In this document: in pieces, positions 1 to 64,000 of the stretch
Position numbering within the stretch: the stretch's first letter is position 1
Layout of the letters: the number at the start of each line of letters is the position of its first letter
Assembly: GCA_001785985.1 (NCBI GenBank)
Contig: MFVE01000005.1
Coordinates: 233,771-297,770 of the forward strand
From: Candidatus Nomurabacteria bacterium RIFCSPLOWO2_01_FULL_42_17
GTDB lineage: Bacteria > Patescibacteriota > Minisyncoccia > Phycocordibacterales > UBA9973
DNA length: 64,000 nt
Reading direction: 5' to 3'
Program-made: the position numbers and the translations under genes
Notes under the pieces: generated by a model
What the model saw: the letters and a program-made list of their open reading frames with translations, nothing else
What the model was told of the DNA's origin: nothing
Databases searched by the model: none

Positions 1-1096
1 CATGGTCGAGAGCTTTACCGATGTCGTGTACCAATGCTCCGGCTTTGGCGATGGCGACATCTGCGCCGAGCTCTTCAGCAAGCATTCCGGCAATGTGCGC
101 CATTTCTATAGAGTGTTGCAGGACGTTTTGTCCATAACTGGTGCGGAAATATAAGCGTCCGATAATAGCCACAATGCGCGGATCGAAATTTAATATTCCA
201 CATTCGTAGACTGCTTGTTCGCCTTTCTCTTTAATTATTTTATTTATTTCTTCTTTGGCTCTTTCCACCAGCTCTTCTATCTTGGCCGGCTGAATGCGTC
301 CGTCCAGAATTAAATTCTCTAGTGCCAAACGCGCCACTTGTCTCCTGATTGGATCAAAGGAAGAGATGACAATGGATCCAGGAGTGTCGTCAACAATTAG
401 CTCTACTCCGGAAGCTCGTTCAAAAGCGCGGATATTTCTGCCTTCTTTTCCTATTATTTTTCCCTTAATTTCATTGTTCGGGATAGAGACGACAGTGGTC
501 ATCAATTCGGATGCCGTGCTGGATGCCAGGCGTTGGATACTCGTCGCTAATATGTCTTTCGCTCTGCGGTCTAATTTTTCTTGGTTGCTATTTTCTAGCT
601 TTTGAATCCTAGTCAAGATATCTTCTTCGTATTTCTTTTCAATATCTTTCAAAAGTTCTTCTTTAGCGTCTCCCTCTGTCAATTTCGCCACTCTTTCTAA
701 TTCTACTCTTTTTTCTTCCTCTATTTTTACCACTTTTTCTTGGATCTTTTTTATTTCTTCTACTTTGTTTTTTATATTATCAACTTCTTTATTTATCTCC
801 ACTTGACGTGTATCCAGAAACTCGTCTTTTTTCACGAGTCTTAATTCTTTTTCTTTCCATTCGATATCTTTTTTCTTTTCTTCCTCTTTTAATTCTACTA
901 GTTTCTTTTCCGACGCTTTCTTTGCCTCGTCAGTAATTTTCTGCGCTTCTTCTTTGGCCGCTACCATCATCTGCTTGATATCAATTTCGATGGATCGTCT
1001 CTTGCCGAGGGCGACTATGACGCGCAAATAATATCCTACACCCACACCTAAAACAAGCGCTACTGCGCTTATCAGAATTATCATTAATGTACTCAT
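1..1096 (-). CDS. rny: Ribonuclease Y (RNase Y), 3' end truncated by window edge; start codon ATG at 1096
   Basis: Manual reverse-strand translation from 1096 gives an N-terminal TM helix (MSTLMIILISAVALVLGVGVGYYL), a coiled-coil, a KH motif (IIGKEGRNIRAFERASGVELIVDD) and the start of an HD domain (HSIEMAHIAGMLAEELGADV...HDIGK). No stop codon before position 1. Confidence 0.8.
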   Translation of the reverse strand, partial: MSTLMIILISAVALVLGVGVGYYLRVIVALGKRRSIEIDIKQMMVAAKEEAQKITDEAKKASEKKLVELKEEEKKKDIEWKEKELRLVKKDEFLDTRQVEINKEVDNIKNKVEEIKKIQEKVVKIEEEKRVELERVAKLTEGDAKEELLKDIEKKYEEDILTRIQKLENSNQEKLDRRAKDILATSIQRLASSTASELMTTVVSIPNNEIKGKIIGKEGRNIRAFERASGVELIVDDTPGSIVISSFDPIRRQVARLALENLILDGRIQPAKIEELVERAKEEINKIIKEKGEQAVYECGILNFDPRIVAIIGRLYFRTSYGQNVLQHSIEMAHIAGMLAEELGADVAIAKAGALVHDIGKALDH

Positions 1097-1278
1097 AAGC
1101 TTATGTCAGCTTACAAGAATACGCCACTATATTTGCGGTTGTATTTCCTCCAAGGTAAAGATTTGAAAATTTTCGCTAGGACACTTCATAATATATTGGA
1201 TATTCTCCTAAACCGATAAAATAAAATTTCTAAAATTCAACGAGTTTAGTATAACAAACAATATATTAAATGTCCAGT

Positions 1279-1893
1279 CTAATTATCGGATTTTCCTTTG
1301 TTTTTCTCTGGAGCTTTGGATTTAGTGACTATTTCGTCGATAATTCCATAGTTTTTTGCCTCCGGCGCATCCATGAAAAAATCTCTTTCGACATCTTTTT
1401 CTATTTGTGGCAGGGACTTGCCGGTATTTTTCGCTAAAAGTTTATTTAAATTATCTCTGGTTTTCAGAATGTGTTTGGCGGTAATGGCGATGTCTGTCGC
1501 CTGGCCTTCTACGCCGCCCATCGGTTGGTGGATCATAACTTCAGCATTCGGCAAGATGTAACGCTTGCCTTTTTTGCCAGCCGACAAAATAATCGCTCCG
1601 CCGGAGGCAGCTAGGCCGACGCAAAAAGTGGAAATGTCTGGACGCACATGATTCATCGTGTCCACGATCGCCATCGTGGAAGTGACGGATCCGCCGGGGG
1701 AATTGATGTAAAGAAAAATATCTTTTTTACTATCTTCTGACTCTAAAAAGAGTAATTGAGCAATGACAATGTTGGCGGTATGATCGTCTATTGGTCCGCC
1801 CAAAAATATGATGCGCTCTCTTAGGAGCCTAGAATAAATATCATAAGCCCGCTCCCCAAATTGTGATTTTTCTATGACTGTAGGTATTAACAT
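1279..1893 (-). CDS. clpP: ATP-dependent Clp protease proteolytic subunit ClpP
   Basis: 204 aa. Typical ClpP sequence with the Ser-His-Asp catalytic context ([24 protein letters not shown]). It lies directly downstream of tig, the classical tig-clpP order. Confidence 0.92.
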
Positions 1894-1928
1894 ACTTACA
1901 TAGTATATCTAATTTAAAAATTTTTCAA

Positions 1929-2978
1929 CTATTGACTCTCTAAAAATTGAAAGATTTTTTCGTTAGTGAAAACATTTTCGGCGTGCATGCGGGCGCGGTC
2001 GGGGTCGGCTTCTTTGTAGTGTTCTAAGATGTGGGCGACTTCTTTAGCGACCGCCTCTTCGTCGGCCACTATTTTTTCCGCTTTGGCTATTTCATTCAAG
2101 ATTAAGGCCAGCTTGGCTTTCTTTTCCGCTTCAATTCTGAATTCACTACGCAAATTTTCTTTTGTTTTATTTAAATGTTTCAAATAATCTTCAAACTTCA
2201 GTCCCATCTGGGTGATGTCGGACTCCATTCTGTATAAAATTTTATCCAATTCGGCTTCTACCAGGATATTTGGCACATCCATCGTGCTCTCTTCTATGAT
2301 TTTTTCAATGATTTTTAATCTTGTTTTTTCTTTTAGCTGATTTTCCTTTTCCAGCTTGATATTTTCTTTGAGTTTTATTTTAAAATCATTTATATCTTTG
2401 AATGGTCCGAGAGCTTGCACAAATGCATCATCGAATGGAGGAAGTTCTGGTTCCGGATGTGTTTCTCCTTCTTTGTGCTGATGTTCAGTCACATTTACCT
2501 TTGGCGCGCGAGATTTTCTGATATCCATGATGGTATCTTCCAGATCTTTTTCGGTCACAGTTATATTTTTTTCGGCTTCGGTGATGCTCTGATTTACCCC
2601 TTTAGCGATATTTTTGTAATCCGGGAGTTTAATTTCCGGCAAAATCGCTGTCTTGATCTTAAATTCGAGCGGATTTTTGCGAACAAGCTTGGTGATGGCG
2701 ATTTCTGGCCGGCCGATGGCGTCGATCTTTTCTCCTTCTATTATTTTTGGATAATGCTCCGAGAGCGCGAGATTGGCCATCTCTTCCAAGATGGTAATTT
2801 CGGGTATTTTAGACAGCAAAACATTTTCTGGTATTTTACCTTTTCTAAAACCGTCTAATTCTAAATTTTCACCGAGCCTTTTTAAAGCTTTAGTAAAGTA
2901 AGTTTCGAAAATATCAGCCTCTAATTCTCCCTCGACTTCTACCTCGCTTTTCGGTAATTTTTTAACTGTTATTTTCAT
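1929..2978 (-). CDS. tig: Trigger factor (short form, 349 aa)
   Basis: N-terminal ribosome-binding domain motif GFRKGKIP. Position upstream of clpP. A coiled C-terminal chaperone arm. Confidence 0.8.
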   Translation of the reverse strand: MKITVKKLPKSEVEVEGELEADIFETYFTKALKRLGENLELDGFRKGKIPENVLLSKIPEITILEEMANLALSEHYPKIIEGEKIDAIGRPEIAITKLVRKNPLEFKIKTAILPEIKLPDYKNIAKGVNQSITEAEKNITVTEKDLEDTIMDIRKSRAPKVNVTEHQHKEGETHPEPELPPFDDAFVQALGPFKDINDFKIKLKENIKLEKENQLKEKTRLKIIEKIIEESTMDVPNILVEAELDKILYRMESDITQMGLKFEDYLKHLNKTKENLRSEFRIEAEKKAKLALILNEIAKAEKIVADEEAVAKEVAHILEHYKEADPDRARMHAENVFTNEKIFQFLESQ

Positions 2979-2995
2979 TTCGTCTAGTTTACAGC

Positions 2996-3220
2996 CTAGT
3001 TTACAGTATTGGCATCAACGCCGGTATTTGAATCTGTGGATTCAGCTTCTAACTCTAATGAGTCTAAGGTTTCGCTATCCTCATGCGTCAAATTTTCCGA
3101 TGGAGTTTGTTCCGCCCCTTTTGGATTTGACATCCAGATATATATACCGCCGATGATGAGGATGATAATGATAACTACTAAGCCAACGAGCGATCCATTT
3201 GATTTTTTTTCTGGTTCCAT
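2996..3220 (-). CDS. Small hypothetical membrane protein (74 aa, one TM helix)
   Basis: ORF with a strong hydrophobic segment (LVGLVVIIIILIIGGIYIW). No recognisable family. Confidence 0.35.
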   Translation of the reverse strand: MEPEKKSNGSLVGLVVIIIILIIGGIYIWMSNPKGAEQTPSENLTHEDSETLDSLELEAESTDSNTGVDANTVN

Positions 3221-3238
3221 TTTTTGTTTAGTTAAAAG

Positions 3239-3883
3239 TTATAAAGTTTCGGCCTCAACTTTCATCTCAGCTTCCATTTTTATCTTCACTGCATCTTTTA
3301 GTGATTTTATTGCCTCACGGAGAGCTTGATGAGTTTCTTTGATCAGAGCTTGGATATCTTTGGCCAGTGTCCTCAAGGCTGTTTTATTTTCTGCCGTTAG
3401 TTCGTCACTGGAGGCCGATAATAGGGCATTAGCTTCTGCGATCTTATCCTTGGCGCCAGTTAATTTCAATTCGGCTGTTGCGACCAAATTTTCTGCGATC
3501 GTGACGTCCACTCCTTTCCCGCTCAATTTGGTTATATTGGCTTCGACTTTGTTTGTTAGGTTGGACATTCTCTCTACCGCTCCATCGAATCTATGCAAAG
3601 CTCTCTCTCGTCCGACTATTCTTTCCTCTTTCATCTTTGCCTTCATCACATCTCTCTCAGTTTTAATTTGGGCTCTCAAATCCTCGATTTTTTTCTTCGA
3701 TTCTTCCCTTTTAGTTTTTATCTCAGCTTCCAAAGCTTGACGAGTGATTTTAAAATCAGCCTTAGCCTTGATTCTAGCCTCTACCGATGCGCTTATCTCT
3801 GCTTTTGCCGTTTGTGTATTTGCAATAAACGTCATTGCCAAAACAACAAACAAACCAACTGAAAATCCTAAATATTTTTTCAT
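3239..3883 (-). CDS. Secreted coiled-coil hypothetical protein (signal peptide plus long helical repeats)
   Basis: N-terminal signal peptide (MKKYLGFSVGLFVVLAMTFIANTQTAKA) followed by K/E/A-rich helical sequence. No family recognised. Confidence 0.5.
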   Translation of the reverse strand: MKKYLGFSVGLFVVLAMTFIANTQTAKAEISASVEARIKAKADFKITRQALEAEIKTKREESKKKIEDLRAQIKTERDVMKAKMKEERIVGRERALHRFDGAVERMSNLTNKVEANITKLSGKGVDVTIAENLVATAELKLTGAKDKIAEANALLSASSDELTAENKTALRTLAKDIQALIKETHQALREAIKSLKDAVKIKMEAEMKVEAETL

Positions 3884-3941
3884 AGTTTTGTAAGTTAAAA
3901 AACTAATAATCTTGACCTTATCTCATTATACACACAACAAA

Positions 3942-4478
3942 TTATTTTCCAAACTTGGCTGCGTATAGTTTTTGACCATGCTTGATGGTTTCGATCGCTT
4001 CAGCTTTGCCTTTCCATCCGTGCACTTTTACAATTACAGGCTTTTTCTTTAGGAGTTTTCCGGTTTCGTAAAAGTGAGAATATTCGCGCAAAGAGTGTTT
4101 GTTTAAATCTGCCAAATCTTTTACATCATCCCAGCGCATGTCGTCTATAGGCACAGCTATGATTTTATTGTCCGATTCTCCGTCGTCCGTCATCTCCATC
4201 AGGGCGACTGGACGAGCATTGACCAGTATTCCAGGATGAATCGGGTAGGTAGAGAGCAGAATCACATCGAGGGCATCGCCATCTTCCCATAATGTCTTTG
4301 GAATAAAACCGTAATCATACGGAAAAGCGGCGGGCCCGTAGTTTGCCCGATCTAATTTTATGAGGCCGGTTTCTTTGTCGATCTCATATTTATTATGAGA
4401 TCCTTTTGGAATTTCAATTATGCAATTGAATTCCTCCGGAGCATTTTTGCCTATTGTTATGTCGTGCCAAAGGTTCAT
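3942..4478 (-). CDS. ppa: Inorganic pyrophosphatase (family I)
   Basis: NLWHDITIG...EIPKGSHNKYEIDKETG...PYDYGFIP...DGDALDVIL match family I PPase. The tracked ORF continues to a TTG at 4550, but that 24-codon extension is made of a GC-rich hairpin repeat. The ATG at 4478 (MNLWHD) is taken as the real start. Confidence 0.85.
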   Translation of the reverse strand: MNLWHDITIGKNAPEEFNCIIEIPKGSHNKYEIDKETGLIKLDRANYGPAAFPYDYGFIPKTLWEDGDALDVILLSTYPIHPGILVNARPVALMEMTDDGESDNKIIAVPIDDMRWDDVKDLADLNKHSLREYSHFYETGKLLKKKPVIVKVHGWKGKAEAIETIKHGQKLYAAKFGK

Positions 4479-4502
4479 ACTATTGAGTATAACTTTATTT
4501 TT

Positions 4503-4539
4503 CCCCGCCTGCAACGCTTTGCGTAGCATTACGGGCAGG
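4503..4539. repeat. GC-rich palindromic repeat, family A, copy 1 (CCTGCCCGyAATGCT...GCAGGCGGGG)
   Basis: The minus-strand reading, cctgcccgtaatgctacgcaaagcgttgcaggcgggg, shares both termini with the copies at 13660-13698 and 35053-35092. Confidence 0.7.
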
Positions 4540-4550
4540 TTTTTTTTCAA

Positions 4551-4590
4551 GCCCGACGCTTGCGGTCGGGCCCCCGACTTTACGTCGGGG
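4551..4590 (-). terminator. Tandem GC-rich hairpins downstream of nusA (overlapping its stop codon)
   Basis: gcccgac-gcttgcg-gtcgggc and ccccgac-tttac-gtcgggg lie back to back. On the minus strand they follow the nusA stop. Confidence 0.45.
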
Positions 4591-5740
4591 ACTGTTCGCT
4601 TTTGATCTCTTCGTCGCTTGCTACTGTTTTGCCGTCGCCTTTGATATCTATTCTCCAGCCGGTGAGTTTGGCTGCGAGGCGCACATTTTGTCCGCCTTTG
4701 CCGATAGCGAGCGAGAGCTGATCATCCGCCACTTCGATGGTGGCTTTGTGCGCTTCTTCGTCGATTTCAATGGAAATAACTTTAGCTGGTGAGATTGAAT
4801 TCGCCACAAAAACTTTGGTATCGAGAGACCAAGGTATTATGTCAATCTTCTCACCGCCTAATTCCTGCGTAATGGTGTTCACTCGGGTGCCTTTTTGCCC
4901 GACGCATGAGCCGACAGCATCGATGTGCTCGTCATTTGAATGGACTGCTATTTTGGAACGAGCGCCCGGTTCTCGCGCTATAAATTTTATTTCAACAATT
5001 CCATTTTGGATTTCTGGCGCCTCGATCGCAAAAAGTTTCTCGATGAATTTCGGATGAGTGCGAGAGAGACGCAGGTTGATACCTCTGGGCGTATCCTCTA
5101 CGTTGTAGAGGTATGCTCGTACACGCTGTCCTCTTTGGAAAAATTCTCCGGGAATCTGTTCTTCGGCCGGCAATATGCCAGTGGCGCGGTTGAAGTCAAT
5201 ATACACATTTCCTCTTTCGACTTTTTGCACGATTCCTCCGATTATTTCTCCTTCTTTTGTCCCGTATTCATCAATGATAGATGTGCGTTCCGCTTCGCGA
5301 ATCTTCTGGATTATGACTTGCTTGGCAGTCTGGGCGGCGATGCGTCCGTAATCTTCTTTTGTTTCAAGTGGAAAGACAATTTCATCATTCAGCTCCACCC
5401 CTTTTTTTATTTTTTTTGCGTCTTCCAAAAGGATATGATGCTCTGCATTAAAATGCACGCGCTCATCATCTTTTTCCTTTAATGAATATTCGCCTTCGTT
5501 TTTTTTGTCTGCATCTATGATCGCGATGGTTTCATCTACCACGATTTTTATTTGAAAGAACTCCGTTTTACCTGTTTCCAGGTCAAATTTTGATCGGATG
5601 ATTTGTCCTTTTTTGCCGTAATCTTTTTTGTAGGCGGCCGCCATCGCTTGCTCGATCGCGTCGAGTATTTTTTCTTTGGGAATTTTTCTTTCTTCTTCTA
5701 ATTGCTCTAAAGCTGATTTAAATGTTTTTAGATCTAACAT
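4580..5740 (-). CDS. nusA: Transcription termination/antitermination factor NusA
   Basis: 386 aa. N-terminal NusA domain, S1 domain and two KH domains (GEKIDIIPWS, AIGKGGQNVRLAAKLTGWRIDIK). Confidence 0.9.
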   Translation of the reverse strand: MLDLKTFKSALEQLEEERKIPKEKILDAIEQAMAAAYKKDYGKKGQIIRSKFDLETGKTEFFQIKIVVDETIAIIDADKKNEGEYSLKEKDDERVHFNAEHHILLEDAKKIKKGVELNDEIVFPLETKEDYGRIAAQTAKQVIIQKIREAERTSIIDEYGTKEGEIIGGIVQKVERGNVYIDFNRATGILPAEEQIPGEFFQRGQRVRAYLYNVEDTPRGINLRLSRTHPKFIEKLFAIEAPEIQNGIVEIKFIAREPGARSKIAVHSNDEHIDAVGSCVGQKGTRVNTITQELGGEKIDIIPWSLDTKVFVANSISPAKVISIEIDEEAHKATIEVADDQLSLAIGKGGQNVRLAAKLTGWRIDIKGDGKTVASDEEIKSEQSPT

Positions 5741-5760
5741 AGTGATTTATTAAATTTTAT

Positions 5761-5785
5761 AAAAAAAGCCCTGTTTCGACAGGAC
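5761..5785 (-). promoter_or_regulatory. Hairpin plus U7 tract in the nusA 5' leader (possible NusA-autoregulatory attenuator)
   Basis: On the minus strand, gtcctgtcgaaacagggc is followed by ttttttt about 20 nt before the nusA AUG. Confidence 0.3.
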
Positions 5786-5960
5786 TCATACGGAGTGATA
5801 ATATCACAATTTATCTTTCAATGCAACTTTTTTGGATGGGTGTGGACAGGGTAGTAGATTTTGACGAAGCCCTTTGGGCGCGCTACGCGCATCGCCAAAA
5901 TTCACTACCCTGTGGATAAGTGAGATTGAGGCACTCTATAATAGAGAGTATAATGTGATT

Positions 5961-7178
5961 ATGAAAATTTCTTCTTTAAAAATTTCTTTTGGACTAGCTT
6001 TTTCTTTTTTTTCTTTCTTATTTTTCTTATTCTACTTATTCTCTTTGCCTTTTATCGCGGGAGCTGGAGATGATGACAATATGGCCGGCTACGCTTGGTC
6101 TTCAAACATCGGCTGGATCAGTTTTAATAACACAAGCGGCGGCGGGAGTGTAGATTATGGTGTGAACAAGAACGCTGATGGCACATTAACCGGCTACGCT
6201 TGGTCTTCAAACATCGGCTGGATAAAATTCGGTGGTCTTTCTGGTTTTCCTTCTGGGGCGCAGACATATGCGCAGAATGCAAATGTGAGTGACGGTGAGC
6301 TAAGAGGATGGGCGAGAGCTTGTGCTGGTATGGATGATGAACCGCCTACACCGCCGAACCAAACAACTCCCAATAATACTTGTAGTGGTGATTCACGTAC
6401 TGATGGTTGGGACGGTTGGATCTCTCTTGCTGGCACGGGCTATGGCGTAACTTTGTCCGGTACTAGTTTCGAGGGTTATGCTTGGGGCTCGGATGTTGTA
6501 GGCTGGGTTGATTTTAGTGGTGTTGTTGTCGGCGCCGGCACTGGTACCTGCACTGATAGCACCCAAAATGGAGACGAAACAGGCATTGATGCCGGCGGTC
6601 GTTGCGACGAGGGTACTTGCTCGGATGGCATCCAGAACGGAAATGAAACTGCGGAAGATAGTGGCGGCCGTTGCGGAGCTGGCACCTGCACTGATGGCAG
6701 TCAAAATGGAGATGAAACAGATATTGACACTGGTGGCCGTTGTGACGAGGGCACTTGCTCGGATGGCATCCAGAACGGAAATGAAACTGCGGAAGATAAC
6801 GGCGGCCGTTGCGGAGTTAGCACTTGCTCGGATGATACCAAGAACGGTAATGAAACTGCAGTTGATTATGGCGGTCGTTGTATTGTAGAAGGCGACTGGA
6901 GTGATTGGAGCCCATGCGTGGGCGGTGATCAAACTCGTACTTGTACGAATCCGCCACCTTCCGGCGGTGGAGCTAATTGTAGCGGACCTTCTTCGCGAGT
7001 TTGCGGTTCTTCCGAAGACGGTACTTGTTCCCAAACTCATTACGACTGTTCTTCTCAAGAGACGAGCATCAATCAGATCAGCAGCCCTACCAAGTGGACA
7101 TGGACTTGTCCTGGCTCAGATGGCGGCGCAGATATAATCTGCACCGAAACCAAACGGCCCGGATTTATAGAGGATTAA
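5961..7178 (+). CDS. Secreted Cys-rich repeat protein with thrombospondin-like motifs (pilus-adjacent putative adhesin)
   Basis: The start is moved to the ATG at 5961 (MKISSLKISFGLAF... signal peptide, preceded by tataat). The protein has three GYAWSSNIGWIxF repeats, five to six tandem ~21-aa units of TC(S/T)DGxQNG(N/D)ETxxDxGGRC, and then DWSDWSPCVGGDQTRTCTNPPP..C.G, which resembles a TSP type-1 repeat. Confidence 0.65.
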   Translation: MKISSLKISFGLAFSFFSFLFFLFYLFSLPFIAGAGDDDNMAGYAWSSNIGWISFNNTSGGGSVDYGVNKNADGTLTGYAWSSNIGWIKFGGLSGFPSGAQTYAQNANVSDGELRGWARACAGMDDEPPTPPNQTTPNNTCSGDSRTDGWDGWISLAGTGYGVTLSGTSFEGYAWGSDVVGWVDFSGVVVGAGTGTCTDSTQNGDETGIDAGGRCDEGTCSDGIQNGNETAEDSGGRCGAGTCTDGSQNGDETDIDTGGRCDEGTCSDGIQNGNETAEDNGGRCGVSTCSDDTKNGNETAVDYGGRCIVEGDWSDWSPCVGGDQTRTCTNPPPSGGGANCSGPSSRVCGSSEDGTCSQTHYDCSSQETSINQISSPTKWTWTCPGSDGGADIICTETKRPGFIED

Positions 7179-7194
7179 ATGTTATACTGTAAGG

Positions 7195-8958
7195 ATGCAA
7201 ATCGATGAGGAACAGTTTAAGAAATTTATTTTAGAATCCGGACTTGTTTCTAAAACAGACTTTGATTCCGCCGCCAAGACAGCGGAGGAAAAAAAACAAA
7301 AAATTGGAAATATTTTGCTTTCCGAAGGAAAAATATCTGAAACCGATCTAAAGCGAACGGAAGCTTTCGTTTTAGGGGTGCCATTCATTAGTTTGCTCAA
7401 TGAAAAAATTGATTCGGCTGTGCTTTCTCTGATCCCTGAGCCGATCGCGCGCAATTACAACATAGTTGCCTATACCAAAAGCGAGCATGGACTGGAAGTC
7501 GCGATGCTGGATATTGATGACTTGCCAGTAATTGATTTTATTAAAAAAACTTCCGGGCTGAAAATTTTACCCAGGTTGACCGACACTTCTTCGATCAAAG
7601 CGGTACTTGTGCAATATAGGAAAAGTCTCAAAGCGGAATTTCAAAATATTATCCAGAAGGAATCTTCCACCTCTTTTGGAACTCCCGCAGATGTTGACGC
7701 GGGGAAAGAAGGCGAAAAATCGGAAAAGGCGTTAAAAGATCTGGCCGAAGATTTGCCCGTGATAAAGATTGTTGACTCTTTGATTTTTCACGCAATTTTG
7801 CAAAACGCGTCCGACATTCATATCGAACCTGGAGAACGCGAGCTCACGGTGCGCTACCGGATAGACGGTATCTTGCATGATGCCATGGTGCTCGATAAAA
7901 CCGCCGGTTCAGGGATCACTGCTCGCATCAAAGTGTTGGCGAATCTGAAACTGGATGAAAAAAGACTGCCTCAAGATGGAAGATTCAAGAAAGAACAGGA
8001 TGGAGAAAAGATTTCTTTTCGTGTTTCCACCTTACCCACTTTTTTTGGAGAAAAAACTGTCATGAGAATTTTAAAAGAAAACGCGCACGGATTTTCTCTA
8101 GAAACTCTCGGCTTCCACGGCGAAGCACTGGAGCGCATCCATAATTCTTTAATCCAAAAGACGGGAATGGTGCTAGCCACGGGACCCACAGGCTCCGGCA
8201 AGACGACGACCCTTTACACCATGCTGGATATTTTAAATAAGCCGGAAGTCAATATCTCTACGGTGGAAGATCCGATTGAATATCAAATGCCGCGGGTGAA
8301 TCAGACTCAAGTCAAGCCGGAAATCGGTTTGACTTTTGCGAATGGTCTTCGCTCGCTCCTGCGCCAAGATCCAGACATCATCATGGTGGGCGAGATACGC
8401 GATGGCGAGACGGCGGGACTGGCGGTAAATGCATCGCTGACCGGACACTTGGTTCTCTCCACTATTCATACCAATAGCGCCGCGGGTGCGATCCCGAGAC
8501 TCATCGACATGGGTATCGAACCTTTTTTGATCACCGCGACGGTGAAAGTGATCATCGCGCAGAGATTGGTGCGCAGGCTTACTTCAAATAAGGAAAAATA
8601 TTTTTTGTCGGATGCCGAATTTAAAAATTTAGCTAGAGTTGTGGATCTAGATCGGGTCCTGACATTTCTGAAAACTGAAAACATTGTAGGCGCTAAAGAT
8701 ACTTGGGATAAAATTTCTTTTTATAAACCAGTCAAGAGTACTGAGTTCGAAGATGGCTATTCAAACCGGATCGGCATGCATGAAGTTTTAAAGATTTCGC
8801 CTACTATCAAAGATATGATTATTACCGGAAAGTCTCAAGATGATATAGAGGTACAGGCGAAAAAAGAAGGCATGATGACCATGTTAGAAGACGGAGTCTA
8901 TCAAGCCGTCCTCGGCGTGACTAGCCTAGAAGAAGTATTTCGAGTTGTTTCGGAGTAA
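7195..8958 (+). CDS. pilB: Type IV pilus assembly ATPase PilB (GspE family)
   Basis: T2SSE N-domain, Walker A GPTGSGKTTT, the Asp box and His box (VGEIRD, LTGHLVLSTIHTN). 587 aa. Confidence 0.9.
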   Translation: MQIDEEQFKKFILESGLVSKTDFDSAAKTAEEKKQKIGNILLSEGKISETDLKRTEAFVLGVPFISLLNEKIDSAVLSLIPEPIARNYNIVAYTKSEHGLEVAMLDIDDLPVIDFIKKTSGLKILPRLTDTSSIKAVLVQYRKSLKAEFQNIIQKESSTSFGTPADVDAGKEGEKSEKALKDLAEDLPVIKIVDSLIFHAILQNASDIHIEPGERELTVRYRIDGILHDAMVLDKTAGSGITARIKVLANLKLDEKRLPQDGRFKKEQDGEKISFRVSTLPTFFGEKTVMRILKENAHGFSLETLGFHGEALERIHNSLIQKTGMVLATGPTGSGKTTTLYTMLDILNKPEVNISTVEDPIEYQMPRVNQTQVKPEIGLTFANGLRSLLRQDPDIIMVGEIRDGETAGLAVNASLTGHLVLSTIHTNSAAGAIPRLIDMGIEPFLITATVKVIIAQRLVRRLTSNKEKYFLSDAEFKNLARVVDLDRVLTFLKTENIVGAKDTWDKISFYKPVKSTEFEDGYSNRIGMHEVLKISPTIKDMIITGKSQDDIEVQAKKEGMMTMLEDGVYQAVLGVTSLEEVFRVVSE

Positions 8959-8963
8959 CAAAT

Positions 8964-8993
8964 TTGACAGATCTCCGTCATATTTAGCATAAT
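8964..8993 (+). promoter_or_regulatory. Sigma70-like promoter (TTGACA-N18-CATAAT) driving the inserted gene at 9054
   Basis: ttgaca at 8964-8969 and cataat at about 8988-8993, immediately after the pilB stop. Confidence 0.4.
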
Positions 8994-9024
8994 GTACAGG
9001 TAGGGTGTTCCTCAAAAATAAACA

Positions 9025-9038
9025 GGGCACATGTGCCC
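9025..9038. promoter_or_regulatory. Perfect 14-bp palindrome GGGCACATGTGCCC between promoter and SD (candidate operator)
   Basis: Seen directly. It lies 15 nt upstream of the ATG at 9054, just before an AGGAG Shine-Dalgarno. Confidence 0.35.
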
Positions 9039-9053
9039 AGAAAGGAGTAAGAC

Positions 9054-9530
9054 ATGTCTTACTTTTCGTCGGGTCAGTTGAACCAGCTCGGGGACGCGCT
9101 GGAGAGAGCGGGATGGCTTCCCGAAGATGTGACTAATCTTGGTCAAGCGGGGAAAGCTCGCCTGGCTGAGATCAGACTGTCGCTCCAGAGAAATGACATC
9201 ATCACTCTGATTGAGACGAAGCAAACAGAGCCTTGGCTCCATGACGATCAAAAAGCGGATTTGATTGTTCAGGGCTATAAGATCTTGGCGTACCTCGATC
9301 AAAATGGCTTGCTTGATTCCTGCGCCAATCTCGGCGAACTGCGGTCCATCCAGTTCAAAGGGATAGAATTTTTCCAGCGATATTTCGCCGGCAAAGTTAT
9401 CTTTGGCTGGGGAGGGGTTGATGGTGAGAGCGTGCCATGCTTGTTCGTGTTTCAAGGGGAGGTGGTGCAGTCTCGGCGCCAACTCAACAATCGTTGGCAT
9501 ATAGATGACCCTGGTTTACGTCGCATTTGA
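9054..9530 (+). CDS. Hypothetical protein (158 aa) on a GC-rich insert inside the pilus operon
   Basis: Strong SD (aaaggag, N6, ATG). It has its own promoter and terminator and about 50% GC against a 35-40% background. No family recognised. The antisense ORF 9012..9500 is rejected. Confidence 0.55.
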   Translation: MSYFSSGQLNQLGDALERAGWLPEDVTNLGQAGKARLAEIRLSLQRNDIITLIETKQTEPWLHDDQKADLIVQGYKILAYLDQNGLLDSCANLGELRSIQFKGIEFFQRYFAGKVIFGWGGVDGESVPCLFVFQGEVVQSRRQLNNRWHIDDPGLRRI

Positions 9531-9561
9531 TTGCCACGGCGATAACGTCCATCCACACACA

Positions 9562-9607
9562 GGTGAGCTGTCGGATTATTCCGCGCTCACCCGTTTTTTA
9601 TTTTTAT
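9562..9607 (+). terminator. Rho-independent terminator after the 9054 gene
   Basis: ggtgagc-tgtcggattattccgc-gctcacc followed by ccgttttttatttttat. Confidence 0.6.
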
Positions 9608-9628
9608 ATGTTAAAATATAACCTACCG

Positions 9629-10846
9629 ATGCTTTTTTCTTACACAGCAAAATCAAAAGCGGGTGGAATCGTAGAAGGCGTGCAAAGCTCGGCGGATCGC
9701 CTCGCGCTCGCCCGGGAATTGCGCAGTCGCGGGGACATACCCTTGTCGATCAGAGAAAAAGATAAAAATTTTTTAGCTAAAATATCGACTCTTACAAATA
9801 TTTTTTCCAAAGTCAGTGTCAATGAGCAGATTATTTTCACCAAGAATCTAAGCGGGATGGTCAAGGCGGGGCTGTCCCTCTACCGAGCTTTATCTGTTTT
9901 AAAAAAGCAGACTAAAAATCCTAAAATGAGTACTATTCTAGCGTCTCTGACAGACGAGATAAATTCTGGAGGGACGCTTTCCTCTGGGCTGGCAAAATTT
10001 CCTGATGTTTTTTCAACTCTTTTTGTCTCAATGGCTAAAGCCGGTGAAGAGTCCGGCAATCTCGCCGGGGCGCTCTCGGATATTGGATTGAATTTAGAGA
10101 AGTCGCATGCTTTGACGAAAAAAATAAAAAGCGCGCTCATTTATCCGGGAGTTATTCTCTCCGCGATGGTGGTGATTGCCGTGCTGATGTTTGCTTTTGT
10201 GGTGCCGACTCTGGCCGGCACCTTCAAAGAGCTCGGGGTTACGCTACCCACTTCTACTCGCGTCCTCATTTTCATTGGTAATTTTTTCTCTCATCATTTA
10301 ATATTCACTTTTATTATTATCATTGGCATGGCTTTGGGCTTGTATCTGATTTTTCGCTCTAAATTTATGGCTAGATATATTGATTATATTATTGTTAGGC
10401 TTCCAATCATCGGGAATTTAGCCAAAGAATTAAATACCGCTCGCACTGCTCGCACCATGTCTTCTCTCTTGTCTTCTGGAGTCCCCATCACTCGTGCAGT
10501 CGAGATCACGGGAGACGTGGTTCAGAATATTTATTATAAAAAAGTTTTGAATGAAGCTAAAACTGGCATAGAAAAAGGCGCCCCATTTTCTAGAGCCTTT
10601 GAAATGAATAATAAACTTTATCCGGTTATGATGTCGGAAATGGTTCAAGTCGGGGAAGAAACCGGAAAATTGTCAGATATGCTGTTAGAAATTTCTTTGT
10701 TCTATGAAGGTGAAATTGAAAATAAAACTAAAAATCTCTCCACGATTATTGAGCCTCTCTTGATGATCGTGATCGGCGCGGGAGTTGGCTTTTTCGCCAT
10801 CTCGATGATTTCGCCACTTTATTCGATTTTAGGCAGTATAAAATAA
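9629..10846 (+). CDS. pilC: Type IV pilus platform protein PilC (GspF family)
   Basis: Two T2SSF repeats and three to four TM segments. The tracked ORF starts at a TTG at 9527. The start chosen is the ATG giving MLFSYTAKSKAGGIVEG (typical PilC N-terminus). An alternative ATG lies at 9608. Confidence 0.85.
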   Translation: MLFSYTAKSKAGGIVEGVQSSADRLALARELRSRGDIPLSIREKDKNFLAKISTLTNIFSKVSVNEQIIFTKNLSGMVKAGLSLYRALSVLKKQTKNPKMSTILASLTDEINSGGTLSSGLAKFPDVFSTLFVSMAKAGEESGNLAGALSDIGLNLEKSHALTKKIKSALIYPGVILSAMVVIAVLMFAFVVPTLAGTFKELGVTLPTSTRVLIFIGNFFSHHLIFTFIIIIGMALGLYLIFRSKFMARYIDYIIVRLPIIGNLAKELNTARTARTMSSLLSSGVPITRAVEITGDVVQNIYYKKVLNEAKTGIEKGAPFSRAFEMNNKLYPVMMSEMVQVGEETGKLSDMLLEISLFYEGEIENKTKNLSTIIEPLLMIVIGAGVGFFAISMISPLYSILGSIK

Positions 10847-11307
10847 TGACCAAAAACTTTTTTAAAAAGGGAATAACTCTCGTAGAAGTATTGATTGTCT
10901 GCTCCGTACTCGGCATAATCCTTGCGGTTGTTATCCCACAATTTGCAAAGACTAGAGAACTGCAAGTGCTGAAGTCCGCCACAGGCGATATTTTGTCTTC
11001 TTTAAATAAAGCGCGTTCGCAGACGTTGGCGTCCCTAAATTCTTCTTCATATGGAGTGCATTTTCAATCTAATAAAGTTATAATTTTCAAAGGCACAGTT
11101 TTCTCACAAAGCGATATAAACAATGAAACGGTAGCCATCACTTCGCCCGCGACTATATCATCCATCACCTTGGTGGGAGGAGGCGCAGATATTTATTTTA
11201 ATAGGCTAAGCGGTGTGCCCAGCAAGACGGGATCGGTAATTGTTTCCGGCCCGAATTTTACTAAAACTATCACAATAGATGCTACGGGTGCTGCAAGTGT
11301 GAATTAA
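10846..11307 (+). CDS. Type IV (pseudo)pilin, prepilin-type N-terminal cleavage/methylation domain
   Basis: KKG|ITLVEVLIVCSVLGIILAVVIP (G-1, E+5, hydrophobic helix). Confidence 0.75.
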   Translation: MTKNFFKKGITLVEVLIVCSVLGIILAVVIPQFAKTRELQVLKSATGDILSSLNKARSQTLASLNSSSYGVHFQSNKVIIFKGTVFSQSDINNETVAITSPATISSITLVGGGADIYFNRLSGVPSKTGSVIVSGPNFTKTITIDATGAASVN

Positions 11308-11844
11308 ATGATGAAAATTTTTTCAAAAAATAAAGGTTTCACCCCCACACCTTTTAAAAGAAAAGGTGTGAGCCTACGAAGTAGGCGGGGGTTCATGGTA
11401 ATCGAAATATTAGTCGCTGTTTCGATCATCACTGCTTCGATCTTAGCGGCAATGACAGTTACTCAAAAATCCATTCATGTTTCCCGCCAAGCTTTTCACA
11501 CCACTCAGGCGGCATTTCTACTAGAAGAGGGAGCCGAAGCGATGCGCATTGCACGCGACAATGCGTGGAGCAATATTTCTGCACTCACTGTTGGCGCAAA
11601 TTATTATCCTACTTTTTCGGGAGGTACTTGGACATTGTCAGCTGTGGCGAATACGGTGGGAATTTTTACCCGTACGGTAGTTTTGGCAGATGTGAAGCGT
11701 GATAATACTACTAAAGACATCACGAGCTCGAGTGGAACAGTAGATGTCGGAACAAAGCTAGTCACTGTCACAGTATCCTGGATGGAGGGAGGAACGACAG
11801 TCGCTAAAACTTTGGAATTTTATATAATGGATATTTTTTCATGA
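11308..11844 (+). CDS. Prepilin-like protein (long leader peptide)
   Basis: RRG|FMVIEILVAVSIITASILAA has the prepilin motif, with a 28-aa basic leader. Confidence 0.6.
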   Translation: MMKIFSKNKGFTPTPFKRKGVSLRSRRGFMVIEILVAVSIITASILAAMTVTQKSIHVSRQAFHTTQAAFLLEEGAEAMRIARDNAWSNISALTVGANYYPTFSGGTWTLSAVANTVGIFTRTVVLADVKRDNTTKDITSSSGTVDVGTKLVTVTVSWMEGGTTVAKTLEFYIMDIFS

Positions 11845-12347
11845 TCAAAGTTACAAATTACAAAAATTTAAACGACGGTTATACAATATTTGAACTTCTG
11901 TTTTATATTTCTTTTTTCGCTCTGCTTTCTTTGTTAGTGATCAATGCGATGGTTACGATGACCAAATCATTTAAGGAAACTGCAATTCAAGCAGAGTTAG
12001 CGCAGAGCGGATCGATTATGGAAAAAATGTCTAGGGAAATCAGGCAAGCCTATGATATAAGTTCGATTAATTCTACTGACTTGAATTTGAATACTACGGA
12101 CAGCGCGGGCGCAGAAAAAACAGTGGAATTTTTACTTTCTGGCTCCAATGTACAATTTTTGGAAAATAGTGTTTTAACTGGCAATTTAAATGCACCGAAT
12201 ATCGTAGTCACGGGTCTCTCATTTACGCAAATAATTACTGCCAAAGGCAAAGCAGTCAAGATAGTTCTTTCTGTTCGCTCCAGTAATGATAGTCTCGCTC
12301 GCGTCCAAGATTTTTATGATACAGTCGTGTTGCGAGGAAACTATTAA
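11841..12347 (+). CDS. Prepilin-like protein
   Basis: NDG|YTIFELLFYISFFALLSLLVINA has the prepilin motif. The ORF overlaps the previous gene by 4 nt. Confidence 0.6.
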   Translation: MIKVTNYKNLNDGYTIFELLFYISFFALLSLLVINAMVTMTKSFKETAIQAELAQSGSIMEKMSREIRQAYDISSINSTDLNLNTTDSAGAEKTVEFLLSGSNVQFLENSVLTGNLNAPNIVVTGLSFTQIITAKGKAVKIVLSVRSSNDSLARVQDFYDTVVLRGNY

Positions 12348-12384
12348 TTATAAAGTTCGTAAAGTAGAAAGTTATAAAGTAAAA

Positions 12385-13641
12385 ATGCAGAAAAAAATAA
12401 AAATAAAAAAAAATAGTGGCGCGGCGATGCTGATATCTGTTATCTTTTTTCTTTTTATTTCCTTGGCAATAATTGCCGGGCTGGTTTCGCCCACCGTTCG
12501 TGAATTCAAGAATGCCAGTGTTAATTTAAATTCAAAGAAATCATATTTCTTGGCTGAATCGGGAGTGGAAGATGCATATTTTCGTTTGAAAACCGCTAAA
12601 ACAATTGGATCCACTGAAACTATTACTTTAGGAGGCAATTCGACTACGACCACGATCACAGATTCGGCATATAATGAGAAGACCATTTCTTCTTTGGGCG
12701 ATGTAAATTCTTTTCAAAGAAAAAGTAAAATTATATTAAATGTCGGGGACGGGGTCTCTTTCAGTTATGGTATTCAAGCTGGGGCTGGGGGCTTTGTTCT
12801 CGGAAATGCAACAATCTTTGGCAATGTTTATTCAAACGGAACTATTATAGGAACTAACGGCGCCACTATCACTGGATCTGCTTTTTCCGCTGGAGCTTCT
12901 GGTCTGATTGATAATATCAATATAGGACTGGCAGGCACAGGGGATGCTAGAGCTCACACTGTTACTGGTTCCACTATTGCTGGCAATCTTTATTGTCAAA
13001 CTGGAACCGGCAACAATAAATCCTGTAATACTTCAGAGCTTGATCCGGATCCAGTCGACATGCCTATTACGGAAGCTATGTTTGATGAATGGAAAGCCGA
13101 TGCTGAATTAGGGGGAACCATTGTTGGTAATTTAACTATCTCGTCGCCGACAACCTTAGGACCTAAAAAGATTACTGGTAATTTAGCCATCAATAGCGAT
13201 CTAACCATTACCGGCACTATTTATGTGGTTGGAAACATAACCACCAACAACGGCGCGGAAGTTTCTTTAAGTAGTTCTTATGAATCTACCGGTGGTATTA
13301 TTGTCACTGATGGACAGGTGACTCTCTCTAATAATGTTATGTTTTTTGGTTCCGGCAGTGAAGGGTCTTATGTGCTACTGACGACCACCAGCGCTTGTCC
13401 CTCTGGATGTTCTGGCGTAAATGCGATGGAGATTTTAAATAACGTCGGAGCAATACTTGTAAATGCTCAAAATGGTACGGTGCATCTAAACAACAATGTC
13501 GAATTAAGTGAAGTGGTGGGGTACAAAATTATCGTGGATAATAGCGCGGAGGTGACTTACCTATCTGGTTTAGCAAACACTCTTTTTACTTCGGGTCCTT
13601 CCGGCGGATGGGATATTACAAGCTGGGGGGAAGCTCAATAG
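12385..13641 (+). CDS. Large pilus-associated protein (N-terminal TM helix, Gly/Thr/Asn-rich beta-helix-like repeats); possible tip adhesin or minor pilin
   Basis: The start is moved to the ATG at 12385 (MQKKIKIKKNSGAAMLISVIFFLFISLAIIAGLV). Repetitive G/N/T-rich sequence follows. It is the last gene of the pilin cluster. Confidence 0.5.
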   Translation: MQKKIKIKKNSGAAMLISVIFFLFISLAIIAGLVSPTVREFKNASVNLNSKKSYFLAESGVEDAYFRLKTAKTIGSTETITLGGNSTTTTITDSAYNEKTISSLGDVNSFQRKSKIILNVGDGVSFSYGIQAGAGGFVLGNATIFGNVYSNGTIIGTNGATITGSAFSAGASGLIDNINIGLAGTGDARAHTVTGSTIAGNLYCQTGTGNNKSCNTSELDPDPVDMPITEAMFDEWKADAELGGTIVGNLTISSPTTLGPKKITGNLAINSDLTITGTIYVVGNITTNNGAEVSLSSSYESTGGIIVTDGQVTLSNNVMFFGSGSEGSYVLLTTTSACPSGCSGVNAMEILNNVGAILVNAQNGTVHLNNNVELSEVVGYKIIVDNSAEVTYLSGLANTLFTSGPSGGWDITSWGEAQ

Positions 13642-13659
13642 ATTAGCTTGTAGCTTGTA

Positions 13660-13698
13660 CCTGCCCGCAATGCTGAAGCATAGCTTTTGCAGGCGGGG
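13660..13698. repeat. GC-rich palindromic repeat, family A, copy 2
   Basis: cctgcccgcaatgctgaagcatagcttttgcaggcgggg. It is nearly identical to the copy at 35053-35092. Confidence 0.7.
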
Positions 13699-13721
13699 TT
13701 TGTAGGTGTTAGAATGAAATA

Positions 13722-14504
13722 ATGGCAAAGAAAATTATTATTGGTAATTGGAAAATGAATCCACTTACATTTAAAGAGGCGGAAAAAATTTTTAAATCTG
13801 TACTACAAGCTACGCACTACAAGCTAACTGCTGAAATAGTTATCTGCCCGCCATTTATTTATCTTGAGTCGTTTTCACGTTTACTACAAGCTACACGCTA
13901 CAAGCTAAAACCTAGTTTAGGCGCGCAAGACGCTTTTTGGGAACAAACGGGCGCTTTTACCGGAGAAGTTTCAGCAGAGATGCTCTATGGCGCTGGCGCT
14001 AAATATGTAATTTTAGGGCATTCGGAAAGGCGAGCAATGGGGGAGAATGACAATGATGTAAATCAAAAAATAAAAGCATCACTGCGAGCTGGCCTCATAC
14101 CGATACTCTGCGTGGGGGAAAACGTGCGAGATGAAAATCATGATTATTTTAATCTGGTCAAAACGCAGTTGCGGGAATGTCTGGCGGGGGTTTCTAAAAA
14201 CTCAATTGCAAAAGTTATTATCGCCTACGAGCCGGTCTGGGCTATCTCTACGACGATCGGCCGCAAAGATGCGACGGCTGTCGACTCTCTCGAAATGTCT
14301 ATTTTTATTCGTAAAGTGCTTTCCGATAAATTTGGTTCTGATGCCGAGAAGACGAAGATTATTTATGGTGGCTCGGTGAATGAGAAAGACGCTGGTGAAT
14401 TTTTGAAAAATGGTGGCGTGGATGGTCTTCTCGTCGGTCGCGCGAGTTTGGATGCTAAAAAGTTTTCTGAGATTATTCATATCGCTGAAAATTTAGTAAA
14501 GTGA
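13722..14504 (+). CDS. tpiA: Triosephosphate isomerase
   Basis: GNWKMN, GHSERR, AYEPVWAI, YGGSV. It contains an in-frame tandem duplication (LQATHYKLTAE / LQATRYKLKPS). Confidence 0.9.
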   Translation: MAKKIIIGNWKMNPLTFKEAEKIFKSVLQATHYKLTAEIVICPPFIYLESFSRLLQATRYKLKPSLGAQDAFWEQTGAFTGEVSAEMLYGAGAKYVILGHSERRAMGENDNDVNQKIKASLRAGLIPILCVGENVRDENHDYFNLVKTQLRECLAGVSKNSIAKVIIAYEPVWAISTTIGRKDATAVDSLEMSIFIRKVLSDKFGSDAEKTKIIYGGSVNEKDAGEFLKNGGVDGLLVGRASLDAKKFSEIIHIAENLVK

Positions 14505-14514
14505 AGTTTTTGCA

Positions 14515-14554
14515 TGGTCTGGCCGGGGTGGGGGGCCCCGGGGAACCGAGGACC
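14515..14554. repeat. GC-rich 40-nt palindromic repeat, family B, copy 1 (intergenic tpiA-pgk)
   Basis: tggtctggccggggtggggggccccggggaaccgaggacc. It is identical to the copy at 16584-16623. Confidence 0.8.
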
Positions 14555-14591
14555 TGAAAAAATTTTACTTTACTAAACTTTTTGTAAAAAC

Positions 14592-15728
14592 ATGCGAAGC
14601 ATTGAACAAATAAAAAATATAAAAGGAAAAACTGTACTTTTGCGGGTGGATTTTAATGTACCTATGAAGCCTGCCCGCCGAAGAGGAGGGGACGGCGTGG
14701 TGGAGGATGATTTTCGAATTAAAAAAGCTCTGCCGACGATAGAATTTTTACAGAAAAAAAATGCAAAAATAATTTTGATTACGCATTTAGGGACTGGCGG
14801 AGAGACTTTGGCCGGAGTGGCAAAAGTTTTAAATAAATTTATCAAAGTTACTTTTGTCCCCGAAATTGTTGGCCCAAAAGTTTCGCAGGTGGTTCGAGAC
14901 ATGAAAGAAGGCGAGGTAATCTTGTTGGAAAATTTGAGGAATGATAAGGGAGAAAAAGAATGTAACGAAATTTTTGCGATGAGTTTGGCAAAATTAGCCG
15001 ATATTTATGTAAACGAGGCTTTCCCTGTTGATCACAGAGAGGATGCTTCTATTGTTCTCTTGCCAAAGCTATTGCCTGCATACGCAGGTATCCAGTTATC
15101 CGAGGAAGTGAAAAACTTATCTCGCGCTTTCAAAAATTCCAAGCACCCCTTCTTATTTATTTTAGGTGGAGCTAAATTTTCCACTAAAATGCCTTTAATC
15201 GAGAAGTATTTGAAATTATCAGATTATGTTTTCGTCGGCGGAGCGCTGGCGAATGATTTTTTGAAAGCGCGTGGATATGAGATAGGCAAATCCCTTTTTG
15301 ATAACACTGATTATGATTTTAAAAAAGTATTAAAGAATCCAAAACTTATTTTACCAGTTGATGTTGTTGTCAAAAAAGGAGATAAATCAATTAATAAAAA
15401 GATAAACGAGATAGAAAAAGATGAAAACATTTTAGACATTGGAGAAGAGTCTGTGAAAAATCTTAGTCTACTTATTAAAAAGTCTAAATTTATATTATGG
15501 AATGGACCACTGGGTAAATATGAAGACGGCGGAGCAGAGTCTACGAAAGAAGTATTAAAATTGGTTGCAGCTTCAAAAGCGGAAAGTATTATCGGCGGAG
15601 GAGATACAGTCGCTCTAATCACCCAGATGAAAATGGAAAAAGATTTTTCTTTTATATCAACTGGTGGTGGAGCGACGCTAGATTTCCTCGCAGACGGCAC
15701 TCTGCCCGGCATCAAAGCGCTTGAGTGA
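14592..15728 (+). CDS. pgk: Phosphoglycerate kinase
   Basis: VLLRVDFNVP, a hinge and the C-terminal nucleotide-binding domain (GGGDT, GGGA). 378 aa. Confidence 0.9.
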   Translation: MRSIEQIKNIKGKTVLLRVDFNVPMKPARRRGGDGVVEDDFRIKKALPTIEFLQKKNAKIILITHLGTGGETLAGVAKVLNKFIKVTFVPEIVGPKVSQVVRDMKEGEVILLENLRNDKGEKECNEIFAMSLAKLADIYVNEAFPVDHREDASIVLLPKLLPAYAGIQLSEEVKNLSRAFKNSKHPFLFILGGAKFSTKMPLIEKYLKLSDYVFVGGALANDFLKARGYEIGKSLFDNTDYDFKKVLKNPKLILPVDVVVKKGDKSINKKINEIEKDENILDIGEESVKNLSLLIKKSKFILWNGPLGKYEDGGAESTKEVLKLVAASKAESIIGGGDTVALITQMKMEKDFSFISTGGGATLDFLADGTLPGIKALE

Positions 15729-16065
15729 TTTTTTGAGCGTTTCCTTTTAGATCTTTTTCATTGCCAGTAATTTCTGGCCAGACCCAGATATGGGCATGAG
15801 GAATTTCTTCCCCATAAATTTGAGAGCGGACGATTTCCGCGTTAAATGCTTTTTTCTGAGCCAAAGCTATTTTTTTAGCAACTTCAAAATATTCTCCAAC
15901 ATTTGGCACATCCCAAACCCATCTATAATGTTGTTTCGGTATTATCTGGGTATGTCCCGCGGCTTTCGGATGTATGTCTAAAAAAGCCAAAAAGTTTTCA
16001 TCTTCGTAGACTATTTCGGCCGGTATTTCTTTTTTAACTATTTTACAAAAAATACAATCATTCAT
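15712..16065 (-). CDS. HIT-family (histidine triad) hydrolase
   Basis: CIFCKI...YEDENFLAFLDIHPKAAGHTQIIPKQH. The 3' end overlaps pgk convergently by 17 nt. Confidence 0.75.
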   Translation of the reverse strand: MNDCIFCKIVKKEIPAEIVYEDENFLAFLDIHPKAAGHTQIIPKQHYRWVWDVPNVGEYFEVAKKIALAQKKAFNAEIVRSQIYGEEIPHAHIWVWPEITGNEKDLKGNAQKITQAL

Positions 16066-16101
16066 AAGTATATTGTATCAAATTATGTTAAAATTTTCTC
16101 T

Positions 16102-17856
16102 ATGTCTGAATTACTTGATATTTTGCTTGAAAAAAGGGGGATTACACCCGAACAGAAAGATATTTTTTTGAATCCGGATTACAAGCGAGATTTACACGAC
16201 CCTTTTTTGATGCGAGATATGGAAAAGGCCTGCGTACGACTCTATGAAGCAATAGATAATAAAGAAAAAATCTTAATTTATGCGGATTATGATTGCGATG
16301 GGATACCCGGAGCGGTGATTTTGAATGACCTTTTTAAATTGATAGGGTATAAAAATTATGAAGTTTATATTCCGCAAAGAAATTCCGAAGGCTATGGACT
16401 CAATCTGGAAGCAATAAAAAAATTTGCTGAATCAGGCGTGAAACTTCTGATCACGATTGACCTCGGCATTACAGCCGTAGCGGAAGTGGCTCAAGCAGAA
16501 GTGGATGGCATTGATGTGATAATTACAGACCATCACTTGCCTCGCCTAGCTCAAAAAGATTCGCAAGCAGAGGATTTTCGAGCTGGTCTGGCCGGGGTGG
16601 GGGGCCCCGGGGAACCGAGGACCCGAGAAAATCCTCTGGTTGCTGAATCTTTCATTCTTCCTCGTGCTTGTGCAATCTTGAATCCGAAGGTAGACAGTTA
16701 TCCCGAAAAGATGTTGTGCGGGGCGGGGGTTGTTTTCAAATTTGTACAGGGATTTATAAAAAAATATGGCGAATATTTTAAGATTCGAGAGGGCGCAGAA
16801 AAATGGATGTTAGATATGGCTGGGCTCGCGACGCTTTCTGATATGGTTCCACTAACAGGAGAGAATAGAGCTTTGGCGTATTTTGGAATGAAGGTGTTAA
16901 AGAAATCTCCTCGTCCGGGCTTGCAAAAACTTTTAGCCAAGATGAATATTGAGCAGAAATATCTCTCGCCGGACGATATAGGCTTTATGGTTACGCCACG
17001 GCTGAACGCCGCGTCTAGGATGGATGATCCGATGCGGGCGTTTGAACTTTTGGCGACAGAAGACGAAGCGCAAGGTGGGATACTCGCGAATCATTTGTCT
17101 AAAATAAATGATGAAAGGAAAACCATTGTGACAAGTATCATGCGAGAAGTTCATAAGAAATTTGAAACGGAAACGACGTCTGAGGTGATAGTGATAGGCA
17201 ATCCGAAATGGCGAGTCGGCATCCTCGGATTAGTAGCGGGAAAAATTTGTGATCAATATGAAAAGCCCGTCTTTGTTTGGGGTAAAGATGAGAATGATTG
17301 CATCAAGGGGTCTTGTCGGAGCGATGGCTCGGTCTCGGTGGTAGAACTCATGACTGAAACTGCGGGATCTTTTATAGATTTTGGCGGTCATGAGCTGGCT
17401 GGGGGTTTTACGGTTGAAACTGAGAAAATTCATTTCTTACAAGAGCAATTGTCTTTGAATTTTAAAAAAGTGAAGCGAGATAAACTGGATGATATCGCAA
17501 ATTATGATATTAAGTCCGGCTTAGATATTGTCAATATGAAAAGCTGGCGTGAAATAGAGAAGCTTGAGCCTTTCGGACTGGGTAATTCCAAACCCATCTT
17601 CCTTTTTGAGGGAGCAAAAATAGAAAAAATAAAAAAATTCGGCAAAAATGGCTCTGGCGAGCATTTGGAAATTATTTTTTCTGATTCATCTAATTCTCAC
17701 GGTAAAAAAGCTAAAGCTATTTCTTTTTTCTCTAATATTGATTCTTTTAAAAAGAAATTGGAAGAAGGACTTGGTGTAAATTTGCTCGCCACTTTTGATT
17801 TATCTAGATTTAGAGGTAGGGAAGAGCTAAGATTGCGGATAGAAGATATTTTTTAA
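16102..17856 (+). CDS. recJ: Single-stranded-DNA-specific exonuclease RecJ (DHH/DHHA1)
   Basis: DYDCDGI and ITDHH motifs and a DHHA1 C-terminal region. It carries the in-frame 40-nt GC-rich repeat, translated as AGLAGVGGPGEPRT. Confidence 0.85.
   Translation: MSELLDILLEKRGITPEQKDIFLNPDYKRDLHDPFLMRDMEKACVRLYEAIDNKEKILIYADYDCDGIPGAVILNDLFKLIGYKNYEVYIPQRNSEGYGLNLEAIKKFAESGVKLLITIDLGITAVAEVAQAEVDGIDVIITDHHLPRLAQKDSQAEDFRAGLAGVGGPGEPRTRENPLVAESFILPRACAILNPKVDSYPEKMLCGAGVVFKFVQGFIKKYGEYFKIREGAEKWMLDMAGLATLSDMVPLTGENRALAYFGMKVLKKSPRPGLQKLLAKMNIEQKYLSPDDIGFMVTPRLNAASRMDDPMRAFELLATEDEAQGGILANHLSKINDERKTIVTSIMREVHKKFETETTSEVIVIGNPKWRVGILGLVAGKICDQYEKPVFVWGKDENDCIKGSCRSDGSVSVVELMTETAGSFIDFGGHELAGGFTVETEKIHFLQEQLSLNFKKVKRDKLDDIANYDIKSGLDIVNMKSWREIEKLEPFGLGNSKPIFLFEGAKIEKIKKFGKNGSGEHLEIIFSDSSNSHGKKAKAISFFSNIDSFKKKLEEGLGVNLLATFDLSRFRGREELRLRIEDIF
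16584..16623. repeat. GC-rich 40-nt palindromic repeat, family B, copy 2 (in-frame inside recJ)
   Basis: An exact copy of 14515-14554, positioned by counting codons from the recJ start. Confidence 0.8.
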
Positions 17857-17877
17857 TACTAATGATAAGATAAACTT

Positions 17878-18384
17878 ATGCCAGAGAAGAAAGGAGAAAA
17901 AATTACTATTTATACTGATGGCGCGGCAAAGGGGAATCCTGGGAGTGCCGGCTGGGGCGCGGTAATTATTTCCCATAATGACAAGTTGAAAGTTGAAAGT
18001 GAAAAGTTGAAAGTGGTAGAGATAGGTGGGAAAGTAGATCATGCAACAAACAACCAAATGGAATTAACCGCGCCAATAGAAGCGCTGAAATATCTAAAGA
18101 ATACAGAGGTTAAACCTATGTATTTAGAGATAATTTCCGACTCTAAATATGTAATACTTGGGATTACCGAATGGATTTTCAACTGGCAGAAAAATAATTG
18201 GCGGAATGCTAATAAAAAACCGGTTTTAAACCGCGAACTCTGGGAAGAATTGTATTCGCTCGTGTCGGCATTGAAACCAAGATGGACCTATGTCAAAGGC
18301 CACAATGAAGACAAATACAACGATCGCGCGGACCTCATCGCCACCAGTTTCGCGGAAGGCGAACCAGTGGAACTTAAAAAATGA
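17878..18384 (+). CDS. rnhA: Ribonuclease HI
   Basis: ITIYTDGAAKGNPGSAGWGAVI, HATNNQMEL and GHNEDKYNDRAD. It has an in-frame GTTGAAAGT-type tandem repeat coding KLKVESEKLKVVE. Confidence 0.85.
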   Translation: MPEKKGEKITIYTDGAAKGNPGSAGWGAVIISHNDKLKVESEKLKVVEIGGKVDHATNNQMELTAPIEALKYLKNTEVKPMYLEIISDSKYVILGITEWIFNWQKNNWRNANKKPVLNRELWEELYSLVSALKPRWTYVKGHNEDKYNDRADLIATSFAEGEPVELKK

Positions 18385-19922
18385 GGGATAGAATTTTTTA
18401 TGTAGTTTGTTTTGGTTTTATTTTTGGAGTGCTTTGGCGATCTTTTTTATTTATAGATTTATATTTAGTTTTACTTATTTTTCTGTTAGCATTAGCCTTA
18501 CTTCTCTACTTTAGCGCACTAAAGAACTTTAGTTCGATAAAGTATCGCTGGGATATAATATCGACCGTCTTTGTTTTAACTTTTTGTCTGGGAATTTTTC
18601 GATTTCATACGGTTGATGTGCCGGCGTCTAGAATTTTCGCATTGCAAATAGATCAAAAAGTATCTTTTTCTGGAATTATTATAGACGAACCGAATATTAG
18701 AGAAAATAATCAAAAATTAACTATAAGGACGGTCCTTAAAGAAGTTTCCCCAAGGACCGTCCTTGAAAAACCGGCTAAAACAAAAATTCTAGCTACCGTG
18801 AATCTCGGGGAGAATTTTAAATATGGCGATGAAGTTAATTTTTCGGGTAAATTAGAAAAACCAGAGAATTTTGTTACCGATCAAGGCAAAGATTTTGATT
18901 ACATAAATTATTTACGCAAAGATGGGATTTTTTATGTGATGAGTTATCCGGAAATTGAAATTGTCTCGCGCGGAAATGGAAATAAAATAAAAAGCACCCT
19001 GTTTTCTATCAAAGAAAAATTTTTAGAAAAAATGAATTTAGCGATCAAGCCGCCTGAATCGCTCTTGATGGGTGGGCTTATTTTAGGAGAGAAAGCTTCT
19101 TTCAGTCAGGAGCTCAGGCAAGATTTCATCGACACTGGCACGATCCATATCGTGGCTCTCTCTGGCTACAACATCACCATCATTGCGGAATGGATCATGA
19201 AATTATTTTCAAAAGTTCCTTATGTGGCAAAAAATTTTGGCATCGGCATGGGTATTTTTGCAATTTTTCTTTTCGTATTGATGACGGGTGCTAGCTCTAC
19301 TGCGATACGAGCGGGGATCATGGCGATCTTAGCACTCGTCGCTCGCGCGACTGGTAGGAATTATGATGTCGCTCGAGCTCTGATCTTGGCGGCGGTGGGA
19401 ATGATTTTATTAAACCCCTTTATTCTCGTCTATGATGTTTCTTTTCAGCTTTCTTTTATCGCCACCGTCGCGGTAATATTCCTCACGCCCAGAATTGAAA
19501 AATATTTTCTCTGGGTGACAGATTCTTTCAAGCTACGAGATGTAGTGTCAGTGACTTGCGCCGCGTATATTTTCGTTTTGCCTTTTATTCTGTATAAAAT
19601 GGGCAATCTTTCGCTGGTCGCCTTGCCGGCAAACATTTTTATTTTACCCTTTATTCCTTTCACGATGGGCTTGGGTTTTTTGACCGGCTTGCTGGGTCTG
19701 ATACATTATATTTTAGCCGTGCCTGCGGGCTACATTTCATATTTGTTTTTACACTATGAGCTCAGCATCATAAGTTTTTTTGCAAATCTGCCATTCGCCT
19801 CATTTATCATTCCAAATTTTCCGCTCATCTTAACGATTCTGATTTATGTCTATTTTATTTACCGACTTTTTGGCAGAAATATAAAGAATTTTTTTATTGA
19901 CAAACAGGGCATCACCTGTTAA
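18381..19922 (+). CDS. comEC: Competence protein ComEC/Rec2, membrane channel part (DUF4131 plus Competence domain), without the MBL domain
   Basis: Polytopic membrane protein with DTGTIHIVALSGYNITII (the ComEC signature). It ends with a stop before any MBL domain. Confidence 0.8.
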   Translation: MRDRIFYVVCFGFIFGVLWRSFLFIDLYLVLLIFLLALALLLYFSALKNFSSIKYRWDIISTVFVLTFCLGIFRFHTVDVPASRIFALQIDQKVSFSGIIIDEPNIRENNQKLTIRTVLKEVSPRTVLEKPAKTKILATVNLGENFKYGDEVNFSGKLEKPENFVTDQGKDFDYINYLRKDGIFYVMSYPEIEIVSRGNGNKIKSTLFSIKEKFLEKMNLAIKPPESLLMGGLILGEKASFSQELRQDFIDTGTIHIVALSGYNITIIAEWIMKLFSKVPYVAKNFGIGMGIFAIFLFVLMTGASSTAIRAGIMAILALVARATGRNYDVARALILAAVGMILLNPFILVYDVSFQLSFIATVAVIFLTPRIEKYFLWVTDSFKLRDVVSVTCAAYIFVLPFILYKMGNLSLVALPANIFILPFIPFTMGLGFLTGLLGLIHYILAVPAGYISYLFLHYELSIISFFANLPFASFIIPNFPLILTILIYVYFIYRLFGRNIKNFFIDKQGITC

Positions 19923-19980
19923 AAAGAGTTTAAATAGTAGTTGACAACAAAAAACAACAAAGCAGAAAGAGAGCGCAGTT

Positions 19981-20991
19981 ATGAAAAAAATAAAAAACCA
20001 GTCGAGCGTCAAGCTTGGAGTGGTAATGGTTCACCGTGGCTTCAATGCGCACAAGATGAATGGTAATCGCTTCGATTATGTGGTCGGGCTCGACTGGCTG
20101 ATTAAGCATTCACCCGTCGAGATCAGCGCGGTTCAGGTCCCCCTGTTTCCGGATCATCTCCGTGAAGGCAAGGGACTTGCCAAAACCAAGAGGCTTTTCA
20201 AGGAGCTGAGGAAACGCGTGAGATATGTTGTTCCTGTTCTGATGCTAACTACGAATCCACTCGATCCAAAAAACAAGTCGGAGGCGATAGAAACTCTTCG
20301 CAACGGTCTGGTGCAGTCTGGTGAACTTGGATCTGAGGTCTGTGCTGCAACATCCTTCGAGGCGTGGCTTGATGGAACCATTAATGGTCTAAAGCCGCTC
20401 AAGGGCAAAAAACTCAGGAAGGCGATTGATCTTCTGGTGGATATCCATGTCAGTGCAATACACGCTGCATATCAAGAGAGGTGTGGTGTGCAACGCTTGG
20501 ACATGGAGTATTTGCGTCCTGGTGAGTTCATCACCTTTACGAACATGCGCATCGCGCTTCGGGTGATTGGTGAAATCAATCGGAAATTGCAATGTGGCTT
20601 CATTTGCCGTCTACTCGACGACACTGCTCACGCCAAGGATTCCGGTCTCTCCATGAAAGATCAAAACAAAGTGCGGGGTATTTGTTCTTGTTCTGATAAT
20701 CATCATATAGGTACATGTCACGCATCCGAACCCACTACTCGTGGCGCACTTGGTAGCGGAGGTTCTGCTGTGGTGCAAGGCATTCGTTCCATGTACCGCC
20801 ATGGAAATCCTCGTACTCTCATGGTTGAAATCTTTGATTGTGAGGGGGAAGAAACGGCGCCGATGCGCCAGTACATCAAAGGATATGGGAAAAAGACCTA
20901 CCGTGACATCAACGTCGCCGTGGTAGAGGGTCTCATCCTGGTCCAGAATACTCTCAACCAGCTTGCTGGTGAAAGAAATCTCCTGGACTAA
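19981..20991 (+). CDS. Hypothetical protein, 336 aa, on a GC-rich (~50%) segment; no family recognised
   Basis: A long ORF with a compositional shift relative to its neighbours. It has an RBS-like agaaagagag upstream and a terminator hairpin downstream. Confidence 0.5.
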   Translation: MKKIKNQSSVKLGVVMVHRGFNAHKMNGNRFDYVVGLDWLIKHSPVEISAVQVPLFPDHLREGKGLAKTKRLFKELRKRVRYVVPVLMLTTNPLDPKNKSEAIETLRNGLVQSGELGSEVCAATSFEAWLDGTINGLKPLKGKKLRKAIDLLVDIHVSAIHAAYQERCGVQRLDMEYLRPGEFITFTNMRIALRVIGEINRKLQCGFICRLLDDTAHAKDSGLSMKDQNKVRGICSCSDNHHIGTCHASEPTTRGALGSGGSAVVQGIRSMYRHGNPRTLMVEIFDCEGEETAPMRQYIKGYGKKTYRDINVAVVEGLILVQNTLNQLAGERNLLD

Positions 20992-21010
20992 ACAAAATAT
21001 CGAAATCAAA

Positions 21011-21044
21011 CACCCCGGATAGCAATATCTGGGGTGCCTTTTTT
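21011..21044. terminator. Bidirectional terminator hairpin between the 19981 gene and the SOD gene
   Basis: caccccggata-gcaa-tatctggggtg followed by ccttttttatttt. The T-tract overlaps the SOD stop codon. Confidence 0.55.
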
Positions 21045-21636
21045 ATTTTGCTTTAGCAAAATTTTCTTCTATTACCTCCCAATTTAGATTTTCAAAAAAA
21101 GCTTCCACATATTTTTTCTTTTCGGAAGTTGGATAATCATATACGAAGGCGTGTTCCCACATATCGAGTCCGAGTATCCATTCCACACCGTTTAATTGTC
21201 CCAAATGCTGTTCGTCTATCCAGATGTGCACAAACTGGTCTGTTTTCTTGTCATAGCCCAAAACTGCCCAACCCACTCCGCGCGTCATGGCCAATATTTT
21301 AAAACTAGTCAGCCATAAATCAAAAGAAGGGGCCTGTTTTTCTATCGCCGCTTTCAATTTAGAATTTGCGGGCAGTGCTTTCTTTCCGCCTTCAAGAGAT
21401 TTGAAATAATATTCGTGATTTCTGATTCCGTTAAATTCGAAACTAAATCTTCTCTGCAATTCCCCGAGAATGTACATATTTTTTTCCGGGTCCGACATCA
21501 ATTCTCCTATTTTCTCCACGATTAAATTAGTGCTTTTCACATAGCCCGCATACAGCTTCAAATGTTCTTCTACATTTTTGGCCGATATGCCTTCGAGTGT
21601 CCCAATATTAAATTTTATTTCTTCAAATTTTTTCAT
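21043..21636 (-). CDS. sodA: Fe/Mn superoxide dismutase
   Basis: HEYYFKSLEGG and DMWEHAFVYDY (the DxWEHAYY motif). 197 aa. Confidence 0.88.
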   Translation of the reverse strand: MKKFEEIKFNIGTLEGISAKNVEEHLKLYAGYVKSTNLIVEKIGELMSDPEKNMYILGELQRRFSFEFNGIRNHEYYFKSLEGGKKALPANSKLKAAIEKQAPSFDLWLTSFKILAMTRGVGWAVLGYDKKTDQFVHIWIDEQHLGQLNGVEWILGLDMWEHAFVYDYPTSEKKKYVEAFFENLNWEVIEENFAKAK

Positions 21637-21652
21637 ATGCTAACATTATACC

Positions 21653-22522
21653 ATGATTCGAGACAAGAAAGGTTATGGTTTATTTATATTTGTTTTAATT
21701 CTGATTGCAATAAATATTTTCTTGTTTCATCAAGATTTTCGTTCTTTGGAAAAGAATCTTACTTTTGCGATGCTGGATGTTGGCCAGGGCGATGCGCTTT
21801 TTATCGAGTCGCCGACCGGTACGCAAATATTGATAGACGGAGGACCGCCCGGGAAAATAATGGGCGCTTTGCACCGCGTCATGTCTCCATTTGATAGACG
21901 GATAGATGCAATCATTATTACCAACCCAGATCAAGATCATATTGGCGGCTTTGCTGATATTCTGAAAGTTTATAAAGTGAATGGAGTATTTGAGCCTGGC
22001 ACGTTTAATGATTCTAAAATTTATCAAAATCTGAAAGAAGAAATAAAAAATAAAAATATTCCGGATATTTTAGCGAAAAAAGGGATGCGGCTTCATATCG
22101 GAGGCGGAGCGGTGATCGATATTTTATTTCCTGATCGCGATGTCTCGTTGTGGGATACAAATGATGGTTCAGTCGTGGCAAGGCTCTCTTATGGCGAGAC
22201 GTCTATAATGCTTACTGGTGACTCAACTTCAATAACAGAGAAAATAATTCTCAAAGAAAATTCTCCTGCGCGACTAGAGAGCACTATTTTGAAAGTTGGA
22301 CATCATGGTTCACGCACTTCTACTTCTCACGATTTTGTTAAAGCAGTTTCCCCGAAGTTCGCGCTTATCTCAAACGGCAAAGACAATAAATATGGTCATC
22401 CGCATCAGGATACACTGAGTACTTTAGCTCAGTTTGGCGCTAAAATTCTACGTACAGACCTGCTCAGAACTATTGTTGTTAAATCAAATGGATCCATGTT
22501 AAGATGGGAACATGCGAGATAA
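21653..22522 (+). CDS. ComEC-type MBL-fold metallo-hydrolase domain protein (standalone ComEC C-terminal domain with an N-terminal TM helix)
   Basis: FAMLDVGQGDALFIESP...ILIDGG, ITNPDQDHIGG, GHHGSRTS and HPHQDTL are the characteristic motifs of the ComEC Lactamase_B domain. Confidence 0.8.
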   Translation: MIRDKKGYGLFIFVLILIAINIFLFHQDFRSLEKNLTFAMLDVGQGDALFIESPTGTQILIDGGPPGKIMGALHRVMSPFDRRIDAIIITNPDQDHIGGFADILKVYKVNGVFEPGTFNDSKIYQNLKEEIKNKNIPDILAKKGMRLHIGGGAVIDILFPDRDVSLWDTNDGSVVARLSYGETSIMLTGDSTSITEKIILKENSPARLESTILKVGHHGSRTSTSHDFVKAVSPKFALISNGKDNKYGHPHQDTLSTLAQFGAKILRTDLLRTIVVKSNGSMLRWEHAR

Positions 22523-23756
22523 ACTAGTAGAAAAACTAATTAAAAGCGAAGAAAAAAGGCAGAGGGAGGGCTTGGAGCTTATTCCTTCAGAAAATTATGT
22601 CTCCGAAGATGTTTTGAAGGCGAATGGTTCTGTGTTTACCAATAAATATTCCGAGGGCTATCCCGGACGGCGTTATTACGGCGGACAGGAGTTTACTGAT
22701 GGGATAGAGCGTTTGGCTATTGAACGAATCTGTAAATTATTTAATTGTAAATTTGCAAATGTTCAACCGCATTCTGGCGCGCCGGCGAATCTCGCAGTGT
22801 ATGCTGCGTTACTTCAACCCGGAGACACAGTACTCGGCATGGATCTTTCTCACGGAGGACATTTGACGCACGGACATCCGATGACTCTGCCAGCGAAGAT
22901 CTATAAATTCGTAACATATAAGATGAAGAATCCGGAAACCGGAGAAATTGACTATGAAGATATGAGACGGGTGGCAATCGCAAACAAACCTAAATTAATT
23001 ATTGCTGGATTTTCTGCTTATCCGCGAACATTGGATTATAAAAAATTCGTGGAAATCGCGCGCGAAGTGGGCGCCGTCACGATGGCGGATATGGCGCATA
23101 TTGCGGGGCTCATCGCCGCGGGGGTTCTTCGTAATCCGTTTGATGATGGTTTTGATATCATCACTTCTACGACGCATAAAACTCTACGTGGTCCGCGCGG
23201 GGGAATAATTCTGACACGAGAGAGTGAAGAAATTGCCAAGAAAATTGATAAATCAATTTTCCCCGGTATCCAAGGCGGTCCGCATATGCACATCATTGCC
23301 GCTAAAGCTGTCGCTTTCGGCGAAGCCATGACGCCAAAATTCAAAAAGTACGCAGCGCAGATTCTGAAAAATGCCAAAGCGATGGCCGAAGTCTTGCGAA
23401 AAAATAAAATTCGCATGATCGGTGGTGGGACTGACAACCATCTCATTTTAGCGGATATTTTCGGCTCGCTGGGCGTGACTGGCAAAGAAGCGCAGACAGT
23501 GCTGGATGAAGTGGGTATCACTCTTAATATGAATTCGATTGCAGGGGATACAAGAAAACCTCTTGATCCGTCAGGTATTCGTTTCGGCACACCAGCGATT
23601 ACAACGCGAGGTTTTAAAGAGCGTGAATGCGCAAAAGTAGCGGAGCTGATGATCAGAGTTCTGAAAAATAAAGACGATAAAAAAGTAAAAGAGTCCGTCC
23701 ACAAAGAAATAAAAGCTCTAGCCAAAAAATTCCCGATACCAAAGAGGTTTGTGTAG
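22512..23756 (+). CDS. glyA: Serine hydroxymethyltransferase
   Basis: SHGGHLTHG and a PLP-binding context (TTHKTLRGPRGG). 414 aa. Confidence 0.92.
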   Translation: MRDKLVEKLIKSEEKRQREGLELIPSENYVSEDVLKANGSVFTNKYSEGYPGRRYYGGQEFTDGIERLAIERICKLFNCKFANVQPHSGAPANLAVYAALLQPGDTVLGMDLSHGGHLTHGHPMTLPAKIYKFVTYKMKNPETGEIDYEDMRRVAIANKPKLIIAGFSAYPRTLDYKKFVEIAREVGAVTMADMAHIAGLIAAGVLRNPFDDGFDIITSTTHKTLRGPRGGIILTRESEEIAKKIDKSIFPGIQGGPHMHIIAAKAVAFGEAMTPKFKKYAAQILKNAKAMAEVLRKNKIRMIGGGTDNHLILADIFGSLGVTGKEAQTVLDEVGITLNMNSIAGDTRKPLDPSGIRFGTPAITTRGFKERECAKVAELMIRVLKNKDDKKVKESVHKEIKALAKKFPIPKRFV

Positions 23757-23765
23757 AAAATAAAT

Positions 23766-24458
23766 ATGGCGAAACGAGGCAAACTCATTGTAATAGACGG
23801 TATCGATGGCAGTGGGAAAGCGACACAGATAGAGCTTCTGATCAAACATTTGAGGAAAGACGGACGAAAAGTTCGGATCATTGATTTTCCAGACTATTAT
23901 TCGAACTTTTTCGGCAAATTTATCGGGCATTGTTTGTCGGAGCAATATTATAATTTCGTAAAGATCCATCCAAAGATTGCTTCGGTGCTTTTTGCCGCCG
24001 ACCGCTACGAGTCAAAAGTAAAGATTGAAAAGTGGTTGAAAGAAGGCAGTATCGTAGTTGCAAACAGGTATGCCAGCGCGAATCAGATTCATCAGGGCGG
24101 TAAAATTGGGAGTACAAAGAAGCGAGAAAGTTTTTTGAAGTGGCTGGCGGAGATGGAATATAAAGTTTTTAAAATTCCCAGACCGGATGTTATATTTTAT
24201 CTGAGTGTGCCGGTTCCTGTGGTACTAAAATTGATCAAAGAGAGAAATAAGAAAGGCGGCAGAAATTATTTAGGCAAGAAGCAGGATGTCCATGAAAAAG
24301 ATGTCCGATTTTTAACAAATTCCCGCAAGAGCGCGCTGTGGCTCGCAAAAACCCAAAAGGGCTGGATCAAAATAGAATGCGCTAAAAATGGCGAGATGAA
24401 TACTCGGGAAAATATTCACAAAGAAATTTATGAGAAAATTGAAAAGATTTTGAAATGA
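23766..24458 (+). CDS. tmk: Thymidylate kinase
   Basis: KLIVIDGIDGSGKATQ P-loop, DRY-like DRYESK and a lid region. Confidence 0.85.
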   Translation: MAKRGKLIVIDGIDGSGKATQIELLIKHLRKDGRKVRIIDFPDYYSNFFGKFIGHCLSEQYYNFVKIHPKIASVLFAADRYESKVKIEKWLKEGSIVVANRYASANQIHQGGKIGSTKKRESFLKWLAEMEYKVFKIPRPDVIFYLSVPVPVVLKLIKERNKKGGRNYLGKKQDVHEKDVRFLTNSRKSALWLAKTQKGWIKIECAKNGEMNTRENIHKEIYEKIEKILK

Positions 24459-24880
24459 AACTCAAAGTAAAAAAATTAAACAAAGATGCAACATTGCCCA
24501 CACACGGGCATCCTGGAGATGCTGGAATGGATTTTTATACTGTGCAAGACGTTACGTTTCCTCCAGGTAAACAGGCAAAGGTCCACACAGGAGTTGCTGT
24601 TGAGATACCAGAAGGGTATGCGGGCTTGATATGGGACAAATCTAGTATTTCCTTTAATTTTGGGCTCAAAGTTATGGGCGGAGTAATCGATGCGAGTTAT
24701 AGGGGTGAAATAATAATGAATCTTTTAAATGTTACAGAGAAGGAAGTGAAATTAGAAAAAGGGCACAAAATTGCTCAAATGCTAATACAAAAATTTGAAC
24801 ATTGTGATATTCTAGAAGTAGATGAACTTTCGGAAACTGTTCGGGGGGCAGGGCGAGAAGGCAGTACGGGACGGAAGTAG
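24455..24880 (+). CDS. dut: dUTP diphosphatase
   Basis: GDAGMDFY, GVIDASYRGEI and the C-terminal R..G motif. 141 aa. Confidence 0.88.
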   Translation: MKLKVKKLNKDATLPTHGHPGDAGMDFYTVQDVTFPPGKQAKVHTGVAVEIPEGYAGLIWDKSSISFNFGLKVMGGVIDASYRGEIIMNLLNVTEKEVKLEKGHKIAQMLIQKFEHCDILEVDELSETVRGAGREGSTGRK

Positions 24881-24914
24881 TAGAAAGTTATAAAGTTAAT
24901 AAAGTGAAAAGTAG

Positions 24915-26678
24915 ATGCAAGAAGAAATAAAAAATTTAATCAGAGAAGCTTTGAAAAATCTCAGCATAGAAGTCGAGGATATTACCCTAGAACATCCGGC
25001 AGATTTGGCGCGGGGAGATTATTCCACGAATATCGCCATGGCGATAGCCAAAAATGTAAAAGAAAATCCGAAAAAGCTGGCTGAAAAGATAGTGGCGGAA
25101 ATATCGAGATTAAATCTAGAAAAAAATATCGAAAAAGTAGAGGTTGCCGGCGTGGGTTTTATTAATTTTTATTTATCACGGAAATTCTTTAGCAAGAGTG
25201 TTGAAGAAATTGTAAATAAAGTAGAAAGTTTTGGGAAGAATGACGTTTTAGCTGACAAAAAAATAATGATCGAGTATACCGATCCGAACCCTTTCAAGCC
25301 TTTCCATATCGGGCACTTGATGACCAATGCCATCGGTGAATCGATCGCGAGAATTTTGGAACATTCCGGCGCGGTGGTGTCTCGGGCCAATTATCAAGGC
25401 GACGTCGGGTTGCATATAGCTAGGGCGATCTACGGACTTTTACAAAATGAAAAATTACAGGATAAAAAGGGTTCGAATGCTTTTCAGGCGGCGAATATCG
25501 GACGCGCTTATGCCCTGGGCTCTGGCGCATATGAAAATGACGTCGGTGGTTTTTTGGCAAAAAAAGAAATAGATGAAATAAATAAAAAAATTTACCACAA
25601 GAGCGATAAAAAAATAAATGAGATATACGACTGGGGATTTAAGGTGACGATGCAGGCCTTTGAGGATTTATATAAAATTCTTGGCACAAAATTTGATTTT
25701 TATTTTCTAGAGAGTCAAATGGCGCCGATCGGGGAGAGGATTGTCAGAGATAATTTAGACAAAATTATAGATTCTCCACACAGCAAGATGATTTTTGAAA
25801 AGTCTGACGACGCTATTGTGTTCAAGGCTGAAAAATATAATAAGGAAGGCCAGCCGAAACTGCATACGAGAGTTTTCATAACTTCACAGGGCTTACCTAC
25901 TTATGAAACAAAAGAGCTGGGCTTAACGTTTGAGAAATTTAAAACAAATCCAGAAATGAATTTGTCTATTATTGTCACCGCCAGCGAGCAGATGGATTAT
26001 ATGCGTGTTGTTGCCAAAGCCGTATCCCTTCTCCATCCAGATTTTGAAAGTAAAATGAAACACATCACCCACGGCATGATGCGCCTGCCTTCAGGCAAGA
26101 TGGGTTCGCGTAAAGGTAACGCAATTACTGGAGAGTCGCTATTAAATGATGCTCGGGACTTTATTTTGGAAAAAATGACGGATAGAGATTTCTCAAATGA
26201 GGAAAGAGAAAAAATTGCTTCTGACGTAGGTGTGGCAGCAGTGAAATACTCAATATTGAAACAAGCTACAGGCGGGGATATTGTTTACGATTTTGAAAAA
26301 TCTATATCTCTAGATGGGGATTCCGGTCCGTACTTGCAATATTCATTTGCCCGAGCCAATTCTGTTTTAGAAAAAGCAAAAATTGCAGAAATCTTGCCCG
26401 ATCCGCACGTTTTTCCGCCGGAGATTTTTGAAGTTGAAAAATTATTGTACAAATTCCCGGAAATCGTCTTGCGTTCCGCTAAAGAATACGAACCGCACTA
26501 TATCGCGAATTATTTGATCGAAGTCGCCCGTGCCTTCAACAGTTTTTATGGCAATAATCTGATTGTGAAGAAAGAAGACAAGGCCTCGTCCTACAAAGTA
26601 GCCCTAACTTACGCCTTCACTTTCGTGATGAAAACTGGTCTGCACCTGCTCGGCATTGAAACTCCAGAGAAGATGTAA
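24915..26678 (+). CDS. argS: Arginine--tRNA ligase
   Basis: Class I HIGH (PFHIGHLM), a DALR anticodon-binding domain and a KMSKS-like region. 587 aa. Confidence 0.9.
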   Translation: MQEEIKNLIREALKNLSIEVEDITLEHPADLARGDYSTNIAMAIAKNVKENPKKLAEKIVAEISRLNLEKNIEKVEVAGVGFINFYLSRKFFSKSVEEIVNKVESFGKNDVLADKKIMIEYTDPNPFKPFHIGHLMTNAIGESIARILEHSGAVVSRANYQGDVGLHIARAIYGLLQNEKLQDKKGSNAFQAANIGRAYALGSGAYENDVGGFLAKKEIDEINKKIYHKSDKKINEIYDWGFKVTMQAFEDLYKILGTKFDFYFLESQMAPIGERIVRDNLDKIIDSPHSKMIFEKSDDAIVFKAEKYNKEGQPKLHTRVFITSQGLPTYETKELGLTFEKFKTNPEMNLSIIVTASEQMDYMRVVAKAVSLLHPDFESKMKHITHGMMRLPSGKMGSRKGNAITGESLLNDARDFILEKMTDRDFSNEEREKIASDVGVAAVKYSILKQATGGDIVYDFEKSISLDGDSGPYLQYSFARANSVLEKAKIAEILPDPHVFPPEIFEVEKLLYKFPEIVLRSAKEYEPHYIANYLIEVARAFNSFYGNNLIVKKEDKASSYKVALTYAFTFVMKTGLHLLGIETPEKM

Positions 26679-26725
26679 CTTTATTTTTGCTTGAATATTT
26701 TGGCTAAAAATGTATAATCAGGCGA

Positions 26726-29530
26726 ATGTTTACAATGTTTACATCGAAACATAAATGCCTATGTTTTTTATGTTTTTTGTTTCTTCTCTTTATTTTTATT
26801 TTTCCTTTTGCTCCAAAAGTCCTGGCAGAACAGACTTTTGTAAATATTACTTCAGACCTTACTCTCAATCAGTCTCCTGGAAGTGTCTGTGGCTGGTATT
26901 CCGGAACCTTTAATGCTAAAAAGGTGTTCGGCATTGCCATTTATCGTGGTAATTTCCCTGATACTACCAATTTTGCTAAACAAAGAAAGATGCATGCTCT
27001 TAATTCTTATCTTTCTGATTGCTCCGACGACCCTTATTCGCTTGAATACAATTTTATTTATTCGGCGATTCCCACGCCCGATGGAACATATTGGGTTAGA
27101 ATGACTGCAAATGGTTACCCGTATTTGCCTGATTATCACTCTGTCAGTTATTATTTTGAAGCAAGGCGTTTAAACGGCGTTTGGTCTCTTCTCGAACCGT
27201 CTTCTTGCACTGACGGAATACAAAATCAAGACGAGACGGGTGTCGACATCGGCGGAGTGTGTACAGTCCCCAGCTCCGAAGATGATTCAACGCAAGAGGA
27301 TTTACAGGTTGAAACTCCTACACCTCTGGAAGAGCCAGCTTGCACAGAAAACTGCAACTCAAATGTTCTTTTCTTTCCGGGTATAATGGGTTCAAAGTTG
27401 TATGAACGCGGCGTTGTTTGTGATTCTGATATAAATATTGGCGAATGTGTAGAACAAAAATTATGGTTCTCGACAAACGATTCACTGCAGGCCGATTTAT
27501 CTCTTGATACAAATGGGAAAAGTGTGGGCAGTATTTATACAAAAAATGACACGCAAAAATTAAGCGAAGGTGAAGACGAGACAGGCGTTATCGACAAAAT
27601 AGATGTTATTAATTTATACAAATCTTTTTTCGCTGACCTTAAAAATCTCAAAGATGAGGGGGAAATAGTAGACTATGCCTTCGTTCCGTACGACTGGCGG
27701 CTTTCACTAAATGACATTGTAACAAACGGAAAGGCTTTGTCAGAAAATAGATTGTCTTATGTTACATCACAGGATTTTTCTGAATCATTTATTCTTCAAA
27801 AATTGGAAGAACTTCAGGCAAGCTCGAGGACCGGCAAAGTGACGATCATTGCCCATTCCAACGGTGGATTGGTAACTAAAGCTTTGATCCAAAAATTAAA
27901 AGATACAAATAATCCTCTTTATGAAAAAATAGACAAAATTATTTTTGTCGCCGTGCCGCAAGTAGGTACACCGGATGCTATGGCTGCTTTGTTGCACGGG
28001 AGCGATCTCGGCCCTTTTGGTCTAATCATGAGTGCTAGCAGACATAGACAGCTTGCTGAAAATATGTCTACTGTGTATCACCTACTTCCCTCGGCGGCTT
28101 ATTTTACAACCGTTGACCCCGGTTTTGCAATAGATAAACTAGTTTCTTTCGAAGATCAAACATTCTTTACTCCACAAACATCTCAATATGGAGTTTTTGT
28201 TTCGAATGCCACCGAACTTAAAAATTATATTTTAGGCACAGATGGTCGAGCCAAACCATCTTCTGGGGAAATTGTTCTGCCAAACATTGGGAATGCTGAT
28301 CTATATGCGGAAGCGGAAAGTGTGCATGCTATTCTTGATTCTTGGATGCCGTTTTCAGAAACAAAAGTGATACAGGTGGCTGGCTGGGGAGAAGAGACTC
28401 TAGCAGGCCTGGATTACATGACGCTAAAAGATTCAACCGAACATCTTTCTTATAAACCTCGTATGGTGATTGATGGAGACGCTAGCGTGTTAGTCCCGAG
28501 TGCTTTATGGATGTCGGATTCTAGTCCGAATATTGAGAGGTGGTGGGTTAATTTGGAAGAAGATGAGCCTTTTTCAGTCAACAGAGAACACAGAGATATT
28601 TTAGAAATTTCCAATCTTCGAAAATTTATTGAATTTAGGATTACCCAAGATGAAGACGATAATTCATTATTTACTGACGAAGATAATATAATTGTTAACA
28701 ATGACTCAACTCTAATTTCTGACAAGCCTCGTCTCCATTTTACCTTACATTCTCCTTTAACTCTTAGTATCGTGGATTCACAAGACAGGTATACCGGGTT
28801 GGATCCAGACACGATGGAAATCCGAGAAGAAATTCCAGGTGCGACTTATAAAAAAATAGGTGAGGTGCAGTTCATCTCTGTCCCGGCCGGTGTTTCATAC
28901 ACCTTACTTCTGGATGGTTACGAAAATGGATTCTTTACACTCGATATAGATGAACAGACGGGTAATGAGATTACCGACTCGATCTCCTTTGAGGGTATTT
29001 CTAGCTCGAATTTAACCTTGGTTACTATGGACATTTCTTCGTCTTTCGGAACCGAAAATTCAGAGTTAAGAATAGATGAGGACGGGAATGGCAGTATTGA
29101 TAAAGTTTACAATGTTGTTAATGGAGTAACACAGTATATAGATCAGACCCCGATAATTACCCCGATAATTAGCTCATCAGGTTCACAAAGCAGGAACAGA
29201 ACTTCAAATATCACTGTCCAGGAAACAGTGCCAGTAGAAGAAAAGATAGAAGTTGAGGAGGAAATAAATGTTGATTTTGTTCCGGTGATAGAAGACCCCG
29301 GGGAATCTGATGATGTAGTTATAGATGTAGAAAAAGAATCTAAAAAAGAAATACAGCCTCAGGAAACATCTGAAACTGAAATATTAGAAGAAGCACCAGT
29401 GCCCGAGGACTTACCTTTGTCAGCTTCCGCCGCAGATTCAGGATTTGCGAATAATTTTTCACCATATGCTATGATATTAGGTGTAGTCGGTCTCGCCTAT
29501 TTATCTAAAATGTTTTTTATTAAAGTATAA
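26726..29530 (+). CDS. Large secreted/surface protein (934 aa) with an alpha/beta-hydrolase lipase-like domain and a C-terminal hydrophobic anchor
   Basis: Signal peptide, VLFFPGIMGSKLYERG, a nucleophile elbow IIAHSNGGLV (GxSxG-like) and a C-terminal TM (YAMILGVVGLAYL). It also contains SCTDGIQNQDETGVDIGGVCT, which matches the repeat unit of the protein at 5961. Confidence 0.6.
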   Translation: MFTMFTSKHKCLCFLCFLFLLFIFIFPFAPKVLAEQTFVNITSDLTLNQSPGSVCGWYSGTFNAKKVFGIAIYRGNFPDTTNFAKQRKMHALNSYLSDCSDDPYSLEYNFIYSAIPTPDGTYWVRMTANGYPYLPDYHSVSYYFEARRLNGVWSLLEPSSCTDGIQNQDETGVDIGGVCTVPSSEDDSTQEDLQVETPTPLEEPACTENCNSNVLFFPGIMGSKLYERGVVCDSDINIGECVEQKLWFSTNDSLQADLSLDTNGKSVGSIYTKNDTQKLSEGEDETGVIDKIDVINLYKSFFADLKNLKDEGEIVDYAFVPYDWRLSLNDIVTNGKALSENRLSYVTSQDFSESFILQKLEELQASSRTGKVTIIAHSNGGLVTKALIQKLKDTNNPLYEKIDKIIFVAVPQVGTPDAMAALLHGSDLGPFGLIMSASRHRQLAENMSTVYHLLPSAAYFTTVDPGFAIDKLVSFEDQTFFTPQTSQYGVFVSNATELKNYILGTDGRAKPSSGEIVLPNIGNADLYAEAESVHAILDSWMPFSETKVIQVAGWGEETLAGLDYMTLKDSTEHLSYKPRMVIDGDASVLVPSALWMSDSSPNIERWWVNLEEDEPFSVNREHRDILEISNLRKFIEFRITQDEDDNSLFTDEDNIIVNNDSTLISDKPRLHFTLHSPLTLSIVDSQDRYTGLDPDTMEIREEIPGATYKKIGEVQFISVPAGVSYTLLLDGYENGFFTLDIDEQTGNEITDSISFEGISSSNLTLVTMDISSSFGTENSELRIDEDGNGSIDKVYNVVNGVTQYIDQTPIITPIISSSGSQSRNRTSNITVQETVPVEEKIEVEEEINVDFVPVIEDPGESDDVVIDVEKESKKEIQPQETSETEILEEAPVPEDLPLSASAADSGFANNFSPYAMILGVVGLAYLSKMFFIKV

Positions 29531-29538
29531 ATAATTTT

Positions 29539-29955
29539 ATGAATCACACTTTAAGTTGGTTTAATAATAAAAAAGTTATATATATAAGTTTGTTCGGGGT
29601 GGTGATTTTTATCTTATCTTATTTCAGTAAAGATCTAGGAATATGTCCCAGAGGAGCAACTTATTGTGGTGATTATAGTGAGTACATAGCTATATATTCT
29701 ATATATAGCTTCGCTATACTATACACTGCGATACTCTATAATTTTCTCTCCCAAGGACATAGAAATACTTTTTTAAAGGTTTCTAAAATAGTTCTTTTTT
29801 TATGCTTAGTTTTGACGATTATAACTCCTCTTAAGACTGACGTGTTCGATTTAGTACCAGAAAAAGGAGTTTTAACTTTGTGGATTATCATCAGTTATTT
29901 CTTATTTATAAATATTTACTTTTTTTCACAAAAAAAATTATCTAGTCGAACCTAA
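29539..29955 (+). CDS. Hypothetical integral membrane protein (138 aa, 4 TM)
   Basis: Hydrophobic profile only. Confidence 0.4.
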   Translation: MNHTLSWFNNKKVIYISLFGVVIFILSYFSKDLGICPRGATYCGDYSEYIAIYSIYSFAILYTAILYNFLSQGHRNTFLKVSKIVLFLCLVLTIITPLKTDVFDLVPEKGVLTLWIIISYFLFINIYFFSQKKLSSRT

Positions 29956-30025
29956 AAATTTATTATCATAATAACTAGTAAGAATGGTTCTTTCAGACGC
30001 ACTAGCGAATTTTTGAAATAAAATT

Positions 30026-32728
30026 ATGATAAGTCTCAACGAAATTAAAAATCGTGCTCTCAATTTCTCAAAGGAATGGGAACGTGATTATAATGAAGAC
30101 GCAGAAGCAAAAAGTTTTTGGGATGGATTTTTTGATGTATTTGGAGTTTCTCGAAGACGAGTCGCTTCATTTGAATGGCCAGTAAAAAAGTTAGACAACA
30201 AGCAAGGATATATTGATGTACTTTGGAAGGGGGTTATGTTGGCTGAACATAAATCTAAAAACAAAGACTTAGATAAAGCATATACTCAGGCTAAGGATTA
30301 TTTTCCAGGACTTAAAGATGTAGAATTGCCTCGTTTTATTATAGTTTCCGATTTTGCAAAAATAAGGTTATATGATTTAGAAAAAAATTTAGCACAAGAA
30401 TTTGAACTGAAAGAACTTTCAAGAAATGTAGATTTATTTGATTTTATTTCTGGTCACAAATCAGTTGTTGATTATGGGAAAGAAGAAAAAGCAAGTATTG
30501 AAGCCGCTGAGTTAATGGCGGAATTTCATAATGAGATTGCTAAGACAGGATATTCTGGGCACGATCTTGAAGTCTTCCTGGTGCGTATTCTGTTTTGTCT
30601 GTTTGCTGACGATACCGATATTTTTTCAAAGCATTCCTTTCGTAATTATATAGAAAATAGAACTCAAATTGATGGAAGCGATCTGGGTCCAAAGATAGCT
30701 CAAGTTTTCCAAATTTTAAATACACCAATGGAAAAAAGACAGTCGAACCTAGATGAAGGTTTGGCTGTCTTTCCTTATGTGAATGGTGGAATTTTTTCAG
30801 AAAAGATTGAAATTGTTTCTTGCGATGCTAATGCATTAATTAGATTAATAAAATGTTGTGGTTTCGATTGGTCTGGAATTTCAGCTTCCATCTTCGGCTC
30901 CCTTTTTCAGGGTGTTATGAATGAAGATGAGAGAAGGCAACTGGGTGCTCATTATACTTCTGAACTAAATATTTTAAAAGTTATAAATTCTCTTTTTCTA
31001 GACGAATTGTATATAGAATTTGATAGTGTTAGATATGAACCAAAGAAACTTGAGGTATTTCACACAAAACTTTCTGAATTGAAGTTTTTAGACCCAGCTT
31101 GTGGCTGCGGAAATTTTCTCGTTGTTGCTTATATGGAGATCAGAAAATTAGAATTAGAAATTCTTATCCAAAAAGAAAGGAATGGAGAATTCATGCTCAT
31201 TCCAACTGAGGATATGTCTATTATTAATGTCAATCAATTCTATGGTATCGAAATTGAAGAGTTTCCTGCACTCATAGCCCGCGTCGCGATATATCTAGTG
31301 GATCATCAAATGAATAACGAGTTGTCTAAATACTTCGGTAAAATATATGCTCGTATTCCACTTCGCGAGCCAGCAAGCATAGTAAATGCCGATGCACTTA
31401 TTACTGATTGGGAAAGTGTTGTCCCTAAAAATAAACTTTCTTATATTTTAGGCAATCCACCTTTTGTCGGGGCTCGTTTGATGGGAAAAGGTCAGAAAGA
31501 GATTTTCTTGAAAGTTTTTGATAATGAAAAAGGTACAGGCAATCTTGATTTTGTGACGGCTTGGTATGAGAAAGCATCTCGATATATGGTTGGTACAAAA
31601 ATAAAAACAGCTTTTGTTTCCACTAACTCTATATGTCAGGGCGAACAAGTTGGCATTCTTTGGAAAAGATTAAAGGAAAAATATGGAGTGATAATACATT
31701 TTGCCCATCAGACTTTTAAATGGAATAATGATGCACCTGGTGTTGCAGCGGTCTACTGCATTATTGTAGGTTTTGCTTGTTTTGATACACCCAAAAAGTA
31801 TCTGTATGAATATGAAGATATAAAAGCTGAACCGAAAGAAAAAGAGGTTAAAAATATAAATGCGTATTTAGTAGCGGGGGATGATGTATTTATAGAAAAT
31901 ACAAGGACACCTACTTGCGATGCTCCAGAAATAGTTTTCGGAAGTATGCCAAACGATGGCGGAAATTTTCTTTTTACTGAGGAAGAAAAAAATCAATTTC
32001 TTAATGAAGAACCCAATGCTGAAAAATATATAAAAGAATTAATAAGTGCGAGAGAATATTTAAATGGTGAAAAAAGGTATTGTTTATGGCTGAAAGACAT
32101 TGATCCAAGTATTTTAAAAAAATTGCCAAAAGTTTTAGAACGAATTGACAATGTCAGAAAATTACGAAGTGAAAGTAATCGCAAAGAAACTAAAGATCTT
32201 GCAAAAACTCCCGCATTATTTGGTGAAATAAGACAACCTAAAAGTGATTATATTTTTATCCCACTTACTTCTTCTGAACATAGAGAATATATTCCAATGG
32301 GATTTTTTGATAAAGAAAAAATTTCCAACAATACGGGCAGTCTTGTTACTGATGCAACATTATATCATTTTGGCATTCTTGAATCAGAAATGCATATGAC
32401 TTGGGTTAGATATGTCTGTGGAAGACTAAAAGGGGATTATCGTTATTCAAATACCCTAGTCTATAATAATTTTCCTTGGCCTAAAAATGTAAAAGACGAA
32501 CAGAAAAAGAAAGTTGAAGATTGTGCGCAGAAAGTTCTAGATGTACGTTTGCAGTTTTCTAATAGTTCACTTTCTGACCTATATGATCCAAACACTATGC
32601 CGTCAGATTTAGTAGAAGCGCATAATAATCTCAATAGGGCAGTAGATGTGTGTTATAGAAGCAAGTTTAAAGACTTAGAAGAAAGAATCGAATTTTTGTT
32701 TGAGTTATATAAAAAATACATTAAATAA
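30026..32728 (+). CDS. MmeI-family Type IIL restriction-modification enzyme (single-chain endonuclease, N6-adenine methyltransferase and target-recognition domain)
   Basis: N-terminal PD-(D/E)xK motif GYIDVLWKGVMLAEHKSK (D64...E74-x-K76, matching MmeI D70/E80/K82). MTase motif I FLDPACGCGNFLV and motif IV ILGNPPFVGA. 900 aa, the size of MmeI and its relatives. Confidence 0.8.
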   Translation: MISLNEIKNRALNFSKEWERDYNEDAEAKSFWDGFFDVFGVSRRRVASFEWPVKKLDNKQGYIDVLWKGVMLAEHKSKNKDLDKAYTQAKDYFPGLKDVELPRFIIVSDFAKIRLYDLEKNLAQEFELKELSRNVDLFDFISGHKSVVDYGKEEKASIEAAELMAEFHNEIAKTGYSGHDLEVFLVRILFCLFADDTDIFSKHSFRNYIENRTQIDGSDLGPKIAQVFQILNTPMEKRQSNLDEGLAVFPYVNGGIFSEKIEIVSCDANALIRLIKCCGFDWSGISASIFGSLFQGVMNEDERRQLGAHYTSELNILKVINSLFLDELYIEFDSVRYEPKKLEVFHTKLSELKFLDPACGCGNFLVVAYMEIRKLELEILIQKERNGEFMLIPTEDMSIINVNQFYGIEIEEFPALIARVAIYLVDHQMNNELSKYFGKIYARIPLREPASIVNADALITDWESVVPKNKLSYILGNPPFVGARLMGKGQKEIFLKVFDNEKGTGNLDFVTAWYEKASRYMVGTKIKTAFVSTNSICQGEQVGILWKRLKEKYGVIIHFAHQTFKWNNDAPGVAAVYCIIVGFACFDTPKKYLYEYEDIKAEPKEKEVKNINAYLVAGDDVFIENTRTPTCDAPEIVFGSMPNDGGNFLFTEEEKNQFLNEEPNAEKYIKELISAREYLNGEKRYCLWLKDIDPSILKKLPKVLERIDNVRKLRSESNRKETKDLAKTPALFGEIRQPKSDYIFIPLTSSEHREYIPMGFFDKEKISNNTGSLVTDATLYHFGILESEMHMTWVRYVCGRLKGDYRYSNTLVYNNFPWPKNVKDEQKKKVEDCAQKVLDVRLQFSNSSLSDLYDPNTMPSDLVEAHNNLNRAVDVCYRSKFKDLEERIEFLFELYKKYIK

Positions 32729-32951
32729 ATTTTAAGCCCGCTGTTTTATTCAGCGGGCTTCGGATGGAATTAAGAGATGTATCACAAGCAATCTTTGACT
32801 TATCCTCTCTATGTGAATTATTTTTTTCTGTGTTTTGCCATTCTCGAGGTGAGTTGCAAGTTTGGTACCGAACTTTTCTTCCGACCGGTTAGTAGATTTA
32901 TTTCTTATTTTTATCCACTCTGCTTTATATGCTTTCGAGCATAATCTTTAT

Positions 32952-33299
32952 TTACAAGGTCGTTATTTTATCCCGCGCCAGTTCCTCTTTTTTTATAAAA
33001 GAAGGTTCCGGGAAGGGTGCATTTTTCGACCGAGCTAGTTTGAGGTGTATTGTAGACAGTAATTTTTTACATCTTTCCACATAAGGACGTCGCACACCTA
33101 GCGTGGCAAGATTAGAATCTAATGCAACAAGAATGTCAGGGGATGATTGCACGTTTGTTCTTTCCACCATTTCTCGTATTGCAAATAAACCGTTCTTTAC
33201 TGCATTTTCTCGAGCTCTATCTTGGAACCACTGAAAAGATAAAATAAGAGTAAGTATGATGTTGATTACTTCAGAGAATCCAAAATTAATTTCAGTCAT
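32952..33299 (-). CDS. Hypothetical protein (115 aa, N-terminal TM helix)
   Basis: ORF only. No family recognised. Confidence 0.35.
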   Translation of the reverse strand: MTEINFGFSEVINIILTLILSFQWFQDRARENAVKNGLFAIREMVERTNVQSSPDILVALDSNLATLGVRRPYVERCKKLLSTIHLKLARSKNAPFPEPSFIKKEELARDKITTL

Positions 33300-33479
33300 A
33301 TTATTTTATTTTTTACAGCTTTTTACTGAGCTCGACTATTCTCTGCTGTACTATGTGCATATTATTAGTAGGCGTATATGGATGTAAAGTGGATAACTGG
33401 CATTTTCAGCATTAAAACACAAAATAAAAATTATAAAATACCAATACAGCCTACGAAATAGGTATGATAGGATAATAGT

Positions 33480-33701
33480 GTGAAATACATCCACTGTAAA
33501 GTTGTTGCTTCGGCTAGAAGGGAATCGTTTAAGGTAAAATCCGAGGATCATTTTGAAATTTCAGTCAGAGAAAAAGCTGAAAGAAATATGGCGAATAATC
33601 GCGTCATTTCTCTCGTGGCAGAGCATTTCAAAGTTCCCGTAAATAAGGTCAGGATAATAAACGGGCACAAGCATCCGAGCAAGCTTCTGGTGGTGGACTA
33701 A
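33480..33701 (+). CDS. DUF167 / YggU-family small protein
   Basis: ISVREKAERNMANNRVISLVAEHFKVPVNKVRIINGHKHPSKLLVV matches the UPF0235/YggU pattern (G.AN..L...L...l.v....v.i..G..s..K.v). Confidence 0.55.
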   Translation: MKYIHCKVVASARRESFKVKSEDHFEISVREKAERNMANNRVISLVAEHFKVPVNKVRIINGHKHPSKLLVVD

Positions 33702-33742
33702 CTAAGATTACCTTTAAGTTCTATTTGTGCTAAAATAAATAT

Positions 33743-34117
33743 ATGAAATACATTGATGGATTTGTGATACCTCTAAAGAAAAAAGATGTTGCGGCTTATC
33801 GCAAGATGGCGCAGTGGGGAGCGAAGACTTGGAAAAAATACGGCGCCTTGGAATATTTTGAGTGCATCGGCGATGATCTGAAAGTAAAGAAAGGCATGGG
33901 GCAGGGTTTTGTCAAACTCGCCAAATTGAAAAAAGGGGAGACAGTTGCTTTCTCCTGGATCGTCTACAAGTCTCGCGCGCACCGAGATGCCGTCAACAAA
34001 AAAGTAATGAAAGAAATGGATGCTCCTCTAAACAAAGAAAAGTATAAAAATATGCCGATGCCTTTCGATATGAAGCGCTTTGCTTATGCAGGATTCAAAG
34101 CAATCGTGGAAGCTTGA
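33743..34117 (+). CDS. DUF1428-family protein
   Basis: MKYIDGFVIPLKKKDVAAYRKMAQ...GALEYFECIGDD resembles DUF1428 (YbaA-like) proteins. Confidence 0.45.
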   Translation: MKYIDGFVIPLKKKDVAAYRKMAQWGAKTWKKYGALEYFECIGDDLKVKKGMGQGFVKLAKLKKGETVAFSWIVYKSRAHRDAVNKKVMKEMDAPLNKEKYKNMPMPFDMKRFAYAGFKAIVEA

Positions 34118-34283
34118 TGGATCAAAAGTACTTGATTTTTAGAAGCAAGAGGAGTATAAAATACTCGAAGCTGTAGTCGAGTAAAGACGTCTTAGAGCCT
34201 TAGAGCCATCGGATGATGGATTCTAAGTACACACCTTAGCTGTCTTTTCTCAAAGATAGTGCTGTTCGAAAACCCGAAAACCT

Positions 34284-34598
34284 ATGAAAAAAGTGCAAGT
34301 GTTTAACTCACGCGAGATGATCCATGCCCGTCGTTTAAAACGCAACGCGGTGTATCGGAAGAAACACAATGGTTCAGCTCGACTGGACCAGACGTCCCTA
34401 GCACTCCAGCCGGAGCTGACACCACCAAGTGCAGTTCGGCTGGATCGGAAACCCGAACCAGCAGAGCAACCACCATCGCACTCGCTACAAGCATGGCGAA
34501 AGTGGACCGATGAGGAGCTGGAGAAAGCGGCCGCCACAATCAATGGCCAAAACGGGGGTAAGAAGGACAAAAAGGCGCGCTGGCTTAATTACAGGTAA
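34284..34598 (+). CDS. Hypothetical basic protein (104 aa) on a GC-rich segment
   Basis: An ORF followed directly by a strong terminator. About 58% GC. Its reality is uncertain because GC-rich DNA yields ORFs in all frames. Confidence 0.4.
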   Translation: MKKVQVFNSREMIHARRLKRNAVYRKKHNGSARLDQTSLALQPELTPPSAVRLDRKPEPAEQPPSHSLQAWRKWTDEELEKAAATINGQNGGKKDKKARWLNYR

Positions 34599-34622
34599 AT
34601 TGCCCGGATCGGGCCAATCAGA

Positions 34623-34661
34623 CAGCCCGGAACCCATACGGTTCCGGGCTGTTATTTATTT
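34623..34661 (+). terminator. Rho-independent terminator (cagcccggaac-ccatacg-gttccgggctg followed by ttatttatt)
   Basis: An 11-bp perfect GC-rich stem with a T-rich tail, 25 nt after the stop at 34598. Confidence 0.7.
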
Positions 34662-34664
34662 ACT

Positions 34665-34695
34665 AAATAAAAAAGGAATGGACGAGTGCCATTCC
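34665..34695 (-). terminator. Rho-independent terminator for the minus-strand zinc-ribbon gene (ggaatgg-cactcgt-ccattcc plus U-tract)
   Basis: The hairpin at 34675-34695 is followed on the minus strand by TTTTTTATTT. It converges with the plus-strand terminator. Confidence 0.6.
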
Positions 34696-34723
34696 TGCCC
34701 ATCCGTAGATAGGACTTTGTTTG

Positions 34724-34912
34724 TCATTCTCGGTGGTGGCATACCATGGTATGATGTCCCACCTCCTCCCGAGCGACCCCATTTTTTTTAGGGTCCTCCA
34801 GCTGCCAACCGTCCAAGCACTCATATGAACAAAAGTACTTGTCGTGTCGCCTGTCCCACAGGGCGTGTTCTTCCTCCAACCTTTGCTTGCAGTATGAGCA
34901 TTTTATTTCCAT
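34724..34912 (-). CDS. Small TRASH/zf-FCS-type zinc-ribbon protein (62 aa from the ATG; the tracked ORF starts at a GTG at 34930)
   Basis: C-x2-C-x19-C-x3-C with an FCS motif (CSYCKQ...KYFCSYEC). A perfect SD AAGGAG lies 8 nt upstream of the ATG (MEIKCSYC). Confidence 0.55.
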   Translation of the reverse strand: MEIKCSYCKQRLEEEHALWDRRHDKYFCSYECLDGWQLEDPKKNGVAREEVGHHTMVCHHRE

Positions 34913-35037
34913 AAGAAAGGTCTCCTTCACATATAATTTTATGCCTTTAAATAAAAAAGTAAAGGAAATTGGTGCATAACTCTATGAAGATGTAGGCATA
35001 GGTCTTTTATGGCCTTTTATGTTAAAATCAACTAATA

Positions 35038-38000
35038 ATGGCTGAAAAAGAACCTGCCCGCAATGCTTTCAGCATAGCTGATGCAGGCGGGGAAAAAAGT
35101 AATAAGAGTGATGTAGCGCTTCCAGCCTCCGCTGGTAGCTCTGGCGTGGCGAAGCGCGAGGAAGCAATTTTGCAGTTTTGGAAGAAGAATAAAATTTTCC
35201 AGAAATCTTTAGATAAAAATTCACCAAAGGGGAATTATGTTTTTTATGATGGTCCGCCTTTCGCTACCGGCCTGATACATTATGGACACATTTTAGGGAG
35301 TACTGCCAAAGATGCCGTGGCGCGTTATCAGACGATGAGGGGATATCATGTGCCTAGAAAGTGGGGCTGGGATTGTCATGGACTTCCGATTGAAAACATT
35401 GTTGAAAAAGATTTGAATATTGCCGGACATAAGGAAATAGAAAAGATTGGTATAGATAAATTTGTCGAACATGCGCGGAGTCTTGTCTTGCAATACGATA
35501 AGGAATGGGAAAGCGGGGTAGAGCGCATCGGACGATGGGTGGACTTTCGGGGCGGATACAAAACGATGGACAATACTTTCATCGAATCCGTCTGGTGGGC
35601 GTTTAGCGAGCTAAATAAAAAAGGACTTATCTATGAAGGGGTGAGAGTTCTGGCCTATTGCGCAAGATGCGAGACGCCGATCGCGAATTCCGAAATTGCG
35701 ATGGATAACAGCTATAAAGATATTGCGGATCTTTCTATTTATGTAAAGTTTGAACTGGAAAATGAATCGGGAACATATCTGCTTGCTTGGACCACCACTC
35801 CGTGGACATTGCCGGGGAACACTGCGATTGCGGTAAATAAAAATATTACATATGTAAAAGTGAGAATAGGAAATGATGTGTTGATACTTGCAAAAGACAC
35901 CCTCCAGAATGTATTAAAAGAAAAAGAATATTCTGTGGTAGAGGAAATCAAAGGGAGTGAATTAATAGGCAAAAAATATAAACCGGTATTTCCATACTAT
36001 CGGAATGTTGATCTGCCAAATAAAGAAAACATTTGGAAGGTCTGGTCGGCGGATTTCGTGACGACCGAGAAAGGTACGGGGATCGCGCACGAAGCGCCGG
36101 CTTTCGGCGAGGACGATATGAATCTGGCAAAGCAGTATAGTATTCCCTGGATTATTCACGTGGATGAGACGGGCAGATTTAAGCCCGAAGTTACTGATTT
36201 TTCTGGTTTAAAAGTCAAACCAAAAGATACGCCGGAAGACAAAGATGCGCATATGCGGAGCGATATTGAAATCATTAAATATCTGCAAAAAACCGGAGCA
36301 TATTTTGATAAAGAAAAAATAATCCATTCATATCCGCATTGCATGCGTTGCGATACGCCGATTATTTATTACGCGCTGCCATCCTGGTTCATAAATATTC
36401 AGAAAGTTAAAAAAAATATTTTGAAAAGAGCTGAGAGTATGAATTGGGTTCCTGCACATCTAAAAGAGGGCAGATTTAAAAATATAGTCGAAAATGCGCC
36501 TGATTGGAATGTGTCCAGAAATCGTTACTGGGCTTCGCCTTTACCCGTCTGGAAATGTGAAAAATGCACCGAACAAGTTTTTATTAGTTCGCTCGCAGAT
36601 CTGAAAGTCAAAACAAAAAAGTCCGGTAATAAATATTTTGTAATGCGGCACGGGGAGGCGGAAAATAACGCAAAAAATATTTATTCTTCCAACCAGAAAA
36701 TAAACCACCTGACAGAAAAAGGTCGCACGCAAGTCCTGCAGACGATAGGGCACCTAAAAAGTAAAAAAATCACTAAAATATATTGTTCACCTTTTTTGCG
36801 TACCCGCGAGACGGCGCAAATGGTAGCCGAGAAAATTGGTTTTCCGCTCGAGAAAATTATTTACGATGACAGAATTCGCGAATTAGAATTTGGTGATTTT
36901 TCAGAGCGTCCGGTTTCGGATTACTGGGATTATATGAAAGACAAAATATGGGAATTTGATAAAAAAGTTCCCGGAGGGGAAAGTTTTCAGGATGGCAAGA
37001 ATCGTATTGGAAATTTTCTGTACGATATCGATCAGAAAAATAAAAATGAGTGCATCCTGATCATCTCTCATGGCATTGCAGTCGAGATGGTGCCAGCGGT
37101 GATCGAAGCAGCTGATAAAAAGCGTTCAGCAGAAGTTTTTCATTTGCATATGAAAAATAAAACTGCAGAATTGCATCGTGAACATGAATTTTCTCCTCTT
37201 CCACATAATGCAAATTATGAACTAGATTTTCATAGACCCTATATAGATGAGATAAGACTCGTTTGCAGTTGTAAATCCGAAATGAAGAGAGTGCCCGAAG
37301 TTTTAGATTCTTGGTTGGAGTCTGGTTCCATGCCTTTTGCGCAGAATCACTATCCATTTGAAAATCGAGATTGGCAGAAGAATAATTTTCCGGCTGGTTT
37401 CGTGGCGGAATATATCGCGCAGACCAGAACATGGTTTTATTATACTCATGTGCTCTCGACAATTCTCTTTGATCATGCACCATTTGATAATGTGGTCACC
37501 ACTGGCACGCTGCTCTCGGAAGATGGTCAGAAAATCTCAAAATCTAAAAAGAATTATCCAGACCCATGGATATTTATAGATAAGTATGGAGTGGACGCGC
37601 TTCGTATGTATCTGATGACGAGTCCCCTAATGAAAGGCGAAGATGCAAACTTCTCCGAAAAATTAGTACAGGAAATTTCAAGTAAAATTATCGGAAGACT
37701 TGGTAATGTGGTTTCTTTCTATGAACTCTACCCCGCGCCAGAGCAAGCCAGGTACGAGGCAGGTAGTGATGTTAAAAAGTCTGGAGATATCTTGGATAAA
37801 TGGATTCTGGCGCGATTGAATCAACTGGTGAGTGAAGTTACAAACGGCATGGAAGCCTACGATATGAATGAAGCCTCTCGCCCCATCGAGGGCTTCATTG
37901 AGGATCTTTCTGTGTGGTATCTGCGTCGTTCCAGAGAGCGAATAAAAGATGGGGACAAGGAAGCGAAACAGACTTTATATTTTCTACTAAAAACCGTGGC

Positions 38001-38658
38001 GAAAATCATGGCGCCGTTTGCGCCTTTCACTGCCGATGATATTTGGTTGCGCTTAAAAAATAAAAATGATGCGGAAAGTGTGCATCTGACGCAGTGGCCA
38101 AAAATGTCGAAGCCGGTTTTTGACATTTTTGGCAGTTCGCAAGATAAAATCTTAGGTAGTATGCAAAAAGTTAGAAATATCGTTTCTCTAGGACTGGAGG
38201 CTCGGCAAAAAGCAGGCATAAAAGTGCGACAACCGCTTGCTAGATTAGAAATAAAAGATTTCAATTTGGGAAAAGAATATGTTGAGCTTATAAAAGATGA
38301 ATTGAATGTGAAAGAAGTGAAACAAAATAAAAATCTTGAAAGTGAAGTCAGTCTAGATTTAAATATCACCGAAGAATTAAAGCAAGAGGGAGATTATCGA
38401 GAATTGGTTCGTGCTTTGCAAGATATGCGCAAAAAGATTGGGTTAACCCCGAGTGATGTCGTCGCGCTTACTTTTGAAACAAATGATATGGGTAAAGAAT
38501 TAATTCAAAAGTTTGAACTCGATATAAAGAAAACTGTACTCGTGTCTGAAATAAAATTCAAAGAAAATACTGGTCCTGCTTTCGCCGAAGGCTACAGCGA
38601 GGCGAGGGATGAAATAAAAATAGATGATTTAGTATTTAAGGTAAAAATTGAGAAATAG
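35038..38658 (+). CDS. ileS: Isoleucine--tRNA ligase (type 2) carrying an inserted histidine-phosphatase (PGAM-like) domain
   Basis: PPFATGLIHYGH (HIGH), a CP1 editing domain, WKCEKC ... DFHRPYIDEIRLVCSCK ... KISKSKKN (KMSKS). About 200 extra residues (~aa 521-729) contain FVMRHGEAENN, CSPFLRTRETAQ, ELEFGDF and ILIISHGIAVE. The true start may be the GTG near 35146, because codons 5-18 are a GC-rich repeat. Confidence 0.85.
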   Translation: MAEKEPARNAFSIADAGGEKSNKSDVALPASAGSSGVAKREEAILQFWKKNKIFQKSLDKNSPKGNYVFYDGPPFATGLIHYGHILGSTAKDAVARYQTMRGYHVPRKWGWDCHGLPIENIVEKDLNIAGHKEIEKIGIDKFVEHARSLVLQYDKEWESGVERIGRWVDFRGGYKTMDNTFIESVWWAFSELNKKGLIYEGVRVLAYCARCETPIANSEIAMDNSYKDIADLSIYVKFELENESGTYLLAWTTTPWTLPGNTAIAVNKNITYVKVRIGNDVLILAKDTLQNVLKEKEYSVVEEIKGSELIGKKYKPVFPYYRNVDLPNKENIWKVWSADFVTTEKGTGIAHEAPAFGEDDMNLAKQYSIPWIIHVDETGRFKPEVTDFSGLKVKPKDTPEDKDAHMRSDIEIIKYLQKTGAYFDKEKIIHSYPHCMRCDTPIIYYALPSWFINIQKVKKNILKRAESMNWVPAHLKEGRFKNIVENAPDWNVSRNRYWASPLPVWKCEKCTEQVFISSLADLKVKTKKSGNKYFVMRHGEAENNAKNIYSSNQKINHLTEKGRTQVLQTIGHLKSKKITKIYCSPFLRTRETAQMVAEKIGFPLEKIIYDDRIRELEFGDFSERPVSDYWDYMKDKIWEFDKKVPGGESFQDGKNRIGNFLYDIDQKNKNECILIISHGIAVEMVPAVIEAADKKRSAEVFHLHMKNKTAELHREHEFSPLPHNANYELDFHRPYIDEIRLVCSCKSEMKRVPEVLDSWLESGSMPFAQNHYPFENRDWQKNNFPAGFVAEYIAQTRTWFYYTHVLSTILFDHAPFDNVVTTGTLLSEDGQKISKSKKNYPDPWIFIDKYGVDALRMYLMTSPLMKGEDANFSEKLVQEISSKIIGRLGNVVSFYELYPAPEQARYEAGSDVKKSGDILDKWILARLNQLVSEVTNGMEAYDMNEASRPIEGFIEDLSVWYLRRSRERIKDGDKEAKQTLYFLLKTVAKIMAPFAPFTADDIWLRLKNKNDAESVHLTQWPKMSKPVFDIFGSSQDKILGSMQKVRNIVSLGLEARQKAGIKVRQPLARLEIKDFNLGKEYVELIKDELNVKEVKQNKNLESEVSLDLNITEELKQEGDYRELVRALQDMRKKIGLTPSDVVALTFETNDMGKELIQKFELDIKKTVLVSEIKFKENTGPAFAEGYSEARDEIKIDDLVFKVKIEK
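35053..35092. repeat. GC-rich palindromic repeat, family A, copy 3 (inside the annotated 5' end of ileS)
   Basis: cctgcccgcaatgctttcagcatagctgatgcaggcgggg. Confidence 0.7.
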
Positions 38659-38662
38659 ACTT

Positions 38663-39310
38663 ATGAAAAAAATTTCAGAAATTTATACTGAATATAAGAT
38701 CATGCCGAATTTACAGGAGCATATGCTTCGCGTAGCGGCGGTGGCATCTTTGATTTGTGATAATTTTAATGAGCCAGTCTCAAAAGCAGAACTAGTGACA
38801 GCATGCTTGCTGCATGATATGGGAAATATCATAAAGTCTCAATTGGAATATTTTCCAGAATTTTTAGAGCCAGAAGGACTAGAGTATTGGCAAGGTGTTA
38901 AAAATGAATATATAAATAAATATGGAAGAGATGAACATAAGGCGACAGAACAGATCATGAAAGAGCTTGGTGTATTTCCAAATTTAATTTCAGTTGTAGA
39001 TCAGATTAGATTTTCACTTATTCGTAATATCCGTGACAGCAACGATATGATGATGAAAATAATTATTTATTCCGACAATCGTGCGGATCCGCATGGAATA
39101 GTGTCTTACGAAGAGAGGATGGAAGAGGGGAAAAAGAGATATAAAAATAGAAAAGATGTTTTTGGTATTACAGGACGGGATGAATTGATCCAATGTGGTA
39201 AAGAAATTGAAAAACAAATTTTTTCCAAGTGTAAAATAAAGCCGGAAGATATAAATAACGAAACCGTTGCACCAATAGTTCTAAAATTGAAAAATTTTGT
39301 GGTAAAATAA
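38663..39310 (+). CDS. HD-domain phosphohydrolase
   Basis: The H...HD motif (LLHDMGN) with downstream His/Asp residues. The start is moved to MKKISEIY. It overlaps the end of ileS. Confidence 0.55.
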   Translation: MKKISEIYTEYKIMPNLQEHMLRVAAVASLICDNFNEPVSKAELVTACLLHDMGNIIKSQLEYFPEFLEPEGLEYWQGVKNEYINKYGRDEHKATEQIMKELGVFPNLISVVDQIRFSLIRNIRDSNDMMMKIIIYSDNRADPHGIVSYEERMEEGKKRYKNRKDVFGITGRDELIQCGKEIEKQIFSKCKIKPEDINNETVAPIVLKLKNFVVK

Positions 39311-39323
39311 GATGAAACTCTCT

Positions 39324-39359
39324 ATAGCATATTGGTAACGGCCGTCACCAATATGCTAT
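39324..39359. promoter_or_regulatory. 36-bp near-perfect palindrome ATAGCATATTGGTAACGGCCGTCACCAATATGCTAT
   Basis: 17 of 18 positions pair. It shares ATAGCA...ACGGCCGT...TGCTAT with the palindrome at 39942. Confidence 0.6.
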
Positions 39360-39368
39360 CATGTATTC

Positions 39369-39929
39369 ATGAAGATAATTGATAAAGAATCTAATGCAGG
39401 GAAAATAATTCGTGCGCTAGGTTTTGGGATTGGGATAACAGTGGCTTTATCAAACAGAAGGACTAGTTATAAAATCACTAAATTATTGATCAAAGAAATC
39501 TTTGGATTAAATAAAAGACCGCCTAATATGGCTGGCTACTTTTTAAAACTAAGAAAACAAAAATTGATTGAGATCAAAAAAGACGGGAATCATCATAGAA
39601 TTTTTCTAACAGAAGGTGGCAGAGAGATCTTTTTACGATTCAATTATGAGGAATTAAAAATAAGAAATCCAAAAATCTGGGACCGAAATTTTCGAGTGAT
39701 TGTTTTTGATATTCCAGAAAGAAAAAGAAATGCACGAAATTCTTTAAGAGAAAAGATGAAGGAGTTAGGTTTTATCAAATTTAACGATAGTGTTTGGATT
39801 TATCCTTATCCATGTCAAAAAGAGATTGATTTCATCGCTAATTATTGGGGAATAGGCAAGTATGTGCATTTTATTTTGGCTCGAGATATTACGAATCGCG
39901 ATTTATTAGAAAAGTCCTTCAATTTATAG
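39369..39929 (+). CDS. PaaX-like regulator-type protein (N-terminal wHTH-like region plus C-terminal Cas2-fold-like domain)
   Basis: WDRNFRVIVFDIPERKRNARNSLREKMKELGFIKFNDSVWIYPY resembles the PaaX C-terminal / Cas2-like core. There is no CRISPR array nearby. Confidence 0.4.
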   Translation: MKIIDKESNAGKIIRALGFGIGITVALSNRRTSYKITKLLIKEIFGLNKRPPNMAGYFLKLRKQKLIEIKKDGNHHRIFLTEGGREIFLRFNYEELKIRNPKIWDRNFRVIVFDIPERKRNARNSLREKMKELGFIKFNDSVWIYPYPCQKEIDFIANYWGIGKYVHFILARDITNRDLLEKSFNL

Positions 39930-39941
39930 TTTTTTAGATAG

Positions 39942-39977
39942 ATAGCACAATAGAGACGGCCGTCTCTATTGTGCTAT
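39942..39977. promoter_or_regulatory. 36-bp perfect palindrome ATAGCACAATAGAGACGGCCGTCTCTATTGTGCTAT
   Basis: All 18 pairs complementary. It lies 12 nt after the stop of the 39369 gene. Confidence 0.6.
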
Positions 39978-40040
39978 TACGTTATTATATATTGTCTATT
40001 TCTTTTTAATTTTTTATTTTGACTATGATATAATCAAGGA

Positions 40041-40682
40041 ATGAAGATTAAAAAACTCGGGCACTGTTGTTTGGTGATAGAGATAGACGGGAAAAGGATT
40101 ATGACCGATCCGAGTTTTCTGGATTACGGAGGAGAGTCTACGCTTGAGAGAAATATTTCTGCAATCTTAATTACACATGAACATGCGGATCATTTACATA
40201 TTGAAACTCTTAAACAAATTTTGCAATATAATCAAAATGCAATTGTGATTACTAATACCTCTGTGGGTAAATTGCTTAATGAGGCTGGAATCAAATATGT
40301 AAAAGTGGAAGACGGTGAAAGTTATGATTTGAACGGTGTTATACTTGCGGGCTTTGGTGATATGCACGCTCAAATATATGAAGACTACGGTCAAGTTCAA
40401 AACACTGGCTATATGATAAATGCACTATGCTATCCTGGGGATTCTTTTAACTTGCCTAATGCGCGCGTGGATATTTTGGCCTTGCCGGTCTTGGGTCCTT
40501 GGATGAAAATGAAAGATGCTATTGATTATGCAAAGGAACTTAAGCCCAGGGTTTGTTTCCCTGTGCATGATGCGCCTCTGAAGCCTTTTGCTACTTTTAT
40601 ATATAAAATACCAGAGAATTTTCTATCAAAAGTTGGAATTGAATTTAAGAAACTGGAATTAGGTAAAGAAGAAGAATTATAA
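40041..40682 (+). CDS. MBL-fold metallo-hydrolase
   Basis: ILITHEHADHL (HxHxDH), plus downstream His and Asp residues. 213 aa. Confidence 0.7.
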   Translation: MKIKKLGHCCLVIEIDGKRIMTDPSFLDYGGESTLERNISAILITHEHADHLHIETLKQILQYNQNAIVITNTSVGKLLNEAGIKYVKVEDGESYDLNGVILAGFGDMHAQIYEDYGQVQNTGYMINALCYPGDSFNLPNARVDILALPVLGPWMKMKDAIDYAKELKPRVCFPVHDAPLKPFATFIYKIPENFLSKVGIEFKKLELGKEEEL

Positions 40683-40683
40683 A

Positions 40684-41265
40684 ATGCACCACATTTATCA
40701 CACAGAGGGGATAATACTGAGCAGTCGGAATTTTGGGGAGGCGGGGAAACATTTTTCCATTTTTACCCGCGATCTGGGGATGATCACGGCCTTCGCGCAG
40801 GGAGTGCGCAAGATGTCTTCAAAGTTGCGTTTTGTTTTGCAAGATTTTGCTTATCTGAAGATCGATCTGGTGGCTGGGAAAAACATTTTTCGGGTGACGA
40901 ATGCGGCCAAAACAAATATGTTGGAACAAATCACCAGACAGCCGGAAACTTTTGCAGTTTTGGCAAACATTGCGCGCTTGCTCAAGCGCTTGCTCGCTGG
41001 AGTCGAGCCCAATGAAGCTCTGTTTACGGATCTGATCCACGGTTTCTCTGTTCTGGAAAAATTGAAAAAAGATGACGACCTGCGGAATCTGGAAGCAGTG
41101 ATCGTCTTGCGCATATTAAATAATTTAGGGTATATCGGGGAAAATGAGATCCTGAAAAATCTCACCAAATCTCCATTTGAAGAAGGCTTGGTGTTTGAAG
41201 TTTCAAAGGATAGAACAAAGGTATTGCATCAGATAAACAAAGCTCTAAAGGAGACACATCTATAG
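40684..41265 (+). CDS. recO: DNA repair protein RecO (short form)
   Basis: N-terminal OB-fold pattern TEGIILSSRNFGEAGKHFSIFTRDLGMITAFAQGVRKMSSKL. Confidence 0.55.
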   Translation: MHHIYHTEGIILSSRNFGEAGKHFSIFTRDLGMITAFAQGVRKMSSKLRFVLQDFAYLKIDLVAGKNIFRVTNAAKTNMLEQITRQPETFAVLANIARLLKRLLAGVEPNEALFTDLIHGFSVLEKLKKDDDLRNLEAVIVLRILNNLGYIGENEILKNLTKSPFEEGLVFEVSKDRTKVLHQINKALKETHL

Positions 41266-41287
41266 AAAAATATGGTACAATTCCAGA

Positions 41288-43249
41288 ATGCCAATAAACG
41301 ACAGGGATAAATTAAACAGAATAGAAGAACTCAAGGCTAAGCTTTTCAGTAAAAATTATCAAACAAAGATAGAGCATCGGGATAAATTTTCACATCCAAA
41401 GAGGAGCGATGTGCCAGAGGTCTGGGAAGAGGGCGAGAATCTGGGAACTGGCCCCACTGCTTACACTCAGAGATTTTTTATGAAAACATCAATGTTTAAA
41501 AATTTTTTCATTTTTTCGTCAGTTTTTTTTGTTTTGACGCTCTTGTATGCTTCCTATGTATTTTTTGCCGGAGGTAATACGGTTTCTAACGATAATATTG
41601 ATATTTCTATTCTTGGAAATAATTTTACCGCCGGCGGGGAAGATCTGTCCCTGATTGTTGGGATTACAAATAAAAATAGTTCTGCGCTGGATTTAGTAGA
41701 TCTGGTTTTGGAATATCCTAGGGGCTCTTCTGCCAATTCTGCGGATGGGGGCGCGGGTTCGTCTGCTGGGGTAGAGAGGTTTCGTCAATCTTTGGGCACT
41801 ATTCCTTCTGGAGGCGTGCGCAATGAAAATCTCAAAATAGTTCTTTTTGGCGAGCAAGGTTCGGTGCGCACTATAAAAATTTCTCTAGAGTACCGGGTCG
41901 AAGGCTCGAATGCGATTTTTGTTAAAGAAAAATCTTATGATGTTACTATCAGCTCCACACCCCTCAATATTTCTGTCGATGCGCCTGCGACCGTCAGCCC
42001 GAATCAAGATATCACCCTCAATATCAAGGCGACGTTGAACGCTACGAATACAGTTCCAAAGATGCTCCTCAAGGTTGATTATCCGGCTGGGTTTAAATTT
42101 GAATCCTCTGTGCCCGCCACAACTCTCGGCAACAATGTCTGGAGTTTGGGAGATCTGCCTCCGGGCGCTGAGCGCAATATCTCAATCACAGGCAAGATGC
42201 TCGATGTTTTTGATGGAGAAGAAAAAATATTTCACATTACGAGCGGTTCGCAAGGCGTGGGAGACAAGACTATGATCGATGTGATTTTTAATTCTATATC
42301 GCACATCGTTGCTATTAAAAAACCCTTCATCGAAGCGAAACTTTTTATCAATGGCGTATCAGGCAGGGAATATACTACGAATGCGCAGTCGCCAGTCCAT
42401 GGCGAGATTCGCTGGGTTAATAATTTGGACACCAAAGTGAATGATTTGGAGATTCGGGCAAAAATTTCCGGCAATGCAGTTGATCGCAAGACGATCAAAG
42501 CCGATGGTGGATTTTATGATTCGTCTAAAAATGTAATAATTTGGGACAAGCATTCAGAAGACGGATTCAGTGAGATAAATCCGGGTGATTCCGGGGCAGC
42601 AAATTTCTCCGTCTCTCCACTTTCTCTCTTTTCAGCTACGGGCGAAATGCTCTCTAGTCCCACCATTACTATAGACATTTCTATTTCCGGCAAACAATTA
42701 GTCTCTGGCTATACAGCTGCCGATTTGAATAATTCTAATACCTCTATCATTCGGATCATTTCTGATGTGGGATTAAACACAAAGGCGTTCTATTATTCCG
42801 GGCCTTTCACTAACACTGGCCCGATACCGCCGAAGGTTGAAAAAACGACTACCTACACTATAGTCTGGTCCGTATCTAATACAGCCAACAATATTTCGAG
42901 GGGCGTTGTCCGTTCTACCCTGCCTTCTTGGATCAAATTTGTGGGCGCTATTTCACCTTCGAATGAAGATTTGAATTACAATCCTTCTACCAGAGAAATA
43001 GTTTGGAATATTGGCAACATCCCGAGGGGTACAGATATCACCGGCTTGCCTCGCAGTGTCGCTTTCCAGATCAGCTTTACTCCGTCACTTTCTCAAGTTC
43101 GCACTACGCCGATCATTATCAATGAAGCAGTTTTGACTGGCCATGATGATTTTGCTAATGTGGATGTGAGAGCGAGCAAAGGGTCGCTTCGCACTCAGCT
43201 TTCGAGCGACCCTCAGTTTCCCTCCGCTGGCGGCACGGTAGTTGAATAA
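41288..43249 (+). CDS. Membrane-anchored cell-surface protein with DUF11-like repeats
   Basis: N-terminal TM (FFIFSSVFFVLTLLYASYVFF), then repeated beta-rich modules (TYTIVWSVSNTANN, REIVWNIGNIPRG). Confidence 0.5.
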   Translation: MPINDRDKLNRIEELKAKLFSKNYQTKIEHRDKFSHPKRSDVPEVWEEGENLGTGPTAYTQRFFMKTSMFKNFFIFSSVFFVLTLLYASYVFFAGGNTVSNDNIDISILGNNFTAGGEDLSLIVGITNKNSSALDLVDLVLEYPRGSSANSADGGAGSSAGVERFRQSLGTIPSGGVRNENLKIVLFGEQGSVRTIKISLEYRVEGSNAIFVKEKSYDVTISSTPLNISVDAPATVSPNQDITLNIKATLNATNTVPKMLLKVDYPAGFKFESSVPATTLGNNVWSLGDLPPGAERNISITGKMLDVFDGEEKIFHITSGSQGVGDKTMIDVIFNSISHIVAIKKPFIEAKLFINGVSGREYTTNAQSPVHGEIRWVNNLDTKVNDLEIRAKISGNAVDRKTIKADGGFYDSSKNVIIWDKHSEDGFSEINPGDSGAANFSVSPLSLFSATGEMLSSPTITIDISISGKQLVSGYTAADLNNSNTSIIRIISDVGLNTKAFYYSGPFTNTGPIPPKVEKTTTYTIVWSVSNTANNISRGVVRSTLPSWIKFVGAISPSNEDLNYNPSTREIVWNIGNIPRGTDITGLPRSVAFQISFTPSLSQVRTTPIIINEAVLTGHDDFANVDVRASKGSLRTQLSSDPQFPSAGGTVVE

Positions 43250-43292
43250 TATGAAAAAAGAGAAAAAAGAAAATTTGCAGGAGAATGATTTG

Positions 43293-44597
43293 ATGGAGAA
43301 AATAGTCTCGCTCTGTAAAAGGCGCGGGTTTGTCTTTCAGGGTTCGGAAATATATGGGGGATTAGGGGGTACTTATGACTGGGGGCATTTCGGAGTGGCG
43401 TTAAAAAATAATATCAAGCAATCTTGGTGGAAAAAATTTGTGGATTCCAGGAGAGATATGTATGGCATCGATGCGGCTATTTTGATGCGCCAAGAAGTCT
43501 GGCAAGCGTCCGGCCATGTGGCGGGATTTGCAGATCCCATGTCCGAATGCGAGAAATGCAAGATGCGATTTCGCGCAGATCAACTTGAAGATGCGAAGAA
43601 ATGTCCCGAATGCGGGGGAAAACTGGGCGAAGTGAAGCAATTTAATATGATGTTCTCTACCAGAGTCGGCGCATCGCAAGATTCTTCGGCCACTTCCTAT
43701 CTGCGTCCGGAAACAGCGCAGGGAATGTTTGTAAATTTCAAAAATACTGTGGATGCTTTTCATCCCAGGTTGCCTTTCGGCCTGGCGCAGATCGGCAAGG
43801 CGTTTCGAAACGAGATCACGCCTAGAGATTTTCTTTTCCGACAGCGCGAATTTGAACAGATGGAGATAGAATATTTTATCAGAGAAGAAGATTGGGAAAA
43901 ACATTTTGAATATTGGAGGGGCGAGATGCTGAGCTGGATGCAGGAAGTCGGGCTAGATATGGCAAAAGTCCATGAGCTAGAGGTGTTAAAGGAAGATCGG
44001 GCGCATTACTCTAGCCGGACAGTGGATTTCGAATTTGATTATCCTTTTGGCAAAAAAGAGCTCTTTGGGCTGGCATATCGCACGGATTTTGATTTGAAAA
44101 ATCACAAACTTGAATACATAGACGAACCCGCCGACGCTGAAGCTATGTCGGGCAAGGGAAAAAGTCAAAAAATAGTTCCGCATGTCATCGAGCCGACCTT
44201 CGGCGTCGATCGCGCGGTGCTGGCTCTGATTCTTTCTGTCTATGTGGAAGATGAAAAAGACGGAGAAGTGCGTTCATATCTAAAATTTAAGCCAAACATC
44301 GCTCCAGTGATCTGCGCTGTTTCGCCTTTACTTAAAAATAAGCCAGAGCTCGTGGAATATGCGAATAAAAAAGTTTACGAGCCGCTCAAGGCAGAATTTG
44401 GACGTGTAGCCTGGGATGACAATGGCAATATCGGCAAGCGTTATCGTCGACAAGATGAAATCGGCACGCCGTTTTGCATCGTGGTAGATTTTGATACGCT
44501 CACGGATGATAGCGTGACTGTCCGCGACCGCGATACGGGGGAACAAGAGAGAATAAAAGTAGCGGATTTAAAAAAATATATAAAAGAAAAGATTTAA
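43293..44597 (+). CDS. glyQS: Glycine--tRNA ligase (alpha2 dimeric type)
   Basis: MEKIVSLCKRRGFVFQGSEIYGGLGGTYDWGHFG and class II motifs. The start is moved to MEKIV. The tracked ORF begins at 43242. Confidence 0.85.
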   Translation: MEKIVSLCKRRGFVFQGSEIYGGLGGTYDWGHFGVALKNNIKQSWWKKFVDSRRDMYGIDAAILMRQEVWQASGHVAGFADPMSECEKCKMRFRADQLEDAKKCPECGGKLGEVKQFNMMFSTRVGASQDSSATSYLRPETAQGMFVNFKNTVDAFHPRLPFGLAQIGKAFRNEITPRDFLFRQREFEQMEIEYFIREEDWEKHFEYWRGEMLSWMQEVGLDMAKVHELEVLKEDRAHYSSRTVDFEFDYPFGKKELFGLAYRTDFDLKNHKLEYIDEPADAEAMSGKGKSQKIVPHVIEPTFGVDRAVLALILSVYVEDEKDGEVRSYLKFKPNIAPVICAVSPLLKNKPELVEYANKKVYEPLKAEFGRVAWDDNGNIGKRYRRQDEIGTPFCIVVDFDTLTDDSVTVRDRDTGEQERIKVADLKKYIKEKI

Positions 44598-45866
44598 ATG
44601 CACTTCTCCAAAAAAGTTTTGCATAATGGGTTGCGGGTTATTACGGTGCCGATGAAAGACAATCCGACGGTGACGGTGTTATTTTTAGTGGAAGCGGGAT
44701 CAAAATATGAAGAGAAAAAAATCAATGGCATTTCTCATTTTTTAGAGCATATGTGTTTCAAGGGCACCACCAAGAGGCCGAAAGCGGTGGGTATCTCCAA
44801 AGAACTCGATAGTCTCGGCAGTCAATACAATGCCTTCACTGCGCAAGAATACACGGGCTATTATGCAAAGAGTGACGCCCGGCACTTCAGCCGAATTTTC
44901 GATATCGTCTCCGACATTTACCTCAATTCTACTTTTCCGGATGCAGAAATGCAGAAAGAGAAGGGCGTGATCATCGAAGAGATAAATATGTACGAAGACA
45001 TGCCGCACAAGCATGTGCAAGACTTGATGATGCAGTTGCTTTATGGAGACCAGCCAGCCGGCTGGAACGTCGCAGGCTCCAAAGCAAGCATTTTGAATAT
45101 GAAACGCGAAGATTTTGTGGAGTATCATCAGAAACATTATCTGCCGGAGTCTACGGTGCTCATCGTCGCAGGGGCTGTGAAAGAGCGGCAGGTGCTGAAG
45201 GAAGTTTCTAAAATTTTTAGCAAGGTTTCGCGCGGTAAAAAAGGCAAAAAATTGAAAGTCAGAGAAAAGCAAAAGCGTCCGCAAGCCCTGATTGATTTTA
45301 AAAAAACAGATCAGACGCATTTTATTTTAGGCGTTCGGACATATGATTTGTTTAATAAGAAAAATGCTATTCTCTCTGTGCTCGGCTGCGTGCTCGGCGG
45401 AGGGATGAGTTCTCGTCTTTTTGTGAAGCTTCGAGAAGAAATGGGTGTCGGTTATTATGTTCGCGCGCATAACGATGCTTACACTGATCATGGATTTCTT
45501 CAGATTTCCGCCGGGGTAGACAATAAAAGAATAGAGGAAGTAATCTACGCTGTCTTAGAAGAATGCAGAAAATTAAAAAGCTACAAAGTTTCTGAAGAAG
45601 AATTAAATAGAGTCAAGGAATGTATGATCGGCAACATGAAATTATCTTTGGAAGCGACCGATGATATCGCGAACTTTTATGGCGGGCAGGAGCTTTTAAG
45701 ACGCAAGATTCATGGAGCAGGTGAAAAAGCTCGAGAAATACGCAAAGTTACCGGGAGCCAAATCCAAGCTCTAGCCAAAGATATTTTTAAAAATAGCAAA
45801 CTCAACCTGGCGCTCATTGGGCCTTTCAAGAACCGAAAGCAATTTCTGGAAATACTTAAATTTTAA
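44598..45866 (+). CDS. M16-family zinc metallopeptidase (insulinase-like)
   Basis: The HxxEH motif (HFLEHMCFKGT) and a downstream E. Confidence 0.8.
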   Translation: MHFSKKVLHNGLRVITVPMKDNPTVTVLFLVEAGSKYEEKKINGISHFLEHMCFKGTTKRPKAVGISKELDSLGSQYNAFTAQEYTGYYAKSDARHFSRIFDIVSDIYLNSTFPDAEMQKEKGVIIEEINMYEDMPHKHVQDLMMQLLYGDQPAGWNVAGSKASILNMKREDFVEYHQKHYLPESTVLIVAGAVKERQVLKEVSKIFSKVSRGKKGKKLKVREKQKRPQALIDFKKTDQTHFILGVRTYDLFNKKNAILSVLGCVLGGGMSSRLFVKLREEMGVGYYVRAHNDAYTDHGFLQISAGVDNKRIEEVIYAVLEECRKLKSYKVSEEELNRVKECMIGNMKLSLEATDDIANFYGGQELLRRKIHGAGEKAREIRKVTGSQIQALAKDIFKNSKLNLALIGPFKNRKQFLEILKF

Positions 45867-45895
45867 TTTTAAGAATTCTGTGTTATCATACCTCT

Positions 45896-46969
45896 ATGTC
45901 TGAAATTACCCCTTCTACTTCTATTTCCATAACTACTGGCACGATGGTTCGGGTAGTGCTCGTGGCCCTTTGCGTCTTTTTGATATGGTTTTTGCGAGAT
46001 TTAGCGCTGGTGGTTCTGACTTCTATCGTTATTGCCTCTTTTGTCGAGTCCGCAGTGCCTCATTTTGCAAAAGTGGGGATCAATCGAATATTTGGGATTG
46101 TGATCCTGTATGCCGTATCGCTTCTCCTTTTGACCGGAGTGTTTTATCTGTTTGCTCCGCTTCTCATAACTGAGATTTATAATTTTGCCAACTTTGTTTC
46201 GACTTACATTCCCGGTGTTTCTTTCTTGAATTATTTTCAAAATGAAGCCTTCTCCGGCGCTAAAGATATCGTGAATTCTCTCGGGACCAATTTTTCTCTT
46301 TCCACCTTGCTTTCAGTTTCTCAGGCTTTTATCGTAAATCTTTCAGGAGGATTTTTCCAAGTGCTTTCCGTCGCTTTCGGCAGCGTTTTCAATTTCATTC
46401 TCATTATTTTAATTTCTTTTTATCTTGCAGTTCAAGAGAAGGGGATAGAAAATTTCCTGCGTCTTATTTGCCCAATTAAATATGAGAACTATGTGGTGGA
46501 TCTCTGGGACAGATCCCGTCGCAAGATCGCATTATGGCTGAAAGGGCAGGTAGTTCTGGGAGTGGTGGTCGGAGTGCTCATTTACCTGATTCTGTCACTG
46601 CTCGGTGTCGAGTATGCTCTCCTTCTGGCTATCATCGCAGGAGTGATGGAAATGGTTCCTTATGGTATTTGGGTTGCTTTGATTCCGGCTTTTACTTTCT
46701 CTTATCTTTCCGACGGAGTTTCAAAAGCTTTGATGGTAGCTGGAGCTTATATCATTCTTCATCAATTTGAAGTTTTTCTTTTTGCTCCGCTGATCATCAA
46801 AAAGATAGTCGGCTTGTCTCCGATCGTCATTATCCTTTCTGCTTTGATCGGTTTTGAATTGGGCGGATTCTGGGGATTGGTGTTAGCTATACCGCTGACC
46901 GTCATCGTCATGGAATTTTTGAGTGATATTGAAAAAAATAAAAATTTAGCCAGAACTCAAAATAAATAA
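45896..46969 (+). CDS. AI-2E/PerM-family (UPF0118) membrane transporter-like protein
   Basis: About 350 aa with 7-8 predicted TM helices, the size and topology typical of AI-2E transporters. Confidence 0.4.
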   Translation: MSEITPSTSISITTGTMVRVVLVALCVFLIWFLRDLALVVLTSIVIASFVESAVPHFAKVGINRIFGIVILYAVSLLLLTGVFYLFAPLLITEIYNFANFVSTYIPGVSFLNYFQNEAFSGAKDIVNSLGTNFSLSTLLSVSQAFIVNLSGGFFQVLSVAFGSVFNFILIILISFYLAVQEKGIENFLRLICPIKYENYVVDLWDRSRRKIALWLKGQVVLGVVVGVLIYLILSLLGVEYALLLAIIAGVMEMVPYGIWVALIPAFTFSYLSDGVSKALMVAGAYIILHQFEVFLFAPLIIKKIVGLSPIVIILSALIGFELGGFWGLVLAIPLTVIVMEFLSDIEKNKNLARTQNK

Positions 46970-47011
46970 CTGACAAATAAGAAAAAATAACTGATAAATA
47001 ACTGACTCCTC

Positions 47012-48493
47012 ATGACGAGCAAAGACAAAAAATATTTCTATATCTCTACGACGATTCCTTATGTAAACGCAGATCCTCACATTGGTTTTGCGCTGGAGCT
47101 GGTGCAGTCTGATGTGATTGCGAGATATCAACGCCTCATCGGACGTGAAGTATTTTTTAGCACTGGCACAGATGAATACGGACAAAAGATCTGGGAAGCG
47201 AGCCAAAAAGAAGGAAAAAATGTTCAGGATTATGTAGACCATTATGCGCAAAAATTTATAGAGCTCAAAGAGATACTCAATTTATCTTATGATAATTTTA
47301 TCCGAACTACCAGCAAAGAACACAACCTAGCGGCTCAAGAATTTTGGCGTCTTTGCGAGAGGAAAGGTGATATTTATAAAAAAATATACCGAGGACTTTA
47401 TTGTATCGGGTGCGAGAGATTTATCACCGAGAAAGATTTGTTGGATGGATATTGTTCTCTGCATCCGGGCAAGAAACCCGAGATGGTGGAAGAGGAAAAT
47501 TATTTTTTCAGACTGACAAACTATAAAAAACAGCTTCTAGAATATCTTTCAGATGAAAAAGTCGTCTTTCCGGAGTGGAGGAGGAAAGAAGCCATTGATT
47601 TTGTAAATGAGGGCATGGAAGATTTCTCGATCTCGCGCAGTGCCGAACGTTTTTCTTGGGGTATACCGATACCGGGGGATGATACGCAGGTGATGTATGT
47701 CTGGTTCGGCGCTTTCATAAATTATCTCTCGACCTTGGGATGGCCCGGAAGAACCTCACCCCAGCCCTCTCCTTATAAAGGAGAGGGAGGAAGTAATTTT
47801 GAAAAATTCTGGCAAAGAGGGCAGACGGTCCAGATGGCCGGCAAAGACATGGTCAAATTTCAGTCTGTCATGTGGCAGGGGATGTTGATGTCCGCAGGTA
47901 TGCCTACCACTGGTACTATTGTTTATCATGGCTTTATCACTGGTGAAGGCGGAGTAAAAATTTCTAAATCTGTGGGGAATGGGATACACCCGAACGATAT
48001 TGTGTCCGAATATGGCACGGATGCCCTGCGATATTTTCTTTTGCGCGAAATTTCGACATTCGAAGATAGCCCCTTTACGATAGAACGATTTAAGGAAGCC
48101 TACAATGCGAATCTCGCGAATGGTTTGGGGAATTTGGTTTCACGTATTCTTACTCTTTCTGAAAAATATTTAGACAAGTGTCCAGAAATTGGAGAGGGAT
48201 CTGATTTTAGAGAATATTTTAGCTTTTTTGAAAAATTTGATCTGAAACAAGCAGCAGACTATGTCTGGAATGAGATAGGAGAGCTGGATAAATTTATTCA
48301 AGAAACAGAGCCGTTCAAGGTGGTGAAGGTAGATGCGCAAAAAGGGAAGGAAATAATAGCAAACATGGTCCTTCGTTTATATCAAATAGCTCAAATGCTG
48401 GATCCAATCATGCCGGAGACAAATATATTGCTAAAAAAATTAATTCGAGAAAACAAAAAACCGGAAGCCCCTTTATTCCCACGCAAAGATTAA
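47012..48493 (+). CDS. metG: Methionine--tRNA ligase (minimal form)
   Basis: The HIGH region (ADPHIGFA), a CxxC knuckle and VKISKS (KMSKS). It contains the in-frame GC-rich hairpin coding SPQPSPYKGEGGS. Confidence 0.88.
   Translation: MTSKDKKYFYISTTIPYVNADPHIGFALELVQSDVIARYQRLIGREVFFSTGTDEYGQKIWEASQKEGKNVQDYVDHYAQKFIELKEILNLSYDNFIRTTSKEHNLAAQEFWRLCERKGDIYKKIYRGLYCIGCERFITEKDLLDGYCSLHPGKKPEMVEEENYFFRLTNYKKQLLEYLSDEKVVFPEWRRKEAIDFVNEGMEDFSISRSAERFSWGIPIPGDDTQVMYVWFGAFINYLSTLGWPGRTSPQPSPYKGEGGSNFEKFWQRGQTVQMAGKDMVKFQSVMWQGMLMSAGMPTTGTIVYHGFITGEGGVKISKSVGNGIHPNDIVSEYGTDALRYFLLREISTFEDSPFTIERFKEAYNANLANGLGNLVSRILTLSEKYLDKCPEIGEGSDFREYFSFFEKFDLKQAADYVWNEIGELDKFIQETEPFKVVKVDAQKGKEIIANMVLRLYQIAQMLDPIMPETNILLKKLIRENKKPEAPLFPRKD
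47765..47787. repeat. GC-rich hairpin repeat, family C, copy 1 (CCCTCTCCTT-ATAA-AGGAGAGGG), in-frame inside metG
   Basis: The same hairpin occurs at 51975-51997 and, in a variant form, at 52034-52058. Confidence 0.7.
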
Positions 48494-48534
48494 ATAGCAA
48501 TACATAGGTTTAACCTATGTATTGCTTAAACTAT

Positions 48535-49113
48535 ATGTATAAGAATATTAAAATAATTGCGGAAGTAAAGACGCAATCGCCCTTTGGTTATAAATCAGAT
48601 AATACATGGAATGAATTATTTAAAGTTGCTAATAAAATAGGAGATATTATTTCTATTCATACAGATGATAGATGGGGTGGCTCGTTTGATTTAATTAAAA
48701 AAGCTAGATCATTGACTAAAAAGCCAATTTTAGCCAAAGGAATACACGAGAGGGATGAAGATATACAAAAAGCAATTGATGCTGGGGCAGATTGGGTGTT
48801 GGTCGTAGGTAGAATTCCTAGAGTTCATCTAGAAAAATGTTTGATTGAACCTTTAACCCTTCAGGAACTTAAAAATATTCCAGAAAGTTACAAAGCGGTA
48901 TGGAATAGTCGTGATTTATTGAATGGAAAATTTAAAAAAGAAAGTTTTGAAGAAGCCAGGGGTCTATTTAAAGGTTGGCTTTGCCAAGCAAGCAATATCA
49001 AGACAGTGGATGATATTAAAAAGGGAGCTGAAGCTGTTCTTGTCGGTACGTATTTATTGGATTTTGAAAAATCTGTGAGTTATACACAGATAAACTCTAA
49101 ATACATAGGTTAA
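48535..49113 (+). CDS. Indole-3-glycerol-phosphate synthase-like (TrpC-like, divergent and short) TIM-barrel protein
   Basis: IIAEVKTQSPFGY, ISIHTDDRWGGSFDLIKKAR and PILAKGI...AIDAGADWVLV resemble IGPS motifs (IIAE.K.ASPS.G, ISVLTD...F.GS). No other trp genes are in the window. The start is moved to MYKNIKII. Confidence 0.45.
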   Translation: MYKNIKIIAEVKTQSPFGYKSDNTWNELFKVANKIGDIISIHTDDRWGGSFDLIKKARSLTKKPILAKGIHERDEDIQKAIDAGADWVLVVGRIPRVHLEKCLIEPLTLQELKNIPESYKAVWNSRDLLNGKFKKESFEEARGLFKGWLCQASNIKTVDDIKKGAEAVLVGTYLLDFEKSVSYTQINSKYIG

Positions 49114-49141
49114 ACCTATGTATTTATGTTATCATATACTT

Positions 49142-49816
49142 ATGAATAGAAAAGTGCCATTTGTGGAAGGGGAATATTATCATGTATACAATCGCGGGGT
49201 TGATAAACGGGTTATTTTTCAAGATGTTGTAGATTATAAAAGATTAATTTTGCTATTGAAAATATTAAATACTACACAAAATATAATTGTGCGCGATCTT
49301 TTTAAAAATAAAACTTATGAAGAAATTATTTCTGAAAAAATAGCTGATCCTATTGTGGCAATAGGTGCGTATTGCTTAATGCCGAATCATTTTCATATAT
49401 TAATTACCCCATTGGTTGAAAAGGGTGTAGAAAAATATATGCAAAAAATACAAACAGCCTATACAATGTATTTTAATAATAAAAATGAAAGATCTGGGGC
49501 TTTATTGCAGGGGACATTTAAGTCTCAACATTTAGATACTGATGAATATTTGAAATATATTTATTCATACATACATTTAAACCCAGCAAAATTGAAAGAT
49601 AAAGACTGGAAGGAAAAAGGGCCCAGAGATTTTCAATCTTTGAAAGAATTTGTGTTGAGCTATAAATATTCAAGTATAGGGGAGTATTTAAAAGATGATT
49701 TCGTTATTATAAATAATACTCCTTTCCCGACTTACATGGAAGATTATAAATCCAAAGAGGAATATTTTAAGATGATGGTCGATGATTGGCTTAGATACCA
49801 AAATACAGAGGTTTAA
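49142..49816 (+). CDS. REP-associated tyrosine transposase (RAYT) / IS200-like Y1 HUH transposase
   Basis: GEYYHVYNRG, the HuH motif MPNHFHILI and the catalytic Tyr motif YIYSYIHLNPA. The start is moved to MNRKVPF. Confidence 0.8.
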   Translation: MNRKVPFVEGEYYHVYNRGVDKRVIFQDVVDYKRLILLLKILNTTQNIIVRDLFKNKTYEEIISEKIADPIVAIGAYCLMPNHFHILITPLVEKGVEKYMQKIQTAYTMYFNNKNERSGALLQGTFKSQHLDTDEYLKYIYSYIHLNPAKLKDKDWKEKGPRDFQSLKEFVLSYKYSSIGEYLKDDFVIINNTPFPTYMEDYKSKEEYFKMMVDDWLRYQNTEV

Positions 49817-49833
49817 CCTATGTATTTCAATTT

Positions 49834-50748
49834 ATGTCCCCTAAATACATAGACATCCATAGCCACGTGAATTTTAAAGCTTTTGATGCAGATCGAGACG
49901 AGGTAATTAAGCGTGCTTTAGAAAACGATACTTGGGTGATAAATGTTGGCACGCAGGTGGATACCTCTAAAAAGGCCGTTGAGATGGCGCATCAATACGA
50001 GGAGGGTGTGTATGCGATTATCGGACTTCATCCGATCCATACGGGAGTTTCTTTTCACGATGAAAAAGAATTAGGCCCCGCCTTCGCTAAAGCTTCGGAC
50101 GGGCAAGGGAGGGAGGAAGGGTTCACTTCCCGCGGAGAAGTTTTTGATAAAGAATCTTACAGAGAACTTTTGAAAAATCCTAAGACAAATAAAAAAATAG
50201 TTGGAATAGGGGAGTGTGGTCTTGATTATTATAGATGTACACCGGAATCAGTCGAAAAACAGAAAAAAGATTTTATTGCGCAGATAGAACTGGCAAATGA
50301 ATTCAATAAACCTCTCATGCTTCACATTCGCAACAATTCGGAAAAGATCCACCCCGACTTGAAAGTCACCCCTCAAGAGGGGAATAATGCGTATGTTGAT
50401 GCGTTAGAAATTTTAAAGAAACATGCAAAGGTCAAAGGCAATGTGCATTTTTTTGCTGGCAGGTGGGAAGAGGCGAAAGCGTTTCTGGATTTCGGCTTCG
50501 CTCTTTCTTTCACTGGCGTTATCACATTTACAAATGATTATAATGAGATTATCAAAAATACTCCCCTCGATATGATCATGTCTGAGACCGATTCTCCATA
50601 TGTTACGCCTGCTCCTTATAGAGGCAAGAGGAACGAGCCATCTTATGTAAAGGAAGTGGTCAAAAAAATCGCTGAAGTCAAAAATCTACCTGAAAACGAG
50701 GTGGCGCAGGCCATAATTGCCAATGCAAAACGCATCTTTACTTTATAA
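49834..50748 (+). CDS. tatD: TatD-family metal-dependent DNase/hydrolase
   Basis: IDIHSHV, GECGLDYY, LHIRN and SETDSPY. It contains an extra ~35-aa GC-rich insert (GPAFAKASDGQGREEGFTSRGEVF). Confidence 0.8.
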   Translation: MSPKYIDIHSHVNFKAFDADRDEVIKRALENDTWVINVGTQVDTSKKAVEMAHQYEEGVYAIIGLHPIHTGVSFHDEKELGPAFAKASDGQGREEGFTSRGEVFDKESYRELLKNPKTNKKIVGIGECGLDYYRCTPESVEKQKKDFIAQIELANEFNKPLMLHIRNNSEKIHPDLKVTPQEGNNAYVDALEILKKHAKVKGNVHFFAGRWEEAKAFLDFGFALSFTGVITFTNDYNEIIKNTPLDMIMSETDSPYVTPAPYRGKRNEPSYVKEVVKKIAEVKNLPENEVAQAIIANAKRIFTL

Positions 50749-50763
50749 AGTGTTTTTGCTAGT

Positions 50764-51261
50764 ATGAAGTTCATGCCAGAAAATGAAAATGAAATAGTTT
50801 CAGAGACGAATTCCCAGATTTACGAACTTGGCTATCTTTTGGCGCCATCAATCAAAGAAGAGGATTTGCCAGTAAATTATGGCAATATCAAAGAACTTGT
50901 AACATCTTTTGGCGCAGAAGTTATCGCGGATGAGATGCCGAAAATGATCGGTCTCGCATATGCCATGCAAAAAGTCACATCCAATGTGCGCAATAAATTT
51001 AACACGGCGTATTTTGGTTGGATAAAGTTTGCGATGGGGCCCGACAAAATACTCGAGTTGAAGAAACGCCTAGATCTAGATCCGAATTTTATTCGATTTT
51101 TGATATTGAAAACAGTCAAGGAAAATACTATTGCGGCAAAAAGATTTGTGCGCGGAGAGACGTATAGGAGACCAAGATCAAAGAGTCCAGCAAATGAAAC
51201 AGCTGTGCCTATCAACAAAGAAGAGATAGATAAAGAAATTGATGCGTTAATAGCAGTCTAG
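50764..51261 (+). CDS. rpsF: 30S ribosomal protein S6 (with N- and C-terminal extensions)
   Basis: YELGYLLAP...LAYAMQK...Y..IKF fits the S6 pattern. It sits in the rpsF-ssb-rpsR order. Confidence 0.6.
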   Translation: MKFMPENENEIVSETNSQIYELGYLLAPSIKEEDLPVNYGNIKELVTSFGAEVIADEMPKMIGLAYAMQKVTSNVRNKFNTAYFGWIKFAMGPDKILELKKRLDLDPNFIRFLILKTVKENTIAAKRFVRGETYRRPRSKSPANETAVPINKEEIDKEIDALIAV

Positions 51262-51287
51262 AGTAGTTATAAAGTAAAATCAAAATC

Positions 51288-51749
51288 ATGTTTTTAAATA
51301 AAGCAATTTTAATAGGAAATCTTACTCGCGATCCAGAGCTCCGCTCACTCCCAACAGGGATCAAAGTCTGTTCATTTTCTCTGGCTACCAATCGTGTCTG
51401 GAAAGACAAGAACGGCGCGCGCCAAGAGGCGGCTGATTATCACAATGTCGTAGTCTTCGGACGCCAAGCCGAGACAGTCGCGCAGTACATGAAGAAGGGA
51501 AGCTCGATATTAGTGGAGGGCCGCATGCAGACTCGCAGCTGGGACGACAAGACCAGCGGAGAAAAAAAATATCGTACCGAAGTCATAGCTGATCGTACAC
51601 AATTTGGTCCCAAGGGTTCGGGAGGTTCTGGAGGGGGAGCTACAGGAGCAGCTCAAAGCACACCAAAAGATTCAAGTGCCAAGGGCGGCGAAATCGACAG
51701 TATAGAATATCCCGAAGAAGACATTAATCCTGAAGACATTCCATTTTAA
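51288..51749 (+). CDS. ssb: Single-stranded DNA-binding protein
   Basis: OB fold ([16 protein letters not shown]), a Gly-rich linker and the acidic tip [11 protein letters not shown]. Confidence 0.9.
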
Positions 51750-51766
51750 CAATTTATAAATCAGCC

Positions 51767-51967
51767 ATGAAACAAGATTATTTTTCAGCCAACAATATAA
51801 AATATATAGATTACAAGGATGTTGAAATCCTAAAGAAATTCATCAATCCTAATGGCAAGATCATCAGCCACAAGCGCACAGGCGTGACTGCGAAAAATCA
51901 GCGCCAATTAACTTCTGCTATTAAACACGCTCGATTCTTGGGCTTGCTTCCTTTTGTGGTGAAATAG
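51767..51967 (+). CDS. rpsR: 30S ribosomal protein S18
   Basis: [39 protein letters not shown]. Confidence 0.85.
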
Positions 51968-51974
51968 TATTTCC

Positions 51975-52058
51975 CCCTCTCCTTAATAAGGAGAGGGTTG
52001 GGGTGAGGTGAATTAATTAAGAACCGCCCCTCATTCCCCTCCTTGTTAAGGAGGGGAG
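51975..52058. terminator. Two family-C GC-rich hairpins in the convergent rpsR/efp intergenic region
   Basis: ccctctcctt-aataa-ggagaggg (51975-51997) and ttcccctcctt-gtt-aaggaggggagg (52034-52058). Neither has a clear U-tract. Confidence 0.45.
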
Positions 52059-52068
52059 GAATAAAATT

Positions 52069-52650
52069 CTAAACGCGCTCCACGTATTCTCCAGTTTCGG
52101 TATTTACAACGACTACATCTCCATCAGCTATAAACATCGGCGCGTTGAGGGTTGCTCCATTTTCTAGCGTGATGATCTTCATCCCGCCCTTAGAGGTGTC
52201 TCCACGAACGGCAGGGGGAGCTTCTTTTACTTTAAAATTCATTTTGATAGGTAAAGTAATTTTAATTATTTTTTCTTCATCTTCGTCATTAGTCCATACT
52301 AGAGCCGTGACATTGCCATTTTGTTTTAAAAATTTTACTGCGTCTCCGATCAGCGCGATATCTAATTTAAATCTATTGCTTTTGTCATTTGGATCGCAGA
52401 ACCAATATTCACCTTTATTTGAATACAAAAAAGTTACCTCTTTTTTATCTATATCCGCTTCGTCTGCTGATTCAGAAACATGAAAAGTAGCATTAATGGT
52501 TTTGCCTGAGATCAAAGTTTTGAGTTTTACCTGGTTTTGAGGCTTTCTTTGCTGGGTACGTGCGACATGAGACTCGATCACCTCACATGGCTCACCATCA
52601 TAAATGATTATTTTCTTTTCGCGAATTTCGCTGTATTCAAGTTTTGACAT
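52069..52650 (-). CDS. efp: Elongation factor P (variant beta3-beta4 loop)
   Basis: The three-domain EF-P pattern and the C-terminus TGEYVERV. The loop reads HVARTQQRKPQNQ instead of HVKPGKGQ. Confidence 0.7.
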   Translation of the reverse strand: MSKLEYSEIREKKIIIYDGEPCEVIESHVARTQQRKPQNQVKLKTLISGKTINATFHVSESADEADIDKKEVTFLYSNKGEYWFCDPNDKSNRFKLDIALIGDAVKFLKQNGNVTALVWTNDEDEEKIIKITLPIKMNFKVKEAPPAVRGDTSKGGMKIITLENGATLNAPMFIADGDVVVVNTETGEYVERV

Positions 52651-52668
52651 GGCACCATCCTAGCAAAT

Positions 52669-53742
52669 TTATACTTCTTCCGCAAACTTCTTTCGGATCT
52701 CTTTTAGGATTTGGTCGGATATTTTGTGGTTTTCTTTCAAGAATGTGCGAGTCGCATCATAACCTACGCCTAGCTTTACTTTTTCCTTCGCCTCGCCAGA
52801 GCTTTTAGCGTCGGCGGGTTTTTCGCCGCCCGCAACGTAGAAATACGAATTTCCAGTTTTTTCTATGATTTTAAATTTTTCTCCGAGCGCCATTATTTCT
52901 CCTTCTTTGGAAATTCCTTCGTTGTAAATAATATCAAACTCTGTCTGTTTGAAAGGGGCAGCGACTTTGTTTTTTACTATTTTTACTCGCGTACGGCTAC
53001 CGACTACGTCCTCTCCTTTTTTTATCTGAGCGATTTTGCGGATATCCAGGCGTACCGAGGTGTAAAATTTTAATGCTTTTCCTCCTGGAGTAGTTTCTGG
53101 ATTTCCAAACATCACGCCGATCTGCATGCGGATCTGATTGATGAAAATAACAACAGTTTTTGACCTAGCGACGATGGCCGTCAATTTGCGAAGCGCCTGA
53201 CTCATGAGTCGCGCCTGTTTGCCGACATGATACGCGCCCATATCTCCCTCGATCTCATCTTTGGGAGTGAGCGCCGCGACTGAATCAATCACAATGACAT
53301 CGATCTTGCCTGTGCGCACCAGCGACTCCACGATTTCGAGCGCTTGTTCGCCGTTGTCTGGCTGAGAAATGAGTAAATTATTTATATTCACTCCAAGTTT
53401 TTTGGTATATTCCGGATCCATGGCATGCTCGGCATCTATGTACGCGCAAACCCCGCCCTTTTTTTGAGCTTCGGCTACGATGTGCAAGGAGAGGGTAGTC
53501 TTTCCAGAAGATTCAGGGCCGAATATTTCAATAATTCTGCCTCTAGGTATCCCGCCGACTCCGAGTGCCATGTCGAGTCCGATAGAGCCAGTCGGTATGA
53601 CATTGACGTCCACTTTCGGCGAATCGCCGAACTTCATTATTGATCCTTCACCAAATTTAGTCTGAATTGATTTCAGAGTGTCCTCCAACACAGCCATTCC
53701 CACAGTCTTGTCCTCCTTTTTATCTTTTGGTTTTTTAAGCAT
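52669..53742 (-). CDS. recA: Recombinase RecA
   Basis: Walker [11 protein letters not shown], the RecA core and the L1/L2 loops. 357 aa. Confidence 0.93.
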
Positions 53743-53746
53743 TATT

Positions 53747-54094
53747 TTAGTATATTAATTTATAATTTTTCTCATCCGTATATCCAAATTTATCTTTGGC
53801 GGTTATATTGATTATATTATAGCCTACCAGCAGGGCAAAAGTCTCGTTAAAATCACCCTCTTTATTTATGGAAATTTCCCGGCCGTTTAGGGTCAAGTTT
53901 ATCGCATTCTTTGCATTGCCGGTGATTTTCAGAATATTATCTCCAACTTTTGCGCCATCTGTGAGATTTACATTTTTTATTTGCACCCCGAAGATCAAGT
54001 CATGAGAGCGAAAAAAGGCGTAGATCAGAATCAAAAGAAAAAAAATAGAAAGGGCGGATATTTGTAACACCTTTTTAGATAATATTCTCTCCAT
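53747..54094 (-). CDS. Hypothetical secreted/membrane protein (115 aa)
   Basis: N-terminal hydrophobic segment. No family recognised. It overlaps the ftsK 3' end by 20 nt. Confidence 0.35.
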
Positions 54095-56297
54095 TTTCAG
54101 TGCGTTCGATTTTTTCTAATACTTCTCTTGGTTTGGCGCCATCTCCCGGGCCAATTACTCCTTTTTCTTCGAGTCTATCCATCAACCTGGCCGCTCTCGC
54201 ATAGCCTAACTTTAATTTTCTCTGCAGATAAGAAGTGGATGCGCGGCCCGCTTCGATGACGCAGATCCTCGCCTCCTCATAGAGCTCATCATCGTCTTCC
54301 GAGTCTTCATCTTCAAGCGTGCTTTCGAAAATGCTTTTATCGGCGGATATTGAACCAGAAGTCAGAGCGATTTCCTCGGATATCTCATCTTTATATTCAT
54401 CGGCCAAATATTTGACGACTTTTTTCACTTCCGCTTCTGAAATAAACGCGCTCTGCAAGCGCTCGGGCTGAGCTTCGCCCGAAGAATAGAGCATATCGCC
54501 GGCGCCCAAAAGTTTTTCCGCTCCGCCTGCGTCTAAAATCGTGCGCGAATCCACCTGTGAAGACACTTTCAAAGCGATGCGGGCCGGAATATTGGCCTTG
54601 ATCAGACCAGTAATGACATTTACTTCGGGCCGCTGAGTGGAAAGTATCAGATGAATGCCGACGGCTCTGGACATTTGCGCTAAGCGTACGATCGCCGCTT
54701 CCAGCTCTCTCGGGTACGAGCTCATTATATCTGCCAATTCGTCTATAATGATGACGATGTAGGGGAGGCGGTCAGGACCCGCTTCTTCACTGTCATTTTT
54801 TGTTTTAGCTTTGCCAAAGACATTGTTGTGATATGACTCGATGTCTCGCACACTCTCGGATTCCAAGATATCATAACGGCGGTCCATTTCTTTTGCTGCC
54901 CACTTTAGAGCCAGAATTGTCTTTTTGGCCTCAGTGATCACGGGCGTAAGCAAGTGCGGAATATTGTTATAAAGAGTCAATTCTACGCGTTTTGGATCTA
55001 TCAGGATGAATTTCAAGTCATCCGGGCCATTTCGGTATAAGAGAGAAGTGATCATGGAGTGGATCGTGACTGATTTTCCAGATCCGGTCGTGCCGGCGAC
55101 CAGCGCGTGTGGCATCTTGGCAAGGTTGCCAAATACTGATTTGCCTCCTATGTTGCGGCCGAGGGCGATGGTGAGCGGTTTGGCCGAATTTTGGAATTTA
55201 TCATCAGCGAGAAGAGTAGCTAGGCCGACTAGGGACTTTGTTCTATTAGGAATTTCAATTCCAACCAAAGATTTTCCCGGGATCGGCGCTTCTATGCGTA
55301 GCGGATGCGCCGCGAGCGCTAGCGAGAGGTCATTCGTCAGAGCGATAATGCGAGAGAGTTTCATTCCTTCGGCTGGTTTCAGCGCATAACGGGTGACGGT
55401 CGGTCCGATTGTTATCTCGTCCATTTCTACTTCGATGCCAAAGTTTAGGAGGGTGCGCTTTATTATATTTGCATTCGCTTTTATGTCGCCCGTGTTTGGT
55501 TTGCCTTGATCTTCCTCTAGGAGTGACAGCGGGGGAGGGGTGTAGTTAGGCGCTAGGCCATAGGCTTTAGGCTTTAGCTTTTTGAATTCTATCTCGTCTT
55601 CTTGTTCCACATCTTTATTCAGGCCCAATGCTTTTTTGACTTTCTCCTTCACGCTTTCTTTGTTTTCTTCTTCAGAATCCTGATCCTCTTCATCTTCGCC
55701 CTCTTCTAGTTCCTCTTCTTTGGGTTTCTCAATCTCCAGAGAGTCTTCGGCGTCAGCGAGTTTTTTTCTTGTTATAAAAGCCCAGAGTTTCTTAAATCCT
55801 GACGTTAATTGGAGTGGTTCATTGAATATCAAGAGAATCGAGATTATTAAAATTGCCCCGAGGAAAATAATGCTGACATATATATCAAACAGTGTCACGA
55901 GCGGTATGGATAAAATTTCTCCAAATAGTCCGCCGGCATGCCTGCCTACTCCAAAGGAGTCTGTGCCCGAAGCGATGTCGATGATGCCTAGACTCGAAAG
56001 TAGAAACATTACTGCGCTGATGCCACTCCTCCAGCCGATATCCGGAGTTCGCGATTTGATGAAGGAAATTCCAAGTAAAATAAAAAGAGTGGGGAGGAGC
56101 AGGTCGCCGATGCCGAGCAAGAGGTGAAGCTTTTCATTAACAAATGCGCCGGCGACTCCTGCGACATTGAATTTAGACATCAAAAAGAAAGTTGCTAAAA
56201 CAAAAAAAATGATCGCTATAATTATGTTTTTTGTTTGAGTTTTTATTCCGTCTCCGGAATCTTTGTCATCTTTTTTTTCTTTTTCCCTTTTTGCCAT
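54075..56297 (-). CDS. ftsK: DNA translocase FtsK/SpoIIIE
   Basis: N-terminal TM helices, an acidic linker, the motor domain with Walker A (HALVAGTTGSGKSV) and a gamma-domain wHTH at the C-terminus. Confidence 0.9.
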   Translation of the reverse strand: MAKREKEKKDDKDSGDGIKTQTKNIIIAIIFFVLATFFLMSKFNVAGVAGAFVNEKLHLLLGIGDLLLPTLFILLGISFIKSRTPDIGWRSGISAVMFLLSSLGIIDIASGTDSFGVGRHAGGLFGEILSIPLVTLFDIYVSIIFLGAILIISILLIFNEPLQLTSGFKKLWAFITRKKLADAEDSLEIEKPKEEELEEGEDEEDQDSEEENKESVKEKVKKALGLNKDVEQEDEIEFKKLKPKAYGLAPNYTPPPLSLLEEDQGKPNTGDIKANANIIKRTLLNFGIEVEMDEITIGPTVTRYALKPAEGMKLSRIIALTNDLSLALAAHPLRIEAPIPGKSLVGIEIPNRTKSLVGLATLLADDKFQNSAKPLTIALGRNIGGKSVFGNLAKMPHALVAGTTGSGKSVTIHSMITSLLYRNGPDDLKFILIDPKRVELTLYNNIPHLLTPVITEAKKTILALKWAAKEMDRRYDILESESVRDIESYHNNVFGKAKTKNDSEEAGPDRLPYIVIIIDELADIMSSYPRELEAAIVRLAQMSRAVGIHLILSTQRPEVNVITGLIKANIPARIALKVSSQVDSRTILDAGGAEKLLGAGDMLYSSGEAQPERLQSAFISEAEVKKVVKYLADEYKDEISEEIALTSGSISADKSIFESTLEDEDSEDDDELYEEARICVIEAGRASTSYLQRKLKLGYARAARLMDRLEEKGVIGPGDGAKPREVLEKIERTENGENII

Positions 56298-56311
56298 GTG
56301 AGTATTTTAGC

Positions 56312-56400
56312 ATAAATTAGCTTTCTAGCTAAATAGCTTCTTAGCTTCTTAGAAAGGTTAGAGAATCCGTAAAAAGCTAACAAGCTAAAAAGCTAACTAA
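56312..56400. promoter_or_regulatory. Imperfect long inverted repeat of TTAGCTT / AAGCTAA units in the divergent ftsK/56460 promoter region
   Basis: tagctttctagctaaatagcttcttagcttcttag ... aaagctaacaagctaaaaagctaactaagct. Confidence 0.3.
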
Positions 56401-56459
56401 GCTCGAGAAAAATGCTATTGCATTTTTCTTTGTCCTAGATATAATGGACAACATCAGCC

Positions 56460-57251
56460 ATGAATAAAGACATGCATAAAAATCTCAGCGACACTCTAAA
56501 GGACACGAAAAATGTGCCTACCTCATATCAATCGGAAGCACTTCGTGCAAGCTTCTACAACAAGGCTCAAAAGCTTATTACTGCGCTTTACATGGTAACG
56601 GACATAATAGAAAAAGAAGAACCAATTAGGTTTAGATTAAGGACATTAGGGTTAGAAATTCTATCGGACATATCTGCCATGTCAAGGTCGAACCTTGATA
56701 CGAGCGGAAAGGTTGATCAGATGATGTCCTTTTTAAACATTGCTTCTGCTATGAATTTTATTTCCGAAATGAACTACGCGATTCTCAATAAAGAATTTAT
56801 TGCGTTAAAGGGTTCTATCCAGGAATCAACACAAATAAAGCCTATGTGGCTCGAAGAGTTTTTGACTGAACCTCCCGTCCTTGAGGAATTTAAATCTTCC
56901 GCCAAAGGCGGATCCGCCTCGGGCGGAAAAGGACACACTAGAATTGGTGTCCAAAAGGGAAGTACTTTGCTGAGAGCACTAAATAAAGTGTCCGATAAGA
57001 ATCCTGCCACGCCTGCTCAAGATTTTGAGATGCTAAGAAAAGAAAGAAGATATAATATAGTTACTATAATTAAAAATAATGGAGGGAGCGCCACTATAAA
57101 GGACATCAAGGACAAGGCAGAGACTGAGGTAAAGGGGTCCTTTACTTTCAGCGAAAAAACATTACAAAGAGAGCTCATGTCCATGACCAAAGATGGTGTC
57201 CTTAATAAGACTGGTGAGAAGCGATGGAGCAGGTATTTCATTAGGGCCTAG
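56460..57251 (+). CDS. Hypothetical protein with a C-terminal winged-helix-like domain
   Basis: The C-terminal region (RYNIVTIIKNNGGSATIKDIKDKAE...LQRELMSMTKDGVLNKTGEKRWSRY) looks like a wHTH. Confidence 0.4.
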   Translation: MNKDMHKNLSDTLKDTKNVPTSYQSEALRASFYNKAQKLITALYMVTDIIEKEEPIRFRLRTLGLEILSDISAMSRSNLDTSGKVDQMMSFLNIASAMNFISEMNYAILNKEFIALKGSIQESTQIKPMWLEEFLTEPPVLEEFKSSAKGGSASGGKGHTRIGVQKGSTLLRALNKVSDKNPATPAQDFEMLRKERRYNIVTIIKNNGGSATIKDIKDKAETEVKGSFTFSEKTLQRELMSMTKDGVLNKTGEKRWSRYFIRA

Positions 57252-57682
57252 CTTCTAGGTGCTAGTAACTAGGTTTTCTTGCTTTTTGCTTAAAAGTATA
57301 CTAATATAGGCATATGGAGCTTGCTCGCCGACAAGGCGAGTTATCCACATAATATCTTGCTCTATATTTGAGTGATGTATTATAATGTATTTGTATTTGT
57401 TTTCACTTTATTTTTCGCTTGCGATTTCGTCGAAAAAATTCCAAGTGATAATAAAGAGAAATAGATAGCCCGCTTTAGTTTCAAAAGCTTTGGCGCGGTG
57501 AAGGTCATTGAAAACCGAATAGCTATGTTTTCAATGTAAGGTTATATCTGTTCATTGTTTATTTGTCCGCCGCATTATTAACAATTATTAGTTTATTGGC
57601 GGATGAGAAATAGTGATAGAAAAATACGCTTTTAGTTTTGTCGAAACTTATTAATGGCGTAGAAAAATTAGAAAAATTTATG

Positions 57683-59701
57683 AGTAATATATTAAACTTA
57701 AAAGGAGTAAAGTTTTTTGCCATCATCGTGTTGGCAGTGGCTCTACTCGCGACATTCGGAATTGCCGCACAACAGGCAAGCGCGGATACAGTTTCGCTTT
57801 CTTCATGTCCTACCTTGAGACAAGGTTCGAGTGGTGATTGCGTTATGACTCTCCAAGCAATGCTTGACGGAGGTTTGGTAAGTGATGGAAAGTTTGGTCC
57901 GAAGACTGCATTAGCAGTTTCCGTGTTCCAAGCTGCCCACAATCTTACCGCTGACGCAGTTGTCGGTCCTATGACTAAGGCAGCATTGATGGGTTCAGTA
58001 GCTACTGGAAACTTTCCAGCAGGCTGTACGTCAGCTGCAGGTTATAGTTCTACAACTGGAGTAAAATGCGATACTGGACCTTCGACTGGACTTCCAGCTG
58101 GATGTTCTACAACCGCAGGATATTCTCCTCTAACCGGTGCAAAGTGTGATAGTAGTGTTCCAGCAACTCCTTCCGGTCCTTTGGCTGGTGGAGCAGGAGA
58201 CATTACTCTAACTCTACGCGGAACTTATTCTGGTGAAGAAGTTGGCGAAGGGGAGAAAAATGTAAAAGTTCTCGCAGTTGATGTTGAAGCTGATGATGAC
58301 TCTGATGTAGAACTTGATTCAGTTAAGGTTGAGTTCTTCCAGGCAACAACAGCTGACGACCGAGATTTACCAGATTACGCAAGCGAGGTGTCAGTATGGC
58401 TTAAGGGAGTAAAAGTTGGTAGTGCTGATACAAGCGACTTTACAGAATCATCTAACTTCTTTTCTAAATCAATCAACCTTGACGGTGCGATTGTAAGAGC
58501 AGGAGATGAGGATGAGCTAGTGATAGCCGTTTCAGCTAATAGTAGCCTAGACAGTGGTGATATTGATACAGATGCATGGCAGGTAGATATCGTAAGTGTT
58601 CGCTTTACCGATGCTTCTGGAGTTACTACCACTGAGTCAGGTTCCGCTGCAGCTACGGCTGGAGCTGGTACATACGGAAAACTATTTGACTTTGCTTCTT
58701 TTGCTACCGCAAATGACGCAGAGTTGACATTGTCTCTTGATGATGAAGAAATTAACGATGTTCATCTTCTTGATTCTGACGATACAGATGACACAGATCA
58801 CGCGATTACATCAGTTCTTTTTGATGCATCAGGTGATTCAGACATCTGGGTAGATGAAGTTGTAGCAACCATTACAACAACTGGAGAGGCAAATGAATCT
58901 CTTATTGTTGTCTCTACATGGATAGAGGTAGATGGAGTACGCATCAGTGAAAAAGAGACTGTTGCTGACGCAGGAGCTATAACTTACGATGATCTTGATT
59001 ACACGATTGACGCTGGAGATGAAAAAGAATTCATTTTCTGGGTAACTATGCAGAATGTTGATGGAGCGCTTGATGAAGGCGATACCGTTCAACTTACTGT
59101 TACTACCGCTTCAACCGTAGCAGAAGACGAAGCTGGAGATACAGTTACAGCTGCAGGATCAAACCCTGTCGGTGGAGTGCATCTTCTATACAATGACGGT
59201 TTCCGACTTGTCGGACACAGTCAAGTCGCAACCGCCTTCAGTACTGATGGTGTAAATAACGACCGCGTAGAGCTTGAGCTTATCTTTGACGTGTTTAACT
59301 ATGGTGATGTAACATTGTATATTCCTGATGGCGATACCTTTACTAGTACATCAACGAGTTCTAATGTTAGTGCACCAAGCACGACTGAGGAAGTGGGATA
59401 CCACATCCAGACTTCTGGAACGGTAACACCTCCATCAGCTCAGGTTTCCGCAGTGTTGACTGAGAGTGATTCTGATCTTACTCTAAAGACCAATTCATAT
59501 GAATTGAAGTCAGGAAAGACAGGAACATTCAACCTGAAAGTTACTATTTCGGCAGACGAGAATCCATCAATTGATAACGTTGGATTCCGAGCATTACTAA
59601 CAGGACTTGGCTGGGCAACATCTGATGTTGCTACAGCTGCTGTAGTGTACACTGCTGATCTAGGAGACTACAAGACAAATTACGCAACAATTGCTGACTA
59701 A
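57683..59701 (+). CDS. Secreted surface protein with a peptidoglycan-binding domain and three Cys-repeat units
   Basis: Signal peptide, a PG_binding_1-like CPTLRQGSSGDCVMTLQAML...GKFGPKT, three GC(T/S)..AGYS..TG.KCD repeats and a long acidic T/S/D-rich region. The tracked ORF starts at 57638. Confidence 0.55.
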   Translation, partial: SNILNLKGVKFFAIIVLAVALLATFGIAAQQASADTVSLSSCPTLRQGSSGDCVMTLQAMLDGGLVSDGKFGPKTALAVSVFQAAHNLTADAVVGPMTKAALMGSVATGNFPAGCTSAAGYSSTTGVKCDTGPSTGLPAGCSTTAGYSPLTGAKCDSSVPATPSGPLAGGAGDITLTLRGTYSGEEVGEGEKNVKVLAVDVEADDDSDVELDSVKVEFFQATTADDRDLPDYASEVSVWLKGVKVGSADTSDFTESSNFFSKSINLDGAIVRAGDEDELVIAVSANSSLDSGDIDTDAWQVDIVSVRFTDASGVTTTESGSAAATAGAGTYGKLFDFASFATANDAELTLSLDDEEINDVHLLDSDDTDDTDHAITSVLFDASGDSDIWVDEVVATITTTGEANESLIVVSTWIEVDGVRISEKETVADAGAITYDDLDYTIDAGDEKEFIFWVTMQNVDGALDEGDTVQLTVTTASTVAEDEAGDTVTAAGSNPVGGVHLLYNDGFRLVGHSQVATAFSTDGVNNDRVELELIFDVFNYGDVTLYIPDGDTFTSTSTSSNVSAPSTTEEVGYHIQTSGTVTPPSAQVSAVLTESDSDLTLKTNSYELKSGKTGTFNLKVTISADENPSIDNVGFRALLTGLGWATSDVATAAVVYTADLGDYKTNYATIAD

Positions 59702-59744
59702 GGTCACTCTTGTCTCGTAGTTGCTTGATAGAATCAACAAAAAA

Positions 59745-59771
59745 CCACCCCAATAAAAGGGGTGGTTTTTT
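59745..59771 (+). terminator. Rho-independent terminator (ccacccc-aataaaa-ggggtgg followed by ttttttg)
   Basis: Seen directly, about 40 nt after the stop at 59701. Confidence 0.75.
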
Positions 59772-59818
59772 GTTGTGTATTTGAATTTATGATTTAAATG
59801 ATGTAATATGATGCTTAT

Positions 59819-61846
59819 ATGGAGGATAATACAAAAGATAGTCTATCACTAAAGATATTGCGAGTACTACTAATCAGTACTCCTTTTCTGTCTACTTTAA
59901 TATATATTCCAGGATTCACATTTCCCGGAAGTTTCCCTAAAGCTATATTCTTGTATATAGCTGTATCCATAATACTTGTTGTTTGGTTAATAAATATATA
60001 TAGATCGGGTGTTGTTGTGTTTAAAAAAAACTGGATAACTATAGCTGTATTCGTTTATATTTTAGTACTTTTTATTGGAGGGGTAGCTAGCGGGCACTTT
60101 GAAGAGTCCTTTTTCGGGGCTATTAGTCGTATGACTGGAATTGCCACCATGCTTTATATTTCCGGCTGGTATCTAGTAGCTTCTTCGGTATTAAAACCCC
60201 ACCACTTTACATATGTATTTCGAACGTTACTATTTTCAGGAGCTATTTTAGCGGTTATTTCTTTCTTGGGGATTAACGGTTTTAATTTGAAAGCGTTTAG
60301 TTTCTTGGAGCAAGGAGGGTCGTTATTCTCAAATAACACGTTTTCTGGAATTTATTATGTCTTTGCTTTTTTCTTTGGTGCTATATTATTTACAAAAAAG
60401 GACTCATTGAAGTGGCAAATATCATATGCGCTAGCCATGCTTGTTATTCTCATAAATCCTGACATTTTTAATTTTCAAATCTGGCAAAATATTGGAATGG
60501 TTAAAGAACTTTTTAGCCATCCTTTGCTTGTTTTAGGAACGGCGCGCGCTTCTGCTGCTGTGATGGGTATAGGGATCATTCTCACTCTCGTACTGTATGT
60601 CATTCATCGAATCCGTGTATCCGCCCTTGTTAAGGGCGTCTTATTTTCTTTTATTATGCTGGTATTGATAGGCATTTCTCTCGGGTTTGTGGGATCTACG
60701 ATTGCGCAAAAAGGGTTTGGAGCTGATTTTTTTGCAAGTCAAAATGATTTTCATCGCCCAACAGCCTGGAAGCAAGTAGCTAGCGGATTTTCAAATAGGC
60801 CACTGTTGGGATATGGTATCAATAATGTTGAATATGCTTTTCAAGATACACTAGGCCCAGAAATTCCATTTATAAAAGGAGATAAATGGTTTGATAAAGC
60901 GCACAACATTTGGCTAGACCTCGCGCTAGAAACAGGTATATTGGGTATTCTTAGTGTAATAATTTTATTTATTTTAGCTTGCTGGTATTCATTTAAACAT
61001 TATCGTGATACCCGCGACATATCTCTCCCTCTTGTTTTATTGTTGTTGGTTTTACATCTTATTCAAATACAAACCTCGTTTAATCTTGTTACGAGCATGT
61101 TTATGATATTTATACTATTTGCATATGTGTCGTCATTTAGTGGAGAGGAGATTTCTTATAGTATCTCGTCGCATAGGACTAAGTTGATAACATTGTGTGC
61201 TCTGGCTGTGCTAATTATAGGAGCAATGATATTTACTGCAATTATCCCCGCGAAACATAGTCGAGAACTTGTTGGCGCTCTCGTTTCGGCTAATTTTGAA
61301 AGACGTATGAATATGTATAAATCCTCATATTCAATATATGGCTATTCCGCATATTATGTTTACTTCGTAACTGAACAATTCACAAATGCATTACTTGAGA
61401 ACCCTGCTGAATTTGACAACGATGAAGCAAGAAAAGGAATAGCAGTTGAATATAATGCAATGATAGATTTATACGAGGCACATTATAATCAGTATAGAGA
61501 CAATTTGAGATACAATATGAACTATGCGCATACTATTTTTATTGCAAGATTGTTTGGTGTAGATCGTTTGGATCGTGCCGGAGCATTGATTGCACGAGCT
61601 CAAGAACTCTCAACTAGAATTCCCCAGGTATTTTGGCTAGCATCTCTCCATGCCAAGTATACCGGCAATGAGAAATTGGCTTTGGAGGAAGCCGATAAGG
61701 CAATTGTATTATGTGAAGCTGTTCGCGCAAAGTTTGATGAAAATCAGTTAGGTCATTTTTGTGGCGTATCGTACAGTCTGCGTGGTTTTCTAGAAAAAAC
61801 CAAGGGCTTAAAAAATAAACTTTATTTTCATTTACAAGAGGTATAG
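59819..61846 (+). CDS. O-antigen ligase/polymerase-family (Wzy_C) membrane protein with a C-terminal TPR-like extension
   Basis: About 12 TM helices and the loop motif WFDKAHNIWLDLALETGILG (the H-N...E.G signature). A soluble helical C-terminal domain follows. Confidence 0.5.
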   Translation: MEDNTKDSLSLKILRVLLISTPFLSTLIYIPGFTFPGSFPKAIFLYIAVSIILVVWLINIYRSGVVVFKKNWITIAVFVYILVLFIGGVASGHFEESFFGAISRMTGIATMLYISGWYLVASSVLKPHHFTYVFRTLLFSGAILAVISFLGINGFNLKAFSFLEQGGSLFSNNTFSGIYYVFAFFFGAILFTKKDSLKWQISYALAMLVILINPDIFNFQIWQNIGMVKELFSHPLLVLGTARASAAVMGIGIILTLVLYVIHRIRVSALVKGVLFSFIMLVLIGISLGFVGSTIAQKGFGADFFASQNDFHRPTAWKQVASGFSNRPLLGYGINNVEYAFQDTLGPEIPFIKGDKWFDKAHNIWLDLALETGILGILSVIILFILACWYSFKHYRDTRDISLPLVLLLLVLHLIQIQTSFNLVTSMFMIFILFAYVSSFSGEEISYSISSHRTKLITLCALAVLIIGAMIFTAIIPAKHSRELVGALVSANFERRMNMYKSSYSIYGYSAYYVYFVTEQFTNALLENPAEFDNDEARKGIAVEYNAMIDLYEAHYNQYRDNLRYNMNYAHTIFIARLFGVDRLDRAGALIARAQELSTRIPQVFWLASLHAKYTGNEKLALEEADKAIVLCEAVRAKFDENQLGHFCGVSYSLRGFLEKTKGLKNKLYFHLQEV

Positions 61847-61854
61847 TATTTATT

Positions 61855-62757
61855 ATGAAAATCATTGTTACCGGCGGGGCAGGGTTTATAGGGTCGCATA
61901 TTGCCGATGCACTTGTTGCTGAAGGGTATGAAGTGCACATTGTTGATAATTTATCATCTGGGAAAAAGGAAAATGTGAATTCAAAAGCAATTTTTCACAA
62001 TGTAGACATTCGAGATTATGCTAAATTGTTGCCGATATTTAAAGATGTAAAATATGTTTTTCATGAAGCGGCTTTACCCCAAGTGCAATATTCTATAGAA
62101 AATCCAATTGAAACTCATGAAATAAATGTTACCGGGCTATTGAATGTTTTAGAAGCTTCAAGATTAAATAATGTCCAAAGAGTCATTTTTGCTTCTTCTT
62201 CCGCTATTTATGGCAATCAAAAAACATTGCCACTTTTGGAAACGATGGAAGTATGTCCTCTTTCTCCATATGGAACGCATAAATATATCGGAGAAATTTA
62301 TTGTAGCTTATGGTCAAGAATTTACGGTTTGGAAACTGTCTCGCTAAGATATTTTAATGTTTATGGGCCGGGGCAATCTAGCACTGGCGCGTATGCTTCA
62401 GTTGTGCCAAGATTCATTGATTTCAAAAAAGAGGGCAAACCTTTGATGATTACAGCAGATGGCAAACAGACGCGCGACTTCATTAATGTAAAAGATATAG
62501 TTTCTGCTAATTTGAAAGCGATGAAATCTAAGAAAGTGGGCAAGGGTGAAGTTTTAAATATAGGCAGTACAGAGCGGACTTCTATTAATAAGATTGCGGA
62601 ACTGATAGGAGGTCGTGTAGAGTATATAGAGGCTCGGATTGAGCCTGCAGACACCCAGGCAGAGATAAATAAAGCTAAGGAATTATTAGACTGGGAGCCC
62701 AAAGTTTTACTATCCGAGGGGATCTCGGAGTTAAAGAGAATTAATAATTTAAATTAA
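61855..62757 (+). CDS. NAD-dependent sugar epimerase (UDP-glucose 4-epimerase-like, short-chain dehydrogenase fold)
   Basis: GGAGFIGSH, the Ser and YGTHK catalytic triad. Confidence 0.8.
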   Translation: MKIIVTGGAGFIGSHIADALVAEGYEVHIVDNLSSGKKENVNSKAIFHNVDIRDYAKLLPIFKDVKYVFHEAALPQVQYSIENPIETHEINVTGLLNVLEASRLNNVQRVIFASSSAIYGNQKTLPLLETMEVCPLSPYGTHKYIGEIYCSLWSRIYGLETVSLRYFNVYGPGQSSTGAYASVVPRFIDFKKEGKPLMITADGKQTRDFINVKDIVSANLKAMKSKKVGKGEVLNIGSTERTSINKIAELIGGRVEYIEARIEPADTQAEINKAKELLDWEPKVLLSEGISELKRINNLN

Positions 62758-62758
62758 T

Positions 62759-63727
62759 ATGAGCAATAAAAAAAGAGCATTAGTATGTGGTGCTGGAGGA
62801 TTTATTGGTAGCCACTTGGTAAAAAAATTAAAAAATGAAGGATATTGGGTGAGAGGCGTTGATCTAAAGAATCCAGATTTTAGTCCGACAGAAGCCGATG
62901 AATTTATCCTGGGTGATTTGCGGGATCAGACAGTATGCCGGAATGTCCTCGATCAATCGTTTGATGAGGTGTATCAATTGGCGGCTGATATGGGCGGTGC
63001 AGGTTATATTTTTACCGGAGAACATGATGCAGATGTGATGCATAATTCTGCATCTATTAATCTAAATATTGTTGAGCTTGCCCACAAGCAAAAAGTTGGC
63101 AAAATATTCTATTCTTCTTCTGCTTGTATGTACCCATCATACAACCAAGAAGATCCTAATAATCCAAAATGTTCTGAAGATTCTGCTTATCCAGCCGCAC
63201 CAGACAGTGAATATGGCTGGGAAAAACTTTTCAGTGAACGTCTTTATTTAAGTTATTTTCGTAACTATGGTTTGAATGTACGAATTGCCAGATTTCATAA
63301 TATTTTTGGACCTCTTGGAACATGGAAGGGTGGTAAAGAAAAAGCTCCTGCCGCACTTTGTAGAAAAGTTGCTGAAGCTAAAGATGGCGGAGAAATTGAG
63401 ATTTGGGGTGATGGCGAGCAGACACGTTCATTCCTGTATATTGATGAATGTATTGAAGGCGTGAGGCGTTTGATGGATTCTAATTTTACTGGACCTGTGA
63501 ATATTGGATCGGATGAAATGGTAACAATAAATCAATTAGCGAAGATGATTATGAAAAGCGCAGGTAAAAAACTTACCATAAAACATATTTCCGGACCTCT
63601 CGGTGTTCGGGGCAGGAATTCTGACAATACTCTCATTAAAGAGAAATTAAAATGGGCGCCGAGTCAACCACTTCAAGATGGATTAAAAATAACCTATGAG
63701 TGGATAAATAAGAAAATTAATCCTTAA
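62759..63727 (+). CDS. NAD-dependent epimerase/dehydratase (GDP-sugar epimerase-like)
   Basis: GAGGFIGSH and YGWEK (YxxxK). Confidence 0.75.
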   Translation: MSNKKRALVCGAGGFIGSHLVKKLKNEGYWVRGVDLKNPDFSPTEADEFILGDLRDQTVCRNVLDQSFDEVYQLAADMGGAGYIFTGEHDADVMHNSASINLNIVELAHKQKVGKIFYSSSACMYPSYNQEDPNNPKCSEDSAYPAAPDSEYGWEKLFSERLYLSYFRNYGLNVRIARFHNIFGPLGTWKGGKEKAPAALCRKVAEAKDGGEIEIWGDGEQTRSFLYIDECIEGVRRLMDSNFTGPVNIGSDEMVTINQLAKMIMKSAGKKLTIKHISGPLGVRGRNSDNTLIKEKLKWAPSQPLQDGLKITYEWINKKINP

Positions 63728-63736
63728 ATATAATTT

Positions 63737-64000
63737 ATGATCCAAGAAGAATTAAAAAATTTAATAGTTTATACCGGAGTTTTTTATCAAGACAATGAAA
63801 CTTACAGAACCCGCTCTCAAATATGGTTTAAGACTTTTGATAATGCGAAAAAACTGGGAATCAAAGTAGTTGTCAGAAATGACGGCGGTTTACCACTCGA
63901 GATGTTAGAAAGAATAAAAGCATATGACAACATAACTATCGTTGAAAAAGATCCATTAAAGAAAAATACTTTAGGAGGAGGAAGAAGAGAGGCTTTGCAA
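63737..64000 (+). CDS. Hypothetical protein, 5' part only (runs off the window)
   Basis: The ATG at 63737 follows the epimerase genes. No family recognised. Confidence 0.3.
   Translation, partial: MIQEELKNLIVYTGVFYQDNETYRTRSQIWFKTFDNAKKLGIKVVVRNDGGLPLEMLERIKAYDNITIVEKDPLKKNTLGGGRREALQ

Follow-up and report, generated by a model that had tools for sequence, protein, structure and literature searches.

A PaaX-like protein of Candidatus Nomurabacteria is encoded between two long palindromes that may be its own operators

Why should a short bacterial gene lie between two closely similar 36-bp palindromes, one just before its start codon and the other just after its stop codon? This arrangement is found in a 64-kb stretch of DNA from Candidatus Nomurabacteria (the window, by which we mean the whole of the 64,000 nucleotides analysed), where the enclosed gene encodes a protein of 186 amino acids, referred to here as mini-PaaX. 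A first-pass annotation of the sequence had suggested that the two sites, here pal1 and pal2, could be operators for the enclosed regulator or, alternatively, the termini of a tiny mobile cassette. To our knowledge, gene regulation in the CPR/Patescibacteria is almost unexplored. We hypothesise, with a probability that we put at about 0.6, that pal1 and pal2 are self-flanking operators of an autoregulated mini-PaaX gene, a proposal that is built on sequence comparison.

The two palindromes have the positions and sequences originally given for them and do bracket the gene (Table 1). The gap between the stop codon and pal2 is 12 nt, as claimed, whereas pal1 is separated from the ATG by 9 nt and not by 10 nt. 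Relative to the start codon pal1 occupies positions -45 to -10, with its centre at -27, and the centres of the two palindromes are 618 bp apart. They mismatch at 9 of 36 positions (by eye, five in the left arm and four in the right), and these consist of four fully compensated pairs (7/30, 9/28, 11/26 and 13/24) and one uncompensated change (14/23). Thus, the earlier description of compensatory internal changes was right in kind but does not extend to all 8 internal positions of each arm. The pattern ATAGCA-N8-ACGGCCGT-N8-TGCTAT, with up to three mismatches allowed, has exactly two matches in the window, pal1 and pal2, both at the mini-PaaX gene, and none in 100 dinucleotide-preserving shuffles of the window. 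A search of Rfam at E-values up to 1 found no known RNA family and returned two sub-threshold chance matches.

Table 1. Positions in the window of the mini-PaaX gene, its flanking palindromes and the promoter-like element.
Feature	Coordinates	Strand	Sequence	Description
pal1	39324..39359	.	ATAGCATATTGGTAACGG CCGTCACCAATATGCTAT	17/18 self-complementary, sole mismatch A14.C23
Extended -10-like element	39354..39362	+	TGCTATCAT	TG at -15/-14, hexamer TATCAT at -12..-7
mini-PaaX gene	39369..39929	+		186 aa; predicted PaaX-type winged-helix N-terminus and Cas2-like PaaX_M, without the PaaX C-terminal domain
pal2	39942..39977	.	ATAGCACAATAGAGACGG CCGTCTCTATTGTGCTAT	18/18 self-complementary

The enclosed protein was described at first as having a winged-helix-like N-terminus followed by a PaaX/Cas2-like fold, and this is borne out by profile and by fold comparison for the Cas2-like part, the winged helix being a putative one. 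Specifically, the Pfam family PaaX_M (PF20803), the central Cas2-like domain of PaaX, matches residues 103–175 with an E-value of 1.9e-20 (73.1 bits against a cut-off of 24), and the NCBIfam PaaX model (the TIGR02277 equivalog) aligns with residues 60–172, from the recognition helix onward. The score of this second match is 24.6 bits against a cut-off of 264.55 and there is no paa gene neighbourhood, so that mini-PaaX is PaaX-like in its architecture, yet is not a member of the PaaX equivalog. Pfam gave no PaaX_C match in the 186-residue protein, whose chain ends directly after the Cas2-like domain, and the DUF6293_C winged-helix family matches weakly only (E = 0.0023). The AF2 model has helices at residues 10–28, 34–45 and 54–63 and a β-hairpin at 67–80, all at low pLDDT (below 50 over much of residues 1–100), and a C-terminal domain with pLDDT of 75–91. 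Using Foldseek, the top matches to the model were the Cas2 proteins SSO8090 and SSO1404, further Cas2 proteins, E. coli PaaX (8a39) and VapD; sequence search of the PDB found no relatives, and it was only the fold search that gave matches. The Cas2 models themselves remain below their cut-offs (13.7 versus 23.8 bits in Pfam, 19.1 versus 24.5 bits in NCBIfam), and Y1_Tnp does not match mini-PaaX. An aspartate, D114 (FDIPE), that ends strand 1 is invariant, as are N139, S141 and W143. The Cas2-like domain probably mediates dimerisation. Searching for homologues found 179, and among the 120 of these that were listed, all from metagenome-assembled genomes of Candidatus Nomurabacteria/Paceibacterota, identity is 65–90% and nearly all are exactly 186 amino acids long.

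A scan in which each GTDB species was represented by one genome yielded 34 loci, of which 33 entered the analysis of the dyads. The loci form two paralogue groups, A and B, with different neighbours. In the window the mini-PaaX gene is of the group A type and its neighbours are IleRS, an HD hydrolase, an MBL-fold hydrolase and RecO; across the group the order is IleRS-[HD]-gene-[MBL]-RecO-653-aa protein, though the HD and MBL genes may be missing or lie elsewhere, and 17 group A loci occupy this same syntenic slot. The group B loci examined have another fixed slot, and in the two that are annotated a DsbA-like gene precedes the mini-PaaX gene, which is followed by convergent rpoD and dnaG. Protein identity falls to 53–65% among syntenic loci. 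Both groups co-occur in five genomes; no second paralogue was found in the window. Because synteny is fixed and both groups are found together in these five genomes, the mini-PaaX gene is stably resident in the chromosome, was duplicated long ago and is not a roaming cassette.

The palindromes accompany the gene through these loci. An upstream dyad is present in 33/33, its centre at -26 to -30 from the start codon in 28 and at -37 to -43 in the remaining five, and a downstream dyad is recognisable in approximately 30/32, centred 26–65 nt past the stop codon. The spacing between the two ranges from 614 to 647 bp, without helical phasing, and the consensus across the loci is TTACCATAATAGACACGG CCGTGTCTATTATGGTAA. 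Dyads are also kept around a relative of approximately 30–40% identity. A 165-amino acid distant homologue (locus L036) has a dyad with a different spelling, CACCATGTTTAGACGG CCGTCTGAATATGGT, centred at about -27, and a further copy past its stop codon; a 200-amino acid PaaX_M homologue (L063) lies between two identical 40-bp copies; and a PaaX_M subfamily of 168–198 amino acids (L038, L060 and L072) has the family palindrome downstream only, with a different dyad upstream, which counts against the operator reading. Extra copies were found neither in approximately 205 kb of the relatives' flanks under relaxed criteria nor elsewhere in the window. That the linkage of the dyads to the gene survives a change of context counts in favour of their being operators.

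Aligning the upstream regions on their start codons, rather than scanning for promoters, gives the geometry of a candidate promoter. In most homologous loci TAnnAT is found at -12 to -7 with TG at -15/-14, and the TG and TA of this TGnTAnnAT (-15 to -7) come from the outer right arm of the upstream dyad; in the window the extended -10-like element extends across the outer boundary of the right arm of pal1. In the distal arm of the upstream dyad the hexamer TAGACA is nearly invariant at -36 to -31, which agrees with TTGACA at 5/6 positions and would leave a spacer of 18 bp, whereas the sequence is variable at the corresponding places of the remaining three arms. The 9 nt that separate pal1 from the ATG at 39369 contain no obvious Shine-Dalgarno-like sequence. 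No other promoter-like pattern is as common in the window as this leaderless geometry: of the 26 genes whose upstream gap measures 35 nt or more, nine have a TAnnnT that begins at -12, with 0–3 at any other offset, and seven have the TG-extended form, TGnTAnnnT, in this position, among them the gene that follows mini-PaaX (TGATATAAT, 40026–40034). A classical -35/-10 promoter scan of the region was discarded, its matches being no more frequent than in shuffles.

The extended -10 element suggests that the mini-PaaX mRNA would be leaderless or near-leaderless. On the simplest reading of these data, many mRNAs of this genome would be leaderless and pal1 would span the whole core promoter of its gene. 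Alternatively, transcription might start from another extended -10-like motif (TGGTAAAAT, 39300–39308), located inside the end of the HD gene, in which case pal1 would be placed in the 5′ leader.

The sequences of the sites, moreover, vary with the protein. Between the upstream and downstream sites of a given locus there are 8.7 mismatches over 36 positions, whereas sites of different loci have 14.5 (a result equalled by 0 of 20,000 permutations), and in four of the five genomes that carry both paralogues each of the two genes has retained a site type of its own. The clade with the recognition helix N-Y-S-R-Y-F-S-K-L-R-K-Q has the outer motif TACCA/TGGTA, and that of the window, with N-M-A-G-Y-F-L-K-L-R-K-Q, has TAGCA, TAACA or TAGTA. 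At the loci of the most divergent proteins the core is altered in both copies, to CACGTG in L031 and to CCTAGG in L032, and at other loci it is GCGGCCGC or GCTACCGC. Thus core and outer variants track protein clades and recognition-helix variants, alike in both copies. Variation by clade of this kind is what would be expected of a co-evolving regulator and operator, and shared descent and gene conversion between the copies could contribute to the concordance. The position of the upstream site on the candidate promoter and the site variants that follow the protein clade both count for the operator reading, and it is by these comparative data, together with the conserved positions of the sites, that the earlier suggestion of operators for the enclosed regulator is favoured.

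We propose that both palindromes are DNA binding sites for the truncated PaaX-family regulator encoded between them. A mini-PaaX dimer on pal1 (-45 to -10) would exclude RNA polymerase from the putative leaderless extended -10 promoter and would also stop read-through from the upstream IleRS and HD genes. The outcome would be negative autoregulation like that of E. coli PaaX, which acts by steric hindrance to repress Px, its own promoter (PMC9493321). For pal2 we envisage an auxiliary operator, acting by cooperative binding, looping or as a roadblock, and when transcribed pal2 may form a hairpin that helps to end the transcript. On this model the sequence would work in two layers, the dyad as a recognition site and the same sequence, once transcribed, as a strong hairpin, which would account for pal2 and for the solo copies described below.

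The symmetry of the sites was taken from the outset as a sign of selection on structure, and selection on symmetry is borne out in the family as a whole. Over 77 unique sites 87% of cells at variable positions are paired, compared to 73% in shuffles, and the covariation score is 0.375 against 0.143 (a value reached by 0/500 shuffles), and double-sided changes occur in 14/16 pairs; these figures are inflated by preselection of the sites for at least 13/18 symmetric positions and by their phylogenetic relatedness. The state CAC/GTG or CAT/ATG is often unlike between the upstream and downstream sites of one locus while symmetric within each. In the closest relative of the window (L034, 95% identity over the 42 C-terminal residues on its short contig) the downstream palindrome departs from pal2 at approximately six positions in each arm, yet 17/18 of its own positions pair. 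This co-variation of arms within a site is not explained by a single protein that reads both copies. Either a hairpin or cruciform form is selected, or the arms are kept matched by quasipalindrome template switching, a mutational mechanism known to act during replication.

It could therefore be asked whether the palindromes are mainly transcribed hairpins, that is, sequence-conserved bidirectional terminators or insulators that isolate the gene, with the protein binding elsewhere or to nothing here. The symmetric covariation fits with this, as do the folding energies of pal1 and pal2, -21 to -26.5 kcal/mol with z = -5.3 to -8.4 against shuffles. In addition, pal2 passes a simple, permissive terminator scan, and the 15-nt tails of the downstream copies are T-rich in the sense direction (7.2 T against 5.3 antisense, p = 0.0005), with runs of at least four T in about a third of them; pal1 is without such a tail. 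Mismatches of the G.T type also exceed A.C on the sense strand (52:30 upstream), a weak bias among related genomes that are not independent. Against this, more than half of all mismatches are non-wobble (88/170 in the upstream copies and 73/133 in the downstream copies) and upstream copies have on average about five unpaired positions out of 16, so that a strict RNA-hairpin reading was rejected. Conservation of the blocks ACGGCCGT and ATAAT, across genomes and contexts, exceeds the needs of pairing and would be superfluous for a plain terminator, and ordinary terminators with a GC stem and T-tract do exist in the window, for example at 59732–59778. Importantly, the upstream copy is anchored to the start of the downstream gene and not to the stop of the upstream gene, even at L044 where the upstream gene is divergent. 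We therefore regard it as unlikely that the palindromes are mainly transcribed hairpins, although the downstream copy may well serve also as a hairpin or terminator, to judge from its tail and from the symmetric covariation of the arms.

A further point for termination comes from copies that are remote from any mini-PaaX gene. Metagenomes were scanned with the pattern AATAGNNACGGCCGTNNCTATT, which gave 67 sites, some 13 of them seemingly chance matches. Of 37 unique copies of the strict motif 11 adjoin a PaaX_M gene (approximately 30%) and 26, about two thirds, do not; of the 65 sites that accompany the gene in the GTDB loci, only approximately 4 would be caught by so strict a pattern, and the linked sites are for this reason heavily under-sampled by the scan. 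The solo copies lie 0–30 nt past stop codons, with eight between convergent genes, seven in tandem contexts (usually 3–30 nt past the upstream stop), none in a divergent context (0/15) and 11 in contexts that could not be classified. Their neighbours include pyrB/trigger factor, rplL, purD/purE, purA, a HepT toxin and a MazEF pair, which in L035 is bracketed by two identical copies. None of the solo copies has the -27 geometry relative to a start codon, and we rejected the idea that they are promoters of missed small leaderless ORFs, as there was no start codon with TAnnnT in this geometry. The placement of the solo copies at gene ends would suit terminators more than operators. They may be occupied by the protein, as roadblocks or insulators, or may be terminator-like elements that share an origin with pal1 and pal2 but act independently of it. 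On the other hand, roughly 30% of the unique copies adjoin PaaX_M, of which there are only one or two genes per genome, and this argues against terminators of general use.

These copies bear also on a caveat of the first-pass annotation, namely that the palindromes might be a generic REP, repeated through the genome and unlinked to this gene. Unlinked copies do exist, at 3′ ends in metagenomes, but they are rare: none occurs in the window or in the approximately 205 kb of relatives' flanks, and none was seen in the approximately 270 kb examined without bias. The window also has no solo copy at its trigger-factor gene (1929–2978), the orthologue of one that has a site elsewhere, because the neighbour there is co-directional. 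With two copies in the window, none in the flanks of relatives and about 30% touching PaaX_M, the palindrome family is not a generic REP.

A wider reading would join the protein and the 36–40-bp dyads in a genome-wide system, in which mini-PaaX is a sequence-specific roadblock or terminator factor, or in which the dyads are maintained and spread in the manner of REP/RAYT elements. Mini-PaaX would then bind where selected genes end, at convergent pairs above all, and by analogy could be a factor like the mitochondrial mTERF; two such sites would both flank its own gene and hold down its expression, and occasional cassettes between identical copies, such as the MazEF pair of L035, would be by-products of recombination at the sites. 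We consider such a system to be decidedly unlikely.

A further explanation is that the protein acts on the palindromes as structures, its Cas2-like domain binding or cutting an RNA hairpin or a DNA cruciform, either in 3′-end processing or in a REP/RAYT-like process, where the gene would be that of a domesticated nuclease lying between two copies of an element maintained by it. The Cas2/VapD fold and the invariant residues D114 (FDIPE), N139, S141 and W143 fit this, although these invariant motifs belong to the PaaX_M profile, that of a repressor family, and the Cas2 models are under their cut-offs. The layout, with a gene between its own palindromes and dispersed solo copies at 3′ ends, is that of REP/RAYT, the MazEF pair lies between two identical copies, and a true RAYT-like gene with its own REP-like palindromes is present in the same window. 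However, copy number is very low, with only the gene's own pair in approximately 270 kb, and poor hairpins are predicted for many copies. The mutual orientation of the flanking copies shows no preference either (9 inverted, 13 direct and 10 ties, p = 0.66); a fixed orientation like that of terminal inverted repeats, hinted at by L010, L025 and L033, was ruled out on these counts. For these reasons we hold action on structure to be very doubtful.

Lastly, the palindromes could in principle delimit a small mobile cassette carrying the mini-PaaX gene, as its ends or as its sites of recombination. A single gene between two near-identical repeats and the identical pairs in L063 and around MazEF in L035 might suggest this, but it is highly improbable and is largely refuted by synteny, given the two fixed slots (IleRS to RecO and DsbA-like to rpoD/dnaG) occupied across 33 loci by proteins of such divergence, an upstream copy that is built into the candidate promoter, the lack of an adjacent recombinase and the absence of both dyad motif and gene from viral contigs, which also ruled out a phage or mobile-element origin.

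We thus return to the operators of an autoregulated mini-PaaX gene as our preferred reading. It offers a conserved regulator with a defined candidate DNA site, at one or two copies per Nomurabacteria genome, together with sequence evidence from the same genome for a leaderless, extended -10 promoter architecture, and the pair of protein and dyad could serve as an anchor for reading metatranscriptomes. If it is true that the same protein binds the solo copies, this would be a sign of protein-dependent insulation of transcription in very small genomes. A full-text literature search did not find PaaX-like proteins linked to CPR/Patescibacteria, nor a description of this module, nor the terms ‘PaaX’ and ‘Cas2-like’ together.

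Several known systems share features with this locus. Like intrinsic bidirectional terminators, the copies are strong predicted hairpins just past stop codons, often between convergent genes, and some have T-rich tails. However, their stems are AT-rich, 16–18 bp long and conserved in sequence, many copies have no T-tract, and the position of the upstream copy is fixed relative to a start codon. REP/RAYT systems are similar in having a single-copy, vertically inherited gene between palindrome copies, with others alone at 3′ ends and convergent junctions, but mini-PaaX is not a HUH/Y1 transposase, the upstream copy is part of a candidate promoter, and a genome here has about one solo site, or a few, as opposed to tens to hundreds. 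The window does contain a RAYT-like ORF (49118–49816), 9 kb away, which matches Y1_Tnp and REP_Tyr_transpos and has its own, separate palindrome family.

With Cas2 and VapD the protein shares a ferredoxin-like β-α-β-β-α-β domain and a strand-1 motif that ends in aspartate (VFDIPE), but it scores below the Cas2 cut-offs and joins its Cas2-like domain to a putative DNA-binding one. The window contains no CRISPR-like repeat array, and cas1 was not noticed among the genes examined. The pairing of a promoter operator with a copy several hundred bp downstream, here 618 bp, recalls lac O1/O2 and gal OE/OI, except that the second copy lies beyond the stop codon and not inside the operon, and no helical phasing is seen; looping is putative.

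PaaX itself, the repressor of phenylacetate catabolism in E. coli and Pseudomonas, resembles this locus in protein and in site. Both proteins have a Cas2-like central domain, which in PaaX follows a winged-helix N-terminus and in mini-PaaX a putative one. The C-terminal domain of PaaX, to which binding of the inducer, phenylacetyl-CoA, is attributed, is absent from mini-PaaX, and no paa genes are nearby. The dyad here is also conserved through its centre (ACGGCCGT) and not merely in its outer hexamers, has a second copy 3′ of the gene and recurs in solo copies at the 3′ ends of other genes. What the two systems have in common at the level of DNA is a long dyad that overlaps the regulator's own promoter, a predicted one in the case of mini-PaaX, with a length of approximately 36–40 bp here and of 39 bp in E. 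coli, where the PaaX operator is TGATTC-N27-GAATCA (PMC9493321).

Twin palindromes of the pal1/pal2 family, which bracket the mini-PaaX gene of the window, were found around only one gene set of non-PaaX type, a MazE/MazF toxin-antitoxin pair on a metagenome contig, where two identical 37-bp copies (AATACCACAATAGCAACGGCCGTTGCTATTGTGGTAT) lie one on each side and the pair is inserted after rplL. In the PaaX_M genes of 168-198 aa at loci L072 and L038/L060, which belong to a more distant subfamily, the common palindrome is retained only 3' of the stop codon, and the promoter region carries a dyad of another kind, AAGTTTTTCGTGG|TCACGAAAAACTT.

Upstream of the mini-PaaX gene, the class-I catalytic domain of the isoleucyl-tRNA synthetase (IleRS) has an insertion at residues 534-693, a histidine-phosphatase domain that is complete (His_Phos_1, 7.7e-30). 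The HD-domain gene that follows has a called TTG start and overlaps the 3' end of the IleRS gene by 11 nt (window 38648-38658), and this overlap makes co-transcription or translational coupling of the two genes probable. Among the 26 window genes whose upstream gap measures 35 nt or more, seven have an extended -10 motif (TGnTAnnnT) ending 6 nt 5' of the start codon, a pattern which suggests that leaderless mRNAs are a main expression mode in this genome. Elsewhere in the window, an ORF contains a tandem repeat, implying that its predicted product has a repetitive segment.

Features of the window and of one metagenome locus
Feature	Coordinates	Details
Tandem repeat	6541-6881	69/138 bp, 2-4 copies, 71-86% matches; within ORF 5874-7178
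IleRS gene	35038-38658	1206 aa
Extended -10 motif (example)	40026-40034	5' of MBL-fold gene at 40041
IS200-like Y1 transposase gene	49118-49816	232 aa; Pfam Y1_Tnp, 1.2e-8
Second palindrome family	18100-18124, 48499-48523, 49100-49124, 49802-49826	four copies
MazE/MazF pair	L035 1487-2265	contig Ga0209541_10007481; between twin palindromes

A second palindrome family, with the sequence AATACATAGGTT[t/a]AACCTATGTATT, flanks the Y1 transposase gene; a third copy lies in front of the neighbouring IGPS-like gene and the fourth is 31 kb away. Against the NCBIfam model for REP-associated tyrosine transposases the protein scores 41.5 bits, below the cut-off of 80. In this CPR genome, the transposase and these palindromes together appear to form a small RAYT/REP system.

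Follow-up and report, generated by a model that had tools for sequence, protein, structure and literature searches.

BoxC/PIT-type repeats in the rpsR/efp spacer and in frame within metG of a Nomurabacteria genome, and their association with DUF559 genes in relatives

Short dispersed palindromic repeats

In E. coli, BoxC elements have figured in catalogues of short dispersed DNA repeats for some thirty years; they form triplexes in vitro and are linked to genome instability (Bachellier et al. 1990s; Hoyne/Maher 2000; Cozzuto et al. 2008, PMC2267715; Holder et al. 2015, PMC4666352). Holder et al. equate BoxC with PIT and TMECO under the pattern CCCTCNCCC-N3-6-GGGNGAGGG-N3-GGGNGAGGG; with CD or NMR as the assay they observed a purine-motif intrastrand triplex of the single strand in vitro, and detected none in double-stranded DNA or in vivo (PMC4666352). 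According to the same authors the E. coli copies are always intergenic, form inverted pairs of a type A with a type B and are tied neither to mobile elements nor to specific neighbouring genes. Their introduction states that RNA does not form purine-motif triplexes, and in their account of Maher's follow-up PIT elements have no promoter or terminator activity in E. coli. No function, associated protein or mechanism of spread has been reported for BoxC/PIT since the 1990s.

Two other kinds of palindromic repeat resemble the units described here. REP/REPIN-RAYT systems are likewise short GC-rich palindromes found singly or as inverted doublets, with a small gene between inverted copies, and REPs also have intragenic copies, in repair and replication genes (Di Nocera et al. 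2013, PMC3733652). Our units, however, lack the GTAG/CGTC tag, have a third mirror block and bracket the gene of a Vsr-fold PD-(D/E)XK nuclease, not that of an HUH Y1 transposase. Rickettsia palindromic elements (RPEs) are palindromic repeats that likewise lie in frame in essential genes, where loops accommodate them and more than one frame is used (Ogata et al. 2000, as cited in PMC3184786 and PMC3733652). As those citing papers present them, RPEs are about 105-146 bp long, confined to Rickettsia, of another sequence and described with neither a triplex block nor a nuclease gene linked to them, whereas our units are about 35-45 bp and BoxC-like. When compared with the RPE consensus, our units matched neither its size (~100-150 bp) nor its sequence, and only the in-frame behaviour was common to both.

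BoxC/PIT units in the Nomurabacteria window

The window, a 64-kb stretch of DNA, carries the following features.

47012-48493, + strand: metG, methionyl-tRNA synthetase, 493 aa (Pfam tRNA-synt_1g, E=4e-97; 100% identity to the MetRS of Candidatus Nomurabacteria bacterium RIFCSPLOWO2_01_FULL_42_17)
47750-47788, + strand: element-encoded 13-codon in-frame insertion RTSPQPSPYKGEG, an exact 13-residue gap against T. thermophilus MetRS 1A8H, missing in most close homologues
47753-47787, - strand: BoxC/PIT-type element, reverse, made up of CCCTCTCCTT, TAT, AAGGAGAGGG, CTG and GGGTGAGGT (8/8 triads; hairpin -17 to -19 kcal/mol)
47765-47787, no strand assigned: first-noted hairpin core, 10-bp stem and 3-nt loop (from the sequence)
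51767-51967, + strand: rpsR, ribosomal protein S18, upstream neighbour (Pfam Ribosomal_S18, E=3e-24)
51968-52068, no strand assigned: convergent rpsR/efp spacer with a tail-to-tail inverted pair of two element types (RNA fold -52.4 kcal/mol, z=-5.5)
51975-52009, + strand: intergenic element 1, forward, CCCTCTCCTT-AAT-AAGGAGAGGG-TTG-GGGTGAGGT (8/8 triads)
52024-52057, - strand: intergenic element 2, reverse variant, TCCCCTCCTT-AAC-AAGGAGGGGA-ATG-AGGGGCGG (7/8 triads)
52069-52650, - strand: efp, elongation factor P, convergent neighbour (Pfam EFP domains)

The original prediction had placed a palindrome in metG, a copy past rpsR and a variant before the efp stop, and had taken them for one repeat family whose members sit both between genes and in frame within a gene. 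The positions were confirmed, and both the single family and its two settings are supported. The metG copy, CCCTCTCCTTATAAAGGAGAGGG at 47765-47787, lies within the ORF, has the core CCCTCTCCTT-ATA-AAGGAGAGGG and is translated as P-S-P-Y-K-G-E-G. The copy CCCTCTCCTTAATAAGGAGAGGG at 51975-51997 is 8 nt from the rpsR stop upstream of it, and the variant TCCCCTCCTT-GTT-AAGGAGGGGA at 52035-52057 is 12 nt before the stop codon of efp, which is on the - strand. All three are perfect 10-bp stems with 3-nt loops. A search of the window for the 23-mer with up to 3 mismatches returned only 47765-47787 and 51975-51997 (shuffle expectation 0.00), and CTCCTT-N2-8-AAGGAG was observed 3 times against 0.04 expected. 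Three copies are present in these 64 kb and many further ones exist elsewhere; relatives have several per 13-21 kb locus.

Beyond the hairpin, a third conserved block is present at each window copy: ACCTCACCCC at 47753-47762 and CCGCCCCT at 52024-52031, both with the element on the - strand, and GGGGTGAGGT at 52000-52009, which begins 2-3 nt past the purine arm and is the mirror image of that arm. In the unit, CCCTCTCCTT is the pyrimidine arm and AAGGAGAGGG the purine arm that complements it, followed 2-3 nt on by the G-rich GGGTGAGGT, with 8/8 valid purine-motif triads in metG and in the first intergenic copy and 7/8 in the second. These are BoxC/PIT/TMECO repeats. The window copy AGAACCTCACCCCAGCCCTCTCCTTATAAAGGAGAGGG shares core and block order with E. 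coli BoxC, for example ATTAACCCTCACCCCAGCCCTCACCCTGGAAGGGAGAGGGG (Cozzuto et al. 2008, Additional file 1), and the window core is identical to listed BoxC members. Common to both are the three blocks with the near-identical core CCTCACCC(C)-NN-CCCTCTCC-loop-GGAGAGGG, conserved stems with variable loops, inverted pairs of two types, a location near gene ends and, in some hosts, dozens of copies per genome. The window unit CCCTCTCCT-TAATA-AGGAGAGGG-TTG-GGGTGAGGT departs from the published pattern in a single triad (three positions), the loop-proximal one, which is T:A.T here and C:G.G in the published elements. Other differences are the host, a low-GC candidate-phyla bacterium, the in-frame residence within essential genes, whereas E. 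coli copies are reported as always intergenic, and the bracketing of DUF559 genes by units, whereas no gene had been tied to them in published work. The third block, the identity with E. coli BoxC/PIT and the spread over many phyla had been overlooked in the original prediction.

To examine the mirror relation, perfect 8-nt pyrimidine/purine hairpins were collected across 888 kb of Nomurabacteria loci, blind to the downstream sequence. At least 7 of 8 triads were valid just past the purine arm in 43% of strand-specific entries, for which the ceiling is about 50% because each hairpin is counted on both strands; the controls gave 7% for shuffled tails and 0.9% for random 16-mers. At least 15 arm variants occur in Nomurabacteria, each with its own mirror block, and in 101 of 134 copies GGGGTGAGG is followed by a T, which pairs with the A of the arm. 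The third block is, by all appearances, under selection. A G-quadruplex and a similarity to the 16S rRNA 3' end or Shine-Dalgarno sequence were considered from sequence alone and set aside, as the mirror-block covariation explains the conservation better. An AGGAG had been assigned to the loop and credited with a possible SD-like role; it actually lies within the 3' arm of the stem, in the base-paired purine arm, and its conservation is accounted for by the arms and the mirror third block. With the element present in both orientations as well, the SD-like reading is not supported.

The 19-base core AAGGAGAGGGNNGGGGTGAGG matched at least 120 genome stretches spread over many phyla, those among the matches listed being Patescibacteria, Cyanobacteria, Bacteroidota, Nitrospirota, Proteobacteria, Planctomycetota, Armatimonadota and others. 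Nearly all of the matches listed (genome representatives) have the complementary arm upstream. This presence of the same core in Patescibacteria and many other phyla goes beyond the published work that we found. A phage-borne origin is unlikely, since the repeat pattern occurs in only 6 stretches among 2.9 million viral contigs.

The rpsR/efp spacer combines a CCCTCTCC type with a TCCCCTCC type, tail to tail, and its single strand is predicted to fold as one long hairpin. The spacer is homologous over ~88 bp to a doublet within metG of a relative, L168. At permissive E-values, Rfam returned for this long hairpin only microRNA-precursor (long hairpin) models, far below threshold.

DUF559 genes beside the repeats

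About 20 DUF559 genes in the Nomurabacteria loci directly adjoin elements. The gene product, of about 115 residues, is Vsr-fold and YcjD-like (Pfam PF04480, E about 1e-33), and the end subfamilies A, B and C follow the DUF559 protein clades. We know of no DUF559 or YcjD protein with a known substrate. A second HMM iteration gave no additional DUF559 genes in the loci examined. Among the listed pattern-selected loci (at least 120) there are five DUF559 genes, all directly adjoining elements, in Methylobacterium, Gastranaerophilales, Kapaibacterium, a gammaproteobacterium and Moranbacteria. Most of the DUF559 genes in these two sets are bracketed by inverted copies, 5-40 nt from the ORF. A further sample of 10 PLSDB records, picked by protein similarity only, had strict triplex motifs in the DUF559 flanks of 7 records (9-10 by inspection). 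E. coli ycjD, which belongs to this sample, is accompanied by BoxC copies solely downstream, and its place beside BoxC puts the DUF559 link within reach of a model organism. Our literature search found no paper linking BoxC-type repeats to DUF559 or to in-frame copies, and full-text searches for the repeat DNA strings or the peptides GEGWGE, ERAGVR and TSPQPSP gave nothing relevant; the bracketing of small DUF559/YcjD nuclease genes by units in several phyla is new with respect to the published work found. Milman et al. 2023 name DUF559 proteins among those over-represented where invertible inverted repeats flank a gene. The window has three copies and no DUF559 gene, so the link is one seen in relatives and not in this stretch.

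We propose that BoxC-type elements may act on the DNA level, as structure-forming, instability-prone repeats and not as RNA terminators. With a third block that mirrors the purine arm, a single strand would fold into the hairpin and the third block would bind its purine strand, in triads G.G-C, A.A-T and T.A-T. The units would be inverted end modules of small DUF559 (Vsr-fold, YcjD-like) endonuclease cassettes in Patescibacteria and several other phyla, and solo units and inverted doublets would be dispersed derivatives of these cassettes. Essential genes would tolerate copies in surface loops or inter-domain linkers, the metG copy being one such passenger. Together with the assignment of the three window copies to the BoxC/PIT/TMECO family, this explanation as a whole is in our view probable.

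DUF559 has the same fold and belongs to the same PD-(D/E)XK clade as Vsr and I-Bth0305I, a Vsr-like proven homing endonuclease that differs in being encoded by a group I intron and in having a long asymmetric target (PMC3424549, PMC3239194). In view of this clade member, a selfish-DNA role for DUF559 is plausible. The putative DUF559 nuclease may recognise or cut the hairpin or triplex structures and so drive their copying, although DUF559 genes could instead home into pre-existing repeats. A wider generalisation is offered tentatively, at somewhat less than an even chance: BoxC/PIT motifs might be, across phyla, the terminal modules of miniature selfish DUF559 cassettes, in which the putative nuclease recognises the hairpin/triplex and drives copying in a REP/RAYT-like partnership with a different enzyme fold, while solo derivatives seed in-frame insertions in essential proteins of candidate-phyla bacteria.

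The metG insertion, competing explanations and other in-frame copies

Alignment of the window MetRS with Thermus thermophilus 1A8H revealed an exact insertion of 13 residues, RTSPQPSPYKGEG, and the loop is 12 residues longer than in the closest insert-free relatives. The original prediction was right that the metG copy is an extra loop segment; its size estimate of about 8-10 residues had E. coli MetRS as reference. Palindrome-free relatives have a short loop, WP-NSKGV-FEKFW in about three-quarters of 120 close MetRS homologues, and the remaining quarter or so carry in the same loop a BoxC-type element either way round, a doublet or other GC-rich repeats. The BoxC-type element is thus found in both orientations: reverse in the window, L001 and L166, forward in L002 and L184 (here with a decayed right half), and as a doublet of forward and reverse units in L168; L195 has three elements in series. 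A target-site duplication or defined insertion junction at the metG copy was sought and none was established. A 5-bp repeat, GGAAG, flanking the window copy with a 42-bp period was discarded as a target-site duplication, being absent in L001 and L166.

Were the segment an adaptive extension of the MetRS loop and the palindrome a by-product at the DNA level, one would understand the preserved reading frame and a loop extended here in about a quarter of homologues. The inserts, however, derive from four or more DNA repeat families with no relation to one another, lie either way round and in differing frames, and give unrelated peptides; the insert DNA is identical between alleles with 77% protein identity whose codons around the insert show synonymous differences; the insert is missing from Thermus MetRS and most relatives; and one DNA unit gives several peptides in other proteins. 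We hold adaptation to be very improbable, and the metG copy is likely a tolerated passenger with no role in MetRS function. As to the history of the loop only, a single ancestral tail-to-tail doublet might have lost its halves by lineage, with lateral exchange of segments, in place of many insertions at a hot spot. That the same position holds both units in L168, a forward and a decayed right unit in L184, the reverse only in the window and the forward only in L002 fits such a course, but the site also hosts three other repeat families, L195 has its three elements, and insert-bearing alleles are scattered among insert-free sisters that keep the conserved short NSKGV on a neighbour-joining tree that is rough and without support values. 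We consider a single insertion rather unlikely.

The elements might instead work at the RNA level, as factor-independent terminators or U-tract-less stabilisers of 3' ends, the metG copy being in frame by chance. Two copies do fill the convergent spacer directly past two stop codons, the stems fold stably, at about -17 to -19 kcal/mol singly and -52 kcal/mol as a pair, and in relatives a copy often lies 3' of the metG stop, but the latter are mostly left ends of DUF559 cassettes. The spacer copies had indeed been likened to terminator stems, a view that found no support: no T-run follows any window copy on either strand and a terminator scan reports none. A terminator within an essential single-copy gene would harm, PIT lacks terminator and promoter activity in E. 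coli in the account given in PMC4666352, and an RNA hairpin leaves the conservation and covariation of the third block unexplained; purine-motif triplexes are not formed in RNA, according to PMC4666352. An RNA-level function is therefore improbable. A REP/REPIN system mobilised by the Y1 (IS200-like, RAYT-like) transposase gene at 49118-49816, ~600 bp past the metG stop, would draw on the Pfam Y1_Tnp match of this gene (E=1e-8), the REPIN-like look of the spacer doublet and the known intragenic REPs. Against it, the GTAG or CGTC tag is absent, the flanks being TTTCC / GGGGTGAGG and AGAACC; a different palindrome, TACATAGGTT-N-AACCTATGTA, flanks or precedes the Y1 gene; its orthologues lie downstream of insert-free metG in L126, L174, L131, L181 and L200; and no Y1 gene is near the pattern-matched loci of other phyla among the matches listed (at least 120). 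The gene was rejected as mobiliser of the CCCTCTCC hairpin, and such mobilisation is hardly credible.

Our preferred explanation, in which DNA-level repeats derived from DUF559 cassettes are tolerated as passengers, would also extend to other proteins. In-frame copies were found in the Pfam-confirmed hosts GluRS, IF-2, UvrC, trigger factor and peptidase M16, and in further ORFs read as UvrA and LeuRS; those outside MetRS were all placed in linkers or loops. Such copies in the loops or linkers of MetRS, GluRS, LeuRS, IF-2, UvrA and UvrC have no counterpart in the published work found. Residing in frame in essential genes, the units make proteins vary in length in these reduced genomes and can mislead annotation and alignment. 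The unit is open in five reading frames out of six, and the encoded peptides are Pro/Ser/Gly-rich, which would explain the survival of copies in surface loops and inter-domain linkers of essential genes; one DNA unit gives three to five distinct peptides in these other proteins.

A three-block repeat of the BoxC/PIT type

The hairpins described in the original prediction were recovered in the window. The palindrome claimed for metG lies in an ORF of 493 residues that encodes methionyl-tRNA synthetase (MetRS; Pfam tRNA-synt_1g, E=4e-97) and matches the MetRS of Candidatus Nomurabacteria bacterium RIFCSPLOWO2_01_FULL_42_17 at 100% identity. It is indeed in frame, and reads as PSPYKGEG. The copy after rpsR and the variant before the efp stop are also present.

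Copies of the unit in the window
47765-47787, reverse copy, CCCTCTCCTTATAAAGGAGAGGG, within the metG ORF (47012-48493)
51975-51997, forward copy, CCCTCTCCTT-AAT-AAGGAGAGGG, directly past the rpsR stop
52035-52057, reverse variant, TCCCCTCCTT-GTT-AAGGAGGGGA, before the stop of efp, which is on the opposite strand

A search for the 23-mer with up to 3 mismatches gave an expectation of 0.00 in shuffled sequence, so that the palindromes are not due to chance, and CTCCTT-N2-8-AAGGAG occurs 3 times in the window against 0.04 expected. The AGGAG previously placed in the hairpin loop is actually within the stem. Comparison of the metG loop DNA with syntenic loci of relatives showed the unit to be asymmetric. 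In full, the intergenic copy is CCCCCTCTCCTT-AAT-AAGGAGAGGG-TT-GGGGTGAGGTGAAT, and the metG copy is its reverse complement, AGAACCTCACCCC-AG-CCCTCTCCTT-ATA-AAGGAGAGGG. Since the second spacer copy is both reversed and variant in sequence, the two copies in the rpsR/efp spacer differ in type and stand tail to tail as an inverted pair. A single strand of this pair is predicted to be able to form one long hairpin (-52 kcal/mol, z=-5.5), which explains why Rfam returned for the spacer only microRNA-precursor models, all far under their thresholds.

The window unit, made of a pyrimidine arm, a purine arm and a G-rich third block that mirrors the purine arm, is a three-block repeat of the BoxC/PIT type; the Nomurabacteria unit is 41 nt long. 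Its blocks and their order match those of the E. coli BoxC members in Cozzuto et al. 2008 (for example ATTAACCCTCACCCCAGCCCTCACCCTGGAAGGGAGAGGGG), and Holder et al. 2015 (PMC4666352) equated BoxC with Maher's PIT (potential intrastrand triplex) elements and with TMECO, whose pattern is CCCTCNCCC-N3-6-GGGNGAGGG-N3-GGGNGAGGG. That study counted 3610 copies across 262 proteobacterial genomes, with 23 for E. coli K-12, where they are always intergenic and free of strand bias; it found no link to mobile elements or flanking-gene function, a stable purine-motif triplex formed by the single strand in vitro and none detected in vivo, and more rearrangement between strains at motif-bearing loci. TMECO copy number differs between E. 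coli strains (1 versus 29), and Salmonella has no TMECO. The pattern AAGGAGAGGGNNGGGGTGAGG (19 fixed bases) matched at least 120 stretches in species-representative genomes, and in almost all matches listed the complementary arm lies 3-7 nt upstream. Among the matches listed the hosts include Patescibacteria (Nomura-, Moran-, Falkow-, Gracili-, Peri-, Doudna- and Uhrbacteria), Nostoc and other cyanobacteria, Gastranaerophilales, Bacteroidota, Ignavibacteria, Nitrospirota, Methylobacterium, Serratia, Methylomicrobium, Desulfuromonadales, Myxococcaceae, Planctomycetota, Verrucomicrobiota, Armatimonadota and Chloroflexota. Viral contigs gave 6 matches only and a phage origin was therefore rejected. 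In a locus of cyanobacterium J06635_10 (L092, ~1700-1950) at least 4 tandem 41-bp units of the window element run head to tail without spacers.

Because the E. coli family is described as a purine-motif triplex, we read the G-rich "tail" as a third strand. Set antiparallel to the purine arm AGGAGAGGG, GGGTGAGGT gives G.G, T.A and A.A triads. We collected every perfect 8-nt pyrimidine/purine hairpin in 888 kb of Nomurabacteria loci, blind to downstream sequence, and scored the best 8-nt block 1-6 nt past the purine arm. At least 7 of 8 triads were valid in 43% of strand-specific entries (hairpins were entered once per strand, which sets a ceiling of ~50%), compared with 7% for shuffled tails and 0.9% for random 16-mers. 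At least 15 arm variants have their own mirror block, such as the arm/mirror pairs GGAGAGGG/GGGTGAGG, GGGGAGGG/GGGAGGGG, GGGGGAGG/GGTGGGGG, GGGGGAAG/GAAGGGGG, GGGGGAAA/AAAGGGGG and GGAGAGGA/AGGTGAGG, which is three-way covariation. The third block is under selection. The three window copies score 8/8, 8/8 and 7/8. The window unit differs from the E. coli pattern in exactly one triad, which has changed as a whole from C:G.G to T:A.T, and a T directly follows GGGGTGAGG in 101 of 134 copies.

Insertion in the MetRS loop and in other reading frames

Compared with T. thermophilus MetRS (1A8H), the window MetRS contains a clean 13-residue insertion, RTSPQPSPYKGEG. Of 120 close homologues, about three quarters are 477-482 residues long with WP-(N/D)(S/N)K(G/E)x-FEKFW as a short loop, and the others have inserts at exactly this site. 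The metG copy is thus an insertion in a loop. We read the identity of the inserts from the DNA of 80 metagenomic relatives; all loci compared with the window are numbered here with the prefix L. The reverse unit is found in the window, L001 and L166, in decayed form in L201 and L202, and in a different frame in L195 and L059; the forward unit is found in L002 and L184; and L168 carries a tail-to-tail doublet of which ~88 bp are homologous to the rpsR/efp spacer of the window. Window and L001 have identical insert DNA, even though their proteins are 77% identical and the adjoining codons differ at synonymous sites. At least 3 other GC-rich repeat families occupy the same loop (L125-L204), and in L195 three elements stand in series. 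One of these families, which gives SHHPALKGTPPPAGGE, is triplex-like itself and has a mini-hairpin within the second loop of its unit; the other families give SAKASAGKP and FDSAQGKP (examples at L162 3391-, L003 10715-10789, L194 and L195 6699-).

With unrelated repeat families, both orientations and several frames at one site, an adaptive MetRS loop was rejected. Inserted alleles are scattered among insert-free sisters in a neighbour-joining tree without support values, and this scatter fits repeated gains at a hot spot. A single ancestral doublet of which either half was later lost, combined with lateral exchange, is a possible history as well, and a decayed half can be seen in L184. No insertion junction or target duplication was established for the units in the loci compared.

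In-frame copies are common in these genomes. Read from its sequence the unit is open in 5 of 6 frames, and in low-GC loci 14 pattern matches lie deep within long ORFs, the sense strand being the C-rich strand in 11 of them. In five ORFs Pfam confirmed the host gene, with the unit in a linker or loop.

Pfam-confirmed hosts of in-frame units
GluRS, in a linker or loop
IF-2, between the EF-G_D2 and IF-2 domains
UvrC, between the UVR and RNase H domains
Trigger factor, in a linker or loop
Peptidase M16, between its two domains

By their sequence, two more host ORFs look like UvrA and LeuRS, the latter with two copies of the unit. The UvrA-like ORF (L066) also has a different insert of ~30 residues, present twice (GNPVDGGNSSGLLRVKQRGRHATLRRRSAPR), which probably represents one more family of intragenic repeats. 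Intragenic copies were already known for other repeat families, the REPs and RPEs; the BoxC/PIT copies reported in PMC4666352 are intergenic only, whereas units of the Nomurabacteria type also occur in frame.

DUF559 genes bracketed by units

Units bracket genes of ~115 residues in Nomurabacteria loci that match Pfam DUF559 (PF04480, E ~1e-33), a Vsr-like PD-(D/E)XK fold. A reverse copy precedes the start codon by 15-40 nt and a forward copy follows the stop by 5-20 nt; each of the ~20 DUF559 genes in these loci is accompanied by a unit on one side or, in most cases, on both. The ends fall into three subfamilies (the window type is A; B and C differ in their arms and carry the corresponding mirrors) that track the clades of DUF559 proteins, taken likewise from a neighbour-joining tree without support values. 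An 86-bp derivative (L195 13088-13173) retains both cassette ends and the last ~25 nt of the DUF559 ORF, and is a MITE-like internal deletion adjoining an intact cassette. The metG-tatD spacer, ~700 bp from the MetRS loop that gathers in-frame units, is a recurrent cassette site with three different end subfamilies (L002, L135, L140, L148, L158, L159, L162, L166, L172 and L175). No DUF559 gene lies within the 64-kb window.

The association extends to other phyla. Within the 120 matches listed, 5 of 5 DUF559 genes are directly beside units (Methylobacterium, Gastranaerophilales, Kapaibacterium, a gammaproteobacterium and Moranbacteria), and type-A ends stay essentially identical between proteins of only ~40% identity. 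In a sample drawn by protein similarity only (tblastn of one DUF559 protein against PLSDB; ten records from Azospirillum, Sphingomonas, Sinorhizobium, Deinococcus, Synechocystis, Neisseria, Pseudanabaena and E. coli, the last being ycjD), strict triplex motifs flank 7 of the 10 genes, and 9-10 by inspection. E. coli ycjD has BoxC copies on its downstream side only; the 300 nt downstream, which contain them, have matches in 5399 of 5426 E. coli genomes, with a median of 14 places per genome. Among genes with invertible inverted repeats on their flanks, DUF559 proteins are listed as enriched, with an odds ratio of 14 (Milman et al. 2023), and a PD-(D/E)XK survey grouped DUF559 with Vsr and the homing endonuclease I-Bth0305I. 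Our literature search found no paper tying DUF559 to BoxC/PIT.

Possible mechanism and neighbouring repeats

The literature on the motif describes triplex formation by the single strand, blocked polymerases in vitro and locally unstable DNA. We infer that a DUF559 nuclease may recognise or nick the folded structure, after which repair or recombination would copy the cassette or its ends. Solo units and doublets would be derivatives that persist where harm is small, at gene ends, linkers and loops, and the 13 MetRS residues would be a neutral passenger. The same data agree equally with the reverse causality, in which DUF559 genes would home into repeats already present. The intergenic copies had been taken for terminator stems, a reading that we rejected: they have no T-run, none of the three window copies is in the terminator scan, and PIT elements, as far as the account of earlier work in PMC4666352 goes, had neither promoter nor terminator activity in E. 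coli. A REP/RAYT system was likewise rejected; the tag is absent, and the Y1 gene nearby has a different palindrome at its flanks and also lies beside insert-free metG alleles.

Neighbouring genes and other repeats in the window
39324-39359 and 39942-39977, 36-bp near-perfect palindromes ATAGCA...CGG/CCG...TGCTAT, 618 bp apart
48496-48526 and 49098-49126, two copies of palindrome (A)ATACATAGGTT-N-AACCTATGTAT(T), 14-15-bp perfect arms
48517-49113, IGPS-like ORF, start codon overlapped by palindrome 48496-48526
49118-49816, Y1_Tnp-like ORF, IS200-like Y1 transposase family (Pfam E=1e-8)
59735-59775, 17-bp perfect stem CAACAAAAAACCACCCC / GGGGTGGTTTTTTGTTG

As tatD is directly 3' of metG in L001 and L003, the IGPS-like and Y1_Tnp-like ORFs are extra in the window. 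Orthologues of the latter, 62-83% identical, are found at the same site downstream of metG in L126, L174, L131, L181 and L200, so this ORF behaves as a resident gene and not as a recently mobile one. Each (A)ATACATAGGTT-N-AACCTATGTAT(T) palindrome overlaps the start codon of the next ORF, and both are in the terminator scan on the - strand. The 36-bp palindromes belong to a family distinct from the triplex unit, possibly one of the other hairpin families in the original prediction, and the stem at 59735-59775 looks like a canonical bidirectional terminator, in contrast to the T-less triplex units. The efp gene (window 52069-52650) is on the - strand in the window and L003 and on the + strand in L001 (13694-14296) and L002 (14764-15342), with rpsR and recA as its neighbours in either case; the difference is a single-gene inversion. 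In the window the triplex-motif doublet stands at one border of the inversion.

Follow-up and report, generated by a model that had tools for sequence, protein, structure and literature searches.

Gene content and palindromes of the locus

The window (the whole stretch of DNA analyzed, 64 kb in length) comes from Candidatus Nomurabacteria RIFCSPLOWO2_01_FULL_42_17. It contains, on the plus strand, a gene for a short IGPS-like (βα)8 enzyme (48535..49113; 192 amino acids [aa]) followed by an intact gene for a RAYT/TnpA-REP-like Y1 HUH endonuclease (49142..49816; 224 aa). The surrounding ∼5 kb holds genes for an AI-2E transporter, MetRS, TatD, S6, SSB, and S18 and, as stated in a preliminary description of this DNA, no other tryptophan genes. 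Three palindromes reported there around the two genes were confirmed at 48500, 49101, and 49803, and a fourth copy, at 18101, had been missed. Their consensus is ATACA[T/G]AGGTT-N-AACCTATGTAT.

A search of the window with the pattern ATACATAGGTTNAACCTATGTAT, tolerating ≤3 mismatches, matched 48500-48522 (0 mismatches), 49101-49123 (0), 49803-49825 (1), and 18101-18123 (1), while 0 matches are expected from 100 dinucleotide-preserving shuffles. The 11-nt core AGGTTNAACCT has four sites in the window (0.07 expected), solely in the four palindromes. With flanks, the stems of the three copies at the locus reach 48496-48526, 49098-49126, and 49801-49827. As single-stranded DNA (ssDNA), the four copies have predicted hairpin energies of −13.3 (the first palindrome, P1; z-score, −6.7), −10.8, −7.6, and −6.7 kcal/mol; the z-scores range from −5 to −7.

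None of the palindromes is assigned to a strand. P1 (48496..48526; AGCAATACATAGGTT-T-AACCTATGTATTGCT) begins 3 nt past the MetRS stop codon, and an orthologous palindrome occupies the equivalent position in the related loci L003 to L006 and L029. P2 (49098..49126; TAAATACATAGGTT-A-AACCTATGTATTTA) encodes the last six codons and the stop of the IGPS-like gene; this stop codon (TAA, 49111-49113) lies in the P2 loop, 28 nt ahead of the RAYT ATG, in agreement with the earlier claim that a palindrome overlaps the upstream stop. P2 (at 49100-49124) and P1 (at 48499-48523) are exact reverse complements of each other over 25 nt (100% complementary). P3 (49801..49827; AAATACAGAGGTT-T-AACCTATGTATTT) has one G/A stem mismatch and holds the RAYT stop codon (TAA, 49814-49816) in its loop, and 6 nt separate its end from the TatD ATG. 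The same layout, with the palindrome encoding a gene end of the form ..NTEV* or ..FTEV*, is also found in L003 to L006 and in L013. The dispersed copy (18100..18124; AATACAGAGGTT-A-AACCTATGTATT) shares the G/A mismatch of P3 and is in frame within the RNase HI gene. The center nucleotide (T or A) was considered as a mark of orientation and found unreliable: the RNase HI copy has a center A yet the P3-like G/A arm asymmetry, and P3 has a center T.

An Rfam scan of 48300-50000 at E values up to 10 gave chance-level matches alone, all far under gathering scores. A full-text literature search for the palindrome core strings returned unrelated papers only (e.g., on the CueR promoter). A scan of viral contigs gave one match, in a 206-kb IMG/VR contig, where it lies between convergent ORFs with no RAYT gene near it; this match is uninformative.

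The RAYT-type protein

The ORF at 49142-49816 passes the Pfam Y1_Tnp model (PF01797) at 35.7 bits (E value, 1.1e-8; gathering cutoff, 23), and its translation contains GEYYHVYNRG, NHFHILI, and YIHLNPA. The HUH motif is H83-F-H85, and the catalytic tyrosine is Y143 in YIHLNP; the 47 homologs compared all have N82, H83, H85, and Y143, and nearly all have F84. The best NCBIfam match is NF047646 (REP_Tyr_transpos), at 41.6 bits, under the equivalog cutoff of 80. In the AF2 model (pLDDT, 89), the C-terminal 75 aa are helical, and a Foldseek search of the PDB with this model placed 4ER8 (TnpA-REP with a REP hairpin) at the top (E value, 1e-6; TM score, 0.67 normalized to the target). Further matches were 2A6O, 2VJV, and 2XM3, the TnpA proteins of IS608 and ISDra2 ranking after 4ER8. 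A PDB sequence search with the protein and its family profile found no TnpA and gave weak bromodomain noise only, and no C-terminal HTH-like domain (Bac_DnaA_C, HTH_23, or HTH_28) was matched in Pfam at E values up to 1. The Pfam match, the motifs, and the 4ER8 fold match uphold the preliminary identification of a RAYT-type transposase with Y1 hallmarks.

The accompanying term “IS200-like” does not hold in the sense of an insertion sequence. The Y motif of the RAYT/TnpA-REP class (class 2) is Y---NP rather than Y--NQ (PMC6006769), and that of TnpA-IS200 is Y[IV]ENQ (PMC6006769, table 1); the protein encoded here has YIHLNP, of the form Y---NP and not Y--NQ. If the locus were an active IS200/IS605-type insertion sequence, the palindromes would serve as its left-end and right-end hairpins, with the IGPS-like gene as cargo. 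The Y1_Tnp domain with flanking hairpins, a GC content below that of the flanks, and gene neighbors that differ among distant lineages would all suit such an element. We consider it very improbable: in addition to the deviating Y motif, there is one RAYT gene copy in the 64-kb window and no adjoining TnpB-sized ORF, one palindrome forms both ends with no distinct LE and RE, low GC is family-wide, and the same slot is filled in relatives by a gene that has diverged as much as the housekeeping genes beside it.

Inheritance and family-wide pairing with palindromes

The order MetRS-palindrome-RAYT-palindrome-TatD is kept in relatives, in an extended synteny of MetRS-RAYT-TatD-S6-SSB-S18, and the syntenic orthologs are 83% (RAYT), 81% (MetRS), and 74% (TatD) identical. 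Judged by this comparison, the RAYT gene, present once in the window, is vertically inherited, in a syntenic slot and with a divergence like that of its housekeeping neighbors. In all 40 loci compared, syntenic relatives included, the gene has a lower GC content than the remainder of its locus; low GC is therefore a family trait and no sign of recent acquisition of the RAYT gene, which we rejected.

The pairing of gene and palindrome extends well beyond the syntenic relatives. Loci L003 to L006 have the orthologous RAYT gene with an identical palindrome on either side, and the RAYT homologs of L011 to L013 are just 37 to 46% identical yet are flanked by the same palindrome core. Of 72 metagenomic loci with a homolog, 59 have at least 12 identical nucleotides in the stop region and the upstream flank, compared to 3 of 113 displaced controls, and the common sequence in these homolog loci is a palindrome, which differs between lineages. 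The upstream palindrome is centered a median of 33 nt before the start codon and the downstream one a median of 11 nt after the stop codon, the latter overlapping the end of the RAYT ORF in 28 of 49 loci. In the CAZCYM and CAZCIQ MAGs, the stem variant next to the RAYT gene recurs in the dispersed copies (4/4 and 3/3, respectively). These sequence comparisons identify the ORF at 49142 as a RAYT-type Y1 HUH protein and the palindromes as the flanking repeats cognate to it; the evidence that links the enzyme to the palindrome is comparative throughout. The Patescibacterial RAYT branch numbers at least 7,800 representatives of clusters at 90% identity, some of which automatic pipelines name “RayT” or “transposase.”

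Classical REPs are far more numerous than these palindromes, with tens to hundreds per genome. In the sequence covered, the copies are few, against the preliminary expectation of REP-like numbers: there is 1 copy outside the RAYT locus in the 64-kb window, and other MAGs (species representatives) have 1 to 4 perfect copies each. The canonical 5′ GT[AG]G guide tetranucleotide is likewise absent from the window's palindromes, the sequences 5′ of the stems being AGCAATACA, CTAAATACA, and CAAAATACA; it is occasional among members of the RAYT family (e.g., L042).

Palindromes in such positions might instead control expression of the RAYT-like gene or its neighbors and have no role in DNA mobility, either as the operator of an autoregulating domesticated protein or as an mRNA-stabilizing, -attenuating, or -terminating hairpin, the IGPS-like gene having arrived by unrelated recombination. 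The upstream copy is located where a promoter or operator would be expected and the downstream copy is at the stop codon, dispersed copies are mostly 0 to 60 nt from gene ends and several are followed by T runs, and a PaaX_M protein gene elsewhere in the window (39369-39929) also has a 36-nt palindrome on each side, the two being related. Several observations nevertheless make this explanation unlikely. First, a terminator scan flagged the hairpins (P1 and P2) on the minus strand alone, while the local genes are all on the plus strand, and the intrinsic-terminator reading was rejected; because TatD starts 6 nt past P3, termination at P3 would also silence it. Second, the in-frame copies in rnhA, miaA, a glycosyltransferase gene, and a RAYT gene fit neither an operator nor a terminator. 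Third, the enzyme retains all catalytic residues, and the segment that is present here and absent from relatives is bounded precisely by palindromes. Promoter-like sites in the same scan were no commoner than in shuffles.

The IGPS-like gene

The ORF at 48535-49113 passes the Pfam IGPS model at 38 bits (E value, 1.4e-9; cutoff, 27), with residues 3 to 99 alone aligned. Both Pfam models that the preliminary description had named for a check gave matches. The family profile aligns across the whole barrel of 1I4N (E value, 1.7e-15), and the top PDB fold matches of the AF2 model (pLDDT, 93), which opens with strand 1, are IGPS. Residues E10, K12, K68, E105, N124, and S153 do not vary among 38 family members and align with 1I4N at IIAEFK, PILAKD, LVEV, NTRDL, and ESGI. 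The catalytic and binding residues of IGPS are E51, K53, K110, E159, N180, and S211 in S. solfataricus numbering. All six equivalents are invariant in the family, and the equivalent of E210 is Ala152; the gene described as trpC-like has thus kept the six residues.

The protein shares with TrpC (1I4N and 1A53) the (βα)8 fold, the top sequence and fold matches to IGPS, and these six residues. In contrast to TrpC, it is without the ∼40-aa N-terminal helical extension (its start corresponds to residue 39 of 1I4N), its loops are shorter, and family members have 182 to 192 aa versus ∼250. The best score against the NCBIfam TrpC equivalogs is 50.6 bits versus a cutoff of 258, and all 14 models are far under their cutoffs; the gene is therefore not a decayed TrpC. 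It belongs to a conserved family of ∼182 aa (>1,000 matches, ∼70% identity) that is restricted to Patescibacteria among the matches listed. The preliminary view of a shortened IGPS needs correction: the gene is neither a shortened nor a decaying TrpC. No trp genes adjoin the genes of five homologs, and one homolog adjoins a chorismate mutase gene. A function as the TrpC of the tryptophan pathway is improbable.

Insertion at a palindrome

Compared with L003 and L004, the window-specific segment is 48524-49099, and the sole duplicated sequence is the palindrome. The IGPS-like gene is missing from the syntenic relatives, palindrome copies bound it exactly, and in L029 the slot is filled by a different, 180-aa ORF. 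Its GC content is 33.0% and its GC3 is 23%, against a GC3 of ∼41% in the neighboring genes; homologs elsewhere have a GC content within 2 points of that of the host. The nearest homolog is 76 to 82% identical and is found in unrelated gene contexts. The comparison supports an insertion bounded by palindrome copies, with a base composition foreign to the host genome. Of the earlier proposal of a passenger captured within a REP/RAYT unit, the palindrome-bounded insertion stands; capture within a transposon is not supported, and what the comparison shows is an insertion at a palindrome. The finding that the same description had named as refuting its claim, a TIM-barrel family native to this lineage, is partly borne out, in that the family is found in Patescibacteria; elsewhere its members have unrelated neighbors and no palindromes. 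The IGPS-like family as a general palindrome-bounded cassette was rejected on the basis of five homolog loci without flanking palindromes or common flank sequence.

The gene could also be ancestral in the MetRS-TatD slot and have been deleted from relatives via palindrome recombination rather than gained here. P1 and P2 are perfect 25-nt repeats, inverted, around the gene, deletion or rearrangement between repeats is common, and the comparison covered two relative lineages. Loss is highly unlikely, however, given the low GC3 of a gene whose homologs elsewhere match their hosts, the modest identity of even the nearest homolog and its unrelated contexts, and the unrelated ORF in the slot of the third lineage (L029); moreover, inverted repeats favor inversion rather than deletion.

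Both P1 and P2 have T-A where P3 and the relatives carry the G/A stem position. A plain model of a cut in the middle of the palindrome therefore misfits, unless there was later correction.

In-frame copies in housekeeping genes

The copy at 18101 encodes the loop NTEVKPMYL of RNase HI (gene at 17878-18384). This loop is hypervariable among orthologs that are otherwise 70 to 85% identical and, with the palindrome, is no longer than the loop of orthologs without it. Palindromes in the rnhA loop differ between lineages. The in-frame copies outside rnhA are in miaA, a glycosyltransferase gene, and a RAYT gene (the internal copy of L013), and a second palindrome family, CCTCTCCTT-N3-AAGGAGAGG, has sites in metG, in rnhA, and inside recJ.

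A joint reading of insertion and in-frame copies is that the palindrome may act as an integron-like site of gene insertion and exchange, while in-frame copies may be kept matched to the genome's palindrome type via RAYT-driven replacement. The MetRS-TatD slot has no additional gene, holds the IGPS-like gene, or holds the unrelated 180-aa ORF in three related lineages, and the scope of the reading would include the housekeeping loops of rnhA and miaA and the metG, rnhA, and recJ sites of the second family. RAYT-driven replacement would account for a different, fully compensated rnhA-loop palindrome in each lineage. We regard this reading as speculative and doubtful; if it is true, the RAYT-palindrome pair in Patescibacteria would be more than a selfish element or an idle relic.

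Comparison with known systems

REP/RAYT systems have been studied almost solely in Proteobacteria and a few other phyla, and their function is debated. Patescibacteria are not among the phyla covered by the published REP/RAYT surveys consulted for comparison, and a literature search combining RAYT with Patescibacteria or CPR found no account of such a system, only a passing mention of KEGG K07491 in an archaeal genome paper. REPtrons, in which a RAYT/TnpA-REP gene has flanking REP sequences, are described by Nunvar 2010, Bertels & Rainey 2011, Ton-Hoang/Messing 2012, and Quentin et al. 2018 (PMC6006769), and PDB 4ER8 is the E. coli TnpA-REP. The locus resembles REPtrons in its single-copy Y1 HUH gene with a Yxxx-NP motif, lineage-specific hairpin palindromes on both sides, copies near gene ends, vertical inheritance with conserved synteny, and 4ER8 as the best structural match. 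It differs in that the palindromes are AT rich, lack the GT[AG]G tag, and apparently occur in a handful of copies per genome and in that the protein is longer (224 aa, with the 75-aa helical C-terminal part) and falls under the NCBIfam RAYT cutoff.

Subclass 2.1, or TIRYT, corresponds to Bertels group 1. The signature of TnpA-Y1 subclass 2.1 is NH[YF]H, FQ, and Y[IV]HLNP at ∼238 aa (PMC6006769, table 1), which the window protein matches with NHFH, LLQG (LFQG in the family consensus), YIHLNP, and 224 aa, as compared by inspection with that table and not with the authors' HMMs. No REP-like sequences were found for this subclass (Quentin et al. 2018, PMC6006769). The flanking repeats of TIRYTs/TIRtrons may extend into the gene at its 5′ or 3′ end, and the repeat families have low or moderate copy numbers (PMC3733652); the repeats contain GGGG[AT][CG]A[CG], and the proteins have a C-terminal HTH-like domain (PMC3733652; PMC6006769). 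Motif signature, length, low or moderate copy number, and gene-end overlap are thus shared. Unlike TIRYTs, the protein here has no HTH-like C-terminal domain, and each flank is itself a palindrome rather than one TIR arm: the motif GGGG[AT][CG]A[CG] is absent from the flanks, which are AT-rich self-complementary palindromes.

Intragenic in-frame REPs and Rickettsia palindromic elements (RPEs) have been described (Di Nocera 2013, PMC3733652), as have REP insertions inside tnpA-REP genes in subclass 2.4 (PMC6006769). The in-frame copies here are similar in being located in housekeeping surface loops and in replication/repair genes, including rnhA, and, in L013, inside the RAYT gene itself. They differ in that the unit is only 21 to 27 nt (7 to 9 codons), the host loop is not lengthened, and a single rnhA loop carries other palindromes in other lineages. 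The IS200/IS605 TnpA proteins (IS608 and ISDra2) have the same HUH/Y1 fold and recognize subterminal DNA hairpins, and they are the second-best structural matches; the Y motif, the lack of multiple copies and of a TnpB-sized ORF, the identical ends, and the syntenic position set the present locus apart.

Proposed mechanism and implications

The explanation that we favor, with a probability of about 0.7, is a REPtron-like unit that belongs to a large RAYT family of Patescibacteria and at whose palindrome a gene was captured; the transposition chemistry is inferred by analogy. The unit would comprise a single-copy, vertically inherited gene for a Y1 HUH endonuclease of the RAYT/TnpA-REP class, with cognate 21- to 27-nt palindrome copies on its two sides, one centered ∼30 nt before its start codon and the second overlapping its stop codon. 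If it behaves like E. coli TnpA-REP and IS608 TnpA, the enzyme would bind the hairpin formed by the palindrome in ssDNA and would cleave and rejoin DNA at the hairpin foot, which would seed or maintain a few dispersed copies. The IGPS-like gene would have been acquired horizontally from the conserved Patescibacterial enzyme family and would have entered at the upstream palindrome already present, accompanied by one additional palindrome copy, either by HUH-mediated strand transfer between two hairpins or by recombination between palindromes. As part of this explanation, it would therefore be a gene captured at a REP and not IS cargo. Points against the REPtron-like unit are the low copy numbers, the missing tag, the missed NCBIfam cutoff, the report of subclass 2.1 without REPs, and the possibility that palindromes by start and stop codons serve mainly in expression control.

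The system is of a known kind (REP/RAYT); the bacterial group is new for it, and the low copy number is unusual. Its meaning is as follows. (i) Gene and palindrome are strictly paired across a large Patescibacterial branch, with few copies and without the GTAG tag, in proteins that have the motif signature of a subclass for which no REPs were reported, which widens the definition of the sequences that a RAYT recognizes. (ii) The short IGPS-like family should be neither annotated as TrpC nor taken to indicate tryptophan synthesis. (iii) In a compact, low-copy system, each copy can be followed, and a foreign gene precisely between two palindrome copies makes REP-associated gene acquisition testable in these tiny genomes. 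(iv) The lineage-specific, in-frame palindromes of the rnhA loop offer a natural experiment on REP copies kept in step with their enzyme.

RAYT gene

The locus comprises a RAYT-type gene flanked by its cognate palindromes and a gene captured at one of them, and the preliminary description of it was mostly correct. No description of this RAYT-palindrome system in Patescibacteria was found in the searchable literature.

The product of the ORF at 49142 to 49816 (plus strand; 224 amino acids [aa]) scores above the Pfam Y1_Tnp cutoff, and its top NCBIfam model is REP_Tyr_transpos, at 41.6 bits versus an equivalog cutoff of 80 bits. More than 7,800 homologs were obtained among 8,000 candidates scored; named homologs belong to Patescibacteria, and some carry the JGI label “RayT.” Residues H83, H85, and Y143 are invariant in 47 homologs. 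PDB sequence searches gave no relevant match. A fold search with the AlphaFold model (pLDDT of 89) placed it closest to 4ER8, the E. coli REP-associated tyrosine transposase in complex with a REP hairpin, followed by the TnpA structures of IS608 and ISDra2. Compared by inspection, its motifs (NHFH, LLQG [family consensus, LFQG], and YIHLNP) and length correspond to subclass 2.1 in table 1 of Quentin et al. 2018 (PMC6006769). This subclass is the TIRYT group of Di Nocera et al. 2013, and Quentin et al. found no REPs for it (PMC6006769). The IS200 subclass is ruled out by the Y motif.

Four related metagenomic contigs carry a homolog with 83% identity in the equivalent slot, in the order MetRS, palindrome, RAYT, palindrome, TatD, S6, SSB, and S18. 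Since this divergence matches that of MetRS (81%) and TatD (74%) and the slot is kept, the gene is not a recent insertion sequence. It is AT rich relative to its surroundings, which could suggest recent arrival, but the RAYT gene is lower in GC than its locus in 40 of 40 homolog loci (median difference, −8.4 GC points); the low GC thus characterizes the family, and recent arrival on this ground is ruled out. Only one RAYT copy is present in the window. The element had been described as an IS200-like RAYT transposase: the RAYT-type gene with cognate palindromes stands, but the Y motif, conserved slot, and single copy do not fit an IS200-like element, and we regard the gene as a domesticated-type, syntenic RAYT.

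Palindromes as cognate partners of the RAYT gene

A pattern search of the window for ATACA[T/G]AGGTT-N-AACCTATGTAT found copies at 48500, 49101, and 49803, within the palindromes P1 (48496 to 48526), P2 (49098 to 49126), and P3 (49801 to 49827); these and the two ORFs lie exactly where they had been described. A fourth copy, at 18101, had been missed. Shuffled versions of the window contained no matches, and the 11-nucleotide (nt) core AGGTTNAACCT is restricted within the window to the four sites. Including flanks, the stems are 12 to 15 bp, and the folding energies of the copies as single-stranded DNA are −13.3 to −6.7 kcal/mol, well below those of shuffled controls. P1 starts 3 nt downstream of the MetRS stop, the loops of P2 and P3 contain the TAA stops of the IGPS-like and Y1 ORFs, respectively, and TatD starts 6 nt downstream of the end of P3; over 25 nt, P1 is the exact reverse complement of P2. 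The sequence encoding the N terminus of TatD (KYID; 49843 to 49854), AAATACATAGAC, agrees with the palindrome left arm AAATACATAGGT at 10 of 12 positions. The KYID codons are also found in the homologous loci L003 and L029, and the likeness may be a coincidence or a relic half-site.

The association extends across the family. Of 80 metagenomic loci encoding RAYT family members that were fetched, 72 have both flanks. A stretch of 12 or more identical nt is common to the stop region and the upstream 130 nt in 59 of these, versus only 3 of 113 displaced controls. This common stretch is palindromic and varies by lineage (e.g., TGAGCAAGGACaGTCCTTGCTCA, ACTTGGAGGttcttCCTCCAAGT, and TGTCCTAGACTaAGTCTAGGACA), with REPIN-like inverted doublets in some lineages. 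Its geometry relative to the RAYT gene is kept across loci: the upstream center lies a median of 33 nt before the start, the downstream center lies a median of 11 nt after the stop, and the downstream copy overlaps the ORF end in 28 of 49 loci. Within metagenome-assembled genomes (MAGs), dispersed copies have a stem variant identical to that of the RAYT-adjacent copy. When species-representative genomes were scanned for the 21-nt core, 32 loci were identified, nearly all in Patescibacteria, with one to four perfect copies per MAG; three of the 32 are adjacent to RAYT homologs with only 37 to 46% identity. In locus L013, the palindrome precedes the RAYT gene, encodes its C terminus (..FTEV*), and recurs in frame within it; REP insertions within tnpA-REP genes are already known (PMC6006769). 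Judged from sequence, each RAYT gene is paired with its own palindrome, the defining pattern of a REPtron, but in contrast to canonical REPtrons, the palindromes lack a GT[AG]G tag and their copy number is low. The preliminary description needs correction on this point, as the repeats are few and noncanonical.

A diverged RAYT-like gene (36% identity over 176 aa) lies between rnhA and a comEC-like gene in locus L127 (2072 to 2746), with its own flanking palindrome, AATTGGTCAACCTGcCAGGTTGACCAATT, at 2017 to 2047 (overlapping the rnhA end) and 2724 to 2752. One extended palindrome copy, CATATAGTACATAGGTTAAACCTATGTACTATATG, lies between convergent ORFs (L039; 1515 to 1535) on a 206-kb putative viral contig (IMGVR_UViG_3300026484_000087), with no RAYT gene within the 3 kb examined.

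The window also holds other palindromes. A second family, CCTCTCCTT-NNN-AAGGAGAGG, has three copies versus 0.03 expected, one in frame in MetRS (47766 to 47786; loop PSPYKGEGG) and two just 3′ of rpsR (51976 to 51996 and 52036 to 52056); within the window, no gene cognate to this family was identified. Related CCTCCCCCTA..TAGGGGGAGG copies occur in the rnhA loop of L127 (1730 to 1752) and the recJ gene range of another homologous locus, L128 (1042 to 1063). Two related 36-nt palindromes (ATAGCA..GACGGCCGTC..TGCTAT; 39324 to 39359 and 39942 to 39977) bracket an ORF (39369 to 39929; 186 aa) with a PaaX_M (Cas2-like) domain and may be operators or belong to another repeat-flanked unit.

Gene capture at the palindrome

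Alignment with relatives delimits a window-specific segment at 48524 to 49099, which covers all but the last codons of the IGPS-like gene (48535 to 49113; plus strand; 192 aa). The single upstream palindrome of the relatives aligns with P1 as well as P2, so that the net change is, in effect, the addition of one gene and one palindrome copy. The inserted gene has a GC content of 33.0% and a GC3 of 23%, versus ∼41% for MetRS, TatD, and rnhA. The alignment and foreign GC3 uphold the proposal that the gene was captured, and the simplest reading is horizontal acquisition through recombination at the palindrome. The HUH enzyme may have catalyzed this acquisition; by analogy with E. coli TnpA-REP and IS608, the RAYT protein would recognize the hairpin, cleave it, and transfer the strand. 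In a third lineage (L029), the same slot holds a palindrome, then an unrelated 180-aa ORF, and no RAYT gene. That ORF (180 to 722, minus strand) is lysine and glutamate rich and has no Pfam match.

The captured gene had been viewed as a shortened indole-3-glycerol-phosphate synthase (TrpC). Its product passes the Pfam IGPS cutoff, in the N-terminal half only, and falls far under the cutoffs of all NCBIfam TrpC models. It belongs to a family of >1,000 proteins of ∼182 aa, with named members from Patescibacteria; its best 120 matches are 66 to 82% identical. The family profile aligns over the full barrel of T. maritima IGPS (E value, 1.7e-15). Equivalents of E51, K53, K110, E159, N180, and S211 (S. 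solfataricus numbering) are invariant, that of E210 is Ala, and an N-terminal extension of ∼40 aa is absent. The model (pLDDT of 93) has eight strands, and in fold it is closest to IGPS structures. In other genomes, five homologs have unrelated neighbor genes, no flanking palindromes, and GC contents matching their hosts, which argues for a native enzyme family and not a decayed TrpC. The gene is therefore a member of a conserved, lineage-specific Patescibacterial family rather than a shortened TrpC. A chorismate mutase (CM_2) gene directly follows one homolog (L121; 4563 to 4844), a gene for dehydroquinate synthase is located ∼3.8 kb 5′ of another (L123; 1 to 216), and a dehydroquinase II gene occurs in a RAYT locus without an IGPS-like gene (L003; 1760 to 2332); these genes may point to a residual pathway for aromatic compounds in the genomes concerned.

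Palindromes within genes

The dispersed window copy (18100 to 18124) lies in frame in rnhA, where it specifies the residues NTEVKPMYL. The loop that contains them is hypervariable in orthologs whose identity is otherwise 70 to 85%. Orthologs in the same HIT-RecJ-RnhA-ComEC context were compared at the DNA level. In-frame palindromes occupy this loop in L124 (2822 to 2842; TACACAGGGttcCCCTGTG), L125 (6182 to 6204; TTACAAAGGGTaACCCTTTG), L126 (2015 to 2041; AAATACACAGGCaacGCCTGTGTATTT), and, from another palindrome family, L127 (1730 to 1752; CCTCCCCCTACaGTAGGGGGAGG); the loop of L128 has none. Five lineages, including the window, thus carry distinct palindromes at the same RNase HI surface loop, with differences compensated on both arms. 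The L124 type resembles RAYT-flanking palindromes of L040, L041, and L099, and the L125 type resembles that of L086. The window's core, TACA[G/T]AGGTT-N-AACCT[A/C]TGTA, is also read in frame in two different MAGs (L028, 1968 to 1988; L034, 2297 to 2317), in both cases within miaA, which encodes tRNA isopentenyltransferase (Pfam IPPT); a further copy is in frame toward the 3′ end of a gene for a GT4 glycosyltransferase (L014). Intragenic REPs are already known, many in replication and repair genes (PMC3733652); the less expected part is the recurrence at one rnhA loop with lineage-specific sequence. This suggests that the loop is a recurrent target site or that its copies are maintained to match the palindrome type of the respective genome.
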